Assembly (NCBI RefSeq): GCF_035594765.1
Contig: NC_085842.1
Location: 243,671,747 to 243,735,746, forward strand
Direction: 5' to 3'
DNA length: 64,000 bases
Source of the DNA: Anolis carolinensis
Taxonomy: Eukaryota
Part shown: positions 1 through 64,000 of the stretch, piece by piece
How the letters are laid out: each line of letters starts with the position of its first letter
How positions within the stretch are numbered: the first letter of the stretch is position 1
Position numbers and translations under genes: made by a program
The notes under the pieces: model-generated
Told to the model about the DNA's origin: nothing
Database searches by the model: none
What the model saw: only the letters and a program-made list of their open reading frames with translations

Positions 1-567
1 AGGTAGTTTTACCTGGAAAACTGACCTGAGATTTAAGATATTTCAAGATTTTTTCCACCTGTTTGTCATTTGGATTCCACACTTTCAGTTAAAATTTTGA
101 AATAATTTAAAGGACATGTCAATTTTTTGCTCTTATAGCCATTCATGAGATTTGGGAGAGGAAAAAAAAAAGAAAGAAAGAAATGGTGAGACTCTGACAC
201 CATATCAGCTAAGAATGGAATAAAATGCTCTTGGTTAGGGGATTTTATTTGGATGACAAAATAAACTTGTTCTTACAGAAAGGGTGTGTCAAGGGCCTTA
301 GCAAGTCAAGGTCTTCATGTTCTCATTTGCATAACATTTTAGGAGCCATCTGAAAAGAGAATAAGCAAGGCATACATTCAGGTTTTACACTGATCTTTGA
401 CGAAAGATTACCAAGATTAAATAGCCTTGTAGTGAAAAGGTGAATGTATATATCAAAAGTAGTCCTTGGAAGACATCCAGCTGCATTTCCTTCTTAGCAA
501 AGGTCATACACATGCTGTTTTGCAATCTACCTATATGTTGAATAATTCATTTTGACTAGTTGTCCAA

Positions 568-788
568 GGGTCCATGAACACTGTAGAATTAATGCAGTTT
601 GACACCATTTGATCCATGTGCTCAGTGCTCCAGAGTGTTGGAATCTGTACTTTAGTGTGACACCAACACTCTGGCAAAGAATGCAGAGGATCTTATAAAA
701 CTACAACTCCCCTAATTTCATAGCATTGAACCATGGTATGAAAATAGTGTCAAACTACATTCATTCTACAGTGTAGTAGATCCATCCC
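568..788. mobile_element. Palindromic PIF/Harbinger-like MITE (acactgtagaattaatgcagtttgacacc family)
   Basis: Long inverted arms; further copies at ~12343-12500, 12908-13120, 14154-14368, 31124-31304, 49826-50029, 54704-54872, 58378-58660. Confidence 0.7.
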
Positions 789-1355
789 CGGGCTCTATTA
801 TTACATACGAATTGGGAAGAAGCAACACCAAATCATTGTGATAAGAAAACAATTCCCATTGAATTTGAGTACTGGTTTACTTGATAATGGATAGCATTGC
901 AGGTTTCCTTCACCTCTAAATTGGTGCTTATTAAAGATTTCTGTCAAACTCCTGGTTTTGGAGCAACTTTTGACATTATAGGAAACAGCAAAGCAGGAAG
1001 TACCTATGAGTCATATTTTTGTTTTTTGACATTTCAGCTATAACCTGCCAGGGCTTGTAGGTTGTCTTGGCCTCTGGAGCAAAGTCTCGTCTTCCTTTCC
1101 ACAAACTATGGCAGAGGTACTTAAGACAAAGCAAAGCATGATGGGGCAGTTCTCTGTTTGTCTGTAAAATATGAGTGGAATTCTGTTACGTAATTGAGAT
1201 GTTTTTGGAAGCAAAACCTGTTCCACTCTCTTCAACTTGAGCTTACATTACTCCTTCACTTTTTCGTCCCCCCCCCCCCCCCCGCTTAGTACCAATATGA
1301 GATGTGAGCCAGGAGAAGACTGCTTAAGGCAGACTTTCCAACATAGCAAATTAAG

Positions 1356-1606
1356 TCATGTCAGAAGCGAATTGAGTATATATTGCAAGTCGCTTCTGGT
1401 GTGAGAGAATCGGCCGTCTACAAAGACGTTGCCCAGGGGACACCCAGATGTGTTACCATCCTGTGGGAGGCTTCCCTCATGTCCCTGCATGGGAAGCTGG
1501 GGATGACAGACAGGAGCTCATCCCATCTTGTGGATTCGAACCACTGACCTTCAGGTCAGCAGTTCAGCCTGCACAAGGGTTTAACCCATTGTGCCACTGT
1601 GGCTCC
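1356..1606 (-). mobile_element. AnolisSINE2-type SINE (Vingi-like tail)
   Basis: Reverse complement of ggagcc...gggttaaacccttgtg...cccctgggcaacgtc...cacaccagaagcgacttgca. Confidence 0.85.
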
Positions 1607-2144
1607 TATACCAAGGTGAACTAGAGGTAAAGTCAATTTTGCTTTCATCTCCATTTTGATCTTTTTAAATGTAAAAATAGATCCATTCTGCTCTTTACAT
1701 GTGAACATATCTGGAACATTAAGTTGTGGTTTGATTGAGCCCTTTGCAGCAGGACTGTGCCTTAAAATCAAGCAGCGGCTTACGATTTGCTTTGAAGGGC
1801 TCATTAAACCATAAGTTGCCAATTTGGGCCGAACAGCAAATTTTAATTTTATTGTACCAGCAAAAATATTAAAGACGCTTGTGTGTAAAGAGGAACGACA
1901 TAAGCATAGTGTATATGCATGTCTCTCTAAATTCAACCAGTGTCAAAGTATTCTGTTTATCCAGGGAAATGTAGTGAATCTTTTCAGTTTCCAAGTCTTC
2001 CCTTCCTGCTATCACTGTCAGATCTTCTTAGATTTTAGCCAGGATTGCTCTACACTTTTGTATAATTCAGGTCTTTGATATAAATACCCTTCTGTCACAT
2101 TTTGCAGAAGTTTCCATTCTTACTCTGCTCTTATTCTTTCACAG

Positions 2145-2298
2145 TGGCCCAAAGCGTTACGACTGGACTGGGAAAAAATGGGTGTATTCTCACGATGGCA
2201 TGTCACTTCATGAACTACTGGCAAAGGAACTTTCATTTGCATTCAAAACCAAATTGGACTTATCAACTTTAGCATGTGCTGGACAAGAACATACTTGA
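2145..2298 (+). CDS. FXN: Frataxin, last coding exon (phase-2 start)
   Basis: Polypyrimidine acceptor ...ttattctttcacag|t, then [50 protein letters not shown] (TGA 2296-2298, followed by TAA). Matches the vertebrate frataxin C-terminus (human [30 protein letters not shown]...). Synteny with downstream TJP2. Confidence 0.97.
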
Positions 2299-3163
2299 TA
2301 ATATCTCAGAAATGTAAAGACTTTGAAATTTGTTCCATTGTCTGTTTCTCCATGTTTTGGATGTTGATTGAACTTGAATTTTTTTTTGAAACACTTGTTA
2401 AAGGTCAGTTTTATTAATGGGACGATATTGAAGTGTTTTTCCTCACAAGTTCCATTTTTTTCTTTGGTTTGTGATGTACATTTTTCCTCCTAACCTCTTG
2501 AGCTGGGAACTAGTATTAATAGTTAGCCTACTGTCTTTTTGAAGAACTAATCTCTAGTTGTATCAACTATTCTCCTTTAATTGGAGATTTAACTGAAAAA
2601 CCAAGCTTGATTTATGTAAACTGTGGAGATTATGATGATGAAAAACAATTTCTACAATATGAAAGTCTGCTTATAGAAGCTGTGTTTGTATTGGGATTGT
2701 CGACAAATGCAATGAGTACCATTTCTGCTGAACAGTTAAAACCTTGTGGTTAGGATACTATGAAGAGTAGGACTTTATTATTGTTGATTTTGGGTATTAC
2801 TAGACTAATAGGGAACCTCTTGAAAGAATGGTTCGATTAGCAGCTCATGGTTAATGCAACATTTTGATTTATTCAGTACAATGCTAAAATTATTTTATAC
2901 AAAACAGCCTGGCTTTAGAGCTCTCCTTTCATTCAAGATGGAGACTGATATCCGACAAATATTTGCTGCTAGAGAGAAAGGGAGCTACATAGAAGATTCT
3001 TAATGCCCCAGCATCCCCTTGACAACATTGCCTATTTTGTTCTGTTAGTACATGAGACTACACAGAGAAAGAAGAAAATAGCCTATACTATTCCACAAAT
3101 TCTTTCAACCTTCAGAAGCAGATTTTCGGGGGGGTGGGGGTGCAATGGATAAAGGATAGGTGC

Positions 3164-3478
3164 CACCAGGGGCACAGCGGGTTAAACCACTGAGCTGCTG
3201 AACTTGTTGACCAAAAGGTCGTAAGTTCAAATCCAGGGAGCAGGGTGAGCTCCTGCTGTTAGCCCCAGCTTCTACCAAACTAGCAGTTTGAAAACATGCA
3301 AATGTGAGTAGATCAATAGGTACTGCTCTGGCGGAAGGTAACGGTACTCCATGCAGTCATGCCGGCCACATTGCGTTGAAGCTGTCTACGGACAACACTT
3401 GCTCTTTGGCTTAGAAATGGAGATGAGCACCAACCTCCAGACACGACTAGACTGCATGTCAGGGGAAAACCTTTACCT
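3164..3478 (+). mobile_element. Sauria SINE
   Basis: tRNA-like head, gaaaacatgcaaatgtgagtagatcaataggtac core, acctttacctt tail; TSD taggtgc at 3157/3479. Confidence 0.9.
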
Positions 3479-3585
3479 TAGGTGCACTAACTTCTGTGCC
3501 CAGAAGCTTTTTCTGCTAGTACAAAGCATACACCTAAACATCCAACAATGGGCAGAAAAAACATATAAAACCTAACCCGTATAAG

Positions 3586-3856
3586 GGAGCCCCCGATAAT
3601 GCAATGGGTTAAACCTTTGTGCCAGCAGGACTGCTGACTGACAGATCGGCGATTCGAATCTGGGGAAAGTGCAGATGAGCTCCTTCTGTCAGCTCCAGCT
3701 CCCTATCTGGGGACATGAGAGAAGCCTCCCACAAGGATGGTAAGCATCAAAACATATAGGCATCCCCTGGGCAACATCCTTGCAGATGGCCAATTCTCTC
3801 ACATCAGAAGCGACTTGCAGTTTCTCAAGTCACTCCTGATACAAAAAAAAAAAAAA
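3586..3856 (+). mobile_element. AnolisSINE2-type SINE
   Basis: Full length with poly(A); TSD aaccc(g/a)t(a/g)taagg at 3574/3855. Confidence 0.88.
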
Positions 3857-4351
3857 CCCATGTAAGGTGTAGATCTCTGTACTTTATAAAATCTCAGGCC
3901 ATTTTCAGAAAATTTGACTCAACTATTGAAATTCCACTATTACCTAATTGTAATTTCCCCTGAAACTGAACAATATTGGCAGCAAGATACATGAGAAATC
4001 TAGTTCTGGAAGAGGTAAACTAAAAAGAAATCACTGCAACAGTTTCACATGAAATGTCTGTGATCATGATTGCGATAAACTATTTCACTGAAGAAAAATC
4101 TGATATATTTATGTATTAATATATGTGAATTTTAAGATTGTTGCCCTATTCATAGCAGAATAATTTTACTGGGGGACATTAAAATATTTTAATAATTTTT
4201 AATTATTAAAAACTTTCCATATCCTCCACCCATCCCCTAGGCTATATACTTCTTTTATATCTTTATCCAGGAGCAAAATTTTCTTAATTTCTATACAATA
4301 TTCAATTTGGCTTTGCTGCTTTTTAAACATTCTTTATAAACTATCAATTTA

Positions 4352-4667
4352 TGTTGTTGAAGGCTTTCATGGCTGGAATCACTAGGTTGCTGTGAATTTT
4401 CCAGGCTGTATAGCCATGTTCCAGAAGCATTCTCTCCTGATGTTTCACCTACATCTGTGGCAGGCATCCTCAGAGGTTGTGAGGTCTGTTGGAAACTAGG
4501 CAAGTGGGGTTGTCCAGGGTGGGAGAAAGAACTCTTGTCTGTTTGAGGCAAGTGTGAATATAGCAATTGGCCACTTTGATTAGCATTGAATAGCCTTGCA
4601 GCTTCAAAGCCAGACTGCTTCCTGCCTGGGGAAATCTTTTCTTTGGAGGTGTTAGCTAGCCCTGATT
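4352..4667 (-). mobile_element. Penelope-like (Poseidon-type) retroelement terminal fragment
   Basis: tgttgttgaaggctttcatggc...catcctcagaggttgtgagg...; same sequence as the terminus downstream of the GIY-YIG ORF at 8903. Confidence 0.9.
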
Positions 4668-5378
4668 TTAACTATTAAGAAAGTAGGTTTGCAGAAGTGT
4701 TCAGCTGAATGCTTGATCTATAGAGCATTTTCCTTTGCAAACTGATTTTCTGATCTTTGCCAGGGCTCTAATCATGTCTGGGCTTGTTTGATATTTAAAC
4801 TTCTCTCTGTGCAGTGCAAAGTTCAACAAAAATTCAAGATCCCTCCCACAACCTGTTACTGTGAAGCAAAGTAAAGTAGGGTCAAGATTAATACTCTTTT
4901 TTCTTTATTTCACTTTAGGAAAATCAGATCTTGAAGTTCTTCTACTATTTAAAATTAGGAAAGGCAAAAGAATGGCTTAAGGCACAGACTAATTTAGCTT
5001 TTAAAAACTACTCAGTCTGTATATCCAACTTTAAACAATGAAAACCTCTGCTATTTCTTCCCATCATTTCTCAAGACTTTTTAAAACATATGATCAAAGA
5101 CAATTGGGAAGCAACCATCTTTCTCTCAAAATCCAGTTGGAATTACCCACTTTAGAAGATCAGTGATGAGAATACACTATTTAAAATATATTTGCTGGTA
5201 TAGTTTATGAGAAGCAGAGATAGGCAGAAAGTTTATCAGCTTCTACTAATAGATCATCAATTATTTCTAGTACCGTAATTGTTTAACAAAAGCCTTAACA
5301 AAATGACATTTGTTCATGACCTGAACATGGCTGAAATTAAGAATCTCACATTTTTGTCTGGAAGAAGAGTGACTACTC

Positions 5379-5868
5379 TGTGGTCAAAGGCTTTCATGGC
5401 CAGAATGACTGGGTTGCTGTTAGTTTTCCGGGCTGTATGGCCATGTCCCAGAAAGAATTATCTCCTGATGTTTCGCCTGCATTTATGGCAGACATCCTCA
5501 GAGGTTGTGAAGTCTGTTGGACAATAAATAAAGAACAATACTCAAAACGGGAATTCCAGACAGGAAGTAATCAGGGCCAGCTAACACCTCCCATCAAAGG
5601 ATTTGCCTAGGCAGAAAGTAGCCAGGCTTTGAAGCTGAAAGTCCATTCAAAGCTAATCAAGGTGTCCAATTGCAACATTCACACTTGTGTCAAACAGACG
5701 AGAGTTCTTTCTCCCACCCTGGACATTCCACAGATATATAAACCCCACTTGACTAGTTATCAACAGACCTCACAACCTCTGAGAATGCCTGTCATAGATG
5801 TGGGCAAAACGTCAGGAGAGAATGCTTCTGGAACATGGCCATACAGCCCAGAAAACTCATAGCAACCC
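5379..5868. mobile_element. Penelope-like element, inverted two-arm insertion
   Basis: Minus arm 5379-~5521 and plus arm ~5523-5868; flanking duplication agtgac(t/c)act at 5368 and 5872. Confidence 0.9.
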
Positions 5869-6016
5869 GACAGTGACCACTGTTCAGATATGGTCTATGG
5901 ATTCTTCCAATACATGTTTGTGTTACCTAGTGGATTTTAGGGATCTAGTAAATAAAGAGGAAACAACAAACATGCTGTAAGTTTAAATTCGTAAGTTCCT
6001 GTCTTAAATGCAGAAA

Positions 6017-6220
6017 GTCAGTCTGATGCAATGGGTTTGATTGTTAGACTACAACTGGAGACCAGGGTTCAAATCCTTGCTCAGTTATGCATATCCTGGG
6101 TGACCTTGGATAACCTCAGAGGAAGGTAAAGGCAAAGTCCCTCTAAACAACTCTTGGAAAGAAAATGCACGACAGGATACCGTAAGTAAGAAATAACTTG
6201 GAAGGCACACAACAACAAGA
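6017..6220 (+). mobile_element. Old tRNA/CORE-like SINE with RTE-like tail
   Basis: ggagaccagggttcaaatcc B-box, gggtgaccttgg core, gaaggcacacaacaac tail; further copies at ~14635-14775(-), 15190-15362(-), 27710-27925(-), 36060-36280, 39963-40158, 48587-49457. Confidence 0.7.
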
Positions 6221-6672
6221 ATCTTAAAAAACGGTACCGTAACTAGTTAATCAGGATGTGCTTTCAGTCTCTTCACTTCCTATTATGCACCTTCAAGTCA
6301 TTTCTGACTTATGGGGACCTTAAGGCAAATCTATCTCAGTAGTTTCTTGGCAAGATTTGTTCAAAAGAGGTCTGACATTGCTTTTTTCTAAAGGTGGAAA
6401 GCTTAATTACCTAAAAATAGCACCACCTACACCTGAAAAGGAGCCACAAGGTGGCGGGAAATCTCAAAGTGTGTAATGTAAAACATTAGTGGAAGGAATA
6501 CAAAGAGCCTAAAACCTGAGTCTTTCCCATAGTCATGCAATGCTGACTTCCTGTTGAATAGAAAGCAACAAAACCAATGGGAAATGGAGTTTTCCTGTCA
6601 GATGGCATGACTGGCTTAATTCTTGATCAGAAGAATTCTATGCAGAAATGCTTTTTACAGCTCTTGTTTGCA

Positions 6673-7282
6673 TAGGTTGCTGTGAGTCTTTCAGGCTGTC
6701 TGGCCATGTTCCAGAAACTTTCTCTCCTGACGTTGTACCTACATCTATGGCAGGCATCCTCAGAGGTGTGAGGTATGTTGAAAACTAGGCAAGGGAGGTT
6801 TATATATCTATGTAAGGTCCAGGGTGGGAGAAAGAACTCTTGTCTGTTAGATGCAGGTATGGATGTTGTAATTAATCACCTTGATTAACTCTAAAATCAG
6901 GACAGTAAATAAAGAACAACACTCTGAAAACAGAGGAATTCCAGACATGAAGCAATCAGTGACAGCTAACACCTCCAAACAAAAGATTCTTCCAGACAGG
7001 AAGAAGCCAGGCCTTGAGGCCACAGGACCATCAAATGCTAATCAAGGTGATTAATTACAACATCCACACCTGCCTCCAACAGACAAGAGTTCTTTCTCCC
7101 ACCCTGGACCTTATACAGATATGTAAACCTCCCTTGCCTAGTTTCCAACAGACCTCACACCTCTGAGGATGCCTGCCACAGATGTGGGAGAAACGTCAGG
7201 AAAGAAAGTTTCTGGACCATGGCTATACAGCCCAAAAGACTCACAGCAACCTAGTGATTCCGACCATGAAAGCCTTCAACAA
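6673..7282. mobile_element. Penelope-like element, inverted two-arm insertion
   Basis: Minus arm 6673-~6888, plus arm ~6889-7282; flanks cttgtttg(c/t)a at 6663 and 7285. Confidence 0.9.
7160..7200 (+). ncRNA. Minimal hammerhead ribozyme motif (Penelope)
   Basis: cctCTGAGGAtgcctgccacagatgtgggaGAAACGTCagg; core intact, stem II closing pair mismatched. Confidence 0.6.
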
Positions 7283-7296
7283 TACTTGTTTGTATA

Positions 7297-7612
7297 GGTT
7301 AAAAAAAAAGGTTTTCCCTGACGTTAAGTCCAGTCGTGACCAACTCTGGGGGTTGGTGCTCATCTCCATTTCTAAGCCAAAGAGCCGGCGTTGTCCGTAG
7401 ACACCTCCAAGGTCATGGAGCGCAGTTACCTTCCCGCCAGAGTGGTACCTATTGATCTACTCACATTTGCATGTTTTCGAACTGCTAGGTTGGCAGGAGC
7501 TGGGGCTAACAGCGGGCGCTCATTCTGCTCCTGGGATTTGAACCAGGGACCTTTCGGTTTGCAAGTTCAGCAGCTCAGCGCTTTAACACACTGCACCACC
7601 ACCAGGGGCCCC
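7297..7612 (-). mobile_element. Sauria SINE
   Basis: Reverse complement of the 3164 element; perfect 14-bp TSD tacttgtttgtata at 7283 and 7613. Confidence 0.92.
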
Positions 7613-8259
7613 TACTTGTTTGTATACATCATTTTAAAATCAGCAATTAGAACTGGTGCTTTGAAGACTCGTTTTCTAGCTAACCTTTAAGATGTTAACC
7701 ATTTCCATGGTTCCCAGCTGCAGGAAGAAAGTTTCGTGTGATTCTATATCTGAAATGTTCAGTCATTTGAATAGAGGTGGAATTACAAATACAGGGAAGA
7801 ATTTGGGTAAATTGCATTGCCAATATCTTATTATTTATCTGTTTTCTTCCTCAATTTAAACAGAACTTGCTGCTCTCAGAGGAGAAATGTTGTAATGGTG
7901 ATGGGTTTGTACTTGTGTTACAAACACACAGACTATTGTGTCAAGTGGTGGGCAAAGACAATTAGAGGAAGTCTGTCCCGAGGAAATGGCAATCTTACTA
8001 AAACACAGAGGGGAAAGGGGAGGGGAAAATATTAGGCATAAATCATAGTGCACAAATTTTGCCCTTCCCAACACAGCAAATATTGTCTTTGGGCGGAGGA
8101 GTTTAAAATCATTTATTATCTCTCTAATGACAGTTGTATTTGTTTGTATTATATATCTCATCTTTCTCAAATGGCTGGCCTGCAAGTGGGCTTCTAACCT
8201 AATTTATGGGATGTCTTGTGCAAGATGGAGCAAGCCCGTTTTCTGCTGCTCCAGAAACT

Positions 8260-8510
8260 AGAACCCAATCCAGTAGATTCCAATTACAAGAAAAGAGATT
8301 TTATATAAACGTTAGGAAAATTCTATGTAAACATTAGGAAGAACTTCTTTATTTTAAGAGCTGTTTGACAACGGAGTAGACTGCATTGAAGAGTGGTGGC
8401 CGGTCCTTTGGAGATCTTTAAATAACAGTTGTATGAACATATTTCATAAATGCTATAGTTGTGTATACCTGCATGGCAATGGATTTAAGCAGTTCCAAGA
8501 TTCTATGATC
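8260..8510 (+). mobile_element. Old CR1 3' fragment
   Basis: caagaaaagagattt...aacattaggaagaacttc...attctatgat. Confidence 0.7.
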
Positions 8511-8902
8511 AGGAAAAACACAAACTGTGTGTAGATAAGTATTGTTTATATGTATATATCAACAAGGCCAAATAATTAAAGTAAAAAAATAAATAATTTA
8601 AACTTTATAAATGATGACAGGTAAAACTGGAATATTAAAAAGTCTTGTCCATCCATTGGAAATCCCTGTCTGTATTAGGCAGGCAGTTGCCTCAACAGAC
8701 ATGTCTTTTATTTCCAGCAAAAGCAAACCTAACTCCTTGGCAGAAGTTCCCTATTTGCTCATCCTAAGCACCTCTGTCTTTGGTCACCCTGACCCAGCCA
8801 TTGCTGACATTAGACTATGGTTTAAAACTAAAACAGCTTCTCCATCTTAAAATGGTAAAGAGAATAGATAAATAAATGCTAAGTTCAACATAGCATTTAG
8901 CT

Positions 8903-9562
8903 TTGCAGGCGTCTATCGTATACCAGGCAGCTGTGGACAAGTCTACATAGGGACCACCAAATGCAGCAATGCCCAAACACGAATCAAGGAACACGAAAGG
9001 CACTGCAGACTAATTCAGCCAGAGAAGTCCGCCATAGCACAGCACTTGAGGAACCAACCTGGACACAGCAGATTATCTGAGAACACAGAAATGCTGGGCC
9101 ACTCTTAACAACCACCATGTCGGACTACACAGAGAAGCAATTGAAATCCACAAGCATGCAGACAATTTCAGCAGGAGGAAACCATGAAAATGACCAAAAT
9201 CTGGCTGCCAGTATTTAAAAAAAAACTTTAAAATCAGGGCAGTAAATAAAGAACAACACCCAAAAAGCAGGGGAGTTCCAGACAAGAATCAATCAAAGCC
9301 AGCTAACACCTTTTAACAAAGGATTCCCCCAGACAGCAACCAGCCAGGCACTCAAGCTGCAAGGCCATTTGCAACATTCACACCTGCCTCTAGCAAACAA
9401 GAGTTCTTTTTCCCACTTTGGACATTCCACCGATATATAAACCTCACTTGCCTAGTTTCCAACAGATCCCTCCACCTCTGAGGATGCCTGCCATAGATGT
9501 GGGTGAAACGTCAGGAGAGAATGCTTCTGGAACATGGCCACACAACCCGGAAAACTCATAGT
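8903..9562 (+). mobile_element. Penelope-like element 3' part with decayed GIY-YIG endonuclease
   Basis: From 8905: AGVYRIPGSCGQVYIGTTKCSNAQTRIKEHERHCRLIQPEKSAIAQHL... (GVY...YIG motif), premature stop/frameshift, then the terminal repeat. Confidence 0.93.
9475..9515 (+). ncRNA. Minimal type I hammerhead ribozyme motif in Penelope terminus
   Basis: cct-CTGAGGA-t-gcctgc[catagat]gtgggt-GAAA-C-GTC-agg: intact CUGANGA/GAAA/GUC core, stem II, short stem I (cct/agg), palindromic ACGT stem III. Confidence 0.75.
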
Positions 9563-10454
9563 AATCCAAAGAGAATAAAGTTGGATGTTTTCACACTTAA
9601 ATATCTCAATATATTCTCCCAGCAGTTTCATTGTAAAAGATAAAAAATAGATTTCATGGATTACACCGTCTAGCAGCAAGTATAGGAAACCTTCAGTGCC
9701 AACTTCTCAAACCATCCCTCCAGAAAGGGCTGAAGCTAGCAAAGAATAATTAGCGGTATTCTAAATCCCGTTCTGAAGAAGCAGCCATGGTTGATGATTT
9801 TGAAACCTGCTGCGGTGACATCCACTTGAACCATTCCTCTTTCCAGTTCCTGGTTTAGGCCATTTGCCAATCCAACCATATGTGTCTTCACACTTAATCA
9901 AGCTTCTATCTAGATAATCTTCCCCCTCCAGAAAGGCTTAGAGTCAGAACAGTAGGATTCTGGTTCAGGGAGATAATTTTTTTACCAACTCTTTTTACTC
10001 TTTCCTTTTAAGTCACAGTGGAACTTCCCATGTTACAGAGATGCGTGTCTAATTTCTTTTTACTGAGTTGGCTGATTCCACCCTGTTCTCTTTCAAAGGC
10101 CAGAAAGATCAAGAATTCAGTGTAATAAAGCAGACCTCACATCTCCCAAGAATGCAGTCTATTTGGGTGGTGCAAAAAGAAAAGGTAGACATTATTGCTG
10201 GACAAACGAGGGCCAAGATTGCACTACTGGAACTGTAGCAATTACAGCATCAGGATCGATATGGAGCTTGGAGAACGTGTCTAGAAGACAAATTCAAGAG
10301 GGCTGTTGGATGATATTTCATCAGGAAAATAATCAAGCAGTCTTCTAGTTGGACTGCAACTCTCAGCAGCCTCAAACAATGAGGAATATTGGGAGATGCC
10401 ATCCAGTAACATTTAGTGATCTGTATGATTCCTATAGAGTCAAATACCCTAGAG

Positions 10455-10963
10455 CGGAGCTTTCCAAACTGTGTGTCGGGACACACTAGTGTGTCGCCTA
10501 TAGTCCCCAGGTGTGAAAAATGCTTACCCCCTGCTCCCACAAACAAAGGCTGCTGCTGTTCAAGTGTAGATACTGTTCTAAGTTTTATAAGTTGCACAAT
10601 TTGTTGATTAACTTGCAGTAAATGCCACTACAATTGATACGTTTCTAATTAAGGAAAGAAAAATCAGTTGACAGTAATGTTTGTGATGAACCACATGGAG
10701 TTGCTATAGAGGAAATTACACAAGAATCAACTATAGTGCATATTGTGTAAAGGAAAAACTTTCCACACCTTGTTTATATGGTAAAGATTATATGAATCTC
10801 ATATATATTATACATTATTTAATTTAATATAATATATATTGCATGAAACTCTGATAAGGGGTTGGCTTAACCTTCAGTTTTCTAGCAAAACTGAATTACT
10901 GTGTTGTGAAAGGATGCATGTCTAAAAAGTATGTCAACAACATAAAAAGTTTGGAAAGCTGTG
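10455..10963. mobile_element. Non-autonomous hAT element
   Basis: TIR agctttccaaact; perfect 8-bp TSD ccctagag at 10447/10964. Confidence 0.88.
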
Positions 10964-10971
10964 CCCTAGAG

Positions 10972-11182
10972 ATACCAGATCCCATGTGATCTTGGAAGTT
11001 TAATAGGGTCAGCTCTGGTTAGTACAGTACTTGAATAGAAGATCACCAATGAATACCAGGTTCTGTAGGCTGTATTTCAAAGGAAGAGCTGGCAAAAATC
11101 AAATCTGAGTATTCCTTGGTTAGGAAAACCCTATGAAATTTATGAGGTTGTCGTACATTGATGGGATTTGAAGCCACACACA
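10972..11182 (+). mobile_element. 5S rRNA-derived SINE (SINE3 type)
   Basis: Degenerate 5S head (gatcttggaag...ctggttagtac...gaataccagg..ctgtaggc) plus RTE-like 3' body. Confidence 0.7.
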
Positions 11183-13149
11183 TAATTCCCATTCCAGGTC
11201 TACATTCTCTTGGTTTTGGCCAAATATGTTACATGCTATCTGCAGGGATATGCCCCTTCAGAAACCCTATTTTTATTTCCTAGTTACAGGGAGTTGTTGC
11301 AACCAAGGACTGCATTGAAGTGCCACTTCCTAGCCAGAAAATTCTGACTCAAAGTCTTCAAGCCTTATCCTGTTAAAAGTTACTTGAAATCCAGAAGTCA
11401 AACTAATGAAGCCAAAGGCAGGAGCAACAGTAGCTCCTTCAAAATTGAAAGGTCCCTTGGTGCCAGTGGAACACCAAGGCTCTATCTGCACTCCCATATT
11501 GCTGTCTAGACTCATATCATGCATTATTATTATAATAATATTTATATCCCACTTTTTCTCTCCACAAAGGAGATGCAAAGTCATTTAAAATCTACAAATA
11601 TACAAACATTAAAACATAATTAAAGATCAATGGAATAAAAAATTCCCTGTTAAAATTCATAAAAACTGATCAGGAACATATGACCCAGCCAGTTTTAATA
11701 ATGAATTTTAAACTCATTATATTTTAATCTTTGTTCTGTGTATATAATATATGCATTTTATAGAAATACTTTTTAATATGTGTATTTTATGTAATGATTT
11801 TGTGTTTTTAGCTATGTTGCAACCTGCCTGGAGCTACGAGAAGAGGCGGGTAGGAAATAAAATTATGATGATGGTGATGCATTAAATGGCTGTGTATACG
11901 GACCCCAAACTAAAGCACCATTTAATAATTTGAAGGATGTTGTGTTGATGTGGCCCTTGTGCACAAACACAATCCAAAATGACTGTATGCATCCTCCCAA
12001 CTGATTCAGGTAAAGTGTTTTCCTCGGCTTCTATTTTGAGGGGTGTTGTTATAAAATGGTATGCTGATAAGAAATTGGATAGGATGCTGAAATAGTGTTG
12101 ATACAGCATGTCCAGTTGTTGTGTACTGTTAGGTGGTTTCCAATGTATCCTATCATGGGGCTCATCCCAGGTCACACAGTGGCTTCAATGGCTGGATGAG
12201 AAACTGAACCCTGGCTTAAAGTTGATCTCAAACCACTACATTGTCGGCTGTTAGGAATTGTGGCAGTTGAAGTCCAAATTGCCTGGAGGGCTGCAGTTTG
12301 CCTATGCCTAGTGTAGGTGCACCCAGGGATTTAGAAGTGATATAAGGTGCAGCTATACCTTAGAAGTAATGCAGTTTGACACCACTTTAGCCAACATGGC
12401 TCAATGTGAATTGTAGTTTTACACTGTCTTTAGCCTTCTCTGCCGAAGAGTGCTGGTGTCTTGCCAAACTCGAGTTCTCGTGACTTTGTAGCATCAAGCA
12501 AAGCATCACGATACCAGGGAAAGGGAAGGATGGGGGATCCTATTTAAACAGGATCAAATAATTTAAATTCTTTCAGCTTCTTCCTCCCTCGATTCCACAG
12601 CAGTCATTCCTTGTAAGTTTCTGTCCACAACTAGCACTGACTTGCTCACTATGACACCAAACAAATACTGGGCCATGACGGCCTCCTTTTTTATCGATCG
12701 CTCCTCCTCAGGCCCATTTTGCCCAGGCTCTGAACCGGTCTTTCCTGCTCCACTTGCCAGGCAGAGAGACCCTATCTCAGACATGGGGAAACGGTAGGCT
12801 GTTAGGAATTGTGGGAGTTGAAGTCTAAAACACCTGGAGGGCCCAAGTTTGTCCATGCCTAGTCTAACCCTATAAAATCCTCAGGGAGCCAAGAAAGAAA
12901 AACAGCAGGTGCATTTACACTGTGGAATGAATGCAGTTTAACACCACTTGAACCGCCCTGGCTCAATGCTGTGGAGTCATGGGAGTTGTAATCTGGTGAG
13001 AGGCACCAGTGCTTTTTAGAAGAGAAGCTTGTGAAACTGCGGCTCCCAGGATCCCATAGCCTTGCGCCATGGTAGTAAAAGTGGTGTCAAACTGTGTTAA
13101 TCCTACAGTGTAGCTGCATTGCATGGCTCCTCCTTCATTCTCTGGAGGT

Positions 13150-13481
13150 GCTCTCATTGCTCACCTGCAACCTGATCACAGCCCGCCCTGAACAAAACAC
13201 CTCCTCCAAGTTTCTTTTATTCCCCACTGTCCCTCCCTTTCCCTGATATCATAGAAGCAGGAAATAGCCTGACTCAGAAAAGAAAGGCAAAAACAAAAAG
13301 GCAAACAAAGTATCCTGCGAGAGGATCAACACACCCTCCTGGCCTGCTTCCTGATCGAAGGAAAGGGAGGTGGCACTGGCCGGAGGAAGCTGGCCGGATC
13401 CTTGTGGCAAACCTGCCTCGTGTGCTTATTTCACCCTCCAAGTACCTGCTGGGTTTCCAAATAGGATTGTTTCCATTACAG
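13150..13481 (+). promoter_or_regulatory. Candidate distal TJP2 promoter and non-coding first exon (ZO-2C-like)
   Basis: Unique sequence among TEs with locally retained CpGs, E-box CACCTG ~13162, GC box CCGCCC ~13183, AP-1 TGACTCA 13270-13276, ending in strong donor CAG|gtaagg at 13481/13482. Mammalian TJP2 has a distal non-coding first exon. Confidence 0.4.
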
Positions 13482-13562
13482 GTAAGGCTTTACCTTTACT
13501 TTTTTGGGCCAATGTGCCTCTTGTTATCCCTCCACAGTGTTTGCACACCCGCCTGATTCAAA

Positions 13563-13863
13563 GGCTGGATCTACACTGCCATATAATTCAGATCATCAAA
13601 GCAGATAATCCATGGCCTTTTCACACAGTCCTATATCTCAGAATATCAAGGCAAAAAATCCCACAGTATCTGCTTTGAACTGGGTTATCTGAGTTCACAC
13701 TGCCATTTATTCTAGTTCAAAGCAGTTAATGTGGGATTTTATTCGGCTGTGTGGAAGGGGCCCCACATTATCTGCTTTGAACTGAATTATATGAGTCTAC
13801 ATTGCCATATAATCCAGATCAGAGTAGATAATCTGGATTTCGTATGGTAGTGTAGATGGGGCC
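13563..13863. mobile_element. Harbinger-like palindromic MITE with a related MITE nested at ~13614-13762
   Basis: atctacactgccatataat termini; un-nested copy at 21842-21980. Confidence 0.75.
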
Positions 13864-14779
13864 TAAGATGTATTTAAATATACATACAAATTTGACAGAA
13901 AAAGTAGTTCAATACAAAATAATGCTATGTAGTAATTACTGCATTTACGAATTTAGCACCAAAATATCACGATTTATTGAAAACCGACTACAAAAATGCG
14001 TTGGATAATCCAGAATGTTGGATAAGCGAGTGTTGGATAAGTGAGACTCTACTGTATATACTTATTGAAAAGGGAAATTGTATGCATACGCCTAGGGAGA
14101 AAATACCCTCTTGAAGTTATCTAGGCTTCCCTGCCAGTTTAGGGGGAAACAGGAGCTGCATCCACACTGCAAAATGAATGCAGTTTGACAGCACTTGAAC
14201 AGCCAGGGCTCAATGCTATGGATTCATGGGAGTTGTAGTTTGGTGAGGCACCAGCAGTCTTGGGAAGAGAAGGCTAGAGATCTTGTAAACAAACCCCAAG
14301 ATCCCATAGCATTGAACCATGGCAATTAAAGTGGTGCTAACCTGCATTAATTTTACATTATGGATCCTAACTTTTGTTTCGAAGCATGGCCACGTGGCAA
14401 CTGCTGAACAGGTTTCCAGTTTTATCAATCTCCTATTTAATGTTTGAGCCCAGACTTCAGGCACGATGTAGCCCACGGTCAAGAGATTGGACTTCTTTCC
14501 TGGAAATATTCTCATCTGGTTCTCTAAATTCTTAATGGGGTAAAATTCAAAGGAGATTTCAATCTGAATCCCAGTTATGTGCCTGTGCCTTCTTGCTACT
14601 CTTCCCTTCTCAGTGTTTGTTTGATTTGTACTTTGTTGTTGTGTGCCTTCAAGTCATTTCCAATTTATGGCAAAGCTGTTATGGGATTTTCAGGGGCCGG
14701 GAGAATGCGACTTGCTCAAGGTCAACCCATGGGTTTCTATGACTGAACTGAACCCTGATCTAGGAAGTCATAATCTAGA

Positions 14780-15160
14780 CAGGACTGGATTAAGATTTTT
14801 TGAAGCCCTAAGCACTTAAAAGATTTTGGAGGTCCTATATATGTATGTGTATATATATACAATACAAAACAGTAAAAGAAAATATTATTTTTGAAATGAA
14901 GCAAAACTTACCGTAAAATGTTAAAACAGTGTTTTGTTGTGTGTACTTTTGCTTTATTTATATTCAAAAAGTTTTTTTTTCCTATTTTTTCTAATTGAAG
15001 TCTTTTAAGGAATCTAGTTCAGCTGCACCATTTGCAGGTTTGCACCGTAGAGTCCATTGTACATCTGTCAGTGAATTTTGTGTGTGTGTGTGTGTAATGC
15101 CTCCTTCCCTTGATGCCCTAAATAGGTGCTTGTCTTGCTTAATGATTGATTCCAGCCATG
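14780..15160. mobile_element. Old non-autonomous hAT-like element
   Basis: caggactggattaa...gattccagccatg degenerate termini with gccctaa subterminal motifs. Confidence 0.5.
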
Positions 15161-16647
15161 TTTCTACCCAGTGTTTGATATGTACTTTGTTTTGGGCCTT
15201 CAAATTATTCCAACTTGCAGCAAACCTATCTTGGGTTTTGTGGACCTGAGAGTTCCTTACTCACCCAAAGTCACCTAGTGTTTCTCCATGACCAAATGGG
15301 GAATTGAACCCTTGTCTCCAGAGTCGTAGTCTAATGCTCAAACCAATACACTACGCTGGCTCTCTGGATTTGTACAATTGTCTATGTTTTGCATGCAGTT
15401 GACAAGTGTTTCAGGCTGATTGTAGTAGTGCCTTCCAGGCAGAAGGAGGCACCCTTTCCTCTTTTTAATCCTACCTCTTAACAGGTAGAAGGGAGAGAGT
15501 AATTCCAGTTACAGCCAAAGGCCTCTTTAACAGGATTAAAGGCCTAGATGTGTCTGTTTCCATGCTTAGCACTCTCAAGGAAGCTGATGATGAGGTTTCG
15601 TAGGCGGGTGAGGTGGCACCTGGATGAATCAGAGTCTGTCTCATGGCCGGAGAAGAGTTCGAAAGGGAGAACCAGGGAGAGGTCTAACACCCAGAGGAGA
15701 CTCTCTTCTGGCAGGATGAAACAAAACAAAAAATCCAGCTGTAATTTAGGAGGGGGTTGGTGAAACAAGAGGCTTCCCTAAATTATATAATGCATCAATG
15801 AGATCATATCTTGTGAAAAAAATAGTTATATTGTAAGCCGCCCAGAGTCCCCTTATTGAGTGAGAAGGGTGGGGTAGAAATACTGTAATAAATAAATAAA
15901 TAGGATATAAATTCAATAAATACACAGAAAAAAGAATTGTGAATGTATTTGATTTATTTTTTCCTGCCTTTCTCCCAATCTAGGGGTCTCAAATTACTTA
16001 AATGTCTTATGTAAAACTTCAGCACATCTTACAATGGAGGTGGGAGCTTCTAGAGGTTTGTGGATCACAACTCCCAGCATTCCTCACTTTGGACTGTGTC
16101 AGCTAGGGGTGATATAATAATAATAATCATCATCATCATCTTTATTTGTACCCCGCCATCAACTCCCCAAAGGGACTCGGGTGGCTCACAGAAGCACTCC
16201 AAGTGCCACATAAAACAACAATTCACAAGTATTGACATAAATATAAACAACAGCATATATAAAATCCCACTAATAAAATTGTAAGAGTATAAAATGATAA
16301 AGATTCCTAAAGTGCAATCAACGTGTGTAGCAGTACAATCAGTGGTTCATCACGCTGACCATAGATGAAAGTTGTACTCTTTAAAAGCTGGAAGACTGTA
16401 TGTTTATACCATTGAGTTTATTTCATTCCTTCTCCACCATTGTCTTCCACACTTATAAAAAGACACATAAGCAGCAGGCCCAAGTGGTGGAGGAAGCTGA
16501 TATAAAGTGCTTGTGCTCTGTGGTCTAAAAGGGGACTTAAACCTGAATATATTGCATATGTTTTTGTCATTCTTGATGGCTTAATTGTTCATCAAATGTT
16601 TTTGACACCCATTGTAAAACCAGGGAATTTCAAAGAAAATAATAATA

Positions 16648-16864
16648 CAGTGGGCCGTTAGTATTTGCTTGGGTTTGGTTCAAGGACCCCCTGTGGATAC
16701 CAAAATCAGCGGATGCCAAAGTCCCATTATATATGATGGCATAGTAAAATGGTGTCTCTTATATAAGATGTCAAAATCAAGGTTTCTTTTTTGAATTTTA
16801 AAAAATTATTTTCAAGGATGGTGGAATCTTTGGATATAGATTGTATGTATACGGAGGCTTACTG
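16648..16864. mobile_element. Old Tigger/MER2-like MITE
   Basis: TA-cagt...actg-TA; ggacccc..tggataccaaaatc motif; related pieces at ~20628-20821 and ~39410-39600. Confidence 0.65.
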
Positions 16865-18268
16865 TACTATAAAAAAAATCGGCATTACAGAATACTAAAG
16901 TTTTTAAAGCCCTTGGTGGAACTGAAGTGGGAGAGAAGCTGCCAATAAAATGCAGAAGAACATAGTAAATTCACAGAATGGGAAGAAGGGAACCAGTGGG
17001 ATGGGCAAGCAGTGTTAGAAGAAACTGCAGGTTAAATGCATTAACTCTGACAACAGTGAAAGCCACTGGAAGCTGAAATCAGTAGGTCCTTCAGCATTAT
17101 CAGAGGAATTTGACAATAGCATCACACTGGAGGACCTAGAGATTCCTAGAAAAAACAAATCAATTAATAATGAAGTACACAGAATTCAAGACTGCAATTG
17201 TGAATGGATGACTGTACTAACAAAGCTCACAGCTGAAGTTAAAAGGACTGGGTTTCAGTATTGTGTCATAGCAAATGTTGCTAAGAGTTTCTGTTTGCAT
17301 TCATAATAATCCAAGTAATGTGTTTGTGCATATGTCCAGAGAGATGTCAGGAATTCCTGTAGTCTTAAAAATATTATTGCTTCCCATTAATTTGGTTGGT
17401 AATTAAATCAAACAACTGTTTCTTTGTATTAGGAAACTTTACATGCCTCCCTTCAAAAACTTTATCAGTACCGTTTACACAGCAAAGTACTGTACTGTAT
17501 TAGTCATATAACAATACTTTGCAGTTTGAGCAGTGCATTTTTAAAAATTTCCCAGCTCTCCTGGCTGGACCATTTTCAGGGCAAAGGGAGAACTCTCTGG
17601 GTGAAAGTGCTGCCCTAAAAATAGTAAAAAAAATTCCTGTGTATTGTTGGTCCTTGCTGCTGCAGCCTGCTTTGAGGTGCCTGTTGCATACTAGACTCCT
17701 TCTTTTCATCTTTCCTTCTCATTTCCTTCCATCTCAAAATTTCTCTGGGATCAGGCTGCACTTGAAAATCCTGAGTTGCCTCAATATTTACTAGCTAATT
17801 CCTGTGTTATTACTGGATTGCTGCTTTATGGCTTTTTTACTTTCTTATTTGCTTTCCTGGTTCTGTTTCCACCTTCTTCACCCCATTCTGAAACAATTGA
17901 AGACACTGTACAAGTTCTTTTCTTAGCCTGAAGCACATGTCAATTGTTTACTTTAGGTCTGCTAAGGCACTTTCTCTTTTAATTCTTGCTTTCTCTTCTC
18001 TCTCTCTTCTTCTCACCTCAACTTCTGCCCAAGATGTATTCTTCTTCCTACTCTCTTGTAATCTCTGTCCTTTTTTCATTCACGCAGACATTTCATGCAT
18101 TCATCTGCTCACTTGTTCTAGACTGGCTGGGGCTGATGGGATTTAAATTAAAAACCATGGTAAACAAAGTTACATTAAGTATAGAACAGCTTCAGTTCAA
18201 GACAACCATAACAGTGGTCCTAGCAGTTTGTTAAAGTAGAAACATGGAATCTTTATGATACCTTAAAG

Positions 18269-18578
18269 CAGTGGTTCCCAAACTTTTTTTGACCAAGGAC
18301 CACTTTGACCAGGGACCACTCTCCAACATTAGTACCAAAAGGCTTACGAATCAGCTTTTGGTCAATTTTAGGTTCGGTTTGGTTATTTGAGGTTCTGATT
18401 TAGAAATTTGCATTAGATAGACCTTATCAGCTCCAATTTCTGATACAGAACATATGCTATCCAGTATTTGCCATCTGCTTGCCCACAGAAAACCATATTT
18501 AATAATCTAGAGCTGATTTTCCCCTCATGTCTCGTGGACGTTATTTTAGGATTCATGGCTCACAGGTTGGAATCACTG
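18269..18578. mobile_element. Non-autonomous hAT (Charlie-like)
   Basis: cagtggttcccaa TIR; TSD c(c/t)ttaaag; reverse copy at 45604-45979. Confidence 0.85.
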
Positions 18579-20917
18579 CTTTAAAGCCTAACAAGGGCTG
18601 CAGTCCAAGATATCCAGTGGAAAGTTTATGCAAAATAAAACGTGTTAATTTTCAAGAATCCACATGGCCACAGGAGCTACTGAAGGGATTACAGATAAAT
18701 GGCCTGGGGGTCTGTATCCAGTGGAGTTGAGCTGCTGACGCTGGTGGTGTTATTGTTATCATCATCACCATTACAATCATCTCATGTCCTTTCCCCAAAT
18801 GAAAATAATATATTTTGAAGTAGTTTCCAGTTCAGCTGCCTGCTGAATGCAGAGAATCCAATATCTGCTTTACAAAGGAAGGATTTCTCATTGCCTTCCA
18901 AAGTGGCTTATTCCAGTGTCGAACAGTTCCTATTGTCAGGATGTTTTTCTAACTTAGTTGAAATCCCTGTACCCATGACTGTCCACTGAAGTTTATCGAT
19001 AGAGCCTGATTTCTAAATTATTTTGCGTTTACTCTTCATGATTCGCTAAAAAACGTTTCAACCCCTTTGTGCACCTGCTAACAGGAGCTGGGCAAAGTTT
19101 TTCCCCTTCGACTGCAACTTCCATCTGCCTGATCCAATTTCGCACTTTGCCCACTCAACTGCTGTGGAGGTGAGAGGTAGATTTTGTCCTTAGCATGGAT
19201 GGGGAAAGGTTAAATCAGGTCCTCTATACTGTCCATAGCTTCTCTCCCTAAAGCTGATTTTAGCAATAAAAAACAGTTTGTTTGTGCATGCCTTGTGTCA
19301 CGTCTAGTTTGGCCCCGAAGCCAATCTGTCCTTCTGGTTCAAATTCCTGCTGTTCTGGAGCTAATCAGGCCATTTGTAATTCAGCCTTTGTTTTCCAGTT
19401 CTTTTTTTAAATAATCTTTTAATGCTATATAACTGATAATATAAAATTACAAATAAAGTAGATTACATATAATAAAATAAGCACGGTAACTAATAAAACA
19501 CAACACATACATATAGATCTAATCAGCTGTTTACTAACAAAAACAATTTTAACAATCTAGCTAACATGTATATAAGCACATAACACAGGGATATAGATGA
19601 CTTCCTACTTGCCATATTGTGATTATAAAATATCCATTATCTAGGTCAGTGTGGTCCAACCCACGGGCCGCGGGCTGCATATGGCCCACCAATTCATTTT
19701 TGTTGGCCTTTGCCCTTCTTACTGGAAAAATATTTTAATTATGTAATTCAATATTAATATTTTAATTATGAAATTCAATATTAATCATGTAATTCATTTA
19801 CATTTACTATTTAACTACCATGAGTGTTGTTTTTACTTATTTATGAATTTAAGTTTCCACCAAAACCTAATGTTACTCCTGTTCCCCAGTTTCCCCCCAT
19901 ATATTGTTTCCCAGTTCCTAAAATATAATCTTGCTACTTCAAGTGATGACAGCAGCAATTTTTAGGCCTCAGGAATTACCAACGTTGGAAATTTTGTTTC
20001 TTGGACTCCATCAACTTTGAATCTTGTGAATGATGTTTGTACCTGCATAGTCTTATATAAATCCCATGTAAAAGAACATTAAATTCGTGGGATTTCTTTT
20101 GGCAGAATGCTTTACAAATTGTCTGTGTCTGTATCCAATGGAGTTGAGCAGAGATATTGCTTGGTGAATAGGGTAGAGATGATGAATCTCTAGACAGAAC
20201 ATAACAGTCCAGAAATTCCTGTTTGAACCAGAACAAACTCTTCCTTTCTTCCTAAAATGTGTGCTCAGTTTGTTATGCTGCAGAGAATGTATGTTTAATA
20301 TCTAATGTTTTTTTTAATAATGATACCTCAAAAACAGTTACTTAGAAGAGATATAAAGTTCCACCAAAACTATAGGAAACCTGCAACCGCAGATACAATG
20401 TTTATACTGACATAATGGAGAAGGCAGTGTTCAAAAGTAGTTCATTGTTTGTTTTTGTTTTATCTTCTTCTTTTCTCAATCATTTATCTGTTTCTGTCCT
20501 GGCAGGAAGCTTAAAGATTTACAAGGCAGAATAAATGTAGCAATTCTGACATTCCCACCCAACCTATTGGATAATTTCATAGCCAAATGCTTTTAACTTT
20601 GCCTGAATTTTCAGCTTTTTAAAAACACAGTCAGCTCTATGTATCCATGGATTCTGTATCCACAGATTCCACCACCCATGTCATTAATTTTTCTTAATTC
20701 CAAAAAGCAGACCTTTATTTTCATTACTCCATTGGACGTAATGGAACTTGAGGATCCATAGATTTGGGCATCTAAAGGAAGTCTTGGAACCAAGCCCTAG
20801 CAGATATCAAGAGTACATTGTAGACTAATACAAATACAAATTTGACACTATGTTTGCCTTCCAATAAATAAGGGCAAAAGTCCCATAAAATAAAATAATA
20901 ACTTGCCTTCTAGGTTG

Positions 20918-21255
20918 CAGTGTTCCCTCACTTATCGCGGGGGTTGTGTTCCAGGACCACCCGCAATAAGTGAAAATCTGCGAAGTAGGGAAGCTAGGTT
21001 TCTCCTTAGGAAGGAAGTAGAAAGAGAGAGGGAAGGAGGAAGGGAAGAAAGAGGCAGGGGAACATGACGCTGCCTCTTTCTCCTCTCACTGCCGTTTGGG
21101 CTCCTTCTCCGCTCTGCCGCCCGCACCCGACTGAGACCACCGCCACTGTAAATCATAAGTTTTTATGATATATAATATTATTTTAGTGTTTATTTAAAAA
21201 ACCAAGAAACAGCAAGTCCGCAAAAAGCGAACTGTGACGTAGTGAGGGAACACTG
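20918..21255. mobile_element. Tigger-like MITE (TIR cagtgttccctcact)
   Basis: Inverted termini, TA on right, CpG-retaining interior. Confidence 0.82.
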
Positions 21256-21337
21256 TACTTCCATTTTCCATTTATAGCATGTCTACAGTTGAAAGACTAA
21301 AATTATTTCTTTTCAAGGACAGAAATATTTTTATTTA

Positions 21338-21656
21338 CAGTAGAGTCTCACTTATCCAACATAAACGGGCTGGAAGAATGTTGGATAAGCGAATATGTTG
21401 GATAATAAGGAGGGATTAAGGAAAAGCCTATTAAACATCAAATTAGGTTATGATTTTACAAATTAAGCACCAAAACATCATGATGTACCACAAATTTGAC
21501 AGAAAAAATAGTTCATTACACATTAATGCTATGTAGTAATTACTGGGTTTACGAATTTAGCATCAAAATATCACTATGTATTGAAAACATTGACTACAAA
21601 AATGTGTTGGATAATCCAGAATGTTGGATGAGTGTTGGATAAGTGAGACTCTACTG
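21338..21656. mobile_element. pogo/Tigger-like MITE (TIR cagtagagtctcacttatccaa)
   Basis: Long TIRs, TA TSD; other copies at 25944-26264 and partial at ~13886-14055. Confidence 0.9.
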
Positions 21657-22150
21657 TATTTATTTAGAGTATATTTGTATTCCAACCTTCAGAGAAAAGG
21701 GCTCCCAGAGTGGCTTAAAAATTATTAATTTAACAGTTCCGTGCTATCAGATTCACAATCCAAAAGAAAACATGAGACATATTTGTCTTAGCAGGACATC
21801 AAAAGGAGAGTGGGAGAGGGAAAGGAAGAATTTAGCAGTGAGGCTCGATCTACACTGCCATATAATCCAGTATCTGATCACAGATTATCTGATATGAACT
21901 GGATTATATGAGTCTACACTGCCATATGATCCAGTTTAAAGCAGATAATCTGGATTTTATATGGCAGTGTAGATGGGACCTAGGACTAAATAGTTTTTTA
22001 AAATGGGTTTTCATGGATTTTAATTAACTTCTTGGCCAGTGTTGCAAACTGCATCAGCCTGTATCCTATTATGCACTGATTTAACCCACAAAACTAAGTA
22101 ACTATTAATACAGCTGGACATTGATATTAACTTGATAAGTGCATCTGAAG

Positions 22151-22396
22151 GGGCCACGGTGGCACAATGGATTAAACCTTGTGCTGGCTGAACTGCTGAA
22201 GATTGGTGGTTTGAATCTGTGAGACAGCATGAGTCTGTCTGCCCCATCTTCCCATGCGGGGACATGAGAGAAGTTTCCCAGCAGGATGGTAACACATCTA
22301 GGCATCCCCTGGGCAACATCTTTGTAGAAGGCTGATTCTGTCATACCAGAAGCGAATTGCAGTATGTTCTCAATTTGCTTCTGACACAATAAAACA
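22151..22396 (+). mobile_element. AnolisSINE2-type SINE
   Basis: Same family; TSD atctgaag at 22143/22397. Confidence 0.87.
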
Positions 22397-22890
22397 ATCT
22401 GAAGAGGTGGATTAAAATCCATGAAGGTTTGTGCTAAAATATATCAGTCTCAAAGGTATTACTAGATTCCTCCATTCGCCTCCCCTCTTTTTGACTAATT
22501 TCTGCAAGACATTGTCCATATTTTCAGGTTTTACTCTTACGGATCTTACCCACGGATTTGATTACTACATTCCCTCTAGGAATCTCTAAGTCCTCTGGCA
22601 CAGCTATGGTCAACCTCTTCTAGATTGTGTTGGAGCACCTAGATTCCCAGTGATATATTAGCTCAGAAAAAAAAAATCATATTCAGGTTTTCTTCAATTT
22701 TGTGAGGGTCCTGTCCTCCTAACCCCATTGAAAGTGGAAGAATATCTATACCGGTAGTTGCACCATACTTGTTTCTTAATATTAAAGGTATGTACCGGTA
22801 AACTTCTAGCTCATAATATGATAGGATGGTCTGTGGAGAGTACTATGTAGCCATTTAAACACTGTTGAAGTGCTCTTTCCAGTACAGGTA

Positions 22891-23940
22891 CCGTGTTTCC
22901 CTGAAAATAAGACAGTGTTTTATATAAATGCACTATGTCTTATTTCCAGGGGATGTCTTATTTTTCCATAAAGAAGAATTCACATTTATTGTTGAACAAA
23001 AAAATGAACATTTATTATATATTGTACAATAGTTGTCATCACAAACCAGCATAACCAGACAAATTGTGAATCCTATCAAGAATTTCTTGTTTACTACCAT
23101 TATTTCCATGTACAACAATCTATGGTATGTAAGTAAGTAAGTAAGTAAGTAAAAGTTTATTTGTATACCGTCCTCTCTCCCAAAAGGGACTCAGGGCGGT
23201 TTCCAATATAAAATCAGCATAAAACATTGTACAATAAAACACTGAAAACACTATAAAACGCTATAAGAATTAGAAACGAAAACAAAACATAACAATTGAC
23301 TAAAACAATCACATAAGCAGAAGGAATATAATCACTCAATATGAATCCGCAAAGAAAGAGGGGAAAAAAAGACCACTGGGATGGAGGAGAGGATGTCCTG
23401 GAGGGACCACTAGAACTAAAATGCAATGTGATATTCTAAGATGCTTTGGGGCAGAGGAATAAAGTGCAGTGTTTCAAGTCAAAGAGGTGGCCTGTGCGAC
23501 TACTATAGCTATGGGCTCGGTTATCCAAAGGCGCAGTGGAAGAGCCAGGTTTTAAGCAGCTTTTTGAAGGAAGCCAGGGTGGGTGCTTGCCGGATCTCCT
23601 CCGGAAGGGAATTCCAGATCCGGGGAGCAACAATAGAAAAGGCCTGCTCCCTCGTCCCCGCCAACCGAGCCTGGGATGGTGGCGGGAGCGAAAGAAGTGC
23701 CCTACCGGATGAACGAAGAGGACGAGTGGGTTCATAGCGGGAGATGCGGTCACAAAGGTAGGTGGGTCCCAAACCGTACATTTATCGATCCTGCATGCTC
23801 TAGTGTTCTGTTTGGCGGGCATGCTTCCAAACAAAAACTTTGCTAGGTCTTACTTTTGGGGAGGCCTTATATTTAGCAATTCAGCAAAATCTCTACTAGG
23901 TCTTATTTTCAGGGGATGTCTTATTTTCGGGAAAACAGGG
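22891..23940. mobile_element. Tc1/mariner-superfamily MITE (TIR cc(g/c)tgtttccc...aaaataagac) split by L2
   Basis: TIRs, TA flanks; uninterrupted copies at 48915 and 58666. Confidence 0.88.
23129..23781 (-). mobile_element. L2-clade LINE 3' end
   Basis: YGLGPTYL...LRSS...AFSIVAPRIWNSLPEEIRQAPTLASFKKLLKTWLF*, 3'UTR and (ACTT)n tail. Confidence 0.92.
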
Positions 23941-25695
23941 TAGTCTCCAAGCTACAAATAAGATGGGTTCTGCAGGTTTGTTTTTAAGTTAAATTTGTAT
24001 GTAAATTGGGAGAGGTACATTTTTAAGTGTAACTCCATATTAGCTTTGGATAGGGTAGGGAAGGTGCTTGTTTTGCTGTATGTGCCCCTGTTCAGAAGAT
24101 TTCGCCTAACTCTCTGCCCCTTATAATTGGAGGTTAAAAAATTTGTCTTGTTGTGGAAACTAGGGTTGGTGTGAAAGCTTCAGGGGAGACACCTTTTTCC
24201 CATGATAACATTTTTAGGAGTGAATTTCCTTTCCTAAGGGCAGATTACTCTCATTTCCTGTTGTCTCATCCCCATACTTTACTATAAGTAGTTTGTAAAT
24301 CAGATGTCTGTAATCCTCATTGATACATGTTTGTCAAGGATGTTGGGAGTTGCAGTTCTGCAGCATCTGGAAAGCTAAATTACTTCCATGACTGGGCTAC
24401 AGATGCCAGCTACAAGAGCAACTTTGGCCTCTGATTCTTAAGTAGTAGCCACTAGCCCTGATTCAGGACAAGAGATCAACATTTTGAATCCAGCTCCTTT
24501 GTATCTGCATGTTGCGTCACTTAAAGGTTTCTCGTTCCATTACATTCAGTCATGTGAGTAGCTGCTTATGTAATTACTGTAATTATATATATTTACCTGT
24601 AACTAGGAAGGACGAAGATGACTATGGAGAGGGTTCTCCAAATCATTGTGTGTTAAAGCCATTTTGAAAATCTTTCTCTTTATTTATTCAAAGGTACCAT
24701 CTTTGGAAAGAATTCACTCAGTCACAAATTGTTGGCAGAATAGTTTCTTCTTCTTCCCTTCTGTTAATCTCTGCACTGTTAATCTCTACAGTTGTTAACA
24801 TAATCTGGAGGCTTAGTAAGCCTCTGGATGCCGAAAGAGAAGAAACCACAGCTCAGTGAGTGAAAATATATTCTTTCAGGACTCAGGTTTGGCTTCAGAG
24901 TGGAAAAAGACACACTTTAGGGACTGGAAACCCAGGTGGCTGTTGCTTCAATAAGACTGAAACCACATTACCATAATAAAAACATTGAGTCTAAATGTAG
25001 CTCGTGCTTGTGGATATTTATATACACTTGCTTCCTGGTCTCTAGGTACCTGTTGTCCAGATCTTTTGAGATTTGATAAATCCAATCAGGAAATGCACAA
25101 AAGCAGAGCATGTGACCAGCTCAGTCTCCTCTGCTAAGGCAGTTAACTAGATTTTTTAGTTTCAGAGGTAGAAAGATTTGTTCTTTCCTTTGTAACATGT
25201 ACATAGGAAGCCTGTCACTTCCAGAGCATAGAAAGGCAGGAAGGAGGGGCAGCAGAGGCCAAAGAAAGGCAGCAACATAACATGTAAATTCAGTGATAGC
25301 AAGAACAGTAGGGCCCAGTGTTGATGTTGGTAGGATTTACAAGTCCCAAATTTATTTGAAACAACATCAAGAACATACAGTTTTCTACAAAGACTGTGGA
25401 ATCCTACAGATTTTTTTGTGGATTGTCAATATTTGTGACATGGATAGGAGACCAGGAAAACAAATATTTCTCTGTAGTCAATATCAGGGATGACAGTTGC
25501 TCCAGATGTTGCTGAACTACAGTAGCCATCATTCGCTATGTTGGCTTGGACTGTTGAAAGCTGTAGACCAACAATATCTGGAGAGCTGTGTAATTCCCAC
25601 CCTGTGCTTAAATCCAATTGTTACAGCAAAAGTGATTTTGTTTGAAGTTCACTTTTATTTCATTTCCGCACGTTAGTGCTGTAGATATTGGAATA

Positions 25696-26412
25696 TTGTA
25701 TATACTCGAGTATAAGACAAGTTTTTCAGCCCTTTTTAGGGCTGAAAGAACCCTCCTCAGCTTATACTCGAGTGAGGGTCCTGGCCAGCTTATATTCGGC
25801 TTGGCTTATACTCGAGTATATAGGTAATCAGAGTTGGAGAGTCTTATCTTATTAAAATCTTGTTATTATCTTACATTACAGTTTTATGTAAATATTAAAC
25901 GCATTAACCTACTGATGCCTCAATTACTGCAATTTTATTGGTACAGTAGAGTCTCACTTATCCAAGCTAAATGGGCTGGCAGAACCTTGGATAAGCTAAT
26001 ATTTTGGATAATAAGGAGGGATTAAGGAAAAGCCTATTAAATCTCAAATTAGGTTAGGATTTTATAAATTAAGCACTAAAACATGTTATACAACAAATTT
26101 GACAGAAAAAGTAGTTCAATACGTAGTAATGTTATGTTGTAATTATTGTATTTACGAATTTAGCACCAAAATATCATGATATATTGAAAACATTGACTAC
26201 AAAAAATGCCTTGGATAATCCAGAACGTTGGATAAGCGAGTGTTGGATAAGTGAGACTCTACTGTATCTATTTTTATTTTTGAAATTTACCAGTATCTGC
26301 TGCATTTCCCATCCTTGTCTTATACTCGAGTCAATATATTTTCCCAGTTTTTTGTGGTAAAATTAGGTGCCTCTGCTTATATTTGGGTTGGCTTATTCTC
26401 AAGTAGATACGG
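25696..26412. mobile_element. Tc1/mariner-superfamily MITE (TIR ccgtatatactcgagtataagc-like)
   Basis: Repeated tatactcgagt motifs, TA flanks; second copy from 63718. Confidence 0.8.
25944..26264. mobile_element. pogo/Tigger-like MITE nested in another MITE
   Basis: Same TIRs, TA TSD. Confidence 0.9.
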
Positions 26413-26900
26413 TAGTTCTTTTCTCAGTTCTGCTGCTAGAGTAATGCAGTGAGAGAGAACTATCAACATTTTAGAAGGAATGGAACAACTGAAAAAGAAA
26501 TGGCAGAGAGTGATGGAACTTGTTCACTTAAATCAAGTTAAAATGGCAACTAGAATTTCTTCACTCCCTCTGTGTATTCTGCATTTGCCCATATTAGATG
26601 GCTTACAAGTCTTACATTTCCAAATATACACTTTTATGAATTGTAGAATTATAGCCATAATTCAATTATAAATCTCTTTTGTTTATGAAGTTCATATAAG
26701 TCACATAACATTATATTTATCAAAACATGAGCAGGCAGAATCTATTATGAGGCCTCTGGCTGCAGATCACAAAAATGCTTTTGCTTCTGATTGTTTAATA
26801 GCATGAACAACAGCTGGTGTGCTGTTGAGCAGTTACAAATGCATCAACTAGACACGCATTTGTGACTTCTTGGTATTAATGTTTATGATTATGACACAAA

Positions 26901-27335
26901 TGTTCCCCAAACCAACCCTAATAGCCAGGGTTTGGGAGAAGGGAAGAAAGTTTTGTTGCACTCCAAGTGGGAATGTAGTCTAGTCCAACAAAGACACAGT
27001 AACTTTGCACAGTTGCAAATGGAAAAACAGAAACTTTACTCTTTTCAGCAGAGTCAAAACATAAACTTGCAGTGTTGCATCTTACAGTGTAATAAACTTA
27101 CATAGTCCTTGTAAGCATTACAAAATGCACAGAGCATTTTTCTTCTTCCAAAGGAGAGAGCAAACATGTATCCTAAAACACACACAGTTATAATCCACCA
27201 GGTGTGGTCCAAACTTACTTTTTTACCTAAATTAGCATCTGCACATCATGATCAACAATATGAGTTTTTCTTTAGCGCATACATCCTTGATGTTGGTCCT
27301 TTGAAAACCCACCTCGTTTTCAGGACACCCTAACA
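26901..27335 (-). mobile_element. Possible decayed solo LTR
   Basis: TGTT...AACA ends and minus-strand AGTAAA signal; no matching TSD found. Confidence 0.3.
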
Positions 27336-27448
27336 AGTTTAACTTTGCTCACTATTGGACTACATTAAAGTGGTATGCTACTGGATGTAGGCTATAGATA
27401 TGCATAAGAAAATGTTTTAAATAATATTATTTGTTGATTGTTGCTTTG

Positions 27449-27696
27449 TGTTGTCGAAGGCTTTCATGGCCAGAATCACAGGGTGGTTGTGTGTTTTCGG
27501 GCTGTATGGCCATGTTCCAGAAGCATTCTCTCCTGACATTTCACCCATATCTATGACAGGCATCCTCAGAGGTTGTGAGATACTGTATATATACCTCACA
27601 ACCTCTGAGGATGCCTGCTATAGATGTGGGTAAAACATCAGGAGAGAATGCTTCTGGAACATGGCCATACAGCCCAAAAACACACACAACAAGCCC
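27449..27696. mobile_element. Penelope-like termini forming a short hairpin insertion
   Basis: Two inverted terminal arms around an ~14-nt AT spacer; TSD gattgttgc(t/a)ttg at 27436 and 27697. Confidence 0.9.
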
Positions 27697-28123
27697 GATT
27701 GTTGCATTGCCACTATTGTGTGAGTTGAAGTTGTTTCTGATTTATGCCAACCCTGAGGTGAACCATCATTGGGCTTCCTTGGCAATATTTGTTCAGAGGG
27801 GAGTTGCCTTCCTCTGAGGCTGGGAGAGTGTGACCTGCTGAAGTTCACCCAGTGGGTGCCATGGTTGAGTGAAGATTCAAGCTCTAGCTTCTAGAGTCAT
27901 AGTCCAATGCTCAAACCACTACAACTTCTTTAATTGTTATTAGGCTGATTTAAAAGCTTTCTCATTCTTCCGGTTCTTCTATAGTTTTACTGGTAATCAG
28001 AAGGCAATTGAAAATATTTGGTATGGTTTTTCAGTGATGGCAATTTATCATAATGTTTGAACTGAGAACAGTGATTATACTTTGTTTATCTGAACAGAAT
28101 TGCTTTAATCTGTTCATTTAGAT

Positions 28124-28602
28124 TGCGGGTGTCAAACTCATTTTCATCGAGGGCCACATCAGCCTTATGATTGCCTTCAAAAGGTTGTTGAATCCATAGA
28201 CTGAGAATCTGTGGATACAACGGGCAAACTATATATTTTTAAATAATGGTCAATGTTCTTTAATTTTTACCAATTTGTGTACTTAGATGTTATTAGACAA
28301 CAGCTCCAGTCACTTGATGATCCACCATGCAGACTGTAGATAATGGGTTTTGGATAAGGTTAAAGGACATTTTAAAGTCAGAGAACATATCCACAAGTTT
28401 TGTATCTAAATTCAGATCCCACTATCCTCACTAAACAGACCAAACTGCAGCCTTCCAGATGTTATTGTATCACAGCTCCCATTAGTTCCAGTCATTATGT
28501 CTAATGATGAGGAATACAGGAGTTGTAGTCCAACATCTGGGGATCACATAAATAACATGGCAGGCCGGATTTGGTCTATGGGCCTTGAGTTTGACACATG
28601 TG
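28124..28602. mobile_element. Non-autonomous hAT (Charlie-like)
   Basis: gtgtcaaactca / tgagtttgacac termini; degenerate 8-bp TSD at(t/g)taga(t/c). Confidence 0.7.
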
Positions 28603-29803
28603 ATGTAGACAGACATAATTAAAAACAATACCTGAGTTCACATATAACAGTAAACTATGATTAGTCAAAAGAGAAACCAAATGCTTTTGGTCTCCTCCAT
28701 GCAGCGATGTTACAAGGGGAGAAGGAGAGTGGGAAACAACTTTCATGCTAAATTAGAGTTAGTGTTTCATACCCGTAACTGCAGAATGAACATTTCAGAT
28801 AAATAGGTTACATTAGACAACTGTGGCTTGGCATCTAGCTTGTATAGATACTTATTGTGAGTACATGAAGCTGAAATGTACAGATTAATGTTATCTACTC
28901 AGTTTCTCTTATAGGTCAGACACTCCCCTCATGCTGAACAATCGGCTTATCCTCTATAGTAGCAGAATCCATTGTATCAAATCAGAGTGTACATCAAGCA
29001 AAGGACAAGAGTGACCAAGGAGTACGGATGCCAGAGGTTCCTGTAGGACAAGGAGTAAATTTAGCCAGATAAATGGGATTACATGCTAGTACATAGGATT
29101 ATATTCAAGTACTGTAAGCTATAATCGATCAAAATCTGAGCAGTCCCAGCAGTTTTATGTAGATAGAGTATTACAAAAATAAACCTGCAGTTTAGAATCA
29201 TATTCTTAGGGTTGAGATCAGATTATTATGCCCTTTTCTCTCATCTGGAAGTTCTTCTCATACATTTTATATCTGTTGTAAAGTATATTGCATACAATAT
29301 ACTCTCTCTCTCTCTCTCTGGATTATGAATGCATACAAATGCGTGTGTGTGTCAGCATATAAATGAAGAGATGATGTCTGGAATTCTGTTGATGGGGAAA
29401 ATATAGGTTTTTTCAAGATGGAATTTAGCAAACATAAAACATAAAAAATTCCCACATTTAATATGTAAACAATGTTTGCACATTAGTGACACATGGCTAG
29501 CTATTTGCTGTCTGAAACAAATGTACATACTACCCCAAACTAGGTAAGCTACTCTGGCATCTGAGGTAGAACTTGACAATTCACTCTGTGAAAAAAAAAA
29601 CAAAAATAAATTCAGGGATTAACAGTTTGTTGTCCTCATGTGGCATTAAAAATATGATGCTTAAACCAGCTGGCTAGCTCAGCGAAATGCTAGGTCTGGC
29701 CCTGGAAGTGAGGACTGATGTGGGCATGTGCCAGACATGCATGTTCAACATATAGTGAGGTGGAGAGTGCCATGGAGCCAATATTCAACTGTAGATCTTA
29801 TTG

Positions 29804-30302
29804 CCCCATGCAAAGGATCGTTACCTTGTCGTATTGCTGGGATTTGCGCGCCTCTATTATGCCATGAGCTATACTGTAACCTATGGTTGTGAGAGCTGGA
29901 CTATAAGGAAGGCTGAGTGAAGGAAAAAAGATGCTTTTGAATTTTGGTGCTGGAGGAAAATCCTGAGAGTGCCTTGGACCGCAAGAAGATCCAACCAGTC
30001 CATCTTCCAGGAAATAATGCCCAGCTGTTCACTGGAGGGAAGGATATTGGAGGCAAAGTTGAAATATTTTGGCCACATCATGAGAAGACAGGAAAGCTTG
30101 GAAAAGATCATGATGCTGGGGAAAATTGAAGGAAAAAGGAAGAGAGGCTGACCAAGGGCGAGATAGATGGATGGTATCCTTAAAGTGACTGGCTTGACCT
30201 TGAGGGAACTGGGGGCGGCAACAGCCGACAGGGAGTTCTGGGGTGGACTGGTCCATGAGGTCACGAAGAGTTGAAAACGACTGCGCGAATGAAGAGAGAG
30301 AG
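29804..30302 (+). mobile_element. RTE/BovB LINE remnant (3' ORF end, preceded by a 5'-leader-like piece)
   Basis: From ~29882 YGCESWTIRKAE*RKKDAFEFWCWRKILRVPWTARRSNQSI...LKYFGHIMRR...LVHEVTKS = BovB C-terminus with stops; GA tail. Confidence 0.92.
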
Positions 30303-31369
30303 AAATCTGATTGACTTTTGTACATGGAATGAGAAAGGGGACATGAGTTCCACTTAAATTCCGGAGGAGACCACTCTGATTCAAGACTTCTTGAATGAAA
30401 GCAAACAACATTGTGGATTCATTACAGTCATTTAATCCTGCCAATTAGACAGAAGAGTGGATTATAACAAGTATTATGTTTCAGGTTCTAATGCAAGTCT
30501 ATGGGGCAAGCCAAACAGTGACACATGGAAACACTGTGCCTGTTGGCAAACCCATGGACTGAATACGGGCCCAAGAAAGATTTTAGACAATGTATCTGGG
30601 ATTGGGGGGATGGAACATTGTTGCATATTCTCTCTCTCTTTTTTAATGGTGTTGTGAATAATCCTGTTTGACACATGTTATCCAATGTCTTGAGCAGATC
30701 ACAAAGATTAGAGGAAACCTGCAAATTCTTCATAGGATTAACATAAATAGGAGTAAATGCCAGAAATAATTGCTGTTGTTTTTGTCATGCACTTGCCTGT
30801 CAGCATTTCTCCTCTTTTTATTGTCGGCAGATTTTTACCCCCTTTGAACACTTTAATAGAATAATATGGGTTTGGGAGTAATTTATTCTTCATCAAGTAA
30901 AAACATTATTTAATATCCTTTGGCACTAAGGATAAGCTATAGATGAAGTTCTACAGATGTTTCTGGACTTCATGTCCCCAATCTCTCACTGTCCACTATG
31001 AGAATTCTGGCCAAAGACACTTGGAGAAGACAACTAGGAAAAATGTAGCCCTCAAACCCATATCAACTCCCTGTCTGCAATGCAAAATGTTACTGGATTA
31101 GAATAATTGATTCATATAATGTTAGGTGCATCTATGCTATAACTATCATGGCTCAATGTGATGGAATCATGGGAACTGTAGTTTTACAAGGTCTGTAGCC
31201 TTTGCTGCCAAAGAGTGGTAGTACCTCACTAGAGTACAATAGCAATGAGCCATGGCAGTTAAAGTGGTGTCAAACTGCATTCATTCTACAGTACAGATGC
31301 ATCCAAATCCTTGGAGGAGACCTTGTTAGAGCTTTATGTTAAGGGTGAAATGTTCATCACTACAGGAGT

Positions 31370-31640
31370 TTTTTTTTCATGTCAGGAGCAACCTGAGTCA
31401 CTTCTGGTGTGAGAGAATTGGCCGTCTGGAAGGACGTTGCCCAGGGGACACCCAGGTGTTTTTTAAAAAAATGTTTTACCATCCTTGTGGGAGGCTTCTC
31501 TCATGTCCCTGCATGGAGCTGGAGCTGATAGAGGGAGCTCATCCCTGCTCTCCCCGGGTGGGATTTGAACCTGGCAGCCTTCAGGTCAGCAACCCAACCT
31601 TCAAGTCACAAGGCTTTAACCCACTATGCCATCGGAGTGC
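31370..31640 (-). mobile_element. AnolisSINE2-type SINE (left member of head-to-head pair)
   Basis: Poly(T) at left end, head at ~31640. Confidence 0.87.
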
Positions 31641-31643
31641 TAA

Positions 31644-31909
31644 GGAGCCACAGTGGCACAATGGGTTAAACCCTTGTTCCAGCTGGACTGCTGACTTGAA
31701 AGTTAGATTGCTGACTTGAAGGTTGCTGGTTTGAATCTGTAAAATGGGATGAGCTCCCATCTGTTAGCTCTAGCTTGCAGGGGCATGAGAGAAGCCTCCC
31801 AGTAACACATCCAGGCATCCCCTGGGCAACGTCTCTGTAGACGGCCAATTCTTTCACACCAGAAGCGACTTGCAGTATGTTCTTAATCACTTCTGATATG
31901 ATAAAAAAA
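31644..31909 (+). mobile_element. AnolisSINE2-type SINE (right member of head-to-head pair)
   Basis: ggagccacagtggcacaatgggttaaa head, poly(A) at right end. Confidence 0.87.
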
Positions 31910-32439
31910 ACTGCAGGAGTATAGCAGACTTGCACAAGGTCGACTTAAGGCAGAACACCATATAGTACCTCAATTAACCCATCTAAATGCCTACCATATT
32001 GTTTGGTACATGTGGCACAAAATCTTAGAAACACCTCTCCCTGCCTCCAACAGAAAATATGCAACAACAATTACCTAATTTGAGGGCTGTTATGACATCC
32101 TAAATCTGTTTCCTGAACCAACTTCCTCACTTTGCCTAATGGTAGAGCTGTCCCTGATCTTACAGCAAAGCAAATAAATCATATTGTTAGTCCACAAAAT
32201 GACCTTGCTTGTGTTTTTTTTTATGACATGTGCTGGTTCTTTCTTGTGTGGAATAACCAAATATTTTCTTGCCTGTTATGGCCAAGCAAGAGAGTATCTA
32301 TTCGTATTTACAATATGAATGAAGTCGTTTTTCTTAATTCTGTACAGATTTATTTAGGTCACAATTTTCCAGCCTCTGCAAAGTTTGTGTTTTTTCTTTT
32401 TGTATATGATTTCCTTTTGTTCTCCCTTTCTTATTGATT

Positions 32440-32950
32440 TTTACGATATGGTCAATGCAGCTCCCAATAAAATGGAGAAGATCATATGTTTTGTATTCTG
32501 CAGGATTTAATGCAGTATATAAAGTTTAGCGAACAAATCTTTAGCAGCCCATGACTTGATTTGAGAGACGAGTCACCTGCTACTCCATTAGTACTTGGAA
32601 GATTATAAGCCTTGGAGATTTAGCGAAGGATTAGTAAATTGGAGAGTGTACATTATCAGGCAGGCTTAGACCTTGATTGTCTCTTGACTCATTTTCATTA
32701 GTGCTTTATTCAAAGATCGCTGGAATTATGTAACCGTGACGTTTCAGAGGAATCTGTCAGGAATCTGTTTGGTTTTTTTAAAAAACGCCTTTTCCAAAAG
32801 TTATTTTTATAACCCCCCAGCTTGCAATGTGGGTTACACATTTTGAAAAACAGCACTGTAGTTCAGTCAGGTTGCCGGGGCCAGATGCTTTCCAATGCTG
32901 CATCCAGAAGCAGGTGGTAGCTTTTTTCAGCGGTGCATTGAAAGAGGCAG
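32440..32950 (+). promoter_or_regulatory. Candidate promoter/enhancer of the TJP2 long isoform
   Basis: TE-free stretch with several retained CpGs, AP-1 TGACTCA ~32685, GAGTCACCTG ~32570 and CRE-like TGACGT ~32737, directly before the MKYKKY exon. Confidence 0.45.
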
Positions 32951-32951
32951 G

Positions 32952-33064
32952 ATGAAGTACAAGAAGTACATCACCATTCTTGAAGCTGCAATTGGGATCA
33001 CCCCCCTCAATAAGAGGGAATTGTTACCTGTGGTTCGACATGCAAACCTTTGGCAGCATCCAGG
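32952..33064 (+). CDS. TJP2: TJP2 long-isoform first coding exon
   Basis: ATG 32952: MKYKKYITILEAAIGITPLNKRELLPVVRHANLWQHP(G), perfect donor GG|gtaagt (phase 2), possible acceptor cttttttcag at 32921-32930. Resembles the recalled long alternative N-terminus of paralog TJP1 (MKYQKYLTVLQMAIGVTPSNRGSLLP). Confidence 0.85.
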
Positions 33065-36000
33065 GTAAGTTACACATTTGGTAAATGAATAATTGCAAAG
33101 GCAAATATTGACTCTGCGAAACCGTGTTCAAGGGAGCTGTGGGCATTGCCTGTAAATGGGAGAAACGTTTAATTGGGAAGCTGCAGGAACTGCACGTAGT
33201 TTTCTTGGTGGTGTGTATTTGTGGTGTTCTTGGCTGGCATATGGGTGGCTGGGATAAATAGGAGGAATTGTCAGTAATAGCTTTTAAGCCTCTGTGTAAA
33301 CTTTTTAAAAACAAGGAACTTAGTAGATAAGCCCATGCAGACTTGAAGCAAGGGCAGATCAAGTGGGACTGTAACGGATTGCTCCTTGATTACTTTTTTC
33401 TGATGCTCACACATTTAATGATGTGGCTAGAATCTGGAAAGATGCTCACATTGCTGAACAAAGTAAATTGAATAGGCTTAGGGTCCTCCCTCCTCACAAA
33501 AAGCCTATTTTTTATTTCTGTGTTTGTGTTACACAGATATACAGCAAAAATGCTTCAATGTACCATTCATGTCTTTACAACCAGAGTCTCCTTCCCTTCC
33601 AGTTTCAGTGGTGGAGATGGGAATACAATGCACGTTTGTTATACACTGGCAATCTAGAATCATGTTATAAGGAATGAATGGGAAGTCTGCCTGCCATTGA
33701 AAAATATTTATGGTCACTGTGAAGATGCTGAATAATGTCTTTGACCAAATTGTTTAGATCCAACCCAGCAATAGCTGCTGTGGCCCGAGAGCCAGTGTGA
33801 CCAAAAAGCTTACTTTCTTCATTACATGTTTTCCAAGAAATGCTGTATTTCTGTGTGCTTCAGAATGACAAGCCACTGTAGCATAAATTAAACTATAAAG
33901 ATATACATGTACTCATTAAAGCAAAATCTTCATGACCTAGATGATTCAAGGCGTGGATTTTTAAAAAGTGATTTGCTGCAGAACAAGGTTATATGGAAAA
34001 CTGAAGCAAGGTGTTGTTTCTCTTCTGCGATGCTCAGTTACAGTGAAGCCATGTTGTCTGAGTGTGATTGCGAGCTTTTTATACATTTGAATTCCTATAA
34101 TTCATCTTGCTTATTGAGGCTGGGGCAAAGTGGGATATAAATAATGATAAATAATAATTTTCAGTGCTTATATTGCTTGTGTGTACATATAGCATATGTT
34201 TGTGTTCCTGTTCCTTTAGGTCTCATGTCTCCGGAGCCACAAATGTAACAGAGCTTTAGGGGTAATAAACTATCTGCAGAATTATGAGCTGGAAAGCCTA
34301 TCTCTAAGCATGGATATATAGTGCTTTGTATCATAGCCCATTATATTAAGTGCCTAAAGTGCTAGGCACTGTACAAATAAAACACATTGAAGGTGGGGAT
34401 GGACTGCAAGTGTTCCTTCTCCAATTTGGGATCCCCAAATCACAATCTGCTCCCCTTTTCTGACTTAGTTGTTAGCTGCAGCTTCACCATAGTCACCCAT
34501 GCCGTGGAAGTGTATAATTGGAAAACCTTATCTTTTTTAGTTGCAATTCAAAGCAGTGTGGATTAAGCTCTGGAATAGCTTTTGCTGCAGCAATAGCATA
34601 TACCAGCAGATTGTGGAAAACAAATCTGAAGTGGTCCATATGGCTCACACTCACAGCAGTTGCACTGCAGATACTACGGTACATTAATCTGTGTTTGATT
34701 TCTCCGCCAATGGATAAAGTTTTATTCCTTTGGTATTTTCCCAAGAGTTTTAAGCTCTTAACTTTTTCCCAATGCAGTGTTAATTTGTCAACTTAAGAAA
34801 TATCCAAATATAACTGGTCCCACGCTAATGGTCCCACGCTGAAACCATTTTGTAGAATATTAGGGAATATTGATGCAGAGGTTTCAGTATTTTTGTTGTA
34901 AATGTCAAGCAAACTGAAACTATGCTTCATTCACTGTTAGGGAAGGGCAAAGTAAAGTTAATGGAAATAATTTATTGTGTTATCAGACTCAACTAAAAAA
35001 GTGTGATACAAGTTCTTGAGCAACAATTATAATGGTTTAGATGTAAAAAAAATCTGGCTTTATATGGATTTTTGTCTATCCATAGGATGGTAGTAATGTT
35101 AGAATTAGACAGGATTTTTGGGAGCATTTTGCAGCTCAATCTTGGTTTATGTAACTTACATGGTAGGGAATCCAGTGGGTGACTTGCTCTCCTTCAGTTA
35201 TTGTCTCCAGATTTGGGGAATGAAATTCTTTTGACAAGAATGATGAAATTTGTGATATTCTTATCTGACAACTTTCTGATTTCCAGTCTCTTATGATTTC
35301 AACATGACTTCTCCCTGATTTGTTTCTCTCTCATGCTTTACTGAATACCCTTCGCAGCATTGAATTTATTCTATTGCACCAATACTGACTTGTCCATGTT
35401 TGTCTGTGCATCTTTTTTGCCCCATTCATCATTAAAAACAACACAAACAGCTTCTCTATTTTAAAAAACTGTGGTACCGTCTGGAGGTTCTGCATCTTCA
35501 TAGTATGTCAAGATTTTAATATTTCTGCTTAATTTTAAGAAGAAAGAATCATATGATGTTAAAGATGTTAATCATGTGCAGAGAGTCCTTCTGTTATGCC
35601 AGCAGTTGCAATGTTTAGCTAGCTACAGAGAGATACAGGAAACAGTTCTTGAATACTCGCTCACATTTTCTGTCACTCCTGTTTGTTTCTGCTCTTAATT
35701 TTTTTTTTTGCAATATTTACAGAAAACTAATTTTCCTTTTTACTGCCTATCAACCTGCTGTCACTTGGTATCTCCTGGGCCTTCCTGCTTAGCCCACTTG
35801 GGAGGACAGTGATTTGTCACATTTCCATCACTGGACTCAAGAGGAGATTGAAATCCACTGCTGGACTCCACACCAAGCCTGGAGGCTTGACAATCATAAT
35901 TAAATTCCCAGTTGCACCATTGCAAACCAGGAGTGAGGAATGTGTGGCCCTCTCTTGTTGTTCAAACGTCACAACTCCCATCAGCCCTCTTGAGTATACT

Positions 36001-37790
36001 CAAGGGAGAGGCATGATGAAAATTACATTGCAATAGCTAATGGAATATGCATTCTCCATTAGTCAGTTTGATGTAATAGTTTGAACATTGGACTCCAGAG
36101 ACCAGGGTTCAAATCCCAACTCAACCATAGAAACTTACTGAATGGCCTTGGGAAAGTTACACTTTCTCAGCCTCAGGGGAAGGCAGGGGCAAAACCCCTC
36201 TTATCAAAATTCTGCAAAGAAAATAGGGTTGCCTTAGGATCACCATGTCCAAAATGACTTGAAAGGGCACAATAACATTGCATTCCCCATTTCTTCTGTA
36301 ATGTATGGATCAGCTAAATGTTGCCTCACTGTAAAGTACAGGCATTGCCAAAGACCAGGAATGTTTTAGCTACACACCCAGGATTTAAACATCCTATGAG
36401 AAGTGTCCCTAGAAGAGTGGCTACCTTTAATTAATGGTAATGGAAACTCTTCCATTTTCTTTTGGGAGAAAGAAGCAATAATGAATGTGTCCGTGAAACT
36501 CTTTGTTGCACATAGATTTGATTTTTTTCCCTTGTGGTACGACTTCGTATACAAGGATCACAGCAGTAATCTTATTTAGCTCAGAACAGCCCTGAAACAA
36601 CACACAGAGTAGAATGGCTGGGGATTTGAATCATCCCTCACAGATAAACCTGATATTCAACATGCTGCTCCACACTTGCCATTGTAAGAATAAAGTAAGG
36701 TGTGTGTGCTTCATGCTACAAGAATATTAAAATTATATATTCAGAGAACTTAAATTTTTAAAAATAGATCCTGCGTCCTGTCTAAATTTCTCCCAATTTG
36801 AATAAATGTTTCATATCTTATTTTGCAGAGTGCTGTATTTTTTGATACAGTTTTGAAAGGCACAAATTATTCCCAATTCCTAAGACCAGAAGTCAGAACA
36901 GGTAACTTATGCACATATGACTTCAAGTTGTCTTTTCAGTCTCCATTAACTTCATCTACAAAGAATACTCAAGAGACAATTTGCAATTGCCTCCCTTGAA
37001 AATTCAGCTTAGAGCACCTGGTGTTCTCATACCCAGTTACCAGCTAGGCCTCACCCTAATTACTTTCCAAGAACAGAAAGGATCCCGTGCCTTCAGTGTG
37101 TTGAGCTTCCAAAGAATAGATTATGTATCTCTAAAAATATACATTTTTATCAAATTTGTGTCCTACGTCTTCTGCAAATGACTCAAGGAAGGATGAATTA
37201 TTGTCACCACTAGCACTTTATCTTCACCATAACCTCATGCAGTCAGAGACTGAGAGATGGTAACTTGCCTGGGTTACCCACTCAGCCATGAAATCCCCAC
37301 TTTCATGGCTGAGTGGGAAATGATGTCACACACATATTAACAGTCACTCTAGATTGATTGTCTTCTCTGTTTTTGCCCTGGTAGCATTTGCTACACATGA
37401 CCAATGCAACCCATAGCTTATTCACTGAGAAATACATTCCACCAGGATGGGCCATTTCTTTATATGCCTCATGCAGCATATGGTTGGATGGGAATTGTAC
37501 ACAAGTGCTGGAGGACAATTGTATGTACTACCTAGTCAATTTTGTAGGCCACTCTGAGTCCCTTCGGGTGAGAAGGGCAGGATATAAATGTTGGGAATAA
37601 ATAAATAAATAAGTTGAACCTCCTAAATTGGCTCAATGCTGTCTTGGGTTCTTGAAGATGTTACCCTGCTGTCAGTGTTAAAATAAGATTTAATCACTAG
37701 CCAATCTATTTGATTTTTAAACATTGAATGGAAGTAGGGAGGATTTTGTTCTTAGGAAGCAAAATGGCTTAGGCCAGCCATTATCTTAAT

Positions 37791-38017
37791 TGTGTCAGAA
37801 GTGAATTGAGAACATACTGCAAGTCGTTTCTGGGGTGAGAGAATCAGCTGTCTACAAAGACCAAAGTTGCCCAGGAGACGCCCCGATGTGTTACCATCCT
37901 GCTGAGAGGCTTCACTCATGACCCCGCATGGGAAGCTAATGGGAGTTCACTCTGTCTAGCAGATTTGAACCGCCAACCTACAGGTCAGCAGTTCAGCCAG
38001 CACAAGGGTTTAACCCA
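37791..38017 (-). mobile_element. AnolisSINE2-type SINE
   Basis: Same family core, head clipped by a MITE fragment. Confidence 0.83.
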
Positions 38018-38900
38018 GGCATAGGCAAACTTCAGCTCTTCGGGTATTTTGGATTTCAACTCCCACAATTCGAATTGCCAATAAACGTAACAGCCAATAA
38101 AAGTTAACCCTGATGCAATCCCTGGTAAGAGGCACATGTCACCTTAAAAATATGATGTAAACTTTTTTAGCAGATTTTGGGAAGACATGAAGAAAAAGAG
38201 GCACACTATGGATGTTTTCTGAGTTTTACAACCTCAAACACCTATTTCTTTTATTTTTATCCGTAAATAATGGCTTTTAAATGGCATCCCTTTGGGGTGC
38301 TTCTATAAATTATAGCCTACATATTATAAATAGCTGCTGATGACAAAAATAAAATGTAATAAACTATAGCCTATAATAAAGGTTGAGGTGTTTTGGGTGT
38401 GAATCTGTCTCCTGCCAATCTTTTCTTAACCGAATTGTCTGCTCAGAATTAAATCCCATTATAACGCTACGGAGTGTTACTCTCGGGTAAGCAGGTCCAG
38501 ATTTGTAGCCTAGCATTCCTGCTGGCTTCCTGTGACTTGAAAGATGGTACATCCACCTTGTAGCTCTGGAATGTACGCTTACAGAGCGGTACCACTTTAT
38601 AAGTAGTAAAAAATAGGAAGCTGTGGTATACGCTGATTAAAACTACCCTTCCTTGAAATGGAATGTTTTTACTTTGGGAGAGGCAACAGGATGGAAGAAA
38701 ACAAACCACTAAGAAATGTTTGTATCCTGACTCTGTTGAAATCTTTCTTTCCTACTGAAGACAAAACAAGGGTGAACATCTCTGTTTTCTGCAATGTACA
38801 ATCTAGTACTCAGTCTAATTCATGGTGTACATTTCTGGCCTTATGTAAAAAAATATTTTATCAACAGGCTGTTTTGAAAAATATACTTATAGTGGTTATA

Positions 38901-39196
38901 GGTAGGTAAAGGTTTTCCCCTGATATTAAGCCTAGTTGTGCCTGTCTCTGTGGGTTGGTGCTCATCTCCATTTCTAAGCCAAAGAGCCAGCATTGTCCGT
39001 GGACACCTCCAAAGTCATGTAGCCAGCATGACTGCATGGAGCAACATTACCTTCTAACCGGAGTGGTACCTATTGATCTACTCACACTTGCATGTTTTCA
39101 AACTGCTAGGTTGGCAGAAGCTGGGGCTGACTGCAGGAGCTCACCCCACTCTCCAGATTCGAACTGCCAACATTTTGATCAGCAAGTTCAGTAGCT
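38901..39196 (-). mobile_element. Sauria SINE
   Basis: ggtaaaggttttcccctga...gtacctattgatctactcac core. Confidence 0.9.
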
Positions 39197-39646
39197 ATGT
39201 GCTGTGTACAGATTACTTCAAGTTCTAGTGCAAGCAAAACTTCTAGTCTAAGCCTGCCTGTTTAACAATTATCTTGCAGTGATATTCCACTTCTGTCCCC
39301 TTTTTGGTCATCTTTCCTGACCCTTTAAGCAGCTGCATGACATATTACTGAAGCAAAATAAGAAACTTAACAGGGGTAGCTTCCCCCATAGAGACCATGA
39401 GTGAAAGGAAAAGCCCTCTGTATCCATGGCTCCTGTATCCACAAATGCCCCTTAAATAAAAAAAATAATGACCTTGCCATTTTATTTAAGGGACATCATT
39501 TTGTTACACCTTTGTTTATGCTGAGACATGAGCACCCAAAGATTTTGGTCTTCACTGAGGGCCCTGGAACCAAAACATTGTGGTAACAAGGACCCGCTGT
39601 AACCAATCAATTTTTACCTGACTTGTTATAGTCCCTCTATCAATGG

Positions 39647-39802
39647 AGAATCATAGAATCATAGAATAGTAGAGTTGGAAGAGACCTCATGGGCCATCTA
39701 GTCCAACCCCCTGCTAAGAAGCAGGAAATCGCATTCAAAGCACCCCCGACAGATGGCCATCCAGCCTCTGCTTAAAAGCTTCCAAAGAAGGAGCCTCCAC
39801 CA
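39647..39802 (-). mobile_element. CR1 3' fragment
   Basis: (atagaatc)n tail; near-identical to 50770-50918. Confidence 0.9.
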
Positions 39803-40416
39803 GAAAAGCTTTGTGGTCCCAGCTTATGCAATCCTCTTTACCCATGTTCATTTTCTGCCATAACATAATTTCTTAGCACAATATCTGAATTTCAGAACAA
39901 AATATGTAAACAAAATAAGCATTGAATGTACTTGTACTACACTAGTTGATTTTCAAGAGATAGTGCTGAGCATTGAATTACCAATCTGGAGACCAGGGTT
40001 TGAATCCCTGCTCAGACATGAAATCCACTGGATGGACTTGGGCAAGTCACATTCTCTCAGCCTCAGAAAAAGGAAAACCTCTTCTGAACTAATCATGCCA
40101 AGAAAACCTTGTGATCAAGATGTCACAGGTCCGAAATGTATTGAAGATGAACAAGAACAGCATTGGTTTTCCTAATATAAAGAATGATAGTTTCTTTGGC
40201 ACAGTGTACTTGGTGTGGCCCATGAATGCACATAGTGAGTCATTTCCTTTGTAAGTTTGCTCAAGAGTAATGAAGAATTAATTCCGAGAAAGCAAACCAA
40301 TCAGTGAAGAGATTAAAGATAACATTAAAGCATACTTCTTGCAATTATTATTCTTTCCCATGTCTACCTGTAAAAAAAGGTAGAATTGCTCAATGATGCA
40401 GAAATAGTTGTTCCTT

Positions 40417-40511
40417 CATAGAATCATAGAATAATAGAGTTGGAAGAGACCTCTTGGGCCATCCAGTCCAACCCGCTGCCAAGAAGCAGGAAATCGTATT
40501 CAAAGCACCCC
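40417..40511 (-). mobile_element. CR1 3' fragment
   Basis: tcatagaatcataga...gttggaagagacctc. Confidence 0.88.
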
Positions 40512-41530
40512 TACTTCCTTCCTTTTGTGCCACAGAGCTAAAGGTTCTTGCAGTTTTGTTCAAGGTGTGGCCAGGAAAGCATCAATGTTCCTCCAGCCGG
40601 TCTTTCACCTCTCCTGCTGTGACAAAGTGTACCAGGAGTCCGATTAGATTATCCTTTCAGTGGCAGTTATGTGTGATGAGTGGATGGACAGGGATTGAGG
40701 GGGAGCAAAGCTCCAGTGAGACAGATAAGCATAGCTGGCAGGCCTAGAATTAATTAAGAGCTGGAATTAAATGACATATGTCCCAGGGGGAAGTACCTGT
40801 TAGGCTTGGGAACAGAACAGACTAGGTGGCTAAGGAGAGTTGGTTAGTAGGTTTGGAGTTGTCTGTGAAGTGAATACACCCGACCTCCTTATGACCCTAC
40901 TTGTATTAAGATGATAGGATTAAACATCTCTGAAGAGTGCTGGAGAAGCACAACAGGGTGGCAAAATTGGTTTGAGACAAAGCCTGTGTCCACAACCTAT
41001 TTTCTAAGCTAGAACCCACAAGCAAGGTTTTTTTCCCTCATCAGCAATCATGTTTGTCAAGAGTGGCACTTGTTCCTCTTCTCCATCTTCCAAAATCCCA
41101 TGACCATGTGACAGACCTCGCCGAGGATGGTGTGAATGTGACCTGTTTGGAGGACAGTCCAGATCAAGTATGGGAGAGTAGCAAAGGGGATGAGAAGGAA
41201 AGTAGAGTGAAGTTTCCTATCAGCAGTAGACATCTGGACAGTACGCTTAGCGCAGAGCCAGCCCTGCCATTAGACAGAGTAAGGCATCTGTCTTATGTAT
41301 CAGTTGAAAAGACAGCAAATTGTTAGCTATTTGATGTGCGATTGGTATGTTTCTATCGAGAGGGATTTACAGAGAGCGTTTTGATTGGCTTTGAATACTA
41401 TACATCTTGAAATGTGGGGTGGAGAGAGATGCCATTTGCTGATCACCTTCAGACAGGAAAATATTTTGAGCTTTCCCTTGTGGTGAGATGTATATTGTTT
41501 CATAGTCATAATTTATACATTTGTATCTAG

Positions 41531-41742
41531 TGCAGCAGGTTAAACCGCTGAGCTGAACTTGCTGACCAAAAGGTTGGCGGTTCAAATCCTGGGAGCAGGG
41601 TGAGCTCCCTCTGTTAGCACCATCTTCTGCCAACCTAGCAGTTTGAAAACCTACAAATGTGAGTAGATCAATGGGTAACACTCCGGTGAGAAGGTAACGG
41701 TGCTTCATGCAATCATGCCGGCCGCATGACCTTGGAGGTGTC
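41531..41742 (+). mobile_element. Sauria SINE (3' truncated)
   Basis: ggttaaaccgctgagctg...gtgagtagatcaat...gaccttggaggtgtc. Confidence 0.88.
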
Positions 41743-42405
41743 CTTTTTGTTAATCCATCCCTTTTTATCCTTTTCGCAATGTAGAAGTAGCCACTGTATT
41801 CCAAATATAGTGGGTTTTGTTGGCTTCTAAGGCAGATGCACATAAAATTTATTTTAAGACTTCTTTTCTTGGTAACCAATGCAGGTGGTAGCGGTTATAA
41901 AATGTTTTTAACTTTAATTGCTTCTTTCTCATGCCCTGTGCATAAGACTAGAGCAGTTTTGTTGTTGCTACTGATAGCCAGAAAGTTTCTTTTTAAAAAG
42001 GAGCAACTTTCCCCATGAAAGTTGATTATGATGATGGCGCTGTATTGACACATCGAGCAATGCCATTCTAAAGATCTGCATTACTGTTTTGTTATACAGC
42101 AGGCCTTCCACTTTTGGATCCCATAAAATGTACAAAAGTTAAACCTGCAAATGTGGAGGTTTGTGGCTGACTGTATCTAAATAATATCAAAAACAATTTT
42201 AATGGGAATGAACACTGATAAGCACAATGAAAAATACTGTTAGGAATCTGTCCAAATAGTAATGATTTCAATATTCTTTTCTGGAATTGAACTGTTTGTT
42301 AACATACTTGTGACAGTTACATTTCAAAGTGTTTAGTGTTTCTTGCTTAACCTGAAGTAATTTATTTTAACATCTAACTATTACTTTTTATAATTATTAA
42401 TTTAG

Positions 42406-42526
42406 GGAACCACCAACAATACCACCATCTCCTTGCGAGTGGGACTGGGAACACAGCTATAGATCAAGCCCAAGACGCATCACCGGAAATAGACTGAGAA
42501 TACTGAAACGGGTCCGTTCTCACCAG
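42406..42526 (+). CDS. TJP2: TJP2 long-isoform second exon (121 nt, phase 2 to phase 0)
   Basis: Acceptor ...aattattaatttag|g, open frame (G)EPPTIPPSPCEWDWEHSYRSSPRRITGNRLRILKRVRSHQ, donor CAG|gtactt. Phase fits the 33064 donor upstream and the phase-0 entry of common exon 2. Confidence 0.8.
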
Positions 42527-43235
42527 GTACTTGTTAAGATTAGTTTCAGTCAGTGTTCACCTTCTACAGTTATTATACCATGTTTAAGCCTATCTAAAAT
42601 CCTGTCTAGATGTGAAACTTTGTTTTCAAAACACATGGTACCATACACTGCAATCCTCAAAAAATTCTAGATATTGTAGCATTGTAATGAAGTGCAGAAA
42701 CCATTCTATTGATATATTACCGCATTAAAGGGAAGCCTTCAAAGAATGAATGAAGCACAATGGTCTTACTCTGTTGGATGTTCCATCTTGGTAGAGTTAC
42801 TGGATCTCTGCTCCAATTCCCCAGGTTTCACAGATAATTTCTGGGAAACAAACAGAGTTTCAAATTCTAGTTTTCATCAGGTGGGCCATAGACAAGAAAC
42901 ATGATGGTATTAAAACCTTTTGTCAGGCTGGCAACAGTCTGCCTGTGTAGATTGCTGCACTTCACAAAATTTAATCAATGCAATTCAAGTTTTACTATGT
43001 ACGAAATCAGTTAAATTTGAGCAAGAAAAAAAACCTGTTCATTTGCATGTCCATTTGTTTACAAGCCATGAGCAAATGGTTGCTACTTGGTGTATAACGC
43101 TTAATGATATCACCATTCCCTGTCTCAATGACATACTAAAGCCATCCCTAAGTGTCAGGTTTTGACCTGGCAGTCTCAGGGCCTTGGATGATCCATACCT
43201 AGCAAACCTCCATGTTGAGCAAAACGATCCAAACT

Positions 43236-43800
43236 ATAGAGTCATAGACCTGGAAAAGAACACAAAGGCCATTCAGTCCACTTCCCTCCTATGCAGATGG
43301 CCATGTGAACTCCTTTTTAAAAATCTCAAGGGAAGGAGATTCTACCACACTCTGAAGCAACATATTCCTCTGTTGAACACCTCTTATTATCAAGGTGTTC
43401 CTTCTAACATTTAAGTGGAATCTCTTTTCCTGTAGTTTAAATCCATTGCTCCATGTCCTATGCTCTGGTGCAGCAAAAAAAAAAAAACCAAGCTTGCTCC
43501 ATCTTCAATATGACATCCTTTCAAGTATTCAAACATGGCTGTCATGTCACTTCTTTACCTTCTCTTCCCAAGGCAAAACATGCCCAGCTCTCTAAACTGC
43601 TTCTCAGAGGGCATAGTCTCCAAACCTTTTACCATTTTAGAGGTCCTCCCCGAGACACGGTCCAGCTTGTCAATATCCTTCTTGAATGGTGGTGCCTAGA
43701 ACTAGGCACAATACTCTGGGCCAGATCTGACCAAAGCATAATAATACTATTATTTCCTTCAATCTGGATCTTGCACTCATTGATGCTGCCTAGAATGGCT
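43236..43800 (-). mobile_element. Older CR1 3' fragment
   Basis: Diverged CR1 ORF2 end and 3'UTR on minus strand. Confidence 0.75.
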
Positions 43801-45603
43801 ACTCATATTTTCTGGCAAGAACACCAACATATAACATGTTACAGGTGGCGGCAGCAGCTTTCTCATCATCCATATTCAGTAGTCTTAAGTAGGCAATGAA
43901 GCAGAACTCTAGGTCTGTCCAAAAAAACACCCCTGTTCACCAAGTTCCTGTTTGCTAAGCTCCAGAGACTAGGGCTGCTCTAGATACTATAGGAGTTAGT
44001 GGCTGCTAGTCCCTTTCTCCAATGAAGTCTCTGACTCACCAGTTTGCTTGCTTGCTTTCTCCTTCTATATTTCCTCAGGTCACCTGTCAACTTCTGTTTG
44101 ACCCCATAAATTTAATTGGATTGGTTTACCATTATTTTTCTCTGAATAGAACTTACAGCATTTGGTATTTGTTGGTCTCCCATTCAAGTGTTATCCAGGC
44201 CTGACCCTGCTTAGCTTTCAAAATTATGGTATTGAGACCACTAGCCCATCAAAAGTTGTGATTTTCCATCAATTTACCTGAAGGTTGAGAACTACTAAAA
44301 GGTTTGGAGACCATTCAAATGAGGTTGGATTACAACTCCTACTAACCCCAGCCAGATAGCCAGTGGGAATTGTAGTCCAACTGTTGGAGATGAAAGAGAT
44401 GCAATCTAGCTCATTTGAATGAAGTTGATAGAGAGTTAGATTTCTTCACATTCTCACAACTATTCTTATCAGGTCAGTCTTTGCTGCCCTTCCTTCTGAG
44501 ACCCTTAGGGACTGATTAATTTTTCCTGCTTCTTCTCAAGATTTGACAGATCCTTATCTGAGGGTAAGACACTATTTTGGGTTTTCTCCAAAGAGAAAGG
44601 ATATGCCAATTTCTCTGACCATCGCCCCTCCCAATGGCAAATGAACAACAACATAGCACAAAAAACAGTGTGACGTGGAAAGGACGGAGACCAAGACGTA
44701 TTTGCAAAATATAGTCCTAGATATTAAAAATGCAGACCTTGAGCTGCTCATGTATCTTGAACAGACCTCAGGTTTCATGAGAAGTTATTTTCCAAAACCA
44801 AAACCATGGTGACCAGTACTCTCTGCTTACCAAACTGTTTGAAAATGCTCACTATACAATTGCAGGTTCTCTTATGCATCCTTTTACTGCCAGGCATTAG
44901 GAAAGTAGAGAGGCAACTGAGTTTTTTACTCTCCTGCACAAATAGAGGATGAGGTGCTTTTCTAGACACTCTGGCAATAAAAGGAATTGATGGCTACAAG
45001 GAAGATGTTGTCACCAGGGCCATGATCCTGTTGACTGCTGTAAAGGAAATATTGCTTTGTTATAAGCAGCAGTTTTCTCACAGAGAGCTGACACTTTTTA
45101 TTAGTTTGAAAAGGCTTTGAGAACAGGACTTTTATGTTTGGAAAAGTTCTGCTTATTTTGTTTGTGACCTTAAAAAACCTGATTACTGCAAAAGAAGAGA
45201 TTTGGATGTCATGGGAGCTTGACTCTAAGTGACAGGATAGCAAGAGGAGCTTTTAAATCTAAAGTCATATAAATGTCATCAATGATGTGGAGCCAAGAAG
45301 AAAATATGCACCAAATTAACAGTACAAAGTAAACAAAATATAATCTTAAAATAGTTCCCCTTCCTCAAGGAATACTTTTATTTAAAACATTGTTTCTCTG
45401 AACACTTGAGATGGAGGTATAGATTCCCAGAGAGTTAACTAAGTGGGAAAATAAAGCAATGACCCTACAAATAAAGTGCAAAGTTTTGATCCTGCAATAT
45501 GAAGAAGCTATTGCAGACTCTTCAGTCAAACTACACAATTCTTGGCACTAATCACTGGAGGAGAACTGTTGGAGAGCATCTAAACTTAAACCAAGCTTTA
45601 GCC

Positions 45604-45979
45604 CAGTGGTTCCCAACCTGTGGACCATGGACCACCAGTGGTCCACAAGAACTAAAATATGGTCCATGGCCTCACCTTTAGTACTACGGATAATAACACA
45701 ACCCAATAAAAAAGAATTCGTGGTGTCTTCATTTTTAGGCCTGTTCCTGGACTTATTGGGGTGTTGATTCAGAAAATTGCATTGAATAGACCACATCAGC
45801 TCTAGATTATTAAATATAGTTTTCAGTGGGTGAGCAGATGACGACTACTTGATGGCATATGTTCTGTATCAGAAACTAAATCAAATCTAAAGTGGACCAA
45901 AAGCCTTTTGGTACTAATGTTGGAGAGTGGTCCCTGGTCAAAGTGGTCCCTGGTTTTAAAAAAACATCGGGAACCACTG
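45604..45979. mobile_element. Non-autonomous hAT (same family as 18269)
   Basis: cagtggttccc...gggaaccactg termini. Confidence 0.83.
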
Positions 45980-47574
45980 TTTTAGTTCAGTGATTTCTAT
46001 TACAGGAGCTAGATATGAGTCTAGCACTGGCTTGGTCAACCAAATGGCTGGCTTTTCGCCAATGTGTCCTGGGAAAAATATTCTGCCTCTTTTGGCGTAT
46101 GCCCTGTGACTCTTGATTGATTCCTCATTGCCATGAGTTGGAAAGAATGTTTTCTGGGAAAGAGCCTCCTTTCACAGAAGTAGTGTGTTTAAGATGTGTG
46201 TTCTTATGTGTATAGAATGTTTTCTTTATTGAATTTGAAGATGTTTTATTGTGTGGAAAGAATCTGGTATTCTTAAAAGTAAAACTAGGACACTAAAGTG
46301 ATGATAACTGGGATAATAACTGATTTCCTTTTCTGGAAAAAAAAACTTCACTTTGCTTTGGGAAGAAAAGATAGAAGGCATGGATTAGACAACCTGAGTG
46401 AGATAGTTGCTAAAAATATCATTTTATTGCCCTATCTTATTTGGTCTTGTACTGTGTGTTCTTCAGTTCTAATCATCCAAGTCTGAAATAGATACATTGC
46501 CCTGGCAAGAAAAAAAATGTCTATTGTGTAAAAGGAAATGAAACAAATGAAGTCACAGTGACAACTGAGATTGACTCAAGCTGAGATCAAGAGACAATGT
46601 GTGACAGTAACTCATAATTTTAAAAGCAAGTTCTTTCAAATTGTTTTGTAACCTTCTAAGATCAGTGCTTTAGTGGAAAATCTATCCTCCAAGTCAGAAT
46701 GTCAAACTGGGACTGATGAAAATTATAGTCCAAAATTATCTTAGAATACTGTGAAGAAAGATTGATATGGAAGACTGATATACATATCTTTGCCTTTGAT
46801 GATGAAATATATGACTTTATCACACAAGGCTACTGAAGCGCAATTGCAGCAGGATAAACATATTTTTAATAGAGATTACTCAGGATGTCATGGTTCTGCC
46901 ATAGTCGCATTGGGATGGAATTGTAATTGGATTGTCTCTTTTCAAGGAAGGGACAATCCCATCAATGAATTCAATATCATTGTTATTCTACAGATCTTCC
47001 TTGTGCGATAATTTTCTTTTACTGCAGTTCTGATGTAGGAATCTCTTGTGAAAAAGCTGTAATTGTGCAGTTGCAGCAAAACAGGAGAGAAAGAATAAAG
47101 TGATGAAGAAATGGTAGATTGTGTGTCTCCTGGTGGTTATTAAGCAGGAGATGTTGACTTAATTCGGTCCCTCTGTCTGGATACCACTGTTTACAAATTT
47201 CCCTGCCACTACCTGGTAGTTTTGTTGCTTTCAATGATGACTAGCAGTGCTTTTCAGAGTTTATGTTCTCTGCTGGATATCCTGTGATGGTCCTGGAATG
47301 AATTAACATGATAGCTCCAACCACTTAGTTCCTGAGTCACATGCTGCAGATTATGGGACACAGACCTCATTTGCATAGGTCAGATGATTTTTGAAAATTG
47401 AGATTTAATTATTTGGGGAGGTACTGTACCATGCAGTAAAATAGGTTTGATAAGACTTTGAAGGCAACAAAGTTAGCAAGGAAAATAATTTTGAGCACGT
47501 ATTAGGTACTTTGATGTGAGAACAACAAACCTTTGATAGAATCTAGACAAAACATATTGAAAAGGATAACTTAT

Positions 47575-48260
47575 GGCCTTTCTTCATGGGCCATAAACCC
47601 CAAATCAGGTCAGAAGTCACTCCTGGGCATCCAGAAAACATCCAGAAACTTCCAATTTCTAAAGCATAGCGGTAGTAAAACTTGTTACCCTGGATTTACC
47701 TCACATTAGCAGAGGTTGGGGGATGCTCTGGAACTTCCTTGCACTCCAGAGTTGCTGTGAACAGCAGGGCCATTTCTGATTCAGGACCAGTTCTGCTGTT
47801 TAGCCAGGGCCAGTGCTGCCATCCTATCTCCACCCCCCCCCCCCCCCCCCGTACTCTGGAGCATGGGGAAAAGGGGATGGCATTAATCTTTGCTCTTGTT
47901 TGTTGTTGCAGTGGCAGCCATAGAGCTCAGGAGAGCCTCTGGCCGATGCTGGGTAACTTTGCCGGTGTTAGCAAAGGCGCCTTGGGAACTTGGAGAGAGG
48001 ACGGGGTTACTCTTCTCTTTCTTCCCTCCTCTCTCTGTTTGCTGACATTGACAAAGGTGCCCAGCAATGATCAGAAGCTCTCTGGCCTCTGCTATGGTGA
48101 CAAAACAGCAGCAAAGATAAGGATGACATCCTACGGGTCGAACCAAGTACATCCTGATTGGGAAGTGAAGAGGTGAAAACATCTTGGCAGAATCCAGGAC
48201 TGGTCTAAAGTAGAATGCTTGCCACTGGTCCGAGATTCAGCTACCCATGTAAAATGGCTC
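47575..48260. mobile_element. Degenerate TIR element (Harbinger-like?)
   Basis: ggcctttcttcatggg vs cccatgtaaaatggctc inverted ends, GC-richer interior with poly-C. Confidence 0.4.
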
Positions 48261-48666
48261 TTAAAGATGCTTTTAAAAACACCCTAATGTAATACTTCAA
48301 TACTGAATCACAGTTTTTAAAGAAGGACACGCTCTCATTTGAGGCTGACTCCCTCAAATTAATTACATCATCTAACACACATTTCCAGTTTCTGGTTTTC
48401 AGCTTTCCCCAATCTGGTGCCAAGATGTATTGGACTGTATCTCCCATCAACTTCAGTCATAGTGACTAAGCGGGGTTGTAATCTAATACATTTGAAGTCC
48501 ACCAGGTTGGGAAAGGTTGTCCCAATAATTATTCTGCTAAAGTGTACTGATACCTATTCTTCTCAATTTGGGGATTGGCAAGGGGTCACGGTGCAGTGGT
48601 TTGAGCACTGGACTATGCCTCTGGAGACCTGGGATCAAATTCTCACTCTGCCATAAAATTCACTAG

Positions 48667-48909
48667 TTTTTTTTATGTAAAGAGTGACTTGAGAAACTGC
48701 AAGTCGTTTCTGGTGTGAGAGAATTGGGCATCTGCAAGGGAACTGCCGGATGTTTTACCATCCTGTGGGAGGCTTCTCTCGTGTCCCCAGATGGGAAGCT
48801 GCAGCTGACAGATGGGAGCTCACCCTGCTCCCTGGATTTGAACCACCAACCTTTGGGTCAGCTGTCCTGCTGACACAAGAGTTTAACCGATTGCGCCACC
48901 AGGGGCTCC
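48667..48909 (-). mobile_element. AnolisSINE2-type SINE
   Basis: Same family; nested in an older tRNA SINE (~48587-49457). Confidence 0.85.
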
Positions 48910-48914
48910 TACTA

Positions 48915-49332
48915 CCCTGTTTCCCCTAAAATAAGACATTCCCAGAAAATAAAACCTAGTAGAGGTTTTGCTGAATTGCTAAATATAAGGCCTCCCCTGA
49001 AAGTAATACCTAGCAAAGTTTTTGTTTGGAAGCATACCCAATGAACAGAACACCAGAGCATGCAGGATCGGTAAATGTATGTACCATAAAGTGTTGTACA
49101 TAGAAATATTGGTAGTAACAAGAAATTCTTGATAGGATTCACAGTTTGTCTGGTTATGCTGGTTTATGATAACTACTGTACAGTATATAATAAATGTTTA
49201 TTTTTTTTTGTTCAACAATAAATGTGAATTCTTCTTCATGGAAAAATAAGACATCCCCTGAAAATAAGACCTAGTGCATCTTTGGGAGCAAATATTAATA
49301 TAAGACACTGTCTTATTTTCGGGGAAACATGG
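48915..49332. mobile_element. Tc1/mariner-superfamily MITE (same family as 22891)
   Basis: TIRs and TA TSD; opposite orientation. Confidence 0.88.
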
Positions 49333-50541
49333 TAGGTAACTTAAGGCAAGTCACAATTTCACAGTCTCAGAGGTAAACCTCTTCTGAACAAATTGTGCAA
49401 GAAAAGCCTGTGATAGGATGGCCGTAGATTGGAAACAACTTAAAGGCACGCAACACGAGTCAGCCTCTCTATGTGAGCTATTGCCAGCAATAGCCCATTC
49501 CATATTTTTCCATCTTGCCCCTCTTTGTAGGAAATGAGATCCCACCACCTCCTTTTAAAAACTCATCATACACATGCTATGTAATGGGCATCTTCCAGTG
49601 TCCCCCCCCCCACCCCCAATTTCATTTTTATTCTCCCGTTTGTCTGCAGGTTTGTGAAGGGCAACACAGACTCCTGACTAGGTCTGAATCTATCAAAAAC
49701 AATTTCACAGCTCTTGTCTCACACATTGAACTTACAGTGTCACATGCCGTTACTCCCTTGCCACTGCTTCCAGTGCACTTTTAGGATGAGAGGGAAGGGT
49801 TACGTCTAGGTAGCATACATCCAACACTACATCCATACTGTAGAACTAATGCAGTTTGATGCCACCGTAACGGTCATGGTTCAATAATATGGAATAATGG
49901 GAGTTGTAGATTTCATGAGGTATCTGCACCAGCACAATTTGGCAGAAAAGGCTAAAGACTTTGAAAAATGATATATAGCAATAAGCTGTAGCAGCATCAC
50001 TGCATTGATTCAGGAGTGTGGATGCACCTTTAATAAGGAAGCCAACTTACAGAAGTCAGGGAGGAATACTTCAGAATAGACATATACAGTATAGGCTTAC
50101 AACCTAAGCCACTTCTTGTGGTTTCCAGAATTCAGTAAATTGATTTTTTTTTCAAAACCACATTTACTAGAATGCAAGTTGCTCAACAGTTTCCTCTCAG
50201 GTTATAGAGGTTTCAGGAATCTGAGGAAAGTCATAGGGCACATCTACTCTGTAGAACAGGTATGAGCAAACTTCGGCCAGTAGGCTGTTAGGAATTGTGG
50301 GAGTTGAAGTCCAAAACACCTGGACGGCCCGAGTTTACCCATACCTGGTATAGATGCACCCAGAGATGAAAGCCTTTAAAACAGTGGTTCTCAAGCTGGG
50401 AGTCCCCAGGTGAGTTGGCCTACACTCCCAGGAATCTCAGCCAGTTTACCAGCTGTTTCTGGGAGTTGAAGGCCAAAACATCTGGGGACCCACAGTTTGA
50501 GAACCACAACTCCAGGGATTCCATTGCATGGCTCAATCCTG

Positions 50542-50918
50542 GGAGATGTGGCTGCAGAAGAGAAGGCTAAGAGGAGACATGATAGCCATGTACAAATATG
50601 TGAGAGGAAGTCATAGGGAGGAGGGAGCAAGCTTTTTTTTCTGCTGCCCTGGAGACTAGGACACGGAACAATGGCTTCAAACTACAGGAAAGGAGATTTC
50701 ACCTGAACATCAGAAAGAACTTCCTCACTGTGAGAGCTGTTCGGCAGTGGAACTCTCTCCCCCGGACTGTGGTGGAGGCTCCTTCTTTGGAGGCTTTTAA
50801 GCAGAGGCTGGATGGCCATCTGTCGGGGGTGCTTTGAATGCGATTTCCTGCTTCTTGGCAGGGGGTTGGACTGGATGGTCCATGAGGTCTCTTCCAACTC
50901 TACTATTCTATGATTCTA
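50542..50918 (+). mobile_element. CR1 LINE 3' end
   Basis: LQKRRLRGDMIAMYKYVRG...; tail attctatgattcta. Confidence 0.92.
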
Positions 50919-51000
50919 AGGTTCATAGCCTTCATTGCCAAAGAGTGCTGGTCCCTCCACAAATCCTGGGATTCCATAGCACTGAGCCATGGCAGTTAAA

Positions 51001-51601
51001 CGAAGGAGGAGTTGTTTAAAGCTCCGGCAGGGCCGGCCCCACTATGGAGGCCACGTGAGGCCGCCGCCTCGGGCGCAGGTCTGGGGGGGCGCCGTCAGGC
51101 TGGGCGGGAGGCGGGGCACCGCCCTGACGGTGCCCCGCCTCCCGCCCAGTTCGCCCTCGCCCGTCTGGCCTTTTCTAGCTGGCCAGACTGCAGCGGAGGT
51201 CCCTCCAGGCTGCGATTGCGGCCTGGAGGGACCCCCGCTGCAGTCTGGCCAGCTAGAAAAGGCCAGACGGGCGAGCGGGAGTAGCGCGGGAGGCGGGGCC
51301 AACTCTGGCCCCGCCCCCCCACCCAGCGTGCCCTGGCCCCGCCTCTCATGCAGCGTGGGAGGAGGGGCCAGGGCACGCTGGGCAGGTGGCGGGGCCAGGG
51401 CGCGGGAGGCAGGGCCGGAGGCGGGGGCGCTTTTCAGCACCCCCGCTTAACATCAAAAATTATCTCCGGCCGGCCCTGAGCTCCGGACAATGCGGTTGCT
51501 GTTGCCCGTTTTTGGTCTAAAACTATTTAGTTGCTTGTGATTTCCTTTTTTCATCATTTTAAAATGTATTTGTTATGCAGTGCTTTTGACACGAAATAAA
51601 A
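51001..51601 (+). mobile_element. Vingi/Ingi-like LINE 3' end (split by the hAT)
   Basis: Removing the hAT gives KEELFKAPDNAVAVARFWSKTI* plus a 3'UTR ending tgacacgaaataaaa; 12-bp TSD atggcagttaaa at 50989/51602. Confidence 0.72.
51028..51478. mobile_element. GC-rich non-autonomous hAT element
   Basis: TIR cagggccggcc/ggccggccctg; perfect 8-bp TSD agctccgg at 51020/51479. Confidence 0.92.
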
Positions 51602-51639
51602 ATGGCAGTTAAAGTGATGTCAAACTGCGTTAATTCAAC

Positions 51640-52560
51640 AGCGTGCATATACCCCGCCTTTATACTTTGGTGGCCAGTCTCTGCGTTCCCACTCCTTTGC
51701 AAAACTTCTTCCCATCCTCATCTTCTCTTTCCTTCTCTCCTCCTCCTCCTCTTCGCACACCCCCTCCTTAATTCCCCCGGGGTCTCCCTGGAGTGGTGCC
51801 CGAAGGCCGAGGCCCTGAGTGGCTGGTGCCCCTGCCTCCCTCGCATCATGTGAGGCGCCTGCAACTAGCCCACCCTCGCCTGCCTGGCCCACTCCGCGTC
51901 CCAGAGGGAAAGGCAGGCGCGCGCGCGATGTTGCAATGGGAGCAGCCCAGGGTTCCGCCGGGAGCGAACCAATCGCGCCCAAAGGGGGGAGGGAACAGGT
52001 CGGTACCATCTCCCGCCGCCGCCGCCGCCGGCTCCCGCTTTTTCCCTACCTTCTCGCTTTCCTCCCTGCTGCGCGTTTCTCTTCCAGTTTGTCCGCAGTG
52101 CTAGAGACATGCGTAGGCGCGAACGGCATGGGGTAACTCTCATAAACTCCCCCCTTTTTTCCCCCCGGAATGGTAGCGCCGGCTGAAGAATGGCTTGGGA
52201 AGTCAGTGCTTGTGGGGCGAACCGGTTTGGGGAGGAAGGGGGAGGGATGCCGGGAACTGGCTCTGCGGGAAGTTTGGAGAGCCCGAAACAAGGAGGCGGG
52301 ACGCTTCCTGGCTTGCGGGGAGGGAAGGCGCGCCTGAGCTGCCTTTAGCCCGAAAAAGTTTGTGGAGATTGAGAGACTTTGGGCAGCCCTGCGAGATGCC
52401 GGTGCGAGGAGGCGAGCGCTCCCTGCGAGCCATGGGCTCGCCTTGGTTCGGGGTGAGTAGCCCGGGGGTTACTAATGGGTGCCTTTCCCTCCTCAAGTCC
52501 TTCTCCCTTCCCTCCTCCCTCCAGCAGACCACAGAGCGGAGGTGTCACGCTGCCTCTACA
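51640..52560 (+). promoter_or_regulatory. TJP2: CpG-island promoter/5' leader of TJP2 exon A
   Basis: High GC and CpG against an AT-rich background; GC box ~51651, GC dinucleotide run 51917-51927, TTGCAAT 51931, CCAAT 51969-51973, (CCG)6 52013-52030. Confidence 0.85.
52396..52452 (+). CDS. TJP2: TJP2 (ZO-2A) canonical first coding exon
   Basis: ATG CCG GTG CGA GGA...: MPVRGGERSLRAMGSPWFG, then GGG|gtgagt donor (phase 0). Human ZO-2A starts [26 protein letters not shown]. Lies in a CpG island downstream of FXN. Confidence 0.9.
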
Positions 52561-52561
52561 C

Positions 52562-52696
52562 CACTGGTTCCCAACCTGTGGGTCCCCAGATGTTTTGGTC
52601 TTCAACTCCCAGAAATCCTAACAGCTGGTAAACTGGCTGGGATTTCTGGGAGTTGTAGGCCAAAACACTTGGGAACCCACAGGTTGAGAACCACGG
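52562..52696. mobile_element. Short hAT MITE
   Basis: Palindromic body, TSD (c/g)tctacac; similar copies at ~50382-50508 and ~62995-63129. Confidence 0.82.
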
Positions 52697-52708
52697 GTCT
52701 ACACCAAG

Positions 52709-52980
52709 CAGGGCCAAAGCCAAAAAACTATTACGGGGTGGGGGGGGGGGGGGTTTGACATTTTTTTTTAGCCAATCATGAAGGGTAAGTTCCATAACGC
52801 AAAATAATTTAGAAATTGGGCTCCATCGATAAACTTCAGTGGACACGCAAGACAGATATACTTAAGTGGGCACTCATGGGGATTTGGTTAACTCGTTAAA
52901 ATTCATGAGTAAACCAGGTTTAAAAAACCTGGAAAATTTCAAGGGGGGTTGAACCCCTAACACCCCCCCCCCCCTTGCAA
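52709..52980. mobile_element. hAT-like element with poly-G/poly-C subtermini
   Basis: Shares aacgcaaaataatttagaaat..atcgataaacttcagtggaca with a reverse fragment at ~18975-19070. Confidence 0.6.
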
Positions 52981-53247
52981 ACTTCAGCCCTCCCTTCAGG
53001 TGTTTTGCACTTCAACTGCCACAATTCCTAACAGTCTGTAGGCTGGGTTGCTGTGAACTTTCCGGCCTTCATGGCCCATGATCCAGAAGCATTCTCTCCT
53101 GACATTTTGCCTACATCTATGGCAGGCATCCTCAGAGGTTGTGAAGTCTGTTGGAAACTAGTCAAGTGGGGTTTATGTATCTGTGGAAAGTTCAGGGTGG
53201 GAGAAAGAATTCTTGTCTGTTGGAGACAAGTGTGAATTTTGCAATTA

Positions 53248-53666
53248 GCATTTAAAAAAATAATTTTATTCAGAATTTTTGCAAGTAGAATACATGATTT
53301 TAAAAAAATACAATCAGAAAGGCATTCACAAGTGTGGGAAAGAAAAACTGGGAATAGGGTAAACTGGGGTAGGGGTAAAAGGTATAGCTTAAAAGAATAA
53401 ACAAAACAGAAAAAAGGGGAAAAGGGGGGATAAGGAGTAGTTTTCGGTCTTCCATTCTTTGCATTTTCATCTTATATATAAATCCTCTTTTCTTGTATTT
53501 CTGGTCTCTTTATATTCACTCCTAGGGGACACCTTTTTACTGTATTTAGTCCTTTGCCATCTTTCTATATTCTTCATATGTCTTCCAATCTCTTCTTTTT
53601 AGTGGTTTGCCACTACTTTCCTTCAATAAGAAGGTTAGTCTGTCCATATCAAAGATTTCATCTAGT
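53248..53666 (-). mobile_element. L1-clade LINE 3' end
   Basis: Minus frame LDEIFDMDRLTFLLKESSGKPLKRRDWKTYEEYRKMAKD*, 3'UTR and AATAAA; 17-bp TSD tgt(g/a)aat(t/g)ttgcaatta at 53231 and 53667. Confidence 0.7.
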
Positions 53667-54499
53667 TGTAAATGTTGCAATTAATCACCTCGATTAACAT
53701 TGAAAAGCCTTGCAGCTTCAAGGCCTGGCTAATTCCTGCCTGGGGAATCCTCTCTTGGATGTGTTAGCTGGCCTAGATTGCTTCCTTTCTGGAATTCCCC
53801 TGTTTTCAGACTCTCATTCTTTATTTACTGTCCTGATTTTAGAGTTTTTAAAATATTGGTAGCCGGATTTTGTTCATTTTCATGGTTTCCTCCATTCTGT
53901 TAAAAATGTCCACATGCTTGTGGATTTCAGTGACTTCTCTGTGTAGTCTGGCATGGTGGTTGTTAGAGTGATCCTGCATTTCTGTGTTCTCAAATAATAT
54001 GCTGTGTCCAGATTGGTTCATCAGTGCTCTGCTATGGCTGACTTCCATGGCTGAGTTAGTGTGCAGTGCCTTTCATGTTCCTTGATTCGTGTTTGGCCAA
54101 TGCTGTGTTGGGTGATCCCTGTGGAGACTTGTCCACACCTGAGAGAAGCCATTGAAATCCACAAGCATGTGGACAATTTCAACAGAAAGGAGGAAACCAT
54201 GAAAATGAACAAAATCTGGCTACCAGTATTAAAAAATTCTAAAATCAGAACTGTAAATTAATAACACTCAGAAAAACAGACAAATTCCAGCCTTGAAACA
54301 ATCAGGGCCACCTCCCAACAAAGGATTTCCTCAGGCAAGAATCAGCCAGGAGTTGATACTGCAAGGCTTTTCAGTGCTATTAAAGGTGATTAATTGCAGC
54401 ATTCACATTTGCCTCCAACAGAGAAGAGTTCTTTCTCCCATCCTGGACCTTCCACAGATATATAAACCCCACTTGACTAGTTTCCAACATACCTCACAA

Positions 54500-54540
54500 A
54501 CTCTGAGGATGCATGCTATAGATGTGGGTGAAACGTCAGG
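54500..54540 (+). ncRNA. Minimal hammerhead ribozyme motif (Penelope)
   Basis: actCTGAGGAtgcatgctatagatgtgggtGAAACGTCagg; core intact, stems partly mutated. Confidence 0.55.
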
Positions 54541-55605
54541 AGAGAATGCTTCTGGAACATGGCCATATAGCCAGGAAAATTCACAGCAGCCCAGTGATTC
54601 CAGCCATGAAAGGCTTCGACAACAGCCGGTAGGCTGTTAGGAATTGTGGGAGTTGAATTCCAAAACACCTGGAGGGAGGGCCGAAGTTTGCCCGTGCCTT
54701 GTGTACACTGTAGCACTAATGCAGTTAAAGACCACTTTACCATGGAATTATAGGAGTTGTAGTTTGGCAGGGCACTCTGGTAGCGAACGTTAAAGAACTT
54801 GTAAAGCTACACAATTCCATAGCACTGAGCCATGATGGTTAAACACTGTTAATTCTGCAGTGTAGGGGCACCCCAGTTAGTGTCAAACTGCACAAATTCT
54901 ACAAAATGTAGATTGTAGATAAAGCAAAAGTTTCTGATGCAGCTAGTAGACTTGTAATATTATGGCTTTCTGAATATAATGAAGTACACTTTCCCTCTGA
55001 TAACCAACAGCGAAGACGCCAAAGAGGTGTTGAAAACTCGATGTGTCAGAAGTGGAATGTCAGAATCCAGTTTAGAAGTTATAAGCAGCTCAAATACCGT
55101 TTCTGGTGGCTATTATGTACCTATGGCATTTGTTTTTAGTCTTCACTAGAAGACATCAAGATGGCACTCATGGGGTTATCTGTGTTGGGTTGGGAGAGAA
55201 GCACAGTGAGCGTAAGTGCTGAGAAAGCATTTCAGCCCAGGTGTTTATCTGCCATCATATCTGAGTAGATTGTGTTGACACTTGCTGGAGGAGGAGAAAT
55301 GTTTACATGAGCTTGAGGCAGAGTTTTGTTTCCCTAGAGTCCTTGAGATGCCTTCAGTATCCTTAGCACAGGTAGAATGATAGTACTATACAATTTGCAT
55401 TTTTTTAGGACAAGGGTACCTGTATTTGCTCTCCCATTAAGGTGGTTCAATTGATCTATAAACAAACACTGTAACTTCCCTGAATGTTTGAGTAGAAATA
55501 TCACACACTACATTTTTTGGTTAGGTTGGTCTCAGTGCCTACAATCTGTTTGCCATGCACGTGCATGTCTCTGTCTTCCTATTGAGAGTAACACTTATTC
55601 CACTG

Positions 55606-55777
55606 CCGAGCTGTTTGGAAATGGAAGCTGCTGCATCAGATTGTGGTGGAGTCTCTTCCTCTGGAGGTTTTTAAACAGAGACTAGTTGGATATCTGTTGG
55701 GAATGCTTTGATGGTGTGTTCCTGCGTTGGACTGACTGGATGGCTCTTGGGATCTCTTCCAACTCTCTGATTCATGA
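55606..55777 (+). mobile_element. Old CR1 3' fragment
   Basis: gtggtggagtctcttcctctggaggtttttaaacagag...tcttccaactct. Confidence 0.75.
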
Positions 55778-56397
55778 ATCTGTCTCTAATTGATGCAAGT
55801 AGATACCATTCTTTGTCAAACATGGAACTCCATGTTCTCAAAGTAGTTAGAAAGGCTGCTGGATATTGTGTGGCATAATGCCGCTTCATTGTTGTCCATT
55901 TTATTTGATTTAATTCCCACTCAAGTTTGACTGATTTCTAATACTTTGCATTTTAGATTCCTTTGTTATACAGGGCAGGATTTCTTTTGACAGTGAAAGA
56001 TTATCTTGCCTGTAATCAGACCTATGAGTTGTATGAAGGGGTGCCTTTTTGTCAGCAGAATAGACATTACTGGAGCATCACTCTCAGGTTGTAGTTCCTC
56101 CATCTGCACCTGAGTTAAGGAACTCTTAAGGTATAGATTTGGAGAAGGGGATGCAGGTGGTTGTAGGGATTGAACTGAGGAGGGAAATCCCAATTGTATA
56201 ATGAAAGGTCCATCTGACCAAATACATGCTTTCTTTCCTAAAGGAACACAAGCACACCCATATGAAATTGGCTAGTTTCTTTGCCGCTTTTATATAAATT
56301 TTATCATCTTCTTGTAACAGGTGTTGTTTATTAGGAAGTTCTATATAGCAGCTTCAGTTATGGTTCTTCAGTATAATTCTGAAAAAAGTGTTTTATC

Positions 56398-56674
56398 TGC
56401 TGTCAAAGGCTTTCTTGACCGAAATCACTGGGTTGCTGTGAGTTTTCTGGACTGTATGGCCATGTTCCAGAAGCATTATCTCCTCTGACATTTCGCCTAC
56501 ATTTCTGGCACAGTTCTTTCTCCCACCCTGGACTTTCCACAGATATATAAACCTGACTTGCTTAGTTTCCAACAGACCTCACAACCTCTGGGGATGCCTG
56601 CCATAGATGTAGGTGAAACGTCAGGAGAGAATAGTTTGGAACATGGCCATACAGGCTGGAAAACTCACAGCAAC
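56398..56674. mobile_element. Penelope-like element, short inverted insertion
   Basis: Inverted terminal arms; TSD aaagtg(t/c)ttta at 56385 and 56675. Confidence 0.88.
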
Positions 56675-58512
56675 AAAGTGCTTTAAAATTTCAAAAAGAG
56701 TGCTTTATAATTCAGATGGTATTTTAACATATGTGAAGTAACAATTACTATGATATACAAAAATGGGTAACAAAAATGACAGCAATCAACTAGCCTGACC
56801 CATGGCCATCCAGAAACACCTGTGATTCTTGTCCAGATAATTCTCCAGGCTCCTTGTAATTTTGCATCTCTGTGCAAACAGAGATTAGTGCTTTAAAGAT
56901 AATATTTTAATGTTCTCATGGGTTAATCATCAGTTGGTGGGGGAGTATCTTTTAAGTACCTATTGAACTAACTTAATAGAAAGTGCAGCCGAAGTAGATG
57001 GTGGTCTGTAGCCAAAGTATACACTTCTTATTAAGGACTAGGAGATGAGCTGTTATTTTATAATATGCGAAAGTTAGCAAAATCTATATTAAAAAATATG
57101 TTGGCCCAGATAGAAGTAGTACACAGCTTGAAGATTGGGCAAGATTGCAACAGTAGTACACATAGCCTAAACATATTATATGACGTGTTGTAATTGCTTA
57201 CTTTGCGTGTTCAAAAATTCCTGGTGCATCCTTTAGCAAGATGCAATAATGTGTTAGAAATATTTTAGGACAGCCTGCAGCGGAGTTTTTTATTGCAGGC
57301 TTCCGATACCTGCTGCCCTCCAGATGTTTTGGACTGCACCTTCCATGACTGCTGGCCATGATGGGATCTGAAGTCAAAAACAAAATGAGGTCACTAGGTT
57401 GGGGAAGACTGGCATAAAACAATAGCACCAAGCAGGCACAGTAGTACCAGACAGACACAGTAGTACCAAATAACAAGGCCAAACGTGCATGACACCATTG
57501 CATTCTTTCTCAACACAACAGTCAGCCTACTGTATTTGTTCATTTGTTTGCTGTGTTATATGTGGTCAATTAAAAATACAAATATTTTCACCTTCATTTA
57601 AATCAGCCGGGCTTCCCATGTTGTAGCTTCTTTCATTTTAGTATTGTATAGTAATCTTAATAGATGTTGGAAGCTCTTTGCTAATGCCTTCTACATAATA
57701 GCTGTTGGAAATGATGAGATTATCTATTATTTATGTGTAGTTTAAATAATGTAGTTTACTTTTCTGAATCCATTGCCTCTGTACATGGCTATTCCCTGAA
57801 GAGTGCTGAAGCTTAGGGAATTATGGAAATGTTTTAGCTTTTCATGGGTTATAGTCTTGGGGATAAGATAGGCCATTTGCTGCTGCACTGTTTCTAGGCA
57901 TTTCTTAGATGACAGTGATGAACATAATATTTGGTGGCTTGCTTTCCCAAAGGACTTCTTCTTTTGTGCTCAAATTGTGACTTGTTCTTTTTTTCCTGAG
58001 GCTAATGCCCTTATCTTATTGCTTGTGCATGGTTATTTGCCTTGTTTGATATGCAAGGAATGCAATTAGGAAATACATGTGTGTGAGAGGGGGGGGGGGA
58101 GAGTGTATTCTTTTAAGGGAGCTGTTTTGCGGAACTATTATCCCTTCCAGTTTTCTAAAAAAATTTTTTTTTGTTTGGCACTCTGAAGCTAAACACCAAG
58201 AGAAGTGGCAGCAATTCTACACAGTAGTGCAATTTGGACCTAAAGGCCTTCTATGATAATAAACTGGTTAGTCTGGATGAGGGATTCTGGCGATTGTCCA
58301 GTAAAGTAATTTTCCCAAGCACTGATTAAAGGTGGCAGATACAACACATGTTTTGTGTTTTTCTCTTGAGCAGCAAGCTGAGATCCACTGTCTGCTCACA
58401 GCATTGTTAACATGTTATTCCACTTTAGCTACCATGGCTCTATCCTATGGAATCCTGGGATCTGTAGTTTGGTAAGGCACTAAATGTCTTCTGGCTGAGA
58501 GTTCAAAATATA

Positions 58513-58589
58513 CAGGGTGTTTGAAAAAGAACTCCCTAGTTTTAAGTTAAAACACATTAAAACTAGGGAGTTCCTTTTCAAACACCCTG
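58513..58589. mobile_element. 77-bp mariner-type mini-MITE
   Basis: ~33-bp TIRs cagggtgtttgaaaa(a/g)gaactccctagttttaa, TA TSD. Confidence 0.85.
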
Positions 58590-58665
58590 TATTTCCTTAA
58601 ACTATAAACCCCATGATTCCATAGGGCAGAAAAGTGGGAGTTAAAGTGGAGCAAGGCCATTAATA

Positions 58666-59085
58666 CCGTGTTTCCCCGAAAATAAGACAGTGTCTTATAT
58701 TAATTTTTGCTTCCAAAGATGTGCTAAGTCTTATTTTCAGGGGATGTCTTATTTTTCCATGAAGAAGAATTCACATTTATTGTTGAACTAAAAAATGAAC
58801 ATTTATTATATACTGTACAGTAGTTGTCATCACAAACCAGCATAACCAGACAAACTGTGAATCCTATCAAGAATTTCTTGTTACTACCATTCTTTCCATG
58901 TACAACTGGTATGTACATTTACCGATCCTGCATGCTCTGGTGTTCTGTTTGGCAGGCACTGGGCATGTTTCCAAACAAAAGCTTTGCTAGGTCTTACTTT
59001 CAAGGGAGGCCTTCTATATAGCAATTCAGCAAAACTTCTACTAGGTCTTATTTTTCGGGGATGTCTTATTTTCGGGGAAACAGGG
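58666..59085. mobile_element. Tc1/mariner-superfamily MITE (same family as 22891)
   Basis: TIRs ccgtgtttccccgaaaataagac / gtcttattttcggggaaacaggg, TA TSD. Confidence 0.9.
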
Positions 59086-59623
59086 TAGTTCTGTAGTGTG
59101 AATGGACATCAGACATTATGAGCTCTTGGAGGAAGCTGAAAGTGGGAATAGTGAGAATACCAGGCAGCACTTATTCTGAGGTTTAGCCAATATATTGGGA
59201 GTAATGTGCTTGTAGCCTTAGACTAATTTACCCGAGCATTGTCAAATCTAGGGGCACAAGCTCTCCAGGTTTTCGAGCAAGATGGATTCCTTTACTGATT
59301 TATCTCTAGAATTTTCTAGTGATTCTCCATTCAAGTATCCTAGTTGACTTTCAGAAATTATATGTGTGTGGTGTGTTCTGAGTGTGATGGTCCACAGCAA
59401 AGAACATAGCAACTGTTTTATACATAGTCAGATCATGAGTCTGTTTGACCCCATTTTGGAGAGCAGTGGCTTTCCAAACATTCAGGCAAGATTCTTTCCA
59501 ATGACTTTCTGAATATCTATTATGTTTCCTGATAATCTTCCATTAAAGTATCGTCTAGGACCAAGTCTGTTTAAGCTTTGGAATAATTTGAGATCAATTG
59601 TGTTCAGAGTTGTAGATGGCTGG

Positions 59624-59954
59624 AAGGTAAGGTAAAGGTTTTCCCCTGAGATTAAGTCTAGTTGTGTCCAACTCTGGGGGTTGGTGCTCATCTCCATTTC
59701 TAAGCTGAAGAGCCAGCATTGTCCATAGACACCTCCAAGATCATGTGACTGGCATGACTGCATGGAGCGCTGTTACCTTCCCGATGGAGCAGTACATATT
59801 GATCTACTCACATTTGCATGTTTTCAAATTGCTAGGTTGGCAGAAGCTGGGGCTAACAGTGGGAGCTCACTCTGCTCCCTGGATTCAAACTGCAGACCTT
59901 TTGGTCAGCAAGTTCCGCAGCTCAGCAATTTAATCTGCTGCACCACCAGGGGCT
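59624..59954 (-). mobile_element. Sauria SINE
   Basis: aaggtaaggtaaaggttttcccctg...caccaccaggggct, near full length. Confidence 0.9.
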
Positions 59955-62029
59955 AAAGTAGTGTATGAAAAAGTAGTAGTAGTCTTCTTCCTCAAGGTCC
60001 TTGCTTCCAGTCCAGTAGATAAATACAACAAAGTCATATTGGGGCACACTGCTGTTTTGTGGGTGAGGTGTCCAGCAAAATATTGGGGTTCGGGGTGGGG
60101 AATGAAAGGTATTTAGAGACCTATATTCCAGAAACTGAAGAAATTTCCAAGCTTTTTTAAAATGAGACTGGAGTTTTGCTTCATCCTTTGTACCACTTTT
60201 TATTAAAGTCCTGCTTTAGGGGAAAGCAATATTCTGCTTTTCAATAGGAAAGCTGTAGAGCCCTCTTTAAAATTGTAGATAACTATATCTCATTTCCTCT
60301 TATATGGGACCCAAGATGTCCCATGTTTTTTGATCGCTGGAGGAGTTTTGAGGAGGAATTGCTTGTTCATTTCTTTAGAAAGGACAAATCCTTAATAAAC
60401 TTTTCTGTGGTTTGTATAGAGGCAGAAATGAATGCATTCTTTTCATTTTGTGAAGGGAAGCCAAATACTCAGTGCTTTGCACCTTCTTTTGAACTCTTGA
60501 TTCTTTTCTTTTGTAATCATAAAAGAATGTTAAGTTGTATGTAATTCATGTATAGTTACTCATATTGAGCTGCGGCCCCCATGGTCAATACAGTGCTCTC
60601 TGCTTCCAGATATAAAGGAGGGCTCCCTACTGTGAGAACTGGCCAAGCAGCGTCTATTGAGGCTGGAAAACATCCTTTGATGCAGTGTGCTAGAAAAGGG
60701 GTGGCAAAATATTCATGCAAGAACCAAATTCCGCTTCTAATTGCTCTTCTCCCTTTTGCTTTCCTAACAAGAATTTCTCTGTGTTCTATTGTTCTCATCG
60801 TGCTAAAAAGAGAGAAAAAGACAGGGAGGGCACTTGGCAGAAAGCAGCATTTGAAATCATGGCTCCTATCTGTTGAAACACGCACACAGTAATAACTCAT
60901 TTCCTATATCCTAAGCCATTTTTTCTTTTGTGGACAGGGAGAGGAAGTGTCACAGTTCTAGTGCCATTTGGTTTGTTTTTACACCTGACACACTGTTAGC
61001 TGAAAATGAACTTGGAGCAACAAGTGGGATTTTCAGTGCTTTTTCTTTTTCTCAGGAGACAGTTTATGTGATCTTGTTGTATATAGTAAAATAAGTGAAG
61101 AAATCTGAATGTATGTATTGCTTGGCCTTAAGCTACATGTAGCAATATGAGGAAAAGGTTGGAAATGGTGTGTTATATGGTAAATATAATATAGGGTATT
61201 AAATGTTTAAATCATGGTTTAAACAAGTGCCTACTTCAAGTCAAAAGTGTAAAATAAACACTTTCCTTCCTTAGCACAATGTTAAAAGCAACATATGAGG
61301 ATTATACACACAGTTTCCAGCCTGAAACAGTTTTGGGATTAAAAATTATGGCAGCTAGTTTTAAAGGGCTGTAGCTTGCCAGTTGAAAAGAGACTGCAAA
61401 GAAAAATATTGAAATGAGTTACCAAGGAGCTGGTGTTTGATGCAGGCAGAAACTTCTGTTACAGAAGAAGTAGGGCAAGGTCTGAGAGATTCATATGGAC
61501 ACTTTGCTTTCCTGGGTTGTTACCACAATAAAGCCAAAGAGGCGATAAGTGCAGAAGAAAAGAAAGAAGCAGTTAAATGGGGCCTTGGAGGATATCAATA
61601 GTGGCTTTGTTTCCTGACTAATGAAACGAAGCAGTTCCAGTTTTTTTTTTAAATAAAGGCTTTTGCAAATGTATCAAACAAGTTACCCTATGTCTGTGGG
61701 TTTCTATCCCTCCCCTGCTCAGTTCTTGCATTCTCTTGCCCAGACCTAACAATTACAGTGCAAACAGTTTACAATGGATTATTCAATAGACAAAGAGGTC
61801 AGTGTCTGAAAAATCCTCAGAATTAAGCAAAGAGGTTCCTTGTGGTGACTGTCCTAACTCACCAATGAGTTAAATGACTTAATACAGTTTATAACATCAT
61901 TTTAAGTAGAGCAGGGTGGTGTCAAAGTATATGCATGGAAGCTAGGATCACACGTACTTTGAAGACAACTCCTTTGGAAACTTGAGTTATGGTGATACAG
62001 TTTACAGATAAGTGTAATAAGCCTAAACA

Positions 62030-62310
62030 CCCTAAAGACACCAAACCCCATCTGACCTTGGAAGCTAAGCAGGGCCAGCCCTGGTTAGTAATTGGATGGG
62101 AAGCTGCCAAGAAAACGCAGTGATAGATTCATCTTAAGGTCGGCATAGTTCAGAAACGCCTTGAAGGAGCACACAACAACAAAAACAAAAGCTGTATTTA
62201 AGAAGAAGGAACTGGTAAAAATAACTTCTGAGTTTTCCTTGTCTAAGAAAATCCTGTGAACTTCATGGGGCCCCATATGTTGACAGACAACTCGACAGCA
62301 CACATGCACA
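62030..62310 (+). mobile_element. 5S rRNA-derived SINE (SINE3 type), interrupted
   Basis: tctgaccttggaagctaagcagggccagccctggttagtaattggatggg = 5S A/C boxes; same 3' body as the 10972 copy. Confidence 0.75.
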
Positions 62311-63717
62311 TTTATATGTTGAGCAAGACTTAGCTAGGATAATTTCTTTCAGGAAGAGGGAAACGTGAGAAAAATGTAATTTTGTTATGCAAAGAGCTGT
62401 TATGTATACAAGTGACATAATACATTTGTGGTGAATTAAAATTGTATTGATAAATCTAGGCCAAAAGATACAGAGCTATTTAAATGTAGAAATAAATGAC
62501 AAAGCATAGGGTGGTATTGAGGAGCAAATAAAAACTTCACAATTCTGTTATTGTGTTGAACTGGTTACATAGTAATACTGACTTGATTGGATTATATCCC
62601 AGCAGTGAATCTTTAAAAACAACTCAGATTATCCATGGTCCTAGAATTTTAAAAGAATTGAATAGTATAGAACTACAGAAGAAATATATGGAAAGTTCAG
62701 GCTGTATAATACTCTTGGCCTTGTATAATATGGAGTGTAATGCTAATTCCTGTTGGCATTGTGTTGTGACAAACCATCACTAGTTGTAATTGTTACGAAG
62801 CATGGAAAAAGTTTCTATTGGATTGTTCTAGTAGCAGAGATTAGAGAGTGAAACCATAATAATCACAAAGTACACAGGTGTTAAATGGTGATTTCATGAA
62901 CTCTTCTAGGCAGTGTGTACACAAATATAGAACTGTGACTGTAAGATGTATTTAGACCTGTGCTGTCTTCTGTTAAAACTGTATACTCTTCTGCAGTGAT
63001 TCCTAAACTCTAGTCCTCCTGTTGTTTTGGATTTCACTTCCCAGAACACTTAGCTGACTTGGCCAATGAGCCAGGATTCTGGGATCTGACATTCAAAATA
63101 CCTGGAAGACCAGACTTTGGGAAACACTGCTGTACTGGAGTCCTTACCACCTTCCAAGGATTTCAGTAGAGAAATGCAAATTATTTTAATGGTCCACATC
63201 CGCAAAATTATGTTGTAATTACACTTCACTTTATAGCTAACATTATTACTACATAGATATGTAAACAGTTTAATGTTGAGTCTGTTCTGTATTTGATATA
63301 CCATTAATGAGTAATAAGCATGTGTGTGTGTGTTGCTTTATCATGCTCACTTCTTACCTGACAGGTTGATATTTGTAGGCCAGACATGGACAAAGTTCAG
63401 CTCCTTAGTGTTGCTGAGCTACAGCTTCCAATGCTCATTGTGGGCAATGCTGTAACAAGAATTTTAGTTTGGAAACATCTGGAGTAATTCCCTTAACCAA
63501 TGTAAGGCTACATTATACCAAACCCTGCTGTAGAATTGTCATCAACTCAGAAATATATAACTACAAATATACAACTACAGCAACCCTGAAATATGTCTAT
63601 CTAGTCTTCGTGTAGAGATCTTCAAAGAGTCTATCTGATCAAGGCAGTCTCTTACTGCAATAGTTTCTGCAATAAATAAATTCTTTTGAACATTTAGGTG
63701 GAATGTCTTTGCTTGTA

Positions 63718-64000
63718 CCATATATACTCAAGTATAAGCCTTTTTGTGGCTGAAAATCCCCCCTTGGCTTATACTTGAGTGAGGGTGCTTACCGGCTTAT
63801 ATTCGGGTTGTCTTATACTCAAGTATATAAGTAATCAGAGTTGGACAGTCTTAGCTTATTAAAATGTTATTATTATCTTAAATTGTAGTTTTATGTAAAT
63901 ATTCAAAAACATTTAACATACTGATGCCTCAATTAATGTATCTACTTTTTATTTTTGATATTTACCAGAAGTTGCTTCATTTCCCACCCTTGTTTTATAC
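63718..64000. mobile_element. Same MITE family as 25696 (runs off window)
   Basis: ccatatatactcaagtataagcc... colinear with the 25696 copy. Confidence 0.8.

What the first reader, a model, noticed from the sequence alone, without database searches (positions are those of the whole stretch)
9475..9515. Hammerhead ribozyme cores carried by the Penelope termini
Seen: cct-CTGAGGA-t-gcctgc/gtgggt stem-GAAA-C-GTC-agg, a CUGANGA...GAAA...GUC core with predicted cleavage after C9512. About ten homologous motifs occur in the window. The core is fully intact at 9475, 7160 and 54500. It is altered, often by CpG-type transitions, at ~5777, ~27603, ~56586 (+) and ~4436, ~5464, ~6726, ~27532, ~53098 (-). 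Established: Penelope-like elements carry minimal type I hammerheads whose palindromic stem III (here ACGT) requires dimer folding. Inference: the intact copies are sense to FXN read-through RNA (7160, 9475) and to TJP2 intron RNA (54500), so they could cut host transcripts if two motifs pair.
Basis: partly seen in the sequence, partly recalled or inferred. Interest (0 to 1): 0.75.

Follow-up and report, generated by a model that had tools for sequence, protein, structure and literature searches.

The report
Decayed anole Penelope hammerhead copies
These motifs are broken-off tail ends of a known lizard jumping gene (a Poseidon-type Penelope element) whose small self-cutting RNA has already been described and tested, and the copies here are likely decaying passengers that would rarely if ever cut the neighbouring genes' RNA.

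Summary
The motif is real: 11 full 41-nt copies and one partial copy. Four pass a generic minimal-hammerhead descriptor, against 0.015 in shuffles. It is already known. The 9475 copy matches the hammerhead of the anole Poseidon element PAc, tested in vitro in PMC11167929, at 40 of 41 nt, with the same cut site (after 9512) and the same overlap with the ORF start. 'Fully intact' needs correcting. None of the 11 keeps the core, the G10.1-C11.1 pair and the ACGT palindrome together. 7160 and 54500 fail the descriptor; 4436, 5464 and 27532 pass it. Host cutting is unlikely. The published motif cut only with PAc protein. All copies end at about +81 to +120, short of the +172 that PAc needed in the insertion assay. 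Copy-private changes hit core and flank alike (3/110 vs 32/1078; low power). Each of the three sense motifs behind FXN is predicted to pair with an antisense copy. One premise holds: four runs with a spliced FXN contig also cover unique sequence on both sides of 7160. Earlier scan notes reached the same verdict for Penelope hammerheads in other genomes. Interest 0.12.

The parts
9475..9515 (+). Minimal type I hammerhead motif. Stem I 9475-9477/9513-9515; C3-A9 9478-9484; extra U 9485; stem II 9486-9491/9499-9504 (G10.1-U11.1 closing pair); G12-A14 9505-9507; ACGT palindrome 9508-9511; C17 9512
   Evidence: 40 of 41 nt equal to the tested PAc motif printed (compared by eye)
8895..9565 (+). 5'-truncated Poseidon-type Penelope copy: broken GIY-YIG C-terminus (8896-9295), pseudo-LTR, ORF start ATG 9484, end at about +81
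6887..7285 (+). Truncated copy, motif 7160-7200 (core kept, G10.1/A11.1 mismatch, C17 7197), long tail end
6673..6871 (-). Inverted copy, motif 6726-6766 (G12A, A13C); 199 bp at 90% to the 7160 copy
5519..5868 (+). Truncated copy, motif 5776-5816 (G8A, G12A)
5387..5521 (-). Inverted copy, motif 5464-5504 (core and G10.1-C11.1 kept, palindrome ACAT)
4354..4667 (-). Solo antisense copy, motif 4436-4476 (core kept, G-U closing pair, palindrome ACAT)
27460..27686 (.). Head-to-head inverted pair: motifs 27532-27572 (-; core kept, ATGT) and 27602-27642 (+; G12A, ACAT)
53044..54141 (-). One minus-strand copy split by a 454-bp insert (53253-53706); motif 53098-53138 (G12A)
   Evidence: (query 34-471 and 467-674 contiguous)
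54142..54627 (+). Plus-strand copy head-to-head with the previous one; motif 54500-54540 (core kept, stem I and stem II mismatches, G-U closing pair, C17 54537)
56406..56675 (.). Inverted pair: partial motif at about 56470-56510 (-) and motif 56585-56625 (+; A6G)
2145..2298 (+). Host context: last coding exon of frataxin (FXN), stop 2296-2298
   Evidence: Pfam PF01491 E=2.5e-08; contigs of 4 of 4 runs join here from outside the stretch
52396..52452 (+). Host context: candidate first coding exon of TJP2 in a CpG island, followed by a GTGAGT donor (inferred)
   Evidence: name rests on recalled synteny and a recalled N-terminus; not confirmed

Best explanation
The motifs are the hammerhead ribozyme of a Poseidon-type Penelope-like retrotransposon, carried in the 3' ends of truncated copies that are likely decaying without selection and would seldom cleave host RNA. 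In the active element the motif lies in the pseudo-LTR across the ORF start (stem II encodes the protein's first residues). It cleaves after C17 only with help: in vitro the PAc protein (published), and by architecture a dimer through ACGT (inferred). Reverse transcription starts shortly downstream of the motif, so each insertion, however truncated, carries it. After insertion the two CpGs in the motif (11.1/12 and 15.2/16.2) decay. In RNA running past FXN the sense motifs are predicted to be held in long duplexes with antisense copies.
For: Shown here: the 9475 motif equals the tested PAc motif at 40 of 41 nt, 7160 at 39, 54500 at 37, none at 41 (by eye). The cut site is 26 nt past the ATG, as published. 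The GIY-YIG piece hits Anolis RT proteins at 79-85%. P0003 (836 aa, RVT_1 E=8.9e-14) begins with the peptide read from 9484 (21 of 24 identical), and only its residues about 697-831 and 1-55 align in the window. Copy ends fall in two groups, about +81..86 (6 of 12) and +114..120 (6 of 12) (partly by eye), matching the published tail and the +111-118 RT start. Copy-private non-CpG changes: core 3 of 110 vs flank 32 of 1078, Fisher p=1.0. G12 is lost in 4 of 11, as often as G16.2 (3 of 11). Predicted: isolated 41-mers pair the core with the cut site (P of G5:C17 0.98-1.0 in 11 of 11). In the MFE of 4300-9620, 38, 37 and 41 of 41 nt of motifs 5776, 7160 and 9475 are paired, all with the antisense motifs 5464, 6726 and 4436. 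Published: no cleavage without PAc protein and no RNA-seq reads ending at the cut site; metazoan minimal motifs cleave weakly even as dimers.
Against: The neutrality test has 11 copies and hand-set homology limits, so power is low. The crude count before trimming showed the core more conserved than flanks (3/110 vs 148/1389, p=0.005). Shared changes remain rarer in the motif (6/385 vs 43/1078, p=0.02); I read this as selection on source elements. U at 11.1 in 7 of 11 copies may be partly a source-element variant, in which case 9475 is a competent motif; I found no paper on the G10.1-U11.1 effect. Folding is equilibrium prediction: the 9475-4436 duplex spans 5 kb and may not form in time. With 30-nt flanks the core/cut-site pairing is no longer uniform (P 0.0-0.8). 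The +172 requirement was measured for insertion, not for cleavage. RNA does cover the region around 7160.
Confidence: 0.88

Rival explanations
1. One copy, most plausibly 9475, cleaves the 3'-extended FXN transcript often enough to matter, acting as a terminator or destabiliser with help from PAc protein, a host chaperone or a second motif.
For: 9475 differs from the tested ribozyme by one letter and passes the descriptor. It is the only sense motif without an antisense copy within about 1.5 kb. Four runs with a spliced FXN contig cover unique sequence far downstream, one as far as 8954. PAc is expressed in anole RNA-seq.
Against: The copy ends at about +81, before the RT-start stem-loop. AATAAA at 8588, 8871 and 9245 lie ahead of it. 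Its same-sense partners are 7160 (closing-pair mismatch, 2.3 kb away) and 5776 (dead). A one-active-site dimer shape scores -10.9 vs -30.8 kcal/mol for the best 7160+9475 co-fold (the model ignores tertiary contacts). No sign of selection. No cut-site reads in the published search.
Confidence: 0.05
2. Some copies keep residual activity and cleave rarely, for example by pairing in trans with abundant Penelope RNAs, with no selected role and no measurable effect on FXN or TJP2.
For: 6 of 11 keep the core. The ACGT palindrome allows pairing with any family member. Short repeat contigs from elsewhere in the genome pile up on these stretches in all four runs.
Against: Four-base trans pairing must compete with predicted intramolecular duplexes of about 100-330 bp; activity is low even in favourable constructs.
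Confidence: 0.06
3. The hammerhead look is a by-product of the protein-coding start of the element, not a ribozyme lineage.
For: From 9484 on the motif is the ORF start. There is no covariation among these copies (1 of 9 pairs with a double change; 89 of 500 shuffles as high). No Rfam hammerhead hit.
Against: C3 and G8 lie before the ATG. C3G and G8C abolish cleavage and the double mutant partly rescues it in the near-identical PAc motif.
Confidence: 0.01

Closest known systems
Hammerhead of PAc (Repbase Poseidon_Ac, Anolis carolinensis); Frangieh et al. 2024, PMC11167929
   Same: 40 of 41 nt at 9475; ORF start at stem II; cut 26 nt past the ATG; ORF N-terminus; two classes of 3' end (tail).
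   Different: The window holds only 5'-truncated, mutated copies without RT. None equals the tested motif and none reaches +172 of the ORF. They lie 3' of FXN and in a likely TJP2 intron, often as inverted pairs.
Minimal hammerheads (min-HHR) of metazoan Penelope-like elements; Cervera and de la Pena 2014, PMC4209133
   Same: Type I layout, extra nucleotide between 9 and 10.1, long stem II, no stem III beyond a palindrome, mostly solo copies, some close pairs on opposite strands.
   Different: Stem I is 3 bp here (4-5 bp in the Schistosoma families); the conserved G10.1-C11.1 pair survives in only 3 of 11 copies.
Non-LTR retrozymes (bioRxiv 10.64898/2026.07.22.740005)
   Same: Hammerhead-bearing, pLTR-related, non-coding Penelope derivatives in vertebrates.
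   Different: No same-sense tandem units here; the 5' ends are ragged and several copies keep GIY-YIG coding remnants.

Membership tests
Minimal type I hammerhead of Penelope-like elements | Core C3 U4 G5 A6 N G8 A9, G12 A13 A14, A15.1, U16.1, H17 | tested here: met
   9475 and 5 more of 11 copies keep it
Minimal type I hammerhead of Penelope-like elements | Stem I closes 5' and 3' ends; stem II of 6 or more pairs after one extra nucleotide | tested here: met
   9475: 3 Watson-Crick pairs in stem I; stem II 3 Watson-Crick + 3 G-U; passes descriptor. 7160 and 54500 do not.
Minimal type I hammerhead of Penelope-like elements | G10.1-C11.1 pair (highly conserved) | tested here: not met
   G-U at 9475 and 54500, G/A at 7160; kept in 3 of 11. 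Present in the source motif, so this lowers the claim of an active copy, not of descent.
Minimal type I hammerhead of Penelope-like elements | Palindromic 15.1-16.1 segment in place of stem III | tested here: met
   ACGT in 6 of 11 including 9475, 7160, 54500
Minimal type I hammerhead of Penelope-like elements | Covariation in stems across copies | tested here: inconclusive
   1 of 9 pairs with a double change, 89 of 500 shuffles as high; 11 related copies only
Minimal type I hammerhead of Penelope-like elements | Self-cleavage after C17 | not testable with these tools
   Published for the 40/41-identical PAc motif, with protein only; untested for these copies
Penelope/Poseidon retroelement (PAc family) | GIY-YIG endonuclease at the ORF C-terminus, upstream of the pseudo-LTR | tested here: met
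   PF01541 only E=0.01, below cut-off, but 81% identical to the C-terminal part of P0003
Penelope/Poseidon retroelement (PAc family) | Reverse transcriptase in the same ORF | tested here: inconclusive
   Present in the relative P0003; no RT piece in the window, as expected for truncated copies
Penelope/Poseidon retroelement (PAc family) | Hammerhead overlaps the ORF start; optional 30-40 bp tail | tested here: met
   ATG 9484 and N-terminal peptide; ends at about +81..86 or +114..120
Non-LTR retrozyme | Same-sense tandem units with one hammerhead each | tested here: not met
   Copies are solo or inverted, with ragged 5' ends

The most novel reading that the evidence does not exclude
The 9475 copy, one letter from a proven protein-assisted ribozyme, cuts the long 3' extension of the lizard frataxin transcript when Penelope protein is present, so that transposon expression sets the end or stability of a host mRNA.
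Probability: 0.05. Interest if true: 0.7.

Novelty: already known. Interest (0 to 1): 0.12.

Why it matters
As it stands it adds little: the ribozyme, its element and its protein dependence are published. The window does illustrate two points. Reverse transcription from just behind the motif puts a hammerhead into nearly every insertion. CpG decay at 11.1/12 and 15.2/16.2, together with inverted neighbours, likely silences these motifs in host RNA. If the novel case held, it would be a host mRNA switched by a transposon protein through a domesticated ribozyme. One narrow search (at least 5 of 6 terms) returned 0 papers on that idea, which is weak evidence of absence.

Tried and rejected
Rfam scan: no hammerhead family among 48 matches to E=10; not informative for minimal motifs. 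No whole genome is held, so no genome-wide copy count, source-element subfamilies or selection test. Sequencing runs: no RNA holder is listed on record. I laid 4 of 24 listed runs, all contigs, and no DNA control. Contigs give no strand, ends or level. The empty table of molecule ends, the thin cover at 1-500 and 10001-10500, the contig stops at 8560 and 8568, and the lack of a listed contig bridging 7197 or 9512 (table cut, 74354 pieces not shown) are therefore not used as evidence. A>G differences at 746 and 7027 and T>C at 6991 are not taken as editing: two lie in repeat sequence and no matched DNA run was laid. A loose end at 11573 in two runs has no match in the window and no GT donor; left open. 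A search for TJP2 with the candidate exon found nothing, and no downstream TJP2 PDZ motif was found in the window. A Pfam Ntox30 hit at E=0.015, below cut-off, on the ORF-start peptide is taken as chance. An ancestral CpG in the 3' arm of stem II (9500-9501) was considered and dropped: the published motif has TG there and P0003 has valine. Papers on the G10.1-U11.1 effect were not found. The dimer-cleavage paper of Lunse et al. is not held; I saw only its citation.

Full report
Observation. The 41-nt motif is at 9475-9515 (+) as described, with C17 at 9512. An ungapped scan of both strands at up to 16 mismatches returns exactly 11 copies, each within 6 mismatches: + 5776, 7160, 9475, 27602, 54500, 56585 and - 4436, 5464, 6726, 27532, 53098. 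A twelfth copy without the 5' core lies near 56470-56510 (-). The loose core pattern alone is weak evidence (16 matches vs 7.1 expected). A descriptor that needs stem I, stem II and the core finds 4 hits (9475, 27532, 5464, 4436) vs a mean of 0.015 in 200 shuffles. Rfam gives no hammerhead family among 48 matches.

What carries it. Each motif sits in a repeat of about 100-700 bp; the copies are on average 87% alike. The longest begin with a broken GIY-YIG coding end. That piece hits 22 proteins among 27 candidates, the best four from Anolis at 79-85% identity. P0003 (A. carolinensis, 836 aa) has an RT domain and starts with the peptide read from the ATG at 9484 (21 of 24 residues identical). 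Only its last 140 or so and first 55 residues align anywhere in the window. So all copies are 5'-truncated, and stem II doubles as the ORF start. The host is likely an anole lizard (inferred from these hits).

It is published. Frangieh et al. 2024 (PMC11167929; whole main text read; supplements 1-3 opened, figures mostly pictures) describe this hammerhead in Poseidon_Ac. The ORF begins at stem II and the cut is 26 nt downstream of the start codon, which here is 9512. C3G and G8C abolish cleavage and the double mutant partly restores it. There is no cleavage without PAc protein, and no RNA-seq reads end at the site. Their printed template matches 9475 at 40 of 41 nt (only C11.1 to U at 9504), 7160 at 39 and 54500 at 37; none of the 11 is identical (by eye). 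They place RT initiation at two sites, one at +111-118, with a 30-40 bp tail between them. The window's 12 copies end at about +81..86 (6) or +114..120 (6) (partly read by eye). Cervera and de la Pena 2014 (PMC4209133; results, discussion and part of methods read) define the minimal motif, note the conserved G10.1-C11.1 pair, the palindrome and close pairs on opposite strands, and report no activity as monomer and low activity as dimer. A review passage agrees (PMC6765202).

State of the copies. Six of 11 keep all core nucleotides, 3 keep G10.1-C11.1, 6 keep ACGT, and none keeps all three. Of the three copies called fully intact, only 9475 passes the descriptor, with a G-U closing pair. Whether G10.1-U11.1 is tolerated I could not establish from the library. 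U at 11.1 in 7 of 11 copies may be partly a source variant, which would leave 9475 competent. At the two CpG dinucleotides 17 of 44 letters have changed, and G12 is lost in 4 of 11.

Selection. A crude count made the core look conserved (3/110 vs 148/1389 in flanks, p=0.005). That count included non-homologous junctions and changes shared among copies. After trimming by eye, leaving out 7 CpG-like dinucleotides and the partial copy, changes private to one copy are 3/110 in the core, 8/385 in the motif and 32/1078 in flanks (p=1.0 and 0.47). Shared changes are rarer in the motif (6/385 vs 43/1078, p=0.02). This fits selection on source elements and neutral decay after insertion, with low power. 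Covariation is not above shuffles.

Host context. The FXN last exon is at 2145-2298. In 4 of 4 runs laid, a contig joins at 2142 with 41-479 further letters ahead of it, as a spliced transcript would, although the runs are only guessed to be RNA. The same runs cover unique stretches on both sides of 7160 (X4: 6055-6716 and 7578-8560; X11: 5844-6264 and 7580-8568), and X9 reaches 8954. A long 3' extension of FXN is thus plausible for 7160; strand and end are not shown. AATAAA at 8588, 8871 and 9245 precede 9475. A candidate first TJP2 exon lies at 52396-52452 in a CpG island. The name rests on recalled synteny and a recalled N-terminus, and a search did not confirm it. Human TJP2 also has an upstream promoter (PMC6747478, passage), so 27532/27602 might also be transcribed.

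Would they cut? Isolated 41-mers are predicted to pair C3-U4-G5-A6 with the cut-site strand in 11 of 11 copies; with 30-nt flanks the folds vary. This may be why the published motif needs protein (inference). Four of six sense motifs have an inverted copy within 500 nt, and local folds pair 25-38 of 41 nt with it. The 54500 copy has a 205-bp, 87% inverted partner about 1.3 kb away. In the MFE of 4300-9620 the motifs 5776, 7160 and 9475 pair with 5464, 6726 and 4436; the last pairing spans 5 kb and is the least certain. Same-sense partners are poor: 5776 and 56585 have core changes, and 7160 has a closing-pair mismatch. No copy reaches +172, the minimum for PAc activity in the insertion assay; the requirement for cleavage was not measured. 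Shown: identity, truncation, mutations, RNA cover. Predicted or inferred: folding, neutrality, lack of cleavage in vivo.

Verdict. Already known; interest 0.12. The best explanation is decayed passenger copies (0.88). The boldest reading not excluded is protein-assisted cutting of the FXN 3' extension at 9512 (0.05). Two earlier scan notes on other genomes reached the same kind of verdict; look-ups by sequence and by place returned nothing.

Noticed in passing
window 4354-9565: Three antisense and three sense Penelope copies lie nested in the region behind FXN that RNA contigs cover. They are predicted to form duplexes of about 100-330 bp, like inverted Alu pairs in long 3' UTRs (comparison recalled). 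Possible editing or nuclear-retention substrate; no evidence obtained.
   Followed up: partly
window 2299-8954: Contigs of four runs that hold spliced FXN cover unique sequence up to 6.6 kb past the stop codon, hinting at a long 3' UTR; ATTAAA at 8575 and AATAAA at 8588 and 8871 are candidate signals.
   Followed up: partly
window 52985-54690: The 1.6-kb inverted Penelope pair appears inserted in the centre of a small palindromic element whose two arms flank it; an uninterrupted relative lies at 52588-52670.
   Followed up: no
window 53253-53706: A 454-bp insert splits the minus-strand copy; its minus strand reads a short frame ending in a W..Y..Y pattern that I recall from LINE-1 ORF2 ends. 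Not tested.
   Followed up: partly
protein P0002: A predicted A. carolinensis AKAP7 isoform ends in the Penelope GIY-YIG domain; either exonisation or a gene-model artefact. Not in this window.
   Followed up: no
window 9172 and 11573: Loose ends shared by two runs each. The 11573 letters have no match in the window; the 9172 join lies inside repeat sequence and may come from another locus.
   Followed up: partly
window 51175-51256: GC-rich hairpin in the CpG island (below-threshold microRNA-family matches); 5S-like matches at 62017-62133 and 10949-11071 are also below threshold.
   Followed up: no

Follow-up and report, generated by a model that had tools for sequence, protein, structure and literature searches.

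The window analysed here, a stretch of 64,000 nucleotides of Anolis carolinensis DNA, carries on the + strand a frataxin exon, two short predicted coding exons, termed 1a and 1b, and exon A, in that order (Table 1). The leader encoded by exons 1a and 1b is thus in the TJP2 locus, 5′ of exon A, and the start of exon A matches the first five residues of macaque TJP2 P0023. Joined together, exons 1a and 1b give 234 nt, or 78 stop-free codons, on translation of the window, and the start ATG has an A at position –3. An in-frame ATG at 32895 was rejected as the conserved start; it has a C at –3, and most orthologues begin at the Met that matches 32952. A chance open frame is ruled out by conservation. 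Scored with an approximate matrix whose frequencies are drawn from general knowledge, the donors of exons 1a and 1b fall at the 99.9th and 96.9th percentile relative to the window's 3521 GT sites. The exon 1b acceptor has 12 pyrimidines in 18 positions, a bar reached by 235 of the 4388 AG sites, and exon 1b is open in one of its three frames, the one joined to exon 1a. The leader therefore has the canonical splice sites, the open frame and the phase-0 end, like that of exon A, of an alternative first exon of TJP2. The coordinates, phases and translation of both exons proposed in a first-pass annotation, with a phase-2 join and a phase-0 end, were exactly reproduced. TJP2 exon 2 was not found within the 64-kb window, and the exon 1b–exon 2 junction thus rests on orthologues.

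Table 1. Coordinates of the leader exons and neighbouring features in the window
Feature	Position	Strand	Remarks
Frataxin last coding exon, upstream neighbour of TJP2	~2143..2295	+	Pfam PF01491, E 5.6e-9; context only
Exon 1a, coding part	32952..33064	+	113 coding nt; codons 1–37 and two bases of codon 38; GT at 33065
Intron, phase-2 GT-AG	33065..42405	+	9341 nt; many interspersed repeats; branch-point-like CTAAC at 42374
Exon 1b	42406..42526	+	121 nt; AG at 42404-5; phase-0 end; GT donor at 42527
Exon A, coding part	52396..52452	+	19 codons, starts MPVRG; strong phase-0 donor at 52453; inside CpG island ~51001-52500

Exon 1a encodes a motif that consists of a predicted helix (residues 2–13) followed by G15, P18, N20, K21, P26, R29, L33 and W34. 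Exon 1b encodes a linker with a CEW core found in tetrapods, and a basic tail whose sequence is poorly conserved. The leader is found fused to the TJP2/PDZ1 body in predicted proteins of the owl (XP_026721853.1), frog (KAM4808497.1), marmoset (XP_035158850.2) and macaque (XP_045229073.1), and lies on a TJP2 body in predicted Cebus and mink models as well; all of these orthologues come from gene models rather than from observed peptides. Three teleost leader proteins have a PDZ1 that is nearer to TJP2 than to TJP1, one of them narrowly. When owl and frog TJP2 were compared with the window by tblastn, both exons were matched in order, with 92% and 84% identity for exon 1a and 50% and 37.5% for exon 1b. 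Predicted long TJP2 isoforms of the owl, frog, macaque, marmoset and a teleost (MEQ2276565.1) share with the window leader a common start, a length of 74–79 residues, which holds for 10 of the 11 full leaders, and an equal junction before PDZ1; they differ from it by species-level divergence only, chiefly in residues 55–78. These proteins bear out both the proposal of an alternative ZO-2 N-terminus and the expectation that it is annotated in some vertebrates, as a version of it is seen in predicted TJP2 of owl, frog, primates, mink and teleosts. To call the leader hidden was an overstatement, since predictions for other species in RefSeq, GenBank and UniRef already include the isoform.

An insensitive search limited to 13 candidates gave 11 matches, none of them a TJP2 leader of human or ape. 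UniProt A0A1B0GTW1 is presumably a human TJP2 form of a length that would match a leader of 79 residues. Two papers identify A0A1B0GTW1 as TJP2 and confirm nothing beyond that identity. Leader peptides were not found in the proximity-proteome supplements searched, whose tables are at the protein level. A query of sequencing runs with 32800–42700, which is long and repeat-rich and tends to retrieve DNA runs, listed none identified as RNA. At the RNA level, four sequencing runs (X12, X21, X14 and X22, 4 of the 24 listed, taken as RNA by guess and used as contigs only) were mapped on 32750–42700. The exon 1a bin was uncovered in all four, in a signal consisting mostly of repeats; in the same repeat-dominated signal, low-depth unspliced contigs touch exon 1b in three of the four runs, and the splice joint 33064>42406 is not among the 15 joints listed (8 further joints and 458 loose ends lie outside these).

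Between owl and frog, the motif is identical at 32/35 positions, PDZ1 at 78/88, the linker at 16/43 and U2 at 61/125. The 34-residue motif is thus, on sequence identity, conserved about as strongly as PDZ1. Six residues, K5, A13, G15, N20, P26 and W34, are invariant in all 22 distinct motifs. Over 26 codons aligned between the window and fish contig L001, differences at codon positions 1, 2 and 3 number 7, 1 and 13, with 11 synonymous and 7 non-synonymous codons. Purifying selection, named in the first-pass annotation as a check on the leader, finds support in these codon counts and in the owl/frog motif. Residues 55–78 of the window leader share 8 of 24 positions with the owl and 8 of 24 with the frog.

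A resemblance to the long N-terminus of ZO-1 had also been suggested, and it divides between the two exons. Exon 1a scores 103 against the mouse TJP1 leader (shuffles 20±4, none of 5000 reaching 103), whereas exon 1b scores 21 (shuffles 21±4, equalled by 2499 of 5000), which is the level of chance. The long TJP1 leader itself, mentioned in that annotation, does exist: of 859 matching protein clusters, 120 were listed, and almost all of these bear the name ZO-1, including those of human and mouse. In mammalian long ZO-1, 20 of 36 aligned residues are identical to exon 1a (16/26 and 4/10), and the leader, counted from the shared Met, is of similar length, at 76 residues. Its second half shows no detectable homology to exon 1b and is far better kept among mammals (96–99%). 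In addition, 112 of the 120 listed models start at an earlier Met, 26–30 residues further upstream.

A profile of TJP2 leaders searched against 1.84 billion proteins retrieved TJP1-type leaders with E values of 2e-4 and 8e-4. The 33 matches comprise 24 fish-type exon 1a, 5 exon 1b and 2 TJP1-type sequences, together with P0054 and P0056, which were discarded as unrelated repetitive proteins; names were looked up for 10 of the 33, and the 8 that were named are from seven teleosts and one whale. No TJP3 or invertebrate leader was recognisable among these 33 matches, from a profile that barely reached mammalian TJP1 and retrieved no fish TJP1-type leader. In a tree of leaders, TJP1-type and TJP2-type sequences split at 99/97, and each side holds fish and tetrapods. 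The phase-2 donor is four codons past the Trp in the window and L001, and within the Trp codon in L002–L004. Because both types occur in fish and tetrapods, each with a first exon that has a phase-2 donor, the 34-residue motif likely predates the TJP1/TJP2 duplication, and the ancestral origin postulated earlier is the simplest reading. Of the first 26 positions, 10 differ between the TJP1 and TJP2 motifs, and thus their binding partners may have diverged.

The fish TJP1-type exon L002 connects the leader to a protein with an experimental record. The published CRISPR target for zebrafish ZO1b-Beta (tjp1b; Michel et al., 2023, PMC10703405) matches L002 at 23/23 bases, compared with 0 of 200 shuffles, and the 3′ arm of the published Beta repair oligonucleotide is alike at 39/40 positions, by eye. 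On these matches, L002 is the first exon of ZO1b-Beta. Exon 1a and L002 are identical at 12/24 residues (E 2e-9), and by this comparison the first 34 residues of the ZO-2 leader are homologous to the start of ZO1b-Beta. In both, the first coding exon is short and its phase-2 donor lies at the conserved Trp or close to it, and each has another short first exon as its alternative, Gamma in zebrafish and exon A in the window. Exon 1a differs in belonging to the other paralogue, TJP2, and its donor is 12 nt further downstream.

ZO1b-Beta is reported to have its own transcription start and neuronal and some epithelial expression, and to sit at electrical synapses, where it is needed and sufficient for robust connexin localization (PMC10703405). 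In the Beta mutant Alpha and Gamma are upregulated yet do not rescue, and all three ZO1b isoforms co-precipitate Cx34.1 (PMC10703405). Beta and Gamma are described as differing in exons 3 and 4 as well. According to Michel et al. (2023), no function can be predicted from the Beta sequence, and Beta may dominate through abundance rather than through its peptide; the portions of that paper that touch on other ZO genes mention several start sites and nothing further (PMC10703405). Beta is also present at epithelial junctions, and therefore the motif is not confined to neurons. Connexin staining stays normal when Beta bears an N-terminal V5 tag (PMC8081524), which indicates that the first residue need be neither free nor lipidated. 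No overt defect in connexins is said to occur in zebrafish ZO2/ZO3 mutants (Marsh 2017, as cited in PMC8081524), and ZO-2 has been placed at electrical synapses of fish and mouse, isoform unspecified (PMC11601576, PMC13189625). ZO1b-Beta thus has knockout and tagging data, whereas the ZO-2 form is known from sequence, and none were found for its expression, localization or knockout. The remark that little functional work exists accordingly holds, in the literature searched, for ZO-2 but not for its paralogue (PMC10703405, PMC8081524). No published description of the ZO-2 leader, or of its homology to ZO1b-Beta, was found in Creative Commons PubMed Central papers and bioRxiv.

Two other systems offer partial parallels. 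Human ZO-2A and ZO-2C (Chlenski et al., reviewed in PMC6747478) are reported to arise from two promoters, the upstream one of which gives the other N-terminus, as would be the case for the window gene; unlike the window leader form, which would be the longer one, ZO-2C is described as having 23 residues fewer than ZO-2A (PMC6747478). SAP97 alpha and beta are from a MAGUK scaffold whose alternative first exons set subsynaptic position, a works-like analogy only. The ZO-2 leader, unlike those of SAP97, has no L27 and no N-terminal Cys pair, with no Cys at all in residues 1–38 of the window leader, and no sequence similarity was found.

We propose, with about even confidence, that exons 1a–1b are the ZO-2 'Beta' first-exon cassette and that its motif is a likely protein-docking site that would place or cluster the isoform at particular junctions, neuronal gap-junction plaques likely among them. 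An upstream promoter would fire exon 1a, and exons 1a–1b would be spliced onto exon 2, replacing exon A. The helix and the invariant G, N, P and W residues may fold upon binding a putative partner, with exon 1b serving as a flexible basic spacer that would separate the motif from PDZ1 by some 45 residues. The leader would then alter where and with what the scaffold assembles, but not PDZ1 binding of a connexin or claudin tail. A docking step appears likely from the conservation pattern, its sole basis. AlphaFold2 models of a fish leader with partial PDZ1 and of full owl ZO-2 were poor overall (mean pLDDT 43 and 38), and the first helix reached fair confidence in one of the two (pLDDT 78 over residues 1–10). 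A fold search with the predicted structure returned PDZ domains only. Pfam gave no family and no L27 for either exon or for the TJP1-type leader P0058; the leader had 0 matches to PDB sequences at E 10 and no match in the ESM Atlas, and Rfam gave no match over 25000–55000 of the window.

Direct membrane binding through the first helix and the positive net charge, as a basic-hydrophobic anchor, possibly with a palmitoylated leader Cys, might concentrate the scaffold at the cortex. Residues 2–16 are hydrophobic (mean 0.48–0.62, Fauchere-Pliska) with a net charge of +1 to +3, across the 11 full leaders the charge is +5 to +11 and none lacks a Cys; the structure models place a helix at residues 2–13 or 4–14, and SAP97 is reported to have palmitoylated alternative N-termini (PMC10703405). 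The helical moment (0.20–0.43 over residues 2–16) does not exceed the range of shuffles in any Beta-type leader tested (shuffle fractions 0.09–0.50, and 0.14–0.59 for the best 11-mer), and the amphipathic start claimed for the leader is therefore weak, although a helix is predicted; another TJP2 leader, owl P0005, does exceed shuffles (moment 0.53, fraction 0.002). Beta-type leaders also lack Gly2 and an N-terminal Cys pair, their Cys positions are unaligned between TJP1 and TJP2, an N-terminal tag is tolerated (PMC8081524), and the invariant G, N, P and W fall outside the helix. The fixed side-chain identity suggests a shaped partner as a better fit than a bilayer, and we regard a membrane anchor as rather unlikely. 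ZO proteins are subject to conformational control and condensation, and a leader acting on ZO itself, by back-folding on PDZ1 or PDZ3-SH3-GuK or by self-association, could tune the open/closed state, oligomer size or condensation. In both paralogues the leader immediately precedes PDZ1, with a similar spacer length (leaders of 74–79 residues in 10/11), which would suit this, as would SAP97-beta, said to work through an N-terminal interaction domain. Co-precipitation of Cx34.1 with all three ZO1b isoforms (PMC10703405) indicates that PDZ1 is not simply blocked or licensed, and the leader has no L27 or other Pfam domain; we give action on ZO itself little credence.

That the upstream promoter, through cell type or dose, is what counts and that the peptide is a tolerated passenger seems improbable. 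The zebrafish authors do name abundance as a possible cause of Beta dominance (PMC10703405), and TJP2 promoter choice is reported to vary among tissues and tumours (PMC6747478, PMC5898269). A passenger sits poorly with a motif kept at PDZ1-level conservation in two paralogues beside a linker with only ~40% identity; moreover, orthologues have an in-frame Met a few residues past the junction, by which the leader could be lost without loss of the protein, yet it is retained. Least credible is a nuclear localization signal in the basic end of exon 1b, as the first-pass annotation had suggested. The 25 residues of the window tail carry a net charge of +8 and match K[KR]x[KR] once, and ZO-2 is known to shuttle to the nucleus (PMC6747478). 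The monopartite pattern is missing from 10 of the 11 full leaders, the exception being that of the window, the bipartite pattern occurs in none of the 11, the tail is poorly conserved in sequence (8/24 with owl and with frog over residues 55–78), and mapped ZO-2 signals are described in U2, common to all isoforms (PMC6747478).

The gene model of the ZO-2 leader is already known from predictions, and what counts here is its link to ZO1b-Beta. Carried further, protein docking leads to a reading that we consider doubtful: the 34-residue motif would be an unnamed, vertebrate-wide gap-junction targeting module of ZO-1 and ZO-2 that licenses connexin clustering at electrical synapses as a Beta-only peptide; Cx36 plaques would hold ZO-2 Beta; and in human the product of the upstream promoter, long called the shorter ZO-2C, may carry the leader and be longer. 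Studies based on the usual exon-A cDNA, or on reference proteomes holding that form alone, would miss the ZO-2 leader isoform. The ZO-2 paralogue narrows the Beta candidate peptide to 34 residues, six of them invariant, and the abundance-or-peptide question of Michel et al. (2023) becomes addressable, with ZO-2 exon 1a as a natural swap for the tjp1b exon.

The first-pass annotation had proposed two in-phase exons that end in phase 0 like exon A, the usual first exon of ZO-2, and this is borne out. Exons 1a and 1b, joined in the window sequence, give 78 stop-free codons with a phase-2 intron, a phase-0 end and GT/AG sites, and exon 1b is open solely in the joined frame. By an approximate matrix, the GT donors of exons 1a and 1b are at the 99.9th and 96.9th percentiles among 3521 GT sites; the exon 1b acceptor is ordinary yet sound. 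The locus is that of TJP2, as the last exon of frataxin and the MPVRG exon are found on either side. TJP2 exon 2 was looked for within the 64-kb window and not found. A likely reptilian source is suggested by the sequence itself: its closest match comes from a bird, and its repeats resemble squamate types. Exons 1a and 1b almost certainly represent a real coding alternative start.

Exons of the TJP2 region and their positions in the window
Feature	Position	Strand	Remarks
Exon 1a, coding part	32952 (ATG) to GT at 33065	+	113 coding bases
Exon 1b	AG at 42404-5, then 121 bases, GT at 42527	+	
Exon A, begins MPVRG	downstream of leader exons, in CpG island		phase-0 end
Frataxin last exon	upstream of leader exons		

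Within positions 32905–32951, an acceptor-like TTTTTTCAG ends at 32930, with the ATG 21 nt further on. The frame 5′ of the exon 1a ATG reads FQ..C.E and resembles the YFQCTE found before the Met of owl model P0002. Conservation of the 5′ flank of exon 1a is one possible reading; the other is that exon 1a is at times internal, preceded by a non-coding exon or by one read through from frataxin. An in-frame ATG at 32895, in weak context, would lengthen the leader by 19 residues; among the TJP1 matches listed, 112 of 120 models likewise run upstream to an earlier Met. One low-depth contig of X14, a sequencing run guessed to be RNA, starts exactly at 42406, the exon 1b acceptor, and is unspliced into the next intron; this may be chance. 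Two inverted repeats are likely hairpin transposon remnants: 51088–51343 (4-nt spacer, 126 nt at 77%), inside the CpG island before exon A, and 27488–27686 (9-nt spacer, 95 nt at 92%).

The expectation that the leader is annotated in some vertebrates proved correct. Predicted ZO-2 proteins of owl (XP_026721853.1), frog (KAM4808497.1) and the primates macaque (XP_045229073.1), marmoset (XP_035158850.2), Cebus, Sapajus and Saimiri open with the leader, followed by PDZ1. A mink model also opens with it, and in this model and two owl UniRef models the leader is reduced to its first ∼55 residues. All are gene-model predictions, which by themselves do not prove translation. Of the 33 hits from a profile search over 1.84 billion proteins, 24 were of the fish type of exon 1a, five were exon 1b and two were TJP1-type; the remaining two, unrelated repeats, were dropped. 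Three of the fish hits run on into a PDZ1 that scores nearer TJP2 than TJP1. In the bird-like protein P0038, a Pro/Ala-rich reading frame is fused in frame to exon 1b, and from this another first exon may be joined to exon 1b in some transcripts. Part of PDZ2 (residues ∼365–410) appears to be missing from P0004, an owl RefSeq model, and thus this model is imperfect outside the leader.

Constraint on the leader, as judged from sequence comparison, is strong and local. Owl and frog share 32/35 residues in the motif (the first 34 residues, encoded by exon 1a) and 78/88 in PDZ1, against 16/43 in the adjacent linker and 61/125 in U2. Over the first 26 codons, the window differs from a fish contig at 7, 1 and 13 sites in codon positions 1, 2 and 3, respectively. 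K5, A13, G15, N20, P26 and W34 are invariant among 22 distinct motifs from 167 records, and M1, P18, K21, R29 and L33 are retained in 20 or 21 of the 22. Exon 1b is homologous within tetrapods (0 of 5000 shuffles reach its score against owl, frog or macaque), and no homology of exon 1b was detectable in fish. In tetrapod TJP2 leaders the final 25 residues carry +6 to +8: the basic tail keeps its charge but not its sequence.

The long TJP1 leader named in the first-pass annotation does exist: 859 clusters were matched, and the 120 matches listed are nearly all named ZO-1. The proposed resemblance to it holds for exon 1a (20/36 identities; score 103, shuffles 20±4), but not for exon 1b, whose score of 21 is no better than chance (shuffles 21±4). 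The exon structure can be read from fish genomic DNA in a metagenome collection, where four contigs out of 554 pattern matches were confirmed. In the TJP2-type contig, L001, the phase-2 donor is placed four codons past the conserved Trp, exactly as in the window; in the three TJP1-type contigs (L002, L003 and L004) it falls within the Trp codon. A tree of 19 motifs, of just 32 columns and midpoint-rooted, with L004 omitted as a near copy of L003, separates TJP1-type from TJP2-type motifs (99/97), and each side holds both fish and tetrapods. As phase-2 donors also occur in both types, the simplest reading is a single ancestral Beta exon predating the TJP1/TJP2 duplication, as the first-pass annotation had supposed; an early exon transfer is a less likely alternative.

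Zebrafish tjp1b has three start sites (Michel et al., 2023; PMC10703405). The oligonucleotide arm for tagging of the Beta isoform reads as the leader motif, and the tagging target is identical to L002 in 23/23 bases. L002 differs from the 5′ arm of that study and therefore comes from another fish. Its Beta-type motif (L002:1422–1520) has an extra residue after Met, lacks P18 and forms the longest branch of the tree; the most divergent motif copy is that of the isoform whose function is known. Homology of exon 1a to the ZO1b-Beta first exon is very nearly certain, and by sequence and exon structure the leader is of the ZO1b-Beta kind. Beta is expressed in brain, spinal cord, skin and other tissues and is located at epithelial junctions as well as at electrical synapses. 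Robust localization of connexins requires Beta, which also suffices for it; Cx34.1 co-precipitates with all three ZO1b isoforms (PMC10703405). Exons 3 and 4 are common to Alpha and Beta (PMC10703405), and the Beta-type first exon stops within the Trp codon, so that the only peptide setting Beta apart would be the motif. Beta tolerates a V5 tag at its N-terminus (PMC8081524). Electrical synapses of both fish and mouse contain ZO-2 of unspecified isoform (PMC11601576; PMC13189625). Zebrafish ZO2/ZO3 mutants have no overt connexin defect (Marsh, 2017, as cited in PMC8081524), a finding that speaks against ZO-2 being of much importance at these synapses.

How the leader acts may be considered from its predicted structure. 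A helix is predicted at residues 2–13 (pLDDT 78 over residues 1–10, in a model that otherwise failed) and, by a second model, at residues 4–14 (pLDDT 54–59); the fixed Gly, Asn, Pro and Trp come after it. The helical moment of the motif shows no excess over shuffles. The amphipathic character proposed earlier is thus weak, and direct anchoring to the membrane is unlikely; another TJP2 leader of owl, in contrast, is clearly amphipathic. This third leader, beginning MKTAQ, is present in owl P0005 and macaque P0021; it is basic and strongly amphipathic (moments 0.53 and 0.47), and on these properties is the better membrane-helix candidate. It was looked for in the window and not found.

A basic end serving as a nuclear localization signal (NLS) is very improbable: the pattern is found in just 1/11 leaders, the tail sequence is not kept, and mapped ZO-2 NLSs are situated in U2 (PMC6747478). 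These points, with the shuffle-level moment, the fixed residues and a tail conserved in charge only, favor docking. The candidate motif would fold upon binding a protein partner, and once docked would decide where the ZO-2 isoform assembles, a reading to which we give an even chance. Intramolecular action or self-association of the leader is rather doubtful, and a passive peptide, with the upstream promoter as the useful part, is more doubtful still.

The ZO-2 leader would work like the alternative leaders of SAP97, yet is outside those families. Sequence searches of Pfam, PDB and Atlas entries did not find the motif. A review distinguishes ZO-2A from ZO-2C, which is transcribed from an upstream promoter and is described as shorter by 23 residues (PMC6747478); brain- and trachea-enriched human TJP2 first exons are given, sequences not included, in a full-length cDNA survey (PMC2780955), and Tjp2 promoter choice is reported in mouse germ layers (PMC5898269). 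Creative Commons PubMed Central/bioRxiv literature was searched and brought up no account of the ZO-2 leader and none of its homology to Beta; the figures and supplementary files of PMC10703405 and of PMC11601576, which lay outside this search, may be relevant. The leader represents a real and annotated ZO-2 isoform, apparently unstudied. According to Michel et al., function is not predictable from the Beta sequence (PMC10703405); with the ZO-2 leader for comparison, whether ZO1b-Beta dominates through abundance or through its peptide becomes testable on a few residues.
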